Of a DNA stretch of 28,912 bases, positions 1 to 28,912 are shown in pieces (within the stretch, counting starts at the first letter, position 1; each line of letters begins with the position of its first letter). The stretch is from a virus (lineage: Duplodnaviria; Caudoviricetes). Below the pieces are notes generated by a model. The model ran no database searches. It was not told where the DNA came from and saw nothing but the letters and a program-made list of their open reading frames with translations. A program made the position numbers and the translations under genes. The stretch covers positions 1 to 28,912 of IMG/VR virus record IMGVR_UViG_3300017909_001121; one strand, given 5' to 3'.

Positions 1-1331
1 GCTGTTCTTGTTGCGGCACTAACATACAATCTCACACGAGCCGCTCTGTCTGTTGTGATAGTGAGTAGTGCGTATGATTTAAATCCTGTGATGTCCAAGT
101 CTGCTTCAGCGGCATCTGCCAAACTGACTGTTGTGCCTGTTACACTAACTCTGCTTGATGCGCCGCCACCTGACTGTGCAACCCAATCATAGTCTGAACC
201 AGTCCAACTTAAAACTTCGTTTGAACTTGCTGTACCTGTATTTAGATGTGTATCAACATCTGAATCCGAATAAGCCGCAGGCAATCCTGTAACTGTTGCA
301 CCAGTAAAATCTATACTTGTTGTGCCTGTAAAATCTACTGCACCTGTAAATGCAGGTGCCGCCAAGGTTGCCGCATCTGTAATTCCATAACCTGATAGTG
401 TAGTAGGTGTTCCTGTAAGGTCACTAAACGCAACGGTTGTTAAATAATCTGTGCCTGCCACTGCCGCTGAAATGTTTCCTGCGCCGTCTGATTTTACTAA
501 TCCTGTGATAGCACCTACCACTGGATCTGTTTCTGTAAAACTTGTTAAGAAACTTGTTCCTGTTATTGTTGCACCAGTAAAGTCTACACTTGTTGCACCA
601 GTAAAGTCAACTGCTCCAGTTGGTGCCATATTGTTTAGTGTTGCGGCGTCTGTAATTCCGTATCCTGCTATTGTTGTTGGTGTTCCTGTTAAACTTGAAA
701 ACGCAAAATCCTGTGCAACACCGTTGATAGTAATATTACCGTCCACATCACTTGCTGTGGTAATTGCTGTGCCACCTGTTATTTGTAATGTGCTACCCGA
801 AGTTACTGTTCTTACAGTTGAGTCATCGCCTGTAATGTTAAAATTAAAATTTCCTGCTGTAACAGAAGCAATAGAACTATCTACTTCTGCCTTTGTGTAA
901 GCGTCACTTATTCCATAACCGGCTATTGTAGTTGGACTATTTGCTAACGAACTAAACTCTCCATCAAATGCATCTGTTATTCCATAACCTGCTATTGTTG
1001 TTGGCGTTCCTGTCAAGTCGCTAAATGCACTTGCAACACCTGTCAATGCACTACCATCTATTGCCGGTAAAGCACCTGTTAATGCTCCTGCATTAATTGT
1101 TCCTGCAACTCCGTCAATTAATACAGTTGAATCATCTGCAAATACAGATCCTATTATACTTTGTTGTATAGTAGCACCGCCGGCATTGTCAATACCAAGT
1201 TGTCCTTCTGCTACAACTACTCTGTTATATAATTCTGTAAAGTTTGAATTAACTTTGGTAAAGGCTGTTCTAATTGGATCTCCATCACCCTTGTTAGCAC
1301 TTGAACCTATGTTTATGTTTTGTTGTGCCAT
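1..1331 (-). CDS. Tail fibre / baseplate-attached structural protein (3' end runs off the window; missing from ORF track)
   Basis: ATG at 1331 overlaps the upstream stop (TAATG). Reads MAQQNINIGSSANKGDGDPIRTAFTKVNSNFTELY, a T4 gp9/gp10-like N-terminus. Contains four PTT(I/L)(A/S)GYGI(T/S)DA tail-fibre repeats and stays open to position 1. Confidence 0.85.
   Translation of the reverse strand, partial: MAQQNINIGSSANKGDGDPIRTAFTKVNSNFTELYNRVVVAEGQLGIDNAGGATIQQSIIGSVFADDSTVLIDGVAGTINAGALTGALPAIDGSALTGVASAFSDLTGTPTTIAGYGITDAFDGEFSSLANSPTTIAGYGISDAYTKAEVDSSIASVTAGNFNFNITGDDSTVRTVTSGSTLQITGGTAITTASDVDGNITINGVAQDFAFSSLTGTPTTIAGYGITDAATLNNMAPTGAVDFTGATSVDFTGATITGTSFLTSFTETDPVVGAITGLVKSDGAGNISAAVAGTDYLTTVAFSDLTGTPTTLSGYGITDAATLAAPAFTGAVDFTGTTSIDFTGATVTGLPAAYSDSDVDTHLNTGTASSNEVLSWTGSDYDWVAQSGGGASSRVSVTGTTVSLADAAEADLDITGFKSYALLTITTDRAARVRLYVSAATRT
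285..1030 (-). repeat. Intragenic tail-fibre repeats (PTTIAGYGITDA x4; GAVDFTGxTSxDFTGATxTG x2)
   Basis: Copies near 372-430, 645-705, 900-950 and 970-1030. A longer unit of about 50 aa is duplicated at about 285-432 and 555-705. Confidence 0.8.
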
Positions 1332-4300
1332 TATACTCTCCCTACCACTGCTTCAACTACACCATGGCCGGGATCCTCTTTTGCCTGTAATGCTTTACCT
1401 ATTACTGTTCCAGTTTTTGCATCATTGTTTCTAATTGCATGACCTGGAATAGTTGAACTTACAAGCAAGTCACCTTTTTGTACAATGCCCACTACCTTAA
1501 CAGGAACTCTACCCTGTAAAGCAACAGCAGTTACATTGTCGCCTTCTAGTTTACTATTCATTAAGTAACCTGGATTCTCTGAAACAACACCTGCTACTCT
1601 TGTGTCGTCTTTCATTGCAGTTGTAGTAACTTCTTTATCACCACCAAATACTAAAACTGTACCTACTTCATATTCAGCATCTGCTAGATAGTTTTCTGCC
1701 AAGTCAGCATAACGAGCCGTTGTAGCAACACCATCAAATACACCTGCGTAAATTGTGTTATAGTAGTTAGTTGCAGTACCAATATTGTATGTGTTATGTA
1801 ATCCTGGTACAAATCCTGTTGAAGTTGTTTTAAGAACTAAAGCACCATCTGAAACAAATCCAATTTCGCCTGCCGCAGTATAACCTGTGTTAGCACCTAT
1901 ACCAATACCAGTTCCGTTTGCATCAAGTTCTCCTGGTGCTTCAATAAATGAACTGTGTATCCAATCAACTGCTAATCTACTTTCACCTGCTAGTGCAGAG
2001 TTAGTTTGGAAGAATCCTTGTGTAACACCTGTGTTACCAATATTAAGACTTCCTGGAATATCAACAGTTGGTGTTACAGTACCAGCCGATGTTAAGAATA
2101 ATGCACCACCTGGTGTAGTAAATTGTACTTCAGTACCACTTGTATCTAGTATTAAGAAACTGTCTACTTTTAATCCTTGTACATCAGCATTACCACTTGC
2201 ATCTGTTTTAACAAGAGCATTAGCGGCACCTGTTGTAGAAACAGTTTCCTGTACACCGCCACCTTCACTAACAATAGTTGCAAAAGGAACTTCAGAAATA
2301 TCACCTGTGCTTGAATCTCCTGCCGCTCTACCTAGTGCAGTTCCGTCTGCGATGTTTACAATTTTATCGTAATGTAAATCACCATTTTGAATTTCAATAA
2401 ATCCGTTTGTTGATGTAAATGTAGCACTATCAAAACTTGCAACACCTAAATCATTTTGTGTTATCCCTGTTGCATTTGCTCTAGTACTTGCGGCATTAAG
2501 AGCAAGTTTAGTTTGTTGTATTCCTGCACTTGCGTTTACGTCTGCATCTACAATACTGTCTGCGGCTATTCTGTAATCAACTTCTGCCAAGTTAGCAGTT
2601 CTGCTGATCACAACATTTATATCACTTGCGGCCGCTTCAACTAGGTTGGCAAATTCGGCGTGTGGACCATCGTCTACCTGAGCAGTAACTCCACCACCTG
2701 TTGATACAACGTCTTGTGTTGTAAATGCACCAGTACCAACTGTGTAAGTTAATCTATTAAAGTTACTGCCGCCTATAGTTACGTTTTGTACATCAACGAT
2801 TGTACCAGTTGCATTAGTAAAGTTACCAGTGATGTTATCTCCAACTTGGAAGTTACCACCTTGTGCCACCAATGTATAAATTTGGTACTTGCCTGTGTGA
2901 CCAAATAAGTTATTTGCACTTAAACTATTAATTTCAACATCAACTAATTCTGCTACAGTATCACCTGCTTTAATTAATCCGTCAACATATGATTTTGTTG
3001 CCGCATCTTGACCACCAGTTGGATCAGACATATTTTCAATTCTGTATCCACCTAAGTTTAGATTTCCTGTTGCATTAGTTGTACCATCACGTGCTAGTAC
3101 ACCTGGACCAATTTGGTTTGGTACAAGGTTACCACCGTGATCAAAACCTAATCTTCTGTTTACATACCCTCTAACTGCTGATTCAACTGGTACTGTATCA
3201 GTTGCGTTGTCAGTCATGGCATCGTCAGCACTAAATTCTGCTACAACAACACCACGTTTGAATCCAATACCATCTAGGTTACTTAAGGCAATACTTGCTG
3301 AGAACGTAACTGTACCTGTACCTTGGTCAACTGTAAAGAATCTACCTACACGGAAGAAACCATCTTGGTCCGTACTTACATAGAATACTCTACCTTTATC
3401 TCTTTCATCAACTTCTCTTGCTTGGTCTTTAGGTTGTGTAGGTTGTCCTAATACAACGTTTGGATAGTTTGAAGTGTTATATCCACCAGTACCAATATCT
3501 AAGAAGTCATGTCCTGTTGCTCTACATAATGAAATGTTGACTGTAATGTTAGCACCTTCTGTTGCCGCTAAACCTGTTCTCAAAGTAATTACAGTAGTTG
3601 CATTAACCACAGAACTATTAATACCTGTGCCGCCATAACCTGCATTAATGTTTGAACCTGCAACGTCTTCGATGTTAACAATACCAAAGCCAACTTTCTG
3701 TTGATAATTTAAAACTCTATGCTGTTTACCATCATGTGTAAAAATCATATCACCGGAATTTAATTGATCCAGTGTTGCTTGGTTTAATATGCTTACTACT
3801 GCAATAGCAACGTCACCTTGTGTGTTACCTTGTGTAGTACCTGTTCCTGCGAATGCTGTACCTGTTGCGTTTGTATTATCTACAACAAGTTTAATGTATT
3901 CATATGTAGAATCAAATCTTACTAATCTTTGTTGAGCACCTAAGGCTGTACCTAATGCATTAGTAGTTCCAAAGTCAATTGTTCTGTAAACTTTGCTTGG
4001 TAACTGATCAAATATTAATGCTGAACTTGGTCTTGTGCTAACAGATTCAACTCCATCTAATTGATGCGTTAAGTTTGCTCTTAAAATTGCAATAGTGCCA
4101 TTTGGTGGAGCCGCTTTTAATCCTGTTGTACTTGTACTGTCTGTACCTGTAGTAGCAAGGTTAACTTTATAAACTGTTCCGCTTTGATAGTTTGATGAAA
4201 CAAATTCAGTTGTTGATTGTACAGTTGTAACTTCATATCTTACAATACCAGTAACACCGCCGTGATCAATTTCAATTTCTGAATTAGGCATTGGTACAAA

Positions 4301-7300
4301 TGGTGCTTCGTAGATGTACATATATTTTTGGTCGATAGCATGAGTAAAGTTTGCACCGTCGTCATAAATTTTAATTGGCACAGTCATATCGTTTGTTAGT
4401 GTAACGATATCTGCAACTTCGTTTGGATCTGATCCTGTTGCAACTAGACCATATTCACCATAAGCATTTGATCCGTTTAGTGATCTAATTTCACCACCTT
4501 TGTCTGCATAATAAGCCGCTTGACAGTAGTAAGTAAACTGTGATACAAGTTCTGATAAACCTGTATTTGTAACAACAGTACCATAACCTAAGTCGTTAAC
4601 CTGTGTAAAGTCGTTTGCCAACATACTTCTATTACCAGCAGTTTGTAATGTAATATCTGCTGGAACCGGATCACTAAATCCATTACCACCATTAGATGTT
4701 GGATCAAGTAACATTGTGGCAGTACCTGCCTGTTGGTCATAGTTTGTAAATGCATTAACCTGATAACGTTTACCTTGTATGTAGAAAGGACAAGGTACTT
4801 GTGGTTTTCTAATTCTTAAACCTTCACCAAGTTGTGATTCAACATTTAAACTAAATGCATTATTAATTCCAATTACTCTTGTTCTTAGGTTTCCTACAAA
4901 ACCATCAATGAACATACCACCTGCAAAACGTTTCTTATTATTACTTGCTGAGAATGAAGTACCTGTTTGCATATAAGGTGATTTAGTTAAAACAACACCT
5001 TGAGGATCAAGCACCGCCATAAATCCACCGTGCCCTGTAACACTAATATTTCTTAATATTGTTGTGTCGTTCATTAAGAACACATCCATATCTGCGTTGT
5101 TCTTGGCCGCACTTGAACTGTCAGTGTGATCAGTTAGGTAATGGTAACCATAACTTGAAGAATCTAATGCAGGTAATGTGTTTAAACCATTTACAATAAC
5201 ACCTGAAATCATATTCATTAGTGTGTCTACTCTTGTGTTAGCACCCGCTTCTGCGTTGGTAGAATCTAATGTTTGTGTTGTTTTACTTTGTAAACTTGCA
5301 TAAGCGGTATTTGTAAAAATAAAGTCTGTTACAATATCTCTTGCTTTGTCTAGTGCCGCGGCAGTCTGTGCCTGTTGTCCATTCACATAACTTGTAGTAC
5401 CTAAGAAATATCTACTTGCGTTTAGGTGTGTCTTTTCATTACCATTCCATTTTAGATCGTATTCAATACCATCTAAAATTATTTTAGTATCTCTTTCACA
5501 CTTTTGTTTGTCATAAGTAAAGCCGGCCCAAATACCTGTGTTTAATGCTACTTGTGAATCAATCCATGCAACAACTTCGTCTGCAATATATTCTTTGTTA
5601 GCACGTAGTAATTCTCTAGCATTATCAAAATAAGTTGCTCTTAGATCAATTCCATCAAACTCTGGCTCTCTGTAAAAGTAAGTGTCTTTCCAAATAGAAG
5701 TTGAAACACCTGATGCTGGTTTTACAATAACACGTCTAAATTCATCACCTTTTATAGATACGCCTGCTGGTACTCTAATTGGAAACTGCTCTAGATATGT
5801 TCCTGATTCAATGTGTATTGTAATATTTTTTATGGTTAATCTATTACCAAATTCTAATTCTTCACCAGCAACAAAGGTTACAGGTTCTAATAATTCTAGT
5901 GTAATTAAATCTGCACTACCTACAGTATGATCTCTAACTGCACTAACAATTCTACCTACTGCACCTGATGTTTTACCTATTACAAGTTTACCTGGAATTA
6001 AATCTTGGTTAGTTGAAATGTTCTGATCTACATAACCTTGGCCACCATTTGAAATTGTAATACTCCAAGTACTACCTTCAACAAGTTGTGGTGCACTTTT
6101 GTAAGAAGGACCAATAATTAAATCTCTAATAATATCCCATTTAGCACCTACTGAAGTTTGTCCTGCTAGGTCAACAACTTGGTTTGTATCAGTTTGCTGA
6201 GTGTATGTGCTTTGATATAAGTTTGTTTCTAGTGTATTTGTAATAACTTTTGCATGAAGTTGTTTAGCAAAAGCAATCGAAGCCAATGTTTCTGTTTGTT
6301 GTGTAGTTCTTTTAATTTGTCCACTTGCTGAACTGTAATATCTTAGTCCTGCATTTCTACTGTGATAGTTTGCATTTAGTCCATCTAATAAGTCAAGAAC
6401 AATACCGTCTGCTATGAAGCCTAAGTCGCTACGCCATAGTGTTTCATCATATAAAAAGTTAGGATACGTTTGATTAATGTAAGCAATAGTTTCTTCTACA
6501 ATAAATGTTTTGTTTAAGTCTGTTAATATTTTTACTTCTTCATAACCACTTGAACTTGTTACACCACTTGTAACAACTGTTGATTTTACATTTCCATTTG
6601 AATGTGTAATGTCTTGTACATATGGTCCAACTTTGATCGGACTAGTGTCAATAATTTCTTCTGCTTTTTCACAGGCTTTGGCAATAGTTTTGTATGCATA
6701 GTTCCAAGCACGACCTTCATTGCCTGCTGGTACGTTTGCCATTGCATCGTCACCACTAGTTGCAACATAGATATTTGTTACTGATGGAAATGCACTATTG
6801 TCTACATAATATTTTGTAACTGCTTGTAAATCTGTTTTACCATTTGGTTGACCTGCACCTGCAAATGAACCTGGATGGTCATGCAAATATAAAGCACCAG
6901 CCATATCGTCACCTTGACGTCTAACTGCTGATTGTCTTTGTATTGCTTCTGATGTTAAATAAAATCCTTGTAGGTTGCTGTCATAAGCGGCATCAACCAT
7001 TGTTTGTGTGCCACTACCAGCACCTGTTGATACACTAATTTTTACTCTGGTTTGATCATTTGAATTCTGTGCTTCTTCTAATGTAGCATGGATACTTAAT
7101 TCTGTATCACTAACATATCTTAAGTAGTAAGTTGTACCACTTGTTAATCCTGCGGCATCTGTGCCTGTTGAATTATATTTGTAAGCAATACCATTTGATG
7201 TAGTACTAAACCCATGTCCACCACTTACAACTAAATTACCATTTGAATAACTTGAAATTGTAAATGTATAACCTGATGCATCTGCAGGCTCTGGTCTAAC

Positions 7301-7813
7301 ACGAACTTGTCCTGAGGCACCCGGTGCTCCTGCACTTCTTAAATATCTTCCGTCAGCATAACCTTTGTTTATAACTAAATCGTCTAAACTAAAACTTGTA
7401 CCATGAGTACTGTTCATTGCATTTAAGGCACTATTTGATACTGGTGCATTTGCAATCGCCTGGTTAGCCGCGTTTAATGGTCCACCTAAACTTGGAGTAC
7501 CATCTGTACTGATTACTGATCCTGTGTTTGAAATTACAATTTGTGTTGGACTTGTTGAAGCAATAGTCATTCCTTGACCAGCAACAAGTGATTTCATTTC
7601 AATTGCACTACCTTGTGCATTTGCCATTGGAATTGTATATGGAGTCAATGTATCAGGAACATCACTTAAACTAGTAAAGTTTATTTGTCCGCCTACACCA
7701 AAGACTGCGTACAGTTCTGTGAAGTTTTCGTTTACCTTACTAAAGGCTTCACGTATCGCGTCACCGGTATTATCGTTACCCTCTGTACCAATATTAATAA
7801 TTTGTTTTGCCAT
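1331..7813 (-). CDS. Giant virion structural protein (2160 aa), tail fibre/spike-like, with C-terminal peptidase G2-type autocleaving chaperone
   Basis: gp9/gp10-like N-terminus (MAKQIINIGTEGNDNTGDAIREAFSKVNENFTELY). Beta-helix entry motifs (IYVATSGDD...AYKTIAKA; IHIESGTYLEQFPIRVPAGVSIKGD). Two helical repeats (NKxxIxxExxAxI...RD-like). C-terminal ARYADLAENY...VAGVVS...VALQGRVPVKV...GTVIGKAL domain. Confidence 0.85.
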   Translation of the reverse strand: MAKQIINIGTEGNDNTGDAIREAFSKVNENFTELYAVFGVGGQINFTSLSDVPDTLTPYTIPMANAQGSAIEMKSLVAGQGMTIASTSPTQIVISNTGSVISTDGTPSLGGPLNAANQAIANAPVSNSALNAMNSTHGTSFSLDDLVINKGYADGRYLRSAGAPGASGQVRVRPEPADASGYTFTISSYSNGNLVVSGGHGFSTTSNGIAYKYNSTGTDAAGLTSGTTYYLRYVSDTELSIHATLEEAQNSNDQTRVKISVSTGAGSGTQTMVDAAYDSNLQGFYLTSEAIQRQSAVRRQGDDMAGALYLHDHPGSFAGAGQPNGKTDLQAVTKYYVDNSAFPSVTNIYVATSGDDAMANVPAGNEGRAWNYAYKTIAKACEKAEEIIDTSPIKVGPYVQDITHSNGNVKSTVVTSGVTSSSGYEEVKILTDLNKTFIVEETIAYINQTYPNFLYDETLWRSDLGFIADGIVLDLLDGLNANYHSRNAGLRYYSSASGQIKRTTQQTETLASIAFAKQLHAKVITNTLETNLYQSTYTQQTDTNQVVDLAGQTSVGAKWDIIRDLIIGPSYKSAPQLVEGSTWSITISNGGQGYVDQNISTNQDLIPGKLVIGKTSGAVGRIVSAVRDHTVGSADLITLELLEPVTFVAGEELEFGNRLTIKNITIHIESGTYLEQFPIRVPAGVSIKGDEFRRVIVKPASGVSTSIWKDTYFYREPEFDGIDLRATYFDNARELLRANKEYIADEVVAWIDSQVALNTGIWAGFTYDKQKCERDTKIILDGIEYDLKWNGNEKTHLNASRYFLGTTSYVNGQQAQTAAALDKARDIVTDFIFTNTAYASLQSKTTQTLDSTNAEAGANTRVDTLMNMISGVIVNGLNTLPALDSSSYGYHYLTDHTDSSSAAKNNADMDVFLMNDTTILRNISVTGHGGFMAVLDPQGVVLTKSPYMQTGTSFSASNNKKRFAGGMFIDGFVGNLRTRVIGINNAFSLNVESQLGEGLRIRKPQVPCPFYIQGKRYQVNAFTNYDQQAGTATMLLDPTSNGGNGFSDPVPADITLQTAGNRSMLANDFTQVNDLGYGTVVTNTGLSELVSQFTYYCQAAYYADKGGEIRSLNGSNAYGEYGLVATGSDPNEVADIVTLTNDMTVPIKIYDDGANFTHAIDQKYMYIYEAPFVPMPNSEIEIDHGGVTGIVRYEVTTVQSTTEFVSSNYQSGTVYKVNLATTGTDSTSTTGLKAAPPNGTIAILRANLTHQLDGVESVSTRPSSALIFDQLPSKVYRTIDFGTTNALGTALGAQQRLVRFDSTYEYIKLVVDNTNATGTAFAGTGTTQGNTQGDVAIAVVSILNQATLDQLNSGDMIFTHDGKQHRVLNYQQKVGFGIVNIEDVAGSNINAGYGGTGINSSVVNATTVITLRTGLAATEGANITVNISLCRATGHDFLDIGTGGYNTSNYPNVVLGQPTQPKDQAREVDERDKGRVFYVSTDQDGFFRVGRFFTVDQGTGTVTFSASIALSNLDGIGFKRGVVVAEFSADDAMTDNATDTVPVESAVRGYVNRRLGFDHGGNLVPNQIGPGVLARDGTTNATGNLNLGGYRIENMSDPTGGQDAATKSYVDGLIKAGDTVAELVDVEINSLSANNLFGHTGKYQIYTLVAQGGNFQVGDNITGNFTNATGTIVDVQNVTIGGSNFNRLTYTVGTGAFTTQDVVSTGGGVTAQVDDGPHAEFANLVEAAASDINVVISRTANLAEVDYRIAADSIVDADVNASAGIQQTKLALNAASTRANATGITQNDLGVASFDSATFTSTNGFIEIQNGDLHYDKIVNIADGTALGRAAGDSSTGDISEVPFATIVSEGGGVQETVSTTGAANALVKTDASGNADVQGLKVDSFLILDTSGTEVQFTTPGGALFLTSAGTVTPTVDIPGSLNIGNTGVTQGFFQTNSALAGESRLAVDWIHSSFIEAPGELDANGTGIGIGANTGYTAAGEIGFVSDGALVLKTTSTGFVPGLHNTYNIGTATNYYNTIYAGVFDGVATTARYADLAENYLADAEYEVGTVLVFGGDKEVTTTAMKDDTRVAGVVSENPGYLMNSKLEGDNVTAVALQGRVPVKVVGIVQKGDLLVSSTIPGHAIRNNDAKTGTVIGKALQAKEDPGHGVVEAVVGRV

Positions 7814-7822
7814 ATTTTATTC

Positions 7823-8146
7823 CTAAAATCCTACTGATTCGCCGCAACCACAACTTGATGTAGATGCAGGATTGCTAATATCAAAATAAGAACCAAATAC
7901 TTCTTTTTTGTAATCTACTGTTGAGCCTATTAAGTACATAACACTCATACTGTCGATTACAAACTTTCCTTTATCTAGTTCAATGACTTCATCGTCTGCT
8001 TCAACTGAATCTACTAAACTCCAATCATATTTAAAACCTGCACACCCACCGCCTTGTAATGCTAGTTTTACTGCGGATTTTTGGTGTTCGTCTAACATAG
8101 ACTGCATTTGAGTCTTTGCACTATCTGTTAAAGTAACTACTGTCAT
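7823..8146 (-). CDS. iscA: A-type Fe-S cluster carrier, IscA/HesB family
   Basis: GGGCAGFKY and C-terminal CGCGES motifs. Start placed at the ATG at 8146 (MTVVTLT) rather than the TTG at 8161. Confidence 0.93.
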   Translation of the reverse strand: MTVVTLTDSAKTQMQSMLDEHQKSAVKLALQGGGCAGFKYDWSLVDSVEADDEVIELDKGKFVIDSMSVMYLIGSTVDYKKEVFGSYFDISNPASTSSCGCGESVGF

Positions 8147-8151
8147 ATACT

Positions 8152-8157
8152 TATTTA
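8152..8157 (-). promoter_or_regulatory. T4-type late promoter core (TAAATA), 5 nt before the iscA ATG
   Basis: Minus strand reads GGTAAATA-AGTAT-ATG, with no SD. Confidence 0.65.
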
Positions 8158-8195
8158 CCAATAATTCTATAATCTTAATGTAAATAGAAATCCAT

Positions 8196-8203
8196 TATAA
8201 ATA
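8196..8203 (+). promoter_or_regulatory. T4-type late promoter TATAAATA
   Basis: Exact T4 late consensus, followed by TGTTT-ATG (ATG at 8209). Confidence 0.7.
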
Positions 8204-8208
8204 TGTTT

Positions 8209-8499
8209 ATGTTTTTACGAACAGAACAAAAAGTACAATATTTCATGCGTAAAGGAAAAAAGGGTCAACATCACCCTTACAAACGCAAAAAAACACTATG
8301 CGTATTTGAATGTGATAACTGTCATGCTGAATTTATTAGAGATAAAGGACAAGTTGATCCTAAACGTCTAAGTGATGAATATTCTCACGTATGTCCAAAA
8401 TGTGAACCTAAAAGATTTGCACAAAAGGCCGGTGTTAAACAAAGAAAGAAATTAAATTTAACTGTGGATAGTATGGATGTTGACCTAAGTAAATTATAG
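8209..8499 (+). CDS. Small basic Zn-ribbon protein (CxxC...CxxC)
   Basis: CDNC and CPKC pairs in a Lys/Arg-rich protein. The ATG at 8203 overlaps the promoter, so 8209 is the preferred start. Confidence 0.7.
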   Translation: MFLRTEQKVQYFMRKGKKGQHHPYKRKKTLCVFECDNCHAEFIRDKGQVDPKRLSDEYSHVCPKCEPKRFAQKAGVKQRKKLNLTVDSMDVDLSKL

Positions 8500-8516
8500 G
8501 CCAACAACCTAGTTTA

Positions 8517-8693
8517 TTATTTCTCAGACTTCCAAATAGTCCAAGCGCCATAGGCAATAGCCGCATAGGCTAAGATACCTGCCAAAGGTTTTGCAATTAA
8601 TACAATTATACCAAATGCAATTAGAACTGCTCCGTCCCAGGAAGTTCTTTCTTTGAAAGCGTCAGATACCCAAGATTTGAACTTATCTATCAT
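8517..8693 (-). CDS. Small membrane protein, 58 aa (not in ORF track)
   Basis: MIDKFKSWVSDAFKERTSWDGAVLIAFGIIVLIAKPLAGILAYAAIAYGAWTIWKSEK. Strong SD AAAGGAG upstream and two hydrophobic segments. Confidence 0.75.
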   Translation of the reverse strand: MIDKFKSWVSDAFKERTSWDGAVLIAFGIIVLIAKPLAGILAYAAIAYGAWTIWKSEK

Positions 8694-8694
8694 A

Positions 8695-9246
8695 TTATTC
8701 TCCTTTGTTATATAAAGTAATTACACCACAGGCTAGACGATCTCCTGCGTTTCCGGTTCTTTTTGATTCAGCATCGCCGCCTTTACCTAGATCATCTTCA
8801 TCTTTGTGTATCACAAAAGATCTTCCAATAATAGAATTTTCTCCAGTTAATGCTATACGTTTTGCTGTGATTTGAATTTGGGCAACACCATTCTCGTCTG
8901 CCTCGATGTTACCTAAATCTCCTACATGGCCGTTTTCAAGGTCTCCATGATCTACTCCATCAGGATTAAAATGTGCGCCTGCTGACTCACATCCTTTACT
9001 TAAATCGCCATATTCGTGAACATGAAACCCGTGTAATCCTTTTTCTAATCCACTTACTTTACCGTAAACTAAAGTAGGACCACCTGGTTTCTGTGATAAT
9101 AAGATTGCACCTTTTACAGAATCACTATGCTCTAATTGGCAAATGCCATAGATAGTTTCTTGTGCTTCAGATAATTCGCTTATTCTGTTACAAGTACAGA
9201 CATCGGCTTTTGTTCTTTGACATCGTTTGAGTTCTGTAAATCGCAT
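8695..9246 (-). CDS. sodC: Cu/Zn superoxide dismutase
   Basis: HGFHVH, GCESAGAHFNP, HVGDLGNI, IIGRSFVIH, DDLGKGG and TGNAGDRLACGVI motifs. Metal ligands and disulfide cysteines are present. Confidence 0.95.
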   Translation of the reverse strand: MRFTELKRCQRTKADVCTCNRISELSEAQETIYGICQLEHSDSVKGAILLSQKPGGPTLVYGKVSGLEKGLHGFHVHEYGDLSKGCESAGAHFNPDGVDHGDLENGHVGDLGNIEADENGVAQIQITAKRIALTGENSIIGRSFVIHKDEDDLGKGGDAESKRTGNAGDRLACGVITLYNKGE

Positions 9247-10265
9247 ACTGTATTTAGCCAGTAATCATGTAGCCTAATACTAGCAAGGTTCTTTGCTTTA
9301 GACTCTACCATAATATCTGCATAATCCCAGAATTGTAATGCCCAGTCATTTACTGCATTATTCCACATAAAATCACTGTGGGCACGTAGTTTTGCTTTCT
9401 TGTAACCTTCTAATAGCAACATATCCATAGTAGGTTTTTTGTTAGCATCAAAGTCTACAAGAATATCTTCACGTGATACAGAATAATGTATTACAGGTCG
9501 TACACCACGCCACGAATCAATTATGCGAGAAAATCTATCGTCGGTTGGCTGAATATATTCACCTGTTTTGACCCAGTGATGGTGTATGTCAAGAACGAGT
9601 GCGAGTTTATGTGCAAGTTCAATACTTGCTTCGATGCCCCACGACATTTCGTCGTTTTCGATCGTAATAGTGTTTCTCGCCTCCTGAGATAGTCTTGGGT
9701 ATGCGTCGAGGATACCGGCTGGACCTTTACGGCCTGCGATGTGTACATTGATTTTAAAGTCCTGGAATTGTCTACCGTATCCCATCCACCTTGCAACGTC
9801 AACATGATATTCAAACTCCTCTATACTTCTATTTACAATATCGGGGTTGTCAGATGCAAGAACAGTAAACTGACCAGGATGCATAGACAACCGTACATCC
9901 AACTCCCTTGCACGTTCTCCGACCCTAGCGAAATTCTTTTCGCAATATGCTCTGACGTCATCTTTACGCCAAAAATAACTCCAAGTAGGCTCAGTATATA
10001 CAGGCAGAACATCACTGCCAAGCCTAACCATTCGTAACTCATTGTCTAATCCTCCTACGTACTCTATAAGGTTACCAAACGCCTTGATGTTGTGTACCAT
10101 TAGATCCCATAGGCGTTGTTCAGCAACTTCACGTGTTTGTCTATTTAACCAAGCAACAGTTGTGCAACGATTGTTCAATGGACGTTCAATCTCTTCAAGA
10201 AGTTTTTTCTTAAGAGTTTGATCTGAATGCATAAATTTACAAGCGAAACCTATACGTTTTTTCAT
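9180..10265 (-). CDS. uvsE: UV damage repair endonuclease (UVDE)
   Basis: RIGFAC, RLSMHPGQFTVL, IEND, LVLDIHHHW, HYS, RAHSD and DIMVESKAKN motifs. Confidence 0.93.
   Translation of the reverse strand: MKKRIGFACKFMHSDQTLKKKLLEEIERPLNNRCTTVAWLNRQTREVAEQRLWDLMVHNIKAFGNLIEYVGGLDNELRMVRLGSDVLPVYTEPTWSYFWRKDDVRAYCEKNFARVGERARELDVRLSMHPGQFTVLASDNPDIVNRSIEEFEYHVDVARWMGYGRQFQDFKINVHIAGRKGPAGILDAYPRLSQEARNTITIENDEMSWGIEASIELAHKLALVLDIHHHWVKTGEYIQPTDDRFSRIIDSWRGVRPVIHYSVSREDILVDFDANKKPTMDMLLLEGYKKAKLRAHSDFMWNNAVNDWALQFWDYADIMVESKAKNLASIRLHDYWLNTVCDLQNSNDVKEQKPMSVLVTE
9251..9256 (-). promoter_or_regulatory. Late promoter core TAAATA, 4 nt before the sodC ATG (inside the uvsE 3' end)
   Basis: Minus strand reads CTAAATA-CAGT-ATG, with no SD. 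Confidence 0.6.
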
Positions 10266-10927
10266 TTTGCGTTCTTCAAATCCTCGTGTATTTTGTCTGC
10301 TCTATTTTTTACTAGATCAACATACTCAGGGTTAGTACTCCATTTGCTTAATTGATCAATAAGTTTATGAATGTTTACCTTGCCTGATTTAACCTGTTGT
10401 TCACGTTCTATTCTAAATCCTTCATATGCACTATGCCTATTCACAATGTCAACCATGTCTTTAACACTTGCACATTTTGTTTTGTATTTCTTTACACCCC
10501 ATTCAGCACCTGGATTTTCTTTAGGTTTTAGTTGTGGTGTAGTAGGTGACCATGTTCTAATACCAAACAAGTTATTTGCCTCATGAGCAAACCTACTGTT
10601 ACCATAACCTGTTTCTAATACTGCCATTGCTATAATAATATCTCTTGGTACTCTTTTTTCTACTTCAATGCCTAGGTTGATGAAATCTACACATCTAGCA
10701 ACTGCTTCTATAAATTGTTTGCTATTTGAATATTCCATCGCAGGTTCTTTGAAGCCAAACTTGTTCCATTCAGCAATCATCTTGTTTTCGTTGTCCTTGT
10801 TCATTCTATCTATAACAAATTTGTTAGGATAAAACGTTGCAGTACCATATGCAATCGCAACAGATAAAGTATATATTGCAATTAGTAGGACAATTTTTTT
10901 TACTTTTGTTGTGAAGATCTTTTTCAT
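10262..10927 (-). CDS. GH73 glucosaminidase (Bax/FlgJ-like) with N-terminal membrane anchor
   Basis: AMAVLETGYGNSRFA.EANNLFGIR catalytic segment, WSTNPEY (YATDPxY-like), and a basic then hydrophobic N-terminus. Confidence 0.85.
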   Translation of the reverse strand: MKKIFTTKVKKIVLLIAIYTLSVAIAYGTATFYPNKFVIDRMNKDNENKMIAEWNKFGFKEPAMEYSNSKQFIEAVARCVDFINLGIEVEKRVPRDIIIAMAVLETGYGNSRFAHEANNLFGIRTWSPTTPQLKPKENPGAEWGVKKYKTKCASVKDMVDIVNRHSAYEGFRIEREQQVKSGKVNIHKLIDQLSKWSTNPEYVDLVKNRADKIHEDLKNAK

Positions 10928-10959
10928 ATATAATTTAAGTTAGTGTTAATCATATTAAT

Positions 10960-10988
10960 AATATAACAGAACCAAAACAAAAAGTCAA
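10960..10988 (-). promoter_or_regulatory. Sigma70-type (early) promoter
   Basis: TTGACT-17 nt-TATATT with an extended -10 TG, in an intergenic gap. Confidence 0.75.
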
Positions 10989-10992
10989 GTTT

Positions 10993-11694
10993 TTATTTCC
11001 AATTTTGCTTACACCATGGATCAATACAATCTTTTGGATTTGGATCTCCATGGAATACTGCTATACTAGTTTCGGGTAATATTTTGGGTTCGCCTGGCGT
11101 AACAAAATTCCGTTTTCCTGTGATCCTTGTCATTTCGGGTTTACCACGCATCTCCCATTTATAACTTTGGATCCATTCGTCTGGCCAAAAGTTAAAATCT
11201 GTTTTTACATTTTCAAATAACCAATCTTGATCTCCATGATATCTACTAGAATGATATTTTGGATTTTCCATAAATTTATTATAAACTTGACTGTGTTGTC
11301 CAGTGTTCCATCTTACAACACTACTGTTCATTCTTGCCCATTGACTTTGCCATAATCTATTAAAGTCTCTAATTACACAAAATTCATTAGGTTTATATTC
11401 GAACAGTTTATCTATGTTTTCAAATATAATTACATCTAGGTCAATGTATAAAATTGTACCACGTACTTCAAGGTTTGGATTGAACAGTAAAGGTTTGTAC
11501 CACCATCCATTTATCTCAGGGTGTTTAGGTAATTGACAGATTTGTATTCCTTGTTTGATTCCACTTGCATTTTCTGTAAAGCAAACGAAGTTGAAAGGAA
11601 TAGTAAGATGTCTACTGACCATGTCGTGTAGAACATTGACATATTCTGCACTATATTTGTTACCATGTTTTAAACAAATAACATGATTGCTCAT
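10993..11694 (-). CDS. GT-A fold glycosyltransferase (GT8-like)
   Basis: YIDLDVII DxD motif, NSSVV, GDQDW and AVFHGDPNP. Confidence 0.8.
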   Translation of the reverse strand: MSNHVICLKHGNKYSAEYVNVLHDMVSRHLTIPFNFVCFTENASGIKQGIQICQLPKHPEINGWWYKPLLFNPNLEVRGTILYIDLDVIIFENIDKLFEYKPNEFCVIRDFNRLWQSQWARMNSSVVRWNTGQHSQVYNKFMENPKYHSSRYHGDQDWLFENVKTDFNFWPDEWIQSYKWEMRGKPEMTRITGKRNFVTPGEPKILPETSIAVFHGDPNPKDCIDPWCKQNWK

Positions 11695-11703
11695 GGCAAC
11701 CTC

Positions 11704-12255
11704 CTACATTGATGAATTAGTTGGACCGTACGTTTTAGTAGTCATTGCTTTCATAGGATTTGCACCGAGACTTAATGTAACCCTTGGACCTAAAATTAAA
11801 GGTTTGTGATTAGTTAGTCTTGGTAAAAGTAATGCATCTCCTGTTTTACAATGATAAATCTTTTTGCTCATTGTATCAGCATCTGTAACAAGGTAAGCAG
11901 TTTCACCATAGCCTTGTATTAGCAATACAGTTTCATAATCGTTGTGTAGGTATAAACTATGATGTCCATCACTCATTGAAAAGAACAAACTTGCATTAAA
12001 GTGAGTTTCAGTTTCATGTCTATCATAGTGCTTTTGAAAATCTAACAAATATTTTTGTAGGCGTTTGTCTGATCCTACATCTGCTAGGTGTGTACTGCCT
12101 TTTGTAAATTCATCTATGTTTGATACAGCAGACTTATATTGATTAACTTCAACTAGAGTAGTAAAGTTAATATCATCTTTTGCTTCTGGAAAAGCATTTT
12201 CATAATGTGTTACTTTGAGATTTTTACGATCTTCATTTATTTGTTCCCAAATCAT
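11704..12255 (-). CDS. Cupin/JmjC-like Fe(II) oxygenase
   Basis: LHND...LLIQGYG...GDALLLPRLTNHKP...RVTLSLG gives an HxD...H triad in a double-stranded beta-helix. Confidence 0.7.
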   Translation of the reverse strand: MIWEQINEDRKNLKVTHYENAFPEAKDDINFTTLVEVNQYKSAVSNIDEFTKGSTHLADVGSDKRLQKYLLDFQKHYDRHETETHFNASLFFSMSDGHHSLYLHNDYETVLLIQGYGETAYLVTDADTMSKKIYHCKTGDALLLPRLTNHKPLILGPRVTLSLGANPMKAMTTKTYGPTNSSM

Positions 12256-12259
12256 TCAT

Positions 12260-12709
12260 TTACCTTTCGTATATTGCCGAGTTGGCTCCATGCTCTGCAC
12301 ACTCAACTCTTACAACATAACATCTATTGTTTGTTGCTTCTCTAATAAGTTTGTCTGCAAAATCAAAGGCGTGTTCGGCAAACTTCTCTGCACCTACGCC
12401 ATCCATAATAACAATACTTGCAAGATCCATTTCCTCAAGTTCTTTAAACTTTTCAATGTGAGGATCTTTTGAATCTAATACAAGTTTGTGATCAAAATTA
12501 TCTTCTAACCATTTTTTCAAAGGCTTTAGTCCACCAAAGTCTACTGCCCAATTTTTATTGTCTAATTCATCACAACCAAAAGTAAACGTAAATGCTAATG
12601 AATATCCATGAAGCAGATGACAATGTGAATGATCTGCATTTGGTTGTCTAAATACCGCACTCAACCCAATGTTGTGTCCGTAATGTTTTGTACTATAATG
12701 TTTTGCCAT
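12260..12709 (-). CDS. queD: 6-carboxy-5,6,7,8-tetrahydropterin synthase (QueD/PTPS family)
   Basis: HSHCHLLHGYS Zn/active-site motif, VDFGGLK, FDHKL, GAEKFA and C-terminal EHGANSAIY. SD AGGAG. Confidence 0.92.
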   Translation of the reverse strand: MAKHYSTKHYGHNIGLSAVFRQPNADHSHCHLLHGYSLAFTFTFGCDELDNKNWAVDFGGLKPLKKWLEDNFDHKLVLDSKDPHIEKFKELEEMDLASIVIMDGVGAEKFAEHAFDFADKLIREATNNRCYVVRVECAEHGANSAIYER

Positions 12710-12770
12710 AATTTTCTCCTATCAAAACAGCGGCAGAATTAGAAGGGTTGACGCTAAGACCTAAAAACAT
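12710..12770 (-). ncRNA. Candidate structured cis-regulatory 5' leader of queD (hairpin/pseudoknot)
   Basis: Locally GC-rich leader. Stem UAGCGUCA/UGCCGCUG, with loop CUUCUA complementary to the SD UAGGAG. Folded by eye only. Confidence 0.45.
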
Positions 12771-12776
12771 AAACTA

Positions 12777-12805
12777 ATTATACGATACTTATTCCTGTTT
12801 GTCAA
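12777..12805 (-). promoter_or_regulatory. Perfect-consensus sigma70 promoter for queD
   Basis: TTGACA (12800-12805), 17 nt spacer, TATAAT (12777-12782). Confidence 0.88.
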
Positions 12806-13409
12806 GTGTTTTATGAAAAGTATTGAAACTAATTGTAATGCGTTTTGCCGTTTTATTAGGCAAACTATAATGATACAACCAACTTGGAAACAATATTAAC
12901 ATTCCATCTCTAGGATCAAACTCCATTGTATCACTTGTAAAGTGTGTAGCAACATTGTGTATTTCAGACATACGTGGCCCTTTAATAGGACTATCAAAAA
13001 CCAAAGGCGCACTACCTGGTTCAACTATTGGATAAAATGCTCCACTTACAATAGACAGTTCGTGCCTATGACTAGCAACATAACCATTTTCACTTTGACT
13101 ATTAATCCAACTCTTGCCAATTTCTACAGGAGCCAATCCTGATTCTATACAATATTCGTCAACACGTTCTTTGATCATATTTTTTAAACCTTTAAATTCA
13201 TTTAGGTCTAGTAAGTTCATTACCTGCTGACTTGAAGTTTTACCAATACCAATATCTTGTGGCCAAGTGTCCATGTCACAGTCACTCATAAATGCTTCTA
13301 TATTGTTAAGTGTTTCGATGCTTAACTGTAACTGATGTACTTGAATGTAGGTAGGAAAAATATTATAATCTGCTTTTCTAAAAGGTCCGTCTATTATAGT
13401 CGCTTTCAT
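12789..13409 (-). CDS. Putative 2OG-Fe(II) oxygenase (TIGR02466-like)
   Basis: SWIN...HRHE...SGAFY...FPSWLYH...RITISFN. Confidence 0.85.
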   Translation of the reverse strand: MKATIIDGPFRKADYNIFPTYIQVHQLQLSIETLNNIEAFMSDCDMDTWPQDIGIGKTSSQQVMNLLDLNEFKGLKNMIKERVDEYCIESGLAPVEIGKSWINSQSENGYVASHRHELSIVSGAFYPIVEPGSAPLVFDSPIKGPRMSEIHNVATHFTSDTMEFDPRDGMLILFPSWLYHYSLPNKTAKRITISFNTFHKTLDKQE

Positions 13410-14059
13410 TTGGCATCATCACTTTCGTGTTTTTGCATACGATAGTCACGCAACGTAAGATAGTATTCTCTATCTGCGTGTCTAATAGTATTGAAACTGA
13501 TTGTGAATCTTTTCTTTGTAGGATTATTAGGTACACTATGTTTCATCCAACTAGGAAATATTACAAGTAATCCGCTTTTAGGAAAACATTCTAATTGATA
13601 CCTGTTATAGTTTGACAAGTTTATTGTATTCATATTCATAAAGTTCTGTGAATATGGATTATCAAATAGTAATGGAGAACTGCCATCATCTACATAAGGA
13701 TAGTATGCTCCACTGATTACACTTCTTTCATGTCTATGGGCGTCAACTACTCCATTCTCATAAAGTGTGTTAAACCAACTAGTGCTGATAAGTGTATAAT
13801 CAATTCCCATTTCCTGTGTATAGATATCACAACACTCTTGGATAGTTTTCCATAGATCTATTAAACGTTTATCGTTTAAGAACTGCTCGTCACCTGTGAT
13901 ATAACTGCTAGACCCTTCATGAACCAAACGATGATTGCCAGTCTTTTCCCAAGTTTCAATCATTTCTAAAACTGTTTTTTCACAAGGATGATCTTTTAAT
14001 TCAAACGTACTGATAAGACTTGGAAATGCTTGATGATGTACGTAATCAATTCCCGACAT
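13406..14059 (-). CDS. Putative 2OG-Fe(II) oxygenase (TIGR02466-like), tandem paralogue
   Basis: SWFN...HRHE...SGAYY...FPSWMKH...RFTISFN. Confidence 0.85.
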   Translation of the reverse strand: MSGIDYVHHQAFPSLISTFELKDHPCEKTVLEMIETWEKTGNHRLVHEGSSSYITGDEQFLNDKRLIDLWKTIQECCDIYTQEMGIDYTLISTSWFNTLYENGVVDAHRHERSVISGAYYPYVDDGSSPLLFDNPYSQNFMNMNTINLSNYNRYQLECFPKSGLLVIFPSWMKHSVPNNPTKKRFTISFNTIRHADREYYLTLRDYRMQKHESDDAK

Positions 14060-14627
14060 TAAAATCTCCTACTGCATAATTTGTTAAGTTATTGTACTTA
14101 TCGGGCCAAATATTTTTATTGTAATTCCTGAATTCTATATTTGGAAAATGCTCAAATACTTTACCTGCTTGATATATCCAATAACTAGGATCAATACTGT
14201 GATGTGTATCAGCATCGTAATTTTTGGTATTTTTATAGATATTGTTTACAAACTTATCATCACTGTATAGATCAAATCCAATAATATCTACCACAGGTTC
14301 TTTGTTAAAAACTTGTGATAAATTTGCACCTAGTAATAGAGCATGAGCACCACTGCCCCAATGCCACGGATCGTCTGGTCTAGCATCACCTTTGTATGGT
14401 AATTTAGGAACAACGCCACAGGGTTTGAACTCATCACGCCAATCAGGTCTAGTGTATATCGAACCATAGTTGCGTGTTTGTTGTGCTTCAATGACCATAC
14501 GGCGGTCACAACAGACCAAATGATTCACATAAAAGTCCCTGAAAATTGCATTACAGCCAACCTTTATCTTATCGTATTTGCTGATATCTATGTGTTTTCT
14601 ACTTTCACCGTTGCCAATTACAAGCAT
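14046..14627 (-). CDS. Rossmann-like protein (VIGNGESR/GCNA; MAF_flag10/MptE- or glycosyltransferase-like)
   Basis: MLVIGNGESR, GCNAIFRD and IIGFDLY motifs. Start placed at the ATG at 14627, 5 nt after TAAATA. Confidence 0.6.
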   Translation of the reverse strand: MLVIGNGESRKHIDISKYDKIKVGCNAIFRDFYVNHLVCCDRRMVIEAQQTRNYGSIYTRPDWRDEFKPCGVVPKLPYKGDARPDDPWHWGSGAHALLLGANLSQVFNKEPVVDIIGFDLYSDDKFVNNIYKNTKNYDADTHHSIDPSYWIYQAGKVFEHFPNIEFRNYNKNIWPDKYNNLTNYAVGDFNVGN

Positions 14628-14632
14628 AGCAA

Positions 14633-14645
14633 TATTTAATAAATA
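14633..14645. promoter_or_regulatory. Back-to-back divergent late promoter cores (TATTTA-A-TAAATA)
   Basis: Minus-strand TAAATA at 14633-14638 precedes the ATG at 14627. Plus-strand TAAATA at 14640-14645 precedes an AAGGA SD and the ATG at 14672. Confidence 0.65.
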
Positions 14646-14671
14646 GTATTGTAGCAAGGAACAATTACGAA

Positions 14672-17059
14672 ATGACAGCATTTTTTGACTTTTTTAGAAA
14701 AATTAAACTATTCAGTCCTAACGGTACACTACTTAATACGGTAGAGGCTGATAGTGTAACAGATACAGTAGACTTTATAGAAAGCGAAGGTCTTCGCTTT
14801 AACAACATCAATGACTCAACAGTTGATGGATTTGTTTTTGATGTTAATTATACACTAGATGTTCCTACTGCTTCTACTACCTTACGTTTAACTAATGTAA
14901 GAAGTAATACACATGATATTGAATTAGCGGCTGGGTCTAATATCCAGATCACAAGAAACAATGCAAACAGATTAACATTTACTGCACTAGTTGGTGGTGT
15001 AAGCAAAAGCATCAGTAATATAACAACTACTAATCCTGTTAGAATTACAACTTCAAATGCACATGAATTTGCAGAAGGCACACCAGTTACTATTGTTGAT
15101 GTTGTAGGCACTACACAACTTAATGGAAATGAATACTTCATGGACATTATTGATAGTACTACATTTGATATCTATACAGATGAAACTTTAACAACAGGAG
15201 TTGACGGTACAGGATTTACTGCATACACTTCAGGCGGTGTTGCTACTGCTGACTACGGCGGTGCTAAACAGACTTTTAAAACTATTGCGGTTGCAGGACA
15301 AAATCCTATTGTTGCAGATAACATTCAAGATACTCTTACAGTGGTAGGCGGTAATGGTATAGATGTAACAACTAACGATGCTACAGATACTTTAAGTTTT
15401 GCTATTGCAAGTAATGTGGCCACACTAGCAGATACACAAACTTTACAAAACAAAACTTTAGATACTGCACAAGGAAATACGTTTTCAAATATCCCTAACA
15501 GCAGTTTAACAAACAGTGGTATTACTTTTGCAAGAGTAGGTGGAAATTCAACCGTTGCTAGTCTAGGTGATACAGTTTCATTCCAAGGTTCTGCAGGTGA
15601 AGTAACTGTTGCAGAAAGTTCAGGAACATTTACGATTGGCTTGCCAAGTACAGTAGCAATCACAACAGCACTTACAGTAAACGGTGATACAGCAACTACA
15701 AATACTGCAACACAAACACTTACAAACAAAACATTAACAAGTCCAGTTCTTGATACTGGCATAAGCGGTACAGCATTCAAAGACGAAGATGACATGACCA
15801 GTGATAGTGATACTGCTGTGGCATCACAACAATCTATCAAGGCATACGCAGATACTAAACTTGCGTTGACAGGTGGAACTCTCAATGGTAATTTAACAAT
15901 CGAATCAGATGGGGGTCAATATGGTCAATTAAACCCAGAACTAGTACTTTACGAAAACAGAACTAGTCCATCAATAAATGATGAAATAGGTCATATAATT
16001 TTTAGAGGACGTAACAACAATTCTCAAGATGTAAACTATGCACAGATTGAAACTAGATGCCCAAGCATAACCGATGGTGCAGAAGATGGTCAACTTAGAA
16101 TCTCGGTCATGAATAATGGTAATACCACAGCATATTCAGATTACAGATTAACCTTTCGAGGAAGCGGTTATACATATTTTAGTAATCAAGATGTTATGAT
16201 GTACACAGGCGTAGATTTAAAATTTATGGGTGCAACTTATGATCTTACTAACCAAACTACACTAACAGTGACAGATCCAACTGCCGCTAGAACAATTACT
16301 TTGCCGGATGCAAGTGGTACAGTGGCTATAAGTGCAACATCACCAATAACACTTTCCGCGGCAGGTGACATAGGTCTAGGTACTGTTCCTATAGCAAACG
16401 GTGGAACGAATTCAACAACGGCCGCAGATGCCAGAACAGCACTAGGACTTGCTATTGGCACAGACGTACAGGCCTATGACGCAGAGTTGGCCGCACTAGC
16501 AGGATTAACTTCTGCGGCAGACAAAGGAATATACTTTTCAGGATCAGGCACAGCGGCAACATTTGATTTAGGTTCTGTATCAAGAACATTCTTAGCCGCA
16601 ACTGTGATAGGTAATAGTGCTGGTTCACAACGTAAACTGCTAGGTGTTGACAACGATGATGATGTACAATTTGACAGTTTAGGTGTTGGTATTGTTCCAT
16701 CAGGTACCACAGGAGAAATAAGAGCAACAGATAACATCACTGCATATTTTAGTTCAGACGTAGCACTAAAAGAAAACATCAGCACTATTGATAATGCTCT
16801 AGAAAAATTAAAACAATTAAATGGTGTTATGTTTGACTGGTCCCAAGAGTACATGGACAAACGTGGTGGTGAAGATGGATACTTTGTTAAGAAAAGAGAC
16901 ACAGGTATTGTTGCACAAGACGTAGAAAAAGTTTTACCGGAAATTGTAAGAACCAAGCAAGATGGATTCAAAGGCGTACAATACGATAAACTTGCTGGAT
17001 TAATTATTGAGGCCATTAAAGAATTAAGTGATAAAATAGATACACTAAGGAGTAAGTAA
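14672..17059 (+). CDS. Tail fibre protein with C-terminal peptidase S74 intramolecular chaperone
   Basis: Thr/Gly-rich, with TQTL(T/Q)NKTL repeats and a GGTNSTTAADARTALGL motif. C-terminal ITAYFSSDVALKENI...GIVAQDVEKVLPE...LIIEAIKEL. Confidence 0.88.
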   Translation: MTAFFDFFRKIKLFSPNGTLLNTVEADSVTDTVDFIESEGLRFNNINDSTVDGFVFDVNYTLDVPTASTTLRLTNVRSNTHDIELAAGSNIQITRNNANRLTFTALVGGVSKSISNITTTNPVRITTSNAHEFAEGTPVTIVDVVGTTQLNGNEYFMDIIDSTTFDIYTDETLTTGVDGTGFTAYTSGGVATADYGGAKQTFKTIAVAGQNPIVADNIQDTLTVVGGNGIDVTTNDATDTLSFAIASNVATLADTQTLQNKTLDTAQGNTFSNIPNSSLTNSGITFARVGGNSTVASLGDTVSFQGSAGEVTVAESSGTFTIGLPSTVAITTALTVNGDTATTNTATQTLTNKTLTSPVLDTGISGTAFKDEDDMTSDSDTAVASQQSIKAYADTKLALTGGTLNGNLTIESDGGQYGQLNPELVLYENRTSPSINDEIGHIIFRGRNNNSQDVNYAQIETRCPSITDGAEDGQLRISVMNNGNTTAYSDYRLTFRGSGYTYFSNQDVMMYTGVDLKFMGATYDLTNQTTLTVTDPTAARTITLPDASGTVAISATSPITLSAAGDIGLGTVPIANGGTNSTTAADARTALGLAIGTDVQAYDAELAALAGLTSAADKGIYFSGSGTAATFDLGSVSRTFLAATVIGNSAGSQRKLLGVDNDDDVQFDSLGVGIVPSGTTGEIRATDNITAYFSSDVALKENISTIDNALEKLKQLNGVMFDWSQEYMDKRGGEDGYFVKKRDTGIVAQDVEKVLPEIVRTKQDGFKGVQYDKLAGLIIEAIKELSDKIDTLRSK

Positions 17060-19845
17060 TGCCTATTCCCGGTAACGGCCCTATACAGTTCACAGACATC
17101 CAAGAAGAATTCGGCGGAACAAATCCTATCGGGATGGACGAGTATATCCGTGGCTATGCTAACAGCGATTATGTTTTTTTCGATGCTACAACTAGTGGCT
17201 CAGATATTATAATAAACAGCAACAGCGATTGGCAGAACACAGTTTGGCTAGTTCCTCGTACAAAAATTATGTTGCGAACAGCCACAACAGGTTGGGGTGC
17301 AGGTACAATCGCATTTTCCAGTTCAAATCACACAGGAAGTACAGATGTTATTAATGACGGAGCAATAGGACCTCCGGCTGGCTCGAATGATAGTATGGGT
17401 TTAGATTTGACCAATTCTTATTTTGATGACAAGATGAGTACTGATGGTTCCACTATAAGTTTTTATGTAAAATCATTATCTAGTCCACAGATGTCATGGA
17501 GGTTCTGTATAATTGAACCACCTTCAGGAGGTTATCAAGTAAATTCAGGACAGCCTGAGAGTAGAATTACAATAAGTCCTAACATCATTGGAGGATCAGA
17601 AACTGTATTAACCAACAGTGGAGCCTATTCAGCCATCGCAAGTCAAACAGAATGGGGATCACTTTTACTCAACGGCCAATCAATGAGTTTTAAATTAACT
17701 GCATCTGCACTTCCTAATTTATATCAGTTTGGTTCTTATGTATATTTTTATGTTCCGATATGGACTGCTACTCCTAACACATCTACGACAGGATACAATT
17801 ATACATCTCCGGTAGCCGCATATTGGCAAGGATCTAGTTATGTGGGTGGTAATGGTGCTTATGCTAATACTGCCACTGGTGTTGCACAATATCTTGACAC
17901 CATAAGCGGCACTTCTCCAAACTTCGGTTCTACCATGAGCCTTTCAACAAGTAGGTCAGGTAGTGTAGTGACATTTACATTGACTAACAATGGACCTACT
18001 AGACTGATAGGTAGATATGATTTGGCTGGAACAAATAGATATAGTTGCTGTAACATAGGATATACAGATGCCAATACAGCATCTACCTTAATCAGTAGTA
18101 GTACAACCTGGGGTGATCCACACGTGAGACAATACTATGGAGGTAAACTTTGGGGTAAAATAGATTTTAGCATCACAGCAGGTGGCAACACTGAAAACAC
18201 TTATCTAAACTTTGGACCATGTGCCAATGGTGCTAACCAAACTTCTGTAATGCAGACTATAATAGATGCAACAACCAGGTGGGGCGACACAATTAGAGAT
18301 CCTAACCCAGGTACCACCTCAGTAAAAGAGTTTCCGTTTATGAAATGTGAACAGGATGGTAATGACCTAGTGTTTACTAACAATATGTATACATATGGTA
18401 AGATGTCAGCAACTGTATCATTTTATGATACTTGTATAGCAAAAGATACTACTAGTGATACTGCTGACAGTGGTGCACAAAATACAGCGATGTTTGGTAG
18501 CACAAGAGGTATTGATAGTCAAGATAAAAGTAATATTAACATTCCTTTGGTAAAGAAAAATATACAGTTGTATAATTTTAAAAATGCACGTAAGTCACCA
18601 AAAGAAGGATTTGCTATAATGCAAGAGTTTTCGGGTGGCGGGTCTAATAGATTTGACTTTGGGGAAACCACAGGCGTTGCATTAGATAACTCAAACAAAA
18701 TATTTGGTCAACCTAGTTTAAAATTTGATGGTACACAGGCCGCTGATGCTGTTGTTACCATGTATGAAAATACGGCTACGCCTGGTACACCTCCTAATGC
18801 TTCATATACAGTTGAAGCATGGATACAGACAGACGGGTCTTCTAGTTTCACACCATTTGAATTTGGCTATGAAACAAATTCCTTATACACTGGTTGGCAT
18901 TATAATCTTAACTCTACAGGTCAAACAATTATGGCATTTGATAACTCTAATGTTAACACTAATGCCAGTCAAAGTTTGACTACAAGTTATACAAGACCAG
19001 ACATAAATTCTATGACATTAATGCAGGGTAGAGACGCAGGTACTATGGGAGGTTTGAATGATCATGAATTTTGGTGGCAAACTTATCTAGGACGCATATT
19101 CATAAAAAACAGTGATATAGAGCCACCAAATCCTAGTAGTACTGCTTTTCGTTATGACAATGATTATTCTTTATGGTTCAGTAAACAAGATAAAACACCT
19201 TTCTTTGCTCTTAAACCTGTAGCAGGATCTAATCTAACTGCTCATAAATTTTTTATACGCGAAAGCGATGGCAGTATAGCAACTCAACCTGGTGATGTGG
19301 AGTTTTACGAACCAGCATATGACATGGTTGCTTATCCACCTTCTTTGGTAGAGGATATAAAAAATGCCGCTGATTATAGTGCTAAAACGGCACTGGTGAA
19401 TGCTCATTTTGCCACACTTCCTTATACTGAAACAGATCCAGGTCATCCCGATGCGTTGCTTTACCTAACTAAAAATGGCCCTATTACAACTCACTCAGGA
19501 CCTGAGCCTAACAAGTGGCACTATGTATGGTTTGAAGTAGACAATAATGGCACAGGCAGTGGTTATAATAGAATAGTATATCAAGGCGTAGATGGAGTAG
19601 TGCGTACATTTCTTAATACAAGTGGCTATGAACAAAATACTGCTCCACAATGGATATCACTAGGAGGACTAAAAGGACCTAAAGGATTTACACTTACTGA
19701 CAATGACACAGTAGGTGGTAATGTAGGCCCAATAAGAATAACCAATGGCAAAAGATTTAATGGAGTGGCTCAGACTGCTCCTACGAGTGATTTTGTTCTA
19801 GACGGATTCACTATTAAAATTATAAGACCACAGGAGAAACCATAA
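17059..19845 (+). CDS. Putative distal fibre adhesin / receptor-binding protein with C-terminal LamG/ConA-like domain
   Basis: TAATG-coupled to the S74 fibre. N-terminal GPIQFTDIQEEFGGTNPIGMDEY module, typical of genes following such fibres. SLKFDG/YTVEAWI/NKWHYV/IRITNG lectin-fold motifs. Confidence 0.7.
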   Translation: MPIPGNGPIQFTDIQEEFGGTNPIGMDEYIRGYANSDYVFFDATTSGSDIIINSNSDWQNTVWLVPRTKIMLRTATTGWGAGTIAFSSSNHTGSTDVINDGAIGPPAGSNDSMGLDLTNSYFDDKMSTDGSTISFYVKSLSSPQMSWRFCIIEPPSGGYQVNSGQPESRITISPNIIGGSETVLTNSGAYSAIASQTEWGSLLLNGQSMSFKLTASALPNLYQFGSYVYFYVPIWTATPNTSTTGYNYTSPVAAYWQGSSYVGGNGAYANTATGVAQYLDTISGTSPNFGSTMSLSTSRSGSVVTFTLTNNGPTRLIGRYDLAGTNRYSCCNIGYTDANTASTLISSSTTWGDPHVRQYYGGKLWGKIDFSITAGGNTENTYLNFGPCANGANQTSVMQTIIDATTRWGDTIRDPNPGTTSVKEFPFMKCEQDGNDLVFTNNMYTYGKMSATVSFYDTCIAKDTTSDTADSGAQNTAMFGSTRGIDSQDKSNINIPLVKKNIQLYNFKNARKSPKEGFAIMQEFSGGGSNRFDFGETTGVALDNSNKIFGQPSLKFDGTQAADAVVTMYENTATPGTPPNASYTVEAWIQTDGSSSFTPFEFGYETNSLYTGWHYNLNSTGQTIMAFDNSNVNTNASQSLTTSYTRPDINSMTLMQGRDAGTMGGLNDHEFWWQTYLGRIFIKNSDIEPPNPSSTAFRYDNDYSLWFSKQDKTPFFALKPVAGSNLTAHKFFIRESDGSIATQPGDVEFYEPAYDMVAYPPSLVEDIKNAADYSAKTALVNAHFATLPYTETDPGHPDALLYLTKNGPITTHSGPEPNKWHYVWFEVDNNGTGSGYNRIVYQGVDGVVRTFLNTSGYEQNTAPQWISLGGLKGPKGFTLTDNDTVGGNVGPIRITNGKRFNGVAQTAPTSDFVLDGFTIKIIRPQEKP

Positions 19846-19988
19846 TGTCCGACAAAGATATAATTTACAAACAGGCAGTACCCCCAATGACTCCTTTACA
19901 GCCAAGCCAAGATCCAGAGCCAAGTGAATTACCTGCTCCTATGCCTTTTCCTACTTTACCTGATGATACCTTGCCACCGCAAGATTAA
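19845..19988 (+). CDS. Proline-rich 47-aa peptide (not in ORF track)
   Basis: TAATG overlap plus AGGAG SD. MSDKDIIYKQAVPPMTPLQPSQDPEPSELPAPMPFPTLPDDTLPPQD has 13 Pro and exactly fills the gap to the convergent gene. Confidence 0.6.
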   Translation: MSDKDIIYKQAVPPMTPLQPSQDPEPSELPAPMPFPTLPDDTLPPQD

Positions 19989-20269
19989 AGATTACGCATA
20001 TCCTTGCGTATGTTTTTAAGTTCTTTAACTATACTATCAAACTTTTGTTTATTGCTGTCTAGTAATTTTACCAATGATTTAACAGCATAAATTACCCACC
20101 ACCACCAAAAGAATGCTGTGGTACCAAAGCCTACAGCAATAGCAATAATAATATAATCTTTATAAGTTGATAAGTCTGTTGTGAGTACTAATCCTATTAG
20201 TAATAATGCTGAGAGGGGTGCTACTCTACCAATCCACGCCCAAACAGAAACCTGTTTGTCTAGTTTCAT
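19985..20269 (-). CDS. Two-TM membrane protein with basic coiled-coil tail (holin-like topology)
   Basis: Two hydrophobic helices, a WWWW run, a charged C-terminus and SD AGGAG. Confidence 0.65.
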   Translation of the reverse strand: MKLDKQVSVWAWIGRVAPLSALLLIGLVLTTDLSTYKDYIIIAIAVGFGTTAFFWWWWVIYAVKSLVKLLDSNKQKFDSIVKELKNIRKDMRNL

Positions 20270-20270
20270 T

Positions 20271-21389
20271 TTATGCTCCTATTGTACCGAATGGTTTCCA
20301 TTCACCAGGTGTACCATCTCGAACACAGACCCAACCAACATAACCTGTTGGAGTCGGATTTTGGTTCCAAATAATATCGCCTTTTGAATAAATCCCTGTT
20401 GTTGGCAGTTCTGTACCTACTTCAAATTTCTTGTTCTGTACCTTTAACACTCCACCAACGGCAAGAGAAACATCTGGATTATTAACCCCTATTCCTACCT
20501 TTCCTTTGAAAGTTGTAATTGAATCGTTTTCTAAGCCTATTTCTATTTTGCCAGTTGCCTGTATTTTTATTCTTGGTGTATCATCTGTTATTATTTCTAA
20601 GTCATGTGTTGTATGTGTTCCTGCCTTTACACTATTGTAATCAGGATCAACAATATACTCTACTTCATTACTGCAAACACTTAATTGTCCGTTTGCCGCT
20701 TCAGTACCAATACCTAAACGCATTTGGTCACCATCATAGAATATAAACTGATCTATTACAAGACTGCCTTCTGTTTTAAGATTTTGTAAAGTGCCTACAG
20801 TTCTTAGACTACTGCGTTCTACATCGGCACCTAATTCATTCTGTGAAAGCACTGAACGATTGTCAATCATATAAGACTTACCACCTAATAAATCAAAGTC
20901 TTCACTGGACCATAATCTATCTGGGTTGGCTTGTATAACAAGTTGTCTTGTATGTTCTACTCCAGTCCATAACAAACCTTTACCGTACAAACTATTGTCT
21001 GCACAATCAAATGTTAAAGGACTTGTTCTTTCGTTTCTGACATCTGCTTCTAATACATTAGTTTCTATTCTCTGTGCTTTTACAGTACCAACTACCATCA
21101 AGTCTTTTTCAACTTCAACATCACCTAGAAGTTTAACTGTATCAATTGTATCAACTGATATCTTATTGTTTTCTACTATTAAACTTTGTCTTGATGCTCT
21201 GTCTTGGATACCCACACTACTAAAAGAACTAATAGTGCCACCATGCACAATGTCTCCACTTATCTCATCATTAGCATAAGTAGGCTTAGGCATAGTTCTA
21301 TGTGCAATAGTTTCAATGGCTTCGCCTAGTTGACTTAGGCCATTTTTTACTGCTAAAATTTCAGAATCTTGGATATCATTCGTGCTCAT
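20271..21389 (-). CDS. Virion structural protein, tail fibre/spike-like
   Basis: RLGIGTEA and VGIGVNNP repeats. C-terminal GDIIWNQNP...GYVGWVC..GTPGEWKPFG module. Preceded by a late promoter. Confidence 0.7.
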   Translation of the reverse strand: MSTNDIQDSEILAVKNGLSQLGEAIETIAHRTMPKPTYANDEISGDIVHGGTISSFSSVGIQDRASRQSLIVENNKISVDTIDTVKLLGDVEVEKDLMVVGTVKAQRIETNVLEADVRNERTSPLTFDCADNSLYGKGLLWTGVEHTRQLVIQANPDRLWSSEDFDLLGGKSYMIDNRSVLSQNELGADVERSSLRTVGTLQNLKTEGSLVIDQFIFYDGDQMRLGIGTEAANGQLSVCSNEVEYIVDPDYNSVKAGTHTTHDLEIITDDTPRIKIQATGKIEIGLENDSITTFKGKVGIGVNNPDVSLAVGGVLKVQNKKFEVGTELPTTGIYSKGDIIWNQNPTPTGYVGWVCVRDGTPGEWKPFGTIGA

Positions 21390-21394
21390 ACTAT

Positions 21395-21401
21395 TATTTA
21401 T
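21395..21401 (-). promoter_or_regulatory. Late promoter ATAAATA, 5 nt before the ATG at 21389
   Basis: Minus strand reads GATAAATA-ATAGT-ATG, with no SD. Confidence 0.68.
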
Positions 21402-21409
21402 CCAAACAA

Positions 21410-22708
21410 TTATAGGATTGCTTTTAACAAAATAGTATCAGGATTTATTCTACCGTTTAATTTGATGTCTACTGCATTGATATCATCTAGGAATGTAGTA
21501 ACTTTACGTGGGCCACAAGCAGAAAATTCTTTAATTTTTTCTTCAGGTTTTCTTAAAGTTTTTTGTATACTTTTTTCTTCATTGAACCCTGTTATAGTTG
21601 TACCTTTAACACCTAACCCGCTACCTTCTCTGCCTTGGTGCATAGGGTCTATGTTCTGTGCAATATATCTACCTAGTTTTCTTGTTTTAACATTGAACAC
21701 CCATAGTTCACTAGCATAGATTATATCTTGTGGGTTGATACTTACTATTTGAAACTTATCATTATTAAGTGCGTACTTTAATTTAGCCACCATTTTCTCT
21801 TTACTGCGAATACGTTTACGTGGCTTTCTATTTGCTTTTGCAGTTAGGATAATAACATCTAAAGCACCCATTACGTGTTCATATGCTTTTAGTTTAGTAT
21901 CTATCTGCTTCTTAGTGAATGGACTATATGCTTCTTTTATCTGCTCCCATTCATCTTTTTCATCTTCTGGCATTTTGCTAATAGTAGCATTTGAAGGAAT
22001 ATTTGATACTAGTTTAAATTCATCTATTTCTGGTTGATAGAACTCTTTCATTTTACGTGCATGAGCCTGTGTGCAACTTACATCTTTAAGGTGTTTGGAT
22101 ACATCAAATCCTTTATGACTAAATTTATCATAGTCTTCTAACCAAGTGTCTAACCAAACATCAATTTTTTCCATTTGAATATAGACTTGCTGTTTGATAC
22201 GTTCTTGGATAGATGGTTTTGCCGCTTCTTTGCGTTTTTCTTTTTCTTCCTCTATCTTTTTCTCTTCAATCATACGTTCTGCTTGTATGTATAGTTCCTT
22301 TAAAGTTTTATTTACAAATTCTGAAATAGGTTTAGGCGTACCCATAGTGCCTGCCAACCCTTCCCAATATACATTATACTTCTCAAATACATCGGGACAA
22401 CCAAGATTAAGCAGTCTGCAACACCCACCAACAGTAGCATGAAACCTACTTTCAGGAACTTTACTTAATGTTTTTGCTTTGTCCTTCCAAGTTTCATCTG
22501 CTTTGGCCCATTCCAAAACCCATCGTTTATAGTCTGCATTCTTGTAGTCTAGTCTATAACAATCAAGTGCAGATCCTTTTCTCCTACTGTATTGTTCGCC
22601 AGTAAGTTCTAATGCATCATCCCATTTAGGTTCAGTGCTTTTAGTACTCGACCTACGAATAATTTTCTTTTTTCTTCGGGGTGCCCCTTTGAGCAGGCTC
22701 TTACCCAT
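21410..22708 (-). CDS. Hypothetical phage protein (about 432 aa, Lys-rich)
   Basis: Long ORF. Start placed at the ATG at 22708 after a GGAG SD. No function recognised. Confidence 0.75.
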   Translation of the reverse strand: MGKSLLKGAPRRKKKIIRRSSTKSTEPKWDDALELTGEQYSRRKGSALDCYRLDYKNADYKRWVLEWAKADETWKDKAKTLSKVPESRFHATVGGCCRLLNLGCPDVFEKYNVYWEGLAGTMGTPKPISEFVNKTLKELYIQAERMIEEKKIEEEKEKRKEAAKPSIQERIKQQVYIQMEKIDVWLDTWLEDYDKFSHKGFDVSKHLKDVSCTQAHARKMKEFYQPEIDEFKLVSNIPSNATISKMPEDEKDEWEQIKEAYSPFTKKQIDTKLKAYEHVMGALDVIILTAKANRKPRKRIRSKEKMVAKLKYALNNDKFQIVSINPQDIIYASELWVFNVKTRKLGRYIAQNIDPMHQGREGSGLGVKGTTITGFNEEKSIQKTLRKPEEKIKEFSACGPRKVTTFLDDINAVDIKLNGRINPDTILLKAIL

Positions 22709-22740
22709 AATTATACTCTCCAATGCTGATCGATAATGTA

Positions 22741-22768
22741 ACTATATAGCCTTTTGCCTTAAAGTCAA
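22741..22768 (-). promoter_or_regulatory. Sigma70-type promoter
   Basis: TTGACT-16 nt-TATAGT in an intergenic gap. Confidence 0.6.
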
Positions 22769-22783
22769 CATAAAAAAGAAGAT

Positions 22784-22982
22784 TTATCCTATCTTTTTTA
22801 TCTTTTGTGCCTTCTTTGGTGCTAATTGGTCTTTGATGTGTTGTGTGTCAAATCCCATCATCTTTATTATTTTATTATTGACGGTGACTTGATAACTGTA
22901 AGGTGGTCCGTCATACTTAAATTTAAGGTTAAAGTATTCTGGTATGTTACTTTGTGAAGTATTTCTTTTTGTACCACTCATA
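22784..22982 (-). CDS. Small hypothetical protein, start uncertain
   Basis: Open frame filling the gap (...IPEYFNLKFKYDGPPYSYQV...KKIG). The nearest upstream in-frame ATG overlaps the preceding gene. Confidence 0.4.
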
Positions 22983-23156
22983 GAATGCTTTATCTGTAAA
23001 ATATTCTGCAATATGTGATGCTGGAACTTGATCACTTCTAATACAATCTGCAAGGCTTTGATATTCGTAAGTGTCTACTTTACGAGTCATTTTTTTGTCC
23101 TTGAAGTTTTCAGCCAAAGTTCTCACCATCCTATCATTCTTTGTTTGTCTGTTCAC
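22947..23156 (-). CDS. Hypothetical protein, 69 aa
   Basis: GTG start with GGAG SD; ADCIRSDQVP motif. Confidence 0.65.
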   Translation of the reverse strand: MNRQTKNDRMVRTLAENFKDKKMTRKVDTYEYQSLADCIRSDQVPASHIAEYFTDKAFYEWYKKKYFTK

Positions 23157-23235
23157 TTTCTTTCTCCATTACATGGAAGAAGACCATGAAAAATATCACG
23201 GTCACTACCATTCCGATAAAAAATAATCCTATCAT
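23134..23235 (-). CDS. 33-aa single-TM peptide (not in ORF track)
   Basis: ATGA overlap with the upstream stop; MIGLFFIGMVVTVIFFMVFFHVMEKESEQTNKE. Confidence 0.55.
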   Translation of the reverse strand: MIGLFFIGMVVTVIFFMVFFHVMEKESEQTNKE

Positions 23236-23603
23236 TCGTGCTCCCCGCCTGGATCATTCTTATCATAATACACTTTACGTGGGTTACCATGCTTATCATG
23301 ATATATGGTATAACCCCTTGATCGTCCATATGAATGATATGAACCAAATGCCCACGGCCTATGTTCTGCCATCTTAAATGTACCAACAGTAACTACAACT
23401 GCCGCAATAAAAAGAACGTGTACAATAGCACTAATACCAAATGCATATACACTTTCTGCGATAGCAATAGAAAATACTGCTGACCACATAAATGCTAATA
23501 CCTGCATAATCATATGCCTAACGTGTAGGTCTGGAATATTACGAAGCGGATTAACTTTTGCGTTCATAATATGATCCCAACAATTTACAACAAAATTTCT
23601 CAT
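23232..23603 (-). CDS. Membrane protein, 123 aa, two TM helices
   Basis: NPLRNIPD...HMIMQVLAFMWS; TAATG-coupled start. Confidence 0.7.
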   Translation of the reverse strand: MRNFVVNCWDHIMNAKVNPLRNIPDLHVRHMIMQVLAFMWSAVFSIAIAESVYAFGISAIVHVLFIAAVVVTVGTFKMAEHRPWAFGSYHSYGRSRGYTIYHDKHGNPRKVYYDKNDPGGEHE

Positions 23604-23734
23604 TACATAAACCTTTCTATAACTGCTTCAATAGTGATGTAAAGTCCGTATCCAAAAACTGATAGTAACACAAGGCCACCTACAATTTCAATACTATCCA
23701 AGTCGTCCCAAAATTTTTGTTTTAGAGTTTTCAT
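23603..23734 (-). CDS. 43-aa single-TM peptide (not in ORF track)
   Basis: TAATG overlaps at both ends; MKTLKQKFWDDLDSIEIVGGLVLLSVFGYGLYITIEAVIERFM. Confidence 0.65.
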   Translation of the reverse strand: MKTLKQKFWDDLDSIEIVGGLVLLSVFGYGLYITIEAVIERFM

Positions 23735-25068
23735 TAGATCTTTTCTCCTTCTGCAAATCCTCTAAATGTTTTGAATCTTGGAAAACGTAAACTGTATGAA
23801 CCATCTTGGTTCTGTGTGACTGCATCTGCTCTTACTTCTGCAACCATACCAATCAGTTTATCTTTGTCTGTCCAAAATTCATCTCTCTGTGCATCTGACA
23901 GTCCACTACCAACATTAACTTTGATGTGTTTACCATCGTCTACACCTTCGCAAATCAAAGCACCCAATTTGCCAACATTTCTGCCTGTGCCTTCTTCTGT
24001 TGCTTTGACTTCCAAACTCACTTCAATAAATGGTTTTAGTTTTAACCATGCAGTAGATCTTTTACATTCATACGGTGCATCAAGATCTTTGATCATGATC
24101 CCTTCATAACCACCGTCTACAGCCGCTTTATTAACGTCTGTGTACGTGTTTTGCCCTTCTTGGGTGTCTAAGTCTACGATTTCATGTTCCAGCACTTGTA
24201 CGTGCTTTAAAATGCTTTTATTCATATCGTACCAAGCCTTAAGTGCTTCTGTTCTAAATGACTGTGGTTTGTCCCAACCACCTTTCAAAAAACTATCCAA
24301 AGGCACAAAATCGAAAAGGTGTAGTACGGCATCACCGGCATTCACATTATCTTTCCTATGTACCTGTTTCATAAGGTCTTGGAAGTTGTCACTCATTACT
24401 TCACCGTCCAAAACCAAATCATATGGTGGAGGTGTTTGTTTTACAACTTCTGCAATCTCATCACAGATGTGTCCAAAGTTATGAAACTGCTTACCATTTC
24501 TTGAAAACTGTTCTACGTTACCATCTGTTCTTACAATAGTAATAACTCTAACACCATCAAGTTTAACTTCTAACATCTTTTTGCCAAACACTTTCTTTTC
24601 GTGTTTTGCTGAATCATGTGCAAGTTGGCAAGTGAATACTGGAATAGAATATTGCGGAAACTTATTCTTTTTAGCAACATTGTTAACAGTCTTTTCACTT
24701 ACACCACAACGTAAATCTTTAATTAAGATACGTCTGTAAAAACCATTCCATTGTTCTGCTGTCGCAACTCCCATTGTAAGTTCAATAGCATCTCTGGCCG
24801 CATGACCAGTTAATTCTCTTTTGTTTAATTTTTCTGCAAGATCTTTGAATACTGTCCATGAACAACCTTGTGCTGACAGTACTTCGTTTTCTACTTTGGT
24901 AGGAACCTGCTTAACACCAAATGTGTACAATGGATCCAGTGCCATCTTAACACCTTCAAAGAACTCATCAAGTCCTTCGTTCATTGCATCTAATAATATT
25001 GATTCTTTTGCGAGACGTGAATTGTCTGCTTCTAGTTTTGCTATAACTTCTTGCGGTTGTGTTCTCAT
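23734..25068 (-). CDS. lig: ATP-dependent DNA ligase (T4 gp30-like)
   Basis: Motif I EVKLDGVR, LVLDGE, LFDFV, YEGIMIKD, WLKLKP and C-terminal SLRFPRF. Confidence 0.95.
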   Translation of the reverse strand: MRTQPQEVIAKLEADNSRLAKESILLDAMNEGLDEFFEGVKMALDPLYTFGVKQVPTKVENEVLSAQGCSWTVFKDLAEKLNKRELTGHAARDAIELTMGVATAEQWNGFYRRILIKDLRCGVSEKTVNNVAKKNKFPQYSIPVFTCQLAHDSAKHEKKVFGKKMLEVKLDGVRVITIVRTDGNVEQFSRNGKQFHNFGHICDEIAEVVKQTPPPYDLVLDGEVMSDNFQDLMKQVHRKDNVNAGDAVLHLFDFVPLDSFLKGGWDKPQSFRTEALKAWYDMNKSILKHVQVLEHEIVDLDTQEGQNTYTDVNKAAVDGGYEGIMIKDLDAPYECKRSTAWLKLKPFIEVSLEVKATEEGTGRNVGKLGALICEGVDDGKHIKVNVGSGLSDAQRDEFWTDKDKLIGMVAEVRADAVTQNQDGSYSLRFPRFKTFRGFAEGEKI

Positions 25069-25101
25069 AAATGCCTCTCTATATGCCTCATTAATAATAT
25101 T

Positions 25102-25130
25102 AATATAGTATATCTGAGACTAAATGTCAA
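25102..25130 (-). promoter_or_regulatory. Sigma70-type promoter for the ligase operon
   Basis: TTGACA-17 nt-TATATT. Confidence 0.75.
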
Positions 25131-25138
25131 CCATTATT

Positions 25139-25306
25139 TTACCAAAATCCTAATAATCTACCATTTCCTACGATAATAAAAAGGCAAGTAAGAATGTGTA
25201 ACACCACCCACCCAGTACGAATAATTGCAACCCAGTCAGACCTATTGTTATCTTTATCATATGCTTTTCCTCCTATTGCTTTGCACCATAATTCCCATAA
25301 GTTCAC
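25139..25306 (-). CDS. Small membrane protein, about 55 aa
   Basis: GTG at 25306 overlaps the upstream TAG. Reads (M)NLWELWCKAIG...IIRTGWVVLHILTCLFIIVG. Confidence 0.6.
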   Translation of the reverse strand: MNLWELWCKAIGGKAYDKDNNRSDWVAIIRTGWVVLHILTCLFIIVGNGRLLGFW

Positions 25307-25851
25307 TAAACACCTCTTACTCTCTGTCCGTTTTTGAACCATATAATGTCTTGTTTATCCATATAATTTAAAATATCCTTAATAGTGAAAGTTGTATCTT
25401 GTCTTCCTGTATTCGTATCATATTCGTCTACTAACTTTTTGAACAAAGGATGTAGTTTCTTTATATGGTTAGGTCCTATAAAAAAGTTAGCAATAGGGTA
25501 TGCTCCTGTCCTTGTCCAAAGTCCGTGACCTAGTGCTTGGTAATCATAAATTTTAGTTGAGTCTTTTAATTTACTCATATCAAACATTATTGGTTTCCAA
25601 GTGTCTATTGTAGGATCAGACTTTCTATCCCATGTGCTACTTTTTAATTCTATATTCTTTAATGTGCTTGTTACTGCATCAGCACCATGACCACCTACAG
25701 ATCTTTCAATAGTAGGAAGATACTGTTTCAAAACTTCCCTATGCATGATTTCTCTGTATTGGTAATTGTGTATTGGATTCTGCCCTGTGTCTTTGCGAAC
25801 TTCTTCTAACAATGCCAATGCTTGTTCAATTTTATCTTTATTAGTACTCAC
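25306..25851 (-). CDS. Putative PD-(D/E)xK endonuclease, PvuII-like catalytic motif
   Basis: GGHGADAV-x6-IELKS resembles the PvuII GNDAV-x6-YELKS active site. GTG start with GAGG SD. Confidence 0.55.
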   Translation of the reverse strand: MSTNKDKIEQALALLEEVRKDTGQNPIHNYQYREIMHREVLKQYLPTIERSVGGHGADAVTSTLKNIELKSSTWDRKSDPTIDTWKPIMFDMSKLKDSTKIYDYQALGHGLWTRTGAYPIANFFIGPNHIKKLHPLFKKLVDEYDTNTGRQDTTFTIKDILNYMDKQDIIWFKNGQRVRGV

Positions 25852-25877
25852 GTTAACCTCTTACCTAGTACTTATAT

Positions 25878-25954
25878 TGGCCGGCTCGAAGAGATTCGAA
25901 CTCCTGACCTCCAGTTCCGCAAACTGGCGTTCTATCCAACTGAACTACGAGCCG
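25878..25954 (-). tRNA. tRNA-Arg, anticodon GCG
   Basis: Full cloverleaf: acceptor CGGCTCG/CGAGCCG, D arm GTTC/GAAC with A20, anticodon arm CCAGT-TTGCGGA-ACTGG, T loop TTCGAAT, discriminator G, encoded CCA. Confidence 0.93.
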
Positions 25955-25961
25955 TAGTATT

Positions 25962-25990
25962 ACATTATAACATTTTGCTGAGAAAGTCAA
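25962..25990 (-). promoter_or_regulatory. Sigma70-type promoter for the tRNA
   Basis: TTGACT at 25985-25990 and an extended -10 TGnTATAAT at 25964-25972 (15-nt spacer; alternative -10 TAATGT at 17 nt). Confidence 0.65.
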
Positions 25991-25993
25991 GAG

Positions 25994-26020
25994 AAAAAAA
26001 TAGGCCCCGAAGGGCCTATT
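25994..26020 (-). terminator. Rho-independent terminator with cUUCGg tetraloop
   Basis: AATAGGCCC-TTCG-GGGCCTATT running into a T7 tract on the minus strand. Confidence 0.9.
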
Positions 26021-26043
26021 CTAAAAACGTTAGTTAGTGTAAA

Positions 26044-26289
26044 TTACACTAAATTTTTCGCCATTGCTCTGTAACCAGCGGCTACAACTGCTCTTGACGG
26101 AGTACCAAGTCTGTATTTCTTAGTACCGTTTTTCTTTGTGTTAAGATACACAGGGTAACCTGCAAATCTTAAAGATTGGATAACTGCTTGTGGATTACCA
26201 GCCTTGAACTTACTAGCGATTTGGCTAGATGTTAGTTCTTGACCGCTTTTCAGTGCAGTTAAAACTGAATCTTGAATAGTATTTTTCAT
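26044..26289 (-). CDS. Small basic winged-helix DNA-binding protein
   Basis: VLTALKSGQELTSSQIASKF...NPQAVIQSLRFAGYPVY...KKYRLG fits an HTH plus wing. Has its own promoter, a strong SD and a terminator. Confidence 0.75.
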   Translation of the reverse strand: MKNTIQDSVLTALKSGQELTSSQIASKFKAGNPQAVIQSLRFAGYPVYLNTKKNGTKKYRLGTPSRAVVAAGYRAMAKNLV

Positions 26290-26323
26290 AAGATATCTCC
26301 TTAAAGTTTAAAATACAATTATT

Positions 26324-26352
26324 ACTATAACAAAAAAATCTAATAAAGTCAA
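26324..26352 (-). promoter_or_regulatory. Sigma70-type promoter
   Basis: TTGACT-17 nt-TATAGT with an extended -10 TG. Confidence 0.78.
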
Positions 26353-26367
26353 GTGTTTGTTTGCCAA

Positions 26368-26964
26368 TTACACAAAATCGGGGCCATGAACCCAACCAAC
26401 TAGTGATCGTCTTATGCCTTTGGTAACTGGTGTAACCTTGTGTGGTAGGAAACTTGGAAAGAAACAAATTTGATTATACTGTAGATCACAATCAATACCT
26501 TTGTAATCTACATCTAGCATTAATTTACCACCTTCAAATTCTTTTGGATCATTTAAAAGCAAACTAAAACTAATTTTTCTAGTATCATTATTCTGTCCTT
26601 TCAATGCCGAATCACAATGAGTGACATAATGTCCTTTTTTATCTCCTGTGTACACACTATATTGGCAAGGCTCCAAATAGGTAATAGCATATTTGTATAA
26701 TGTGTTATTAGCATAATGAACTGCATCACCCAACTTTTGGTATATGTCAGGGAAACGCCTAGTGTCAATCCAACTTATATCTGTAGAACGTATTTCTTTT
26801 TTAAAGTCACCTTCGTCATCAGTAATATATTGAGCAGGTTCTAAAGGCATTTCTGTTTTGGTATATTCGTCTAGTTGTTTTATATCTTCTTCGCTTAAAA
26901 CATTATCTAGTTTAAAGTGTGGAAATGGATTGCTATTAATAATTGGTGGTATTAAATTAAACAT
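26368..26964 (-). CDS. 2OG-Fe(II) oxygenase (PKHD/prolyl-hydroxylase-like)
   Basis: HYVTHCD, RKISFSLLL, FEGGKL and FPSFLPHKVTPVTKGIRRSLVGW. Confidence 0.9.
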   Translation of the reverse strand: MFNLIPPIINSNPFPHFKLDNVLSEEDIKQLDEYTKTEMPLEPAQYITDDEGDFKKEIRSTDISWIDTRRFPDIYQKLGDAVHYANNTLYKYAITYLEPCQYSVYTGDKKGHYVTHCDSALKGQNNDTRKISFSLLLNDPKEFEGGKLMLDVDYKGIDCDLQYNQICFFPSFLPHKVTPVTKGIRRSLVGWVHGPDFV

Positions 26965-27472
26965 TTGTTGCTCTTACTTGTATAGTTACTCTTGTTTGTT
27001 TTGCCCAAGGCGTAATGCTGGTAACTCCATGCATTATAGGTTTGTCCATTTTATTAATTAAAATCATTTTATTGAACGTAGGTTCTTCTGCTATTGTCTT
27101 GCCCAAATCTCTATATACAAATAAACCTCCGTCTGTAAAAGACCAATCTTGGTTAAGGTATATAGTTGCACTTGCTCCATAACCTGCGTCGTCATGCCAA
27201 TCTAACATTGTATTTCTATTCCAAAGATACACGTATGATTTAAATGTATAATCTTTTAGTCTAGGATCAACTTCAAGTATCATTTGTTTGAGTTGATCGT
27301 TGAACTCGTCGATTGGTGTCATTTGAAAACTATTCATACCTTCGTGTACAATTTGATCTACACTATGACTGGTACTCCAACAAAATTCATTGTCTTGAAT
27401 CTTGTTTCTAATATGCTCTGCAACTTTTTCTATTAAGTCTTGCGGTAAAAAATTTTCTTTAATTGTAATCAT
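26957..27472 (-). CDS. 2OG-Fe(II) oxygenase (prolyl 4-hydroxylase-like)
   Basis: WHDD, ATIYLN.DW...GGLF, HGVT and RVTIQ. Confidence 0.85.
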   Translation of the reverse strand: MITIKENFLPQDLIEKVAEHIRNKIQDNEFCWSTSHSVDQIVHEGMNSFQMTPIDEFNDQLKQMILEVDPRLKDYTFKSYVYLWNRNTMLDWHDDAGYGASATIYLNQDWSFTDGGLFVYRDLGKTIAEEPTFNKMILINKMDKPIMHGVTSITPWAKQTRVTIQVRATNV

Positions 27473-27759
27473 AGCAACGTTTTTAAAAACCCTATTCCAT
27501 CTATTCCTAAGTATATAATATACATAAGTGTAAAACCAAACGATTTACGGCTCAATGCCGCACCCATTAACAATACACTAGCAATAATAAAAAATATGTA
27601 GGCATAAAACATTGGAGGATTTGGTGAGTACCACATCAGTATAATACTTGCTATAAGATTTGAAATCATACCCACTACTTCGCATAAAAATCTCTGTGGA
27701 TTAGATTTGTAATCTTCGCTGATCCAACCTAATACTGTCTTCCTACCTACTCTGGCCAT
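27469..27759 (-). CDS. Membrane protein, three TM helices
   Basis: Three hydrophobic segments; overlaps both neighbours. Confidence 0.7.
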   Translation of the reverse strand: MARVGRKTVLGWISEDYKSNPQRFLCEVVGMISNLIASIILMWYSPNPPMFYAYIFFIIASVLLMGAALSRKSFGFTLMYIIYLGIDGIGFLKTLL

Positions 27760-28435
27760 CCCCCTCTTTCTTGTCCTGATTTGCTTGTACCCAATAACTT
27801 CTTGCTACCATATCACAAAACCTTTGAAATTGAATTCCTAGTCTTGCAGTTTTTATTAATAAACAAGCATCAGTATTTCCTGTGTTTTTAATTGTGTATT
27901 TCTGTTTAGGATTTAATAGTAATGTCATACCTTCTACATATCCTATTTCACTACCGTCTTCCATAATTAATCTACAATCTCTTCCTGGCATCTTCATAGC
28001 AGTATGCATTGGTAAGTCATCTTCTATTAAATCAAAGACTGTATCACCTTGAAAGTTATGATCCTGGGTAGGACCAATTTCTTCACCCGGTTCAATCCAT
28101 AAGTATTTTGCAAAGCCAAATGTTTCACAAGGCACACAATTTTTTAACCAGTCATACGTAACAGGTATATCTTTAGCAATAGGTCTAAAACTATTTGTAT
28201 GATATAAAAATAATTCTTTCTTATCTTGTGCCTTCATCTTATCCATTTCAACTCTGCCCATAAAGTATTGTCCTATAGGAACATAGTCTGGTGGGTTGAC
28301 ACTTCTAAATGATATATTTAACCAAGGAACATTATTAGTAATCATTTGATCAAAGAACCATTTAGTGACTGCAAATCCTTGTTGTTGATCTACATCTTTT
28401 GGTATTACAGGTAATGAGTATGTAGGTCCTTTCAC
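27743..28435 (-). CDS. Aspartyl/asparaginyl beta-hydroxylase-like cupin with degenerate active site
   Basis: LWIEPGEEIGPTQD...GMTLLLN...YTIKNTGNTD follows the AspH-like pattern but lacks the His ligands. Confidence 0.55.
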   Translation of the reverse strand: MKGPTYSLPVIPKDVDQQQGFAVTKWFFDQMITNNVPWLNISFRSVNPPDYVPIGQYFMGRVEMDKMKAQDKKELFLYHTNSFRPIAKDIPVTYDWLKNCVPCETFGFAKYLWIEPGEEIGPTQDHNFQGDTVFDLIEDDLPMHTAMKMPGRDCRLIMEDGSEIGYVEGMTLLLNPKQKYTIKNTGNTDACLLIKTARLGIQFQRFCDMVARSYWVQANQDKKEGDGQSR

Positions 28436-28590
28436 TTTCTTTTTTCCTTTGCTAACATTCTTTGATATCTATACAGTTCTTCTTTGACAGTAGTAATTTT
28501 CTGTGCTTTGGTTTTTGATTTTGCCAACCTATGTATTTCCTGTGTTTTTTGTTCTATGGCTTGCTCTAAAGCCTTAATCATATTAGACAT
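28432..28590 (-). CDS. 52-aa basic helical protein (not in ORF track)
   Basis: MSNMIKALEQAIEQKTQEIHRL...KEKRK, with an AAAGG SD and a GTGA overlap with the next gene. Confidence 0.6.
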   Translation of the reverse strand: MSNMIKALEQAIEQKTQEIHRLAKSKTKAQKITTVKEELYRYQRMLAKEKRK

Positions 28591-28912
28591 AATAACCTTT
28601 ACATATAAATTGTGTTCTTACTCTGTGCGAAACTTTCAATTGTTCTATTATATTAATAATTACCTTTCCTGTATCTTCTAAAGACGTATAGTGAGTCAGT
28701 TGTTTATCAAGTGTTCGCTGAGATCCTGTAGGGCCAAGTTCTACAAATGCTACACTACATTTGGATTCTTCTAGTAATATACTATCCCAAAATTGTTTAT
28801 ATCTTTGATAATATCTGTGTGCATCTGTTTCTATCTCTTTTGGATTAAAAGTAATCCGTGCTTGGTTGAAAGATGCTATGTTAATAAGTTGTATTGGTTT
28901 ATGTTTGTATAA
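28583..28912 (-). CDS. 3' part of a protein, possibly short-chain dehydrogenase-like (start outside window)
   Basis: Open frame of 110 codons: IQLINIAS...YYQRYK...SVAFVELGPTGS, loosely matching the SDR NxxS/YxxxK/VxPG pattern. Confidence 0.5.
   Translation of the reverse strand, partial: LYKHKPIQLINIASFNQARITFNPKEIETDAHRYYQRYKQFWDSILLEESKCSVAFVELGPTGSQRTLDKQLTHYTSLEDTGKVIINIIEQLKVSHRVRTQFICKGYYV

Follow-up and report, generated by a model that had tools for sequence, protein, structure and literature searches.

Compact H-type pseudoknots in 5' leaders include the SAM-II and SAM-V riboswitches. The preQ1-I riboswitch (Rfam RF00522) comprises types I to III and includes the RNAs of B. subtilis, T. 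tengcongensis, and E. coli yhhQ. In the available parts of PMC10622847, the invariant G-C pair closing P1 is the floor of the preQ1-I pocket, and a C in L2 reads the guanine face of the ligand. The preQ1-II and preQ1-III pockets use a conserved C plus a U, according to the available portion of PMC11625349, and pterin binding by THF-II involves one C and one U, as given in the accessible text of PMC9881143. Metabolite riboswitches are described in the accessible part of PMC5473149 as rare, nearly absent, in phages. Here, we analyzed a conserved, covarying pseudoknot in front of a phage queD gene, for which a metabolite-sensing riboswitch that turns on translation is a candidate reading held with somewhat less than even confidence.

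The window, i.e., the whole analyzed stretch of 28,912 bases from viral record IMGVR_UViG_3300017909_001121, carries genes for tail, ligase, UvdE, SOD, and 2OG-oxygenase. Its queD-like gene (149 amino acids, minus strand, 12260..12709) was assigned by Pfam PTPS (E = 9e-15) and phrog_2389 (E = 7e-41). The PTPS-fold product contains CHLLHGY, which fits the QueD signature CxxxHG(H) as found in the available text of PMC10516641, and scores below the NCBIfam QueD cut-off. The gene sits within a run of auxiliary genes on the minus strand (7823-14059), with two 2OG-Fe(II) oxygenases upstream; downstream of it follow a JmjC-like protein, a glycosyltransferase, a glucosaminidase, UvdE, a Cu/Zn SOD, and an Fe-S scaffold gene. 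The window ORFs that were scanned showed no folE, queE, or queC. Elsewhere in the window, a tRNA gene (25881-25954, minus strand; Rfam RF00005, 66 bits) is preceded by a terminator-like hairpin (26022-25997), and a near-perfect sigma-70 promoter (11/12; 25130-25102, minus strand) precedes the DNA ligase gene.

The perfect queD promoter proposed in the initial annotation was confirmed on the minus strand. Its -35 box TTGACA (12800..12805) lies within the upstream ORF for a 2OG-Fe(II) oxygenase (13409..12789), at the 3' end of that ORF, and is separated by 17 nt from the -10 box TATAAT (12777..12782), which places the predicted transcription start at about 12770. Among 93 promoter-like sites between 7000 and 26500, it is the sole 12/12 site, and a promoter of at least 10/12 stands immediately upstream of the motif described below in 27 of 29 short-loop relatives. 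Two RNA-library contigs, X1 (12657-12934) and X4 (12680-12830), span the leader and extend across this promoter; they may derive from read-through or DNA and give no start position. No terminator-like site was found in the queD leader by the window scan. The Shine-Dalgarno sequence (SD) AGGAG is located at 12716..12720 (minus strand). The leader had also been called GC-rich, which did not hold: positions 12710-12770 have 37.7% GC versus 36.5% for the whole window, and the core at 12727-12763 alone reaches 48.6%.

For comparison, the 80 closest queD loci were sampled from viral contigs by protein similarity alone, one of them being cut at its start. A common motif was present in the leader of 69 of 79 of these loci and absent from the other 10, where model R1, a model of the motif, had no match near queD. 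The motif is about 36 to 50 nt long, consists of two helices only, and reads N-N-G-G, H-C-U, a variable stretch ending in U-C-R, one base, C, and C-C-N-N, followed by a loop ending in A-Y-U-C, then Y-G-C and a variable stretch. One helix, P1, pairs the upstream N-N-G-G with the loop C-C-N-N, and the other, P2, is the stem already noticed in the initial annotation.

In the window (all leader coordinates refer to the minus strand), this stem is indeed present, pairing 12756-12749 with 12735-12728 around a single U.C mismatch and closing a 13-nt loop. Its 5' strand, UAGCGUCA at 12749..12756, contains the invariant U12751 of the mismatch and the invariant C12750, and its 3' strand, UGCCGCUG at 12728..12735, doubles as the 5' arm of a competing hairpin that spans both the SD and the start codon. 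P1 is formed by (U)AGG at 12760..12763 and CCU(U) at 12743..12746. It has 3 bp here (12762-12760 with 12746-12744), U12763 lying opposite U12743, versus 4 to 5 bp in most relatives, and its 3' strand overlaps the start of the anti-SD segment 12745-12740. L1 is U-C-U (12757..12759), as defined from alignment A1, a set of 45 distinct variants picked by hand, and from 202 variants; C12758 is invariant in A1, the following U occurs in 202/202 variants, and the first position is A, U, or C. Based on A1, L2 (12747..12748) comprises the variable A12748 and the invariant unpaired C12747, its register being set by a G-C to C-G swap in relative L066. L3, CUAAUUC at 12736..12742, is of the 7-nt form and ends in the conserved A-Y-U-C. 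Across the family, L3 measures 11 nt in 167 and 7 nt in 35 of the 202 variants. The short form, the window included, goes together with a P1 of 3 to 4 bp, and GG-H-C-U is still conserved within this short-loop subgroup. The 11-nt form, carried by most relatives, is A-rich. Three A positions are conserved in the long form and two in the short one, and L3 ends in AUUC or ACUC in 230/230 cases, of which YUC was set by the descriptor and the A was free.

Both helices covary. In A1, 88.5% of cells were paired and 10 of 12 pairs showed two-sided change, versus just 36 to 58% of cells paired in slid-partner controls. P1 alone occurs as GAGG/CCUC, GCGG/CCGC, GUGG/CCAC, GUCG/CGAC, CCGG/CCGG, and AAGG/CCUU. 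On a tree of 53 distinct leaders selected by protein alone, 44 compensatory changes were counted over P1 and P2, against a mean of 3.4 (maximum, 15) with deranged partners; noise in the QueD trees, on which the length of L3 changes 7 to 18 times, inflates the change counts and makes them upper estimates. A P1 pair that had been left free in the scan pattern was matched in 107/107 unique metagenome hits and in 13/21 mostly chance genome hits. A1 contains 10 invariant columns, including the P1-closing G-C pair (45/45); five are not Watson-Crick paired, to which the U of the U.C mismatch is added. The invariant bases gather at the helix junction in a ligand-pocket-like manner. The leader is thus a strongly covarying H-type pseudoknot and a member of an uncatalogued queD-linked family. 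A compact H-type pseudoknot had been predicted, and this part of the proposal stood; its topology did not, since the loop pairs with the upstream AGG (12762-12760). A search of the window against Rfam returned nothing at gathering score and three irrelevant hits at E ≤ 10, and six related loci gave 0 hits at E ≤ 1.

Folding energy did not distinguish the leader from shuffled sequences (z = +1.2, no excess). The stem alone amounts to -4.3 kcal/mol, and thermodynamic support for it was rejected (z = +0.3 to +1.3 versus shuffles). It is therefore conservation and covariation, not folding energy, that place the element beyond chance.

The second helix of the initial annotation, between CUUCUA (12745-12740) and UAGGAG (12721-12716), exists as a complementarity in the window. 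As a conserved helix, it was not upheld, the conserved partner of the loop being the AGG upstream. Across 202 variants, the SD lies anywhere from 1 to 27 nt past P2 and is not covered by the knot. In the 186 variants with GGAG (16/202 without GGAG were set aside), the 6-bp loop-SD register was complete in 37, and five pairs were formed in 70. Of the two helices that were to covary among homologous queD leaders, P2 did so, and loop-SD showed no two-sided change. In 23 short-loop leaders, 92.8% of loop-SD cells were paired with zero two-sided changes, and 93.5% of P1 cells were paired with one; this subgroup is too uniform to decide alone, and the whole family decides for P1. The loop-SD pseudoknot was consequently rejected as the conserved fold on account of the variable SD distance, the incomplete register, and the lack of two-sided change. 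Duplex strength differs between subgroups: loop:SD is the stronger duplex compared to loop:P1 in 35/35 short-loop variants, the window's own subgroup, and P1 is the better duplex in 39/39 variants of the CCGC-loop subgroup, where the loop pairs poorly with the SD. We read the loop-SD pairing as a possible alternative, competing state; in the short-loop subgroup, it may represent an OFF state.

In total, 214 unique leaders from uncultured large phages were gathered, and for one pattern about 2200 stored metagenome stretches were estimated. QueD was encoded directly downstream in 172/240 hits of two loose patterns, the remainder of which are mostly GC-rich chance matches. The proportion was 112/123 in a set of metagenome hits, with eight further cases judged by eye to be QueD starts cut by the contig end, and 118/120 for a third pattern. 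Motif-linked QueD proteins span identities of 93% to 32%. In one contig (L371), the motif precedes a tandem PTPS protein of 306 amino acids that is of the same type as in Vibrio phage nt-1 and shares about 21% identity with the window QueD. Of 26 large records, 23 gave a single strong match to model R1, and in the three others queD lacks the motif. No R1 match was located upstream of folE in 20 folE-bearing records.

Outside this group of phages, R1 matches at 11 annotated cultured-phage queD loci, chosen out of 181 record hits (127 + 54), never fell below E = 3.5 (BUCT-ZZ01, Motura, Phosso, IME-SM1, Iggy, PhiXhv-15, nt-1, GR7B, Ahp1, ART, and HD01). Upstream of its queD, Achromobacter phage Motura has a different strong hairpin (L465:3942-3968) within a 67-nt gap. 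A search of 185,579 prokaryote genomes gave 24 hits with a pattern that covers only long-L3 variants with an A-U junction, so bacterial absence is not proved thereby. Nineteen of these hits lacked outer P2 and QueD, and the five genuine ones were all on contigs of metagenome-assembled genomes (MAGs) with phage-type QueD downstream (one contig-end case by eye). These five contigs bear bacterial labels (L481, L494, L484, L495, and L496) and are probably misbinned phage DNA; the neighbors in L481 hit PHROGs of the window. The motif was found here only in phage-type DNA, and no genome of an isolate yielded it. No description of it was encountered in the literature by title and the start of the abstract, a search that mostly left subscription journals outside its coverage. 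Supplementary files 3 to 6 of Fremin 2023, within the available part of PMC10690425, hold no PTPS or QueD label, and two candidates there precede folE. The motif could be an unnamed entry in the candidate sets of Weinberg 2017 or Fremin 2023.

A few copies of the motif, most of them duplicates that include the promoter and often with internal promoter and SD, also precede unrelated genes (L018, L209, L284, L292, L301, L616, and L538; L209 and L621 are the same contig). The second copy in L538 lacks the outer P2 pairs. In L018, the whole leader is duplicated (2132-2204 and 2929-3000) around an inserted 236-amino-acid gene, like a regulatory cassette seeding insertions. The subgroup of the latter copy has a sigma-70-like promoter inside the motif in 43/55 leaders, with the -35 in L3 and an extended -10 in the loop of a downstream hairpin. 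A late-promoter-like word, TAA(A/G)TA, occurs just upstream of the motif, likewise in 43/55; it contains a stop codon, and its control is weak. With this arrangement, the switch would be absent from early transcripts and present, with its knot, in late ones.

Five records that were at least 90% complete (222 to 356 kb) were inspected for the 7-deazaguanine pathway. All five encode folE and queD, and T4-like replication genes were seen in the near-complete records examined. QueE-like genes were detected by PHROG in four of the five, the fifth weakly. A full-length QueC match was found in none of the five, so that preQ0 and preQ1 are perhaps not made by these phages. Pfam TGT was likewise negative in all five (0/5), as was the Motura TGT query (0/5, a search without positive control), and a homologue of nt-1 ORF390, presumably DpdA2, was present in 1/5. 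Individually, G002, G003, G007, and G009 have folE, queD, and a QueE-like gene, and the searches run for QueC, TGT, and an nt-1-type transglycosylase did not find these. HIT genes lie near folE in G002, G003, and G007, and phosphoribosyltransferase genes do so in G002, G007, and G009. In G003, a second PTPS-fold gene (L454:9855-10394) follows directly after queD, in which R replaces the catalytic C (HRSLLHGY). The gene lacks the DpdL motif described in the literature and could be a paralogue with another activity.

The minimum free energy fold of the window leader is incompatible with P2. In this predicted OFF hairpin (12704..12735), the P2 3' strand pairs over the start codon and the SD remains in the loop, with UGCCG (12735-12731) opposite UGGCA (12708-12704) and GUUUU (12728-12724) opposite AAAAU (12715-12711). 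The stretch, which was picked post hoc, folds with -7.7 kcal/mol (z = -2.45; 1/200 shuffles equal). Similar pairing recurs in the family: an anti-start CAU within or just after the P2 3' strand was found in 120/212 leaders versus 27/227 background windows, and the flanking pairs hold in 105 to 109 of the 120. The window leader itself has no CAU. The flanks track codon 2, as in AGUCAU/AUGACU, GCCCAU/AUGGGA, and UGCCAU/AUGGCA. A leader's own anti-start duplex had -7.57 kcal/mol versus -6.70 for swaps within subgroups (0/5000), and own duplexes beat swapped ones overall as well (0/5000). The within-group signal stems from two of the five subgroups; the remaining three show none or the opposite. 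By tree-aware covariation, this helix is supported at one position only (14 changes), where a non-partner column scores 12.

Opening of the ribosome-binding site (RBS) was less informative. Forming the knot gained 2.0 to 5.9 kcal/mol in all five subgroups before the shuffled control; a shuffled pseudoknot segment gave a similar or larger gain, and opening energy was dropped as evidence for an ON switch. For the long forms, the gain was 3.53 (real) versus 2.53 kcal/mol (shuffled), the real one being higher in 120/182, and for the short forms it was 2.46 versus 3.89 kcal/mol, the real one being higher in 5/28. In the window, knot formation that kept G12728 in P2 lowered the opening energy from 5.1 to 1.9 kcal/mol; with G12728 free, it dropped from 5.1 to 4.4 kcal/mol at 37°C, with no gain at 15 to 25°C; the gain of the window hence hinges on one terminal pair. 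One subgroup retains an SD hairpin in both states, with an opening energy of 9.35 kcal/mol when the knot is formed. Judged by the general features of riboswitches, the structure and the gene link are present, and a mutually exclusive platform is favored by the anti-start data, not by the shuffled control. Since the start codon offers the P2 3' strand an alternative partner, the knot is suggested to be the ON state, and we consider it fairly probable that it acts as such on queD translation.

We consider the chances somewhat better than even that the candidate element is a metabolite-binding riboswitch. This idea had already been put forward, and it is retained as the leading reading of an RNA that is conserved, covarying, and tied to queD; the accompanying feedback-OFF logic is not, as the loop pairs upstream and the SD lies outside the knot. 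Without ligand, the P2 3' strand would pair over the SD and start codon, and queD would be poorly translated; in the short-loop subgroup, the loop CUUCU would perhaps also pair over the SD. A guanine-like face of the ligand would pair with C12747 between the G-C floor of P1 and the first P2 pair, thereby locking the pseudoknot and pulling the P2 3' strand off the ribosome site. C12747 is a candidate specificity base by analogy with the L2 C of preQ1-I, and it is this invariant unpaired C above a G-C floor that suggests a guanine-like face. The loss of the preQ1-reading U and A suggests a ligand other than preQ1, and ON logic before queD would fit 7,8-dihydroneopterin triphosphate, the substrate of QueD, better than its product. 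By such analogy, dihydroneopterin triphosphate or a related guanine-faced base is the most likely ligand; the assignment to the QueD substrate or a related dihydropterin is the weakest step of the scheme. QueD would then be made only when the FolE product accumulates, at the entry to the phage 7-deazaguanine pathway. The full version, a phage-only class on a preQ1-I scaffold that senses dihydroneopterin triphosphate or another pathway intermediate for which no RNA sensor is known and switches QueD on, is speculative and less likely than not.

The same conservation could instead mark a binding site for a protein, with the pseudoknot or the competing hairpin serving autogenous control by QueD or recognition by another phage protein and no small molecule involved. 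T4-type phages autoregulate through RNA operators, and the single strong match per genome, located before queD and not folE, is what autoregulation expects; the rarity of riboswitches in phages, as stated in the available part of PMC5473149, points the same way. However, the same invariant nucleotides stand before QueDs that are 93% to 32% identical and before the tandem-domain QueD of about 21% identity, and with a partner so divergent the RNA would be expected to drift. Moreover, the clustering of invariant bases around the helix junction resembles a ligand pocket, and the SD is left uncovered by the knot itself, so we regard a protein site as unlikely. Less probable still is a structure that works independently of any ligand, either as a kinetic or temperature-set translational valve or as a 5' stabilizer that protects late transcripts or sets the QueD dose. 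It would agree with the temperature dependence of the predicted RBS opening, with the internal promoter and the upstream late-promoter-like word (43/55 each), by which only some transcripts would carry the knot, and with the motif-plus-promoter copies before unrelated genes. It does not explain, though, why unpaired bases and the U.C mismatch are invariant, why L3 keeps a fixed length, and why the motif is linked almost exclusively to QueD, even among subfamilies of that protein that are very distant.

Equally improbable in our estimate is that a pathway product (CDG, preQ0, preQ1, or 7-deazaguanine) acts on a feedback OFF riboswitch, as the initial annotation proposed. A ligand could stabilize the loop-SD knot in the short-loop subgroup, where loop:SD beats loop:P1 in 35/35 (92.8% paired), or the P1/P2 knot could stack on an SD hairpin, and one subgroup does have such a hairpin directly after P2 that survives knot formation. 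The closest scaffold is preQ1-I, the preQ1 modes tabulated in the accessible portion of PMC11625349 are SD occlusion, termination, or docking, and the energy test for an ON switch failed its shuffled control. Against this weigh the loop-SD helix without two-sided change, the CCGC-loop variants that pair poorly with the SD (P1 better in 39/39 of that subgroup), the SD distance of 1 to 27 nt, and the GG-H-C-U that stays conserved even in the short-loop subgroup. In addition, the preQ1-reading U and A are not conserved, and the five near-complete genomes gave no full-length QueC match. The 10 of 79 close queD relatives lacking the motif speak against the preferred ON riboswitch.

If the preferred reading, a riboswitch that turns queD translation on, is true, phages control 7-deazaguanine synthesis via metabolite sensing, and jumbo phages use substrate feed-forward to gate what this synthesis draws from the GTP/folate branch point. 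A class confined to phages and common in aquatic jumbo phages would overturn the reported near-absence of such switches from phages.

Among the known systems, preQ1-II and preQ1-III resemble the motif in a conserved C and U after the first stem, which in L1 of the motif (C-U-U) could read a guanine-like ligand as in their pocket. They are, however, larger HLout pseudoknots with extra hairpins that act as OFF switches before queT, whereas the motif has two helices only. THF-II (the folE motif) is alike in sensing pterins beside the same pathway entry with one C and one U, as far as the available text of PMC9881143 describes it, but is a two-helix rod without pseudoknot and an OFF switch before folE, and the motif has no Rfam match to it. 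Unlike SAM-II and SAM-V, the motif shows no link to SAM genes, its SD is not part of P2, and again no Rfam match was obtained. The motif is thus not preQ1-II/III, THF-II, or SAM-II/V.

The likeness to preQ1-I goes further. Both are H-type pseudoknots of the order P1-L1-P2-L2-L3, with both helices covarying here, and share a 5-bp P1 that ends in an invariant G-C pair, a short L1, and an unpaired C directly preceding the 3' strand of P1 (C12747, invariant in A1). The long forms have an A-rich L3, and a gene of the queuosine/7-deazaguanine pathway lies downstream. Compared by eye with the B. subtilis construct in the available part of PMC10639078, long forms such as L070 agree in both P1 strands and in the first part of L3. 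On the other hand, the L1 U of preQ1-I is not conserved in the motif (A in 123, U in 49, and C in 30 of 202); the window has U at this position after P1, though the family does not keep it. The L3 of preQ1-I ends in a ligand-reading A next to P2, whereas that of the motif ends in A-Y-U-C. The motif's P2 usually has 5 to 9 bp with an invariant U.C mismatch versus 4 bp, and its L2 is one base plus C. The P2 of preQ1-I takes in part of the SD or governs a terminator and its wiring is OFF, whereas the motif keeps the SD outside the knot and has a predicted ON wiring, occurs in phage-type contigs only, and has no Rfam hit. By the L1 U, the L3 A, the SD or terminator in P2, and the Rfam match, the motif is not a preQ1-I member. 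The initial annotation had set the leader apart from the preQ1-I consensus, which is right as to membership and not as to resemblance, since the long-loop relatives copy the scaffold, A-rich L3 included. If the proposed mechanism is true, the motif is a 36- to 50-nt aptamer in which ligand and direction have changed on the preQ1-I fold.
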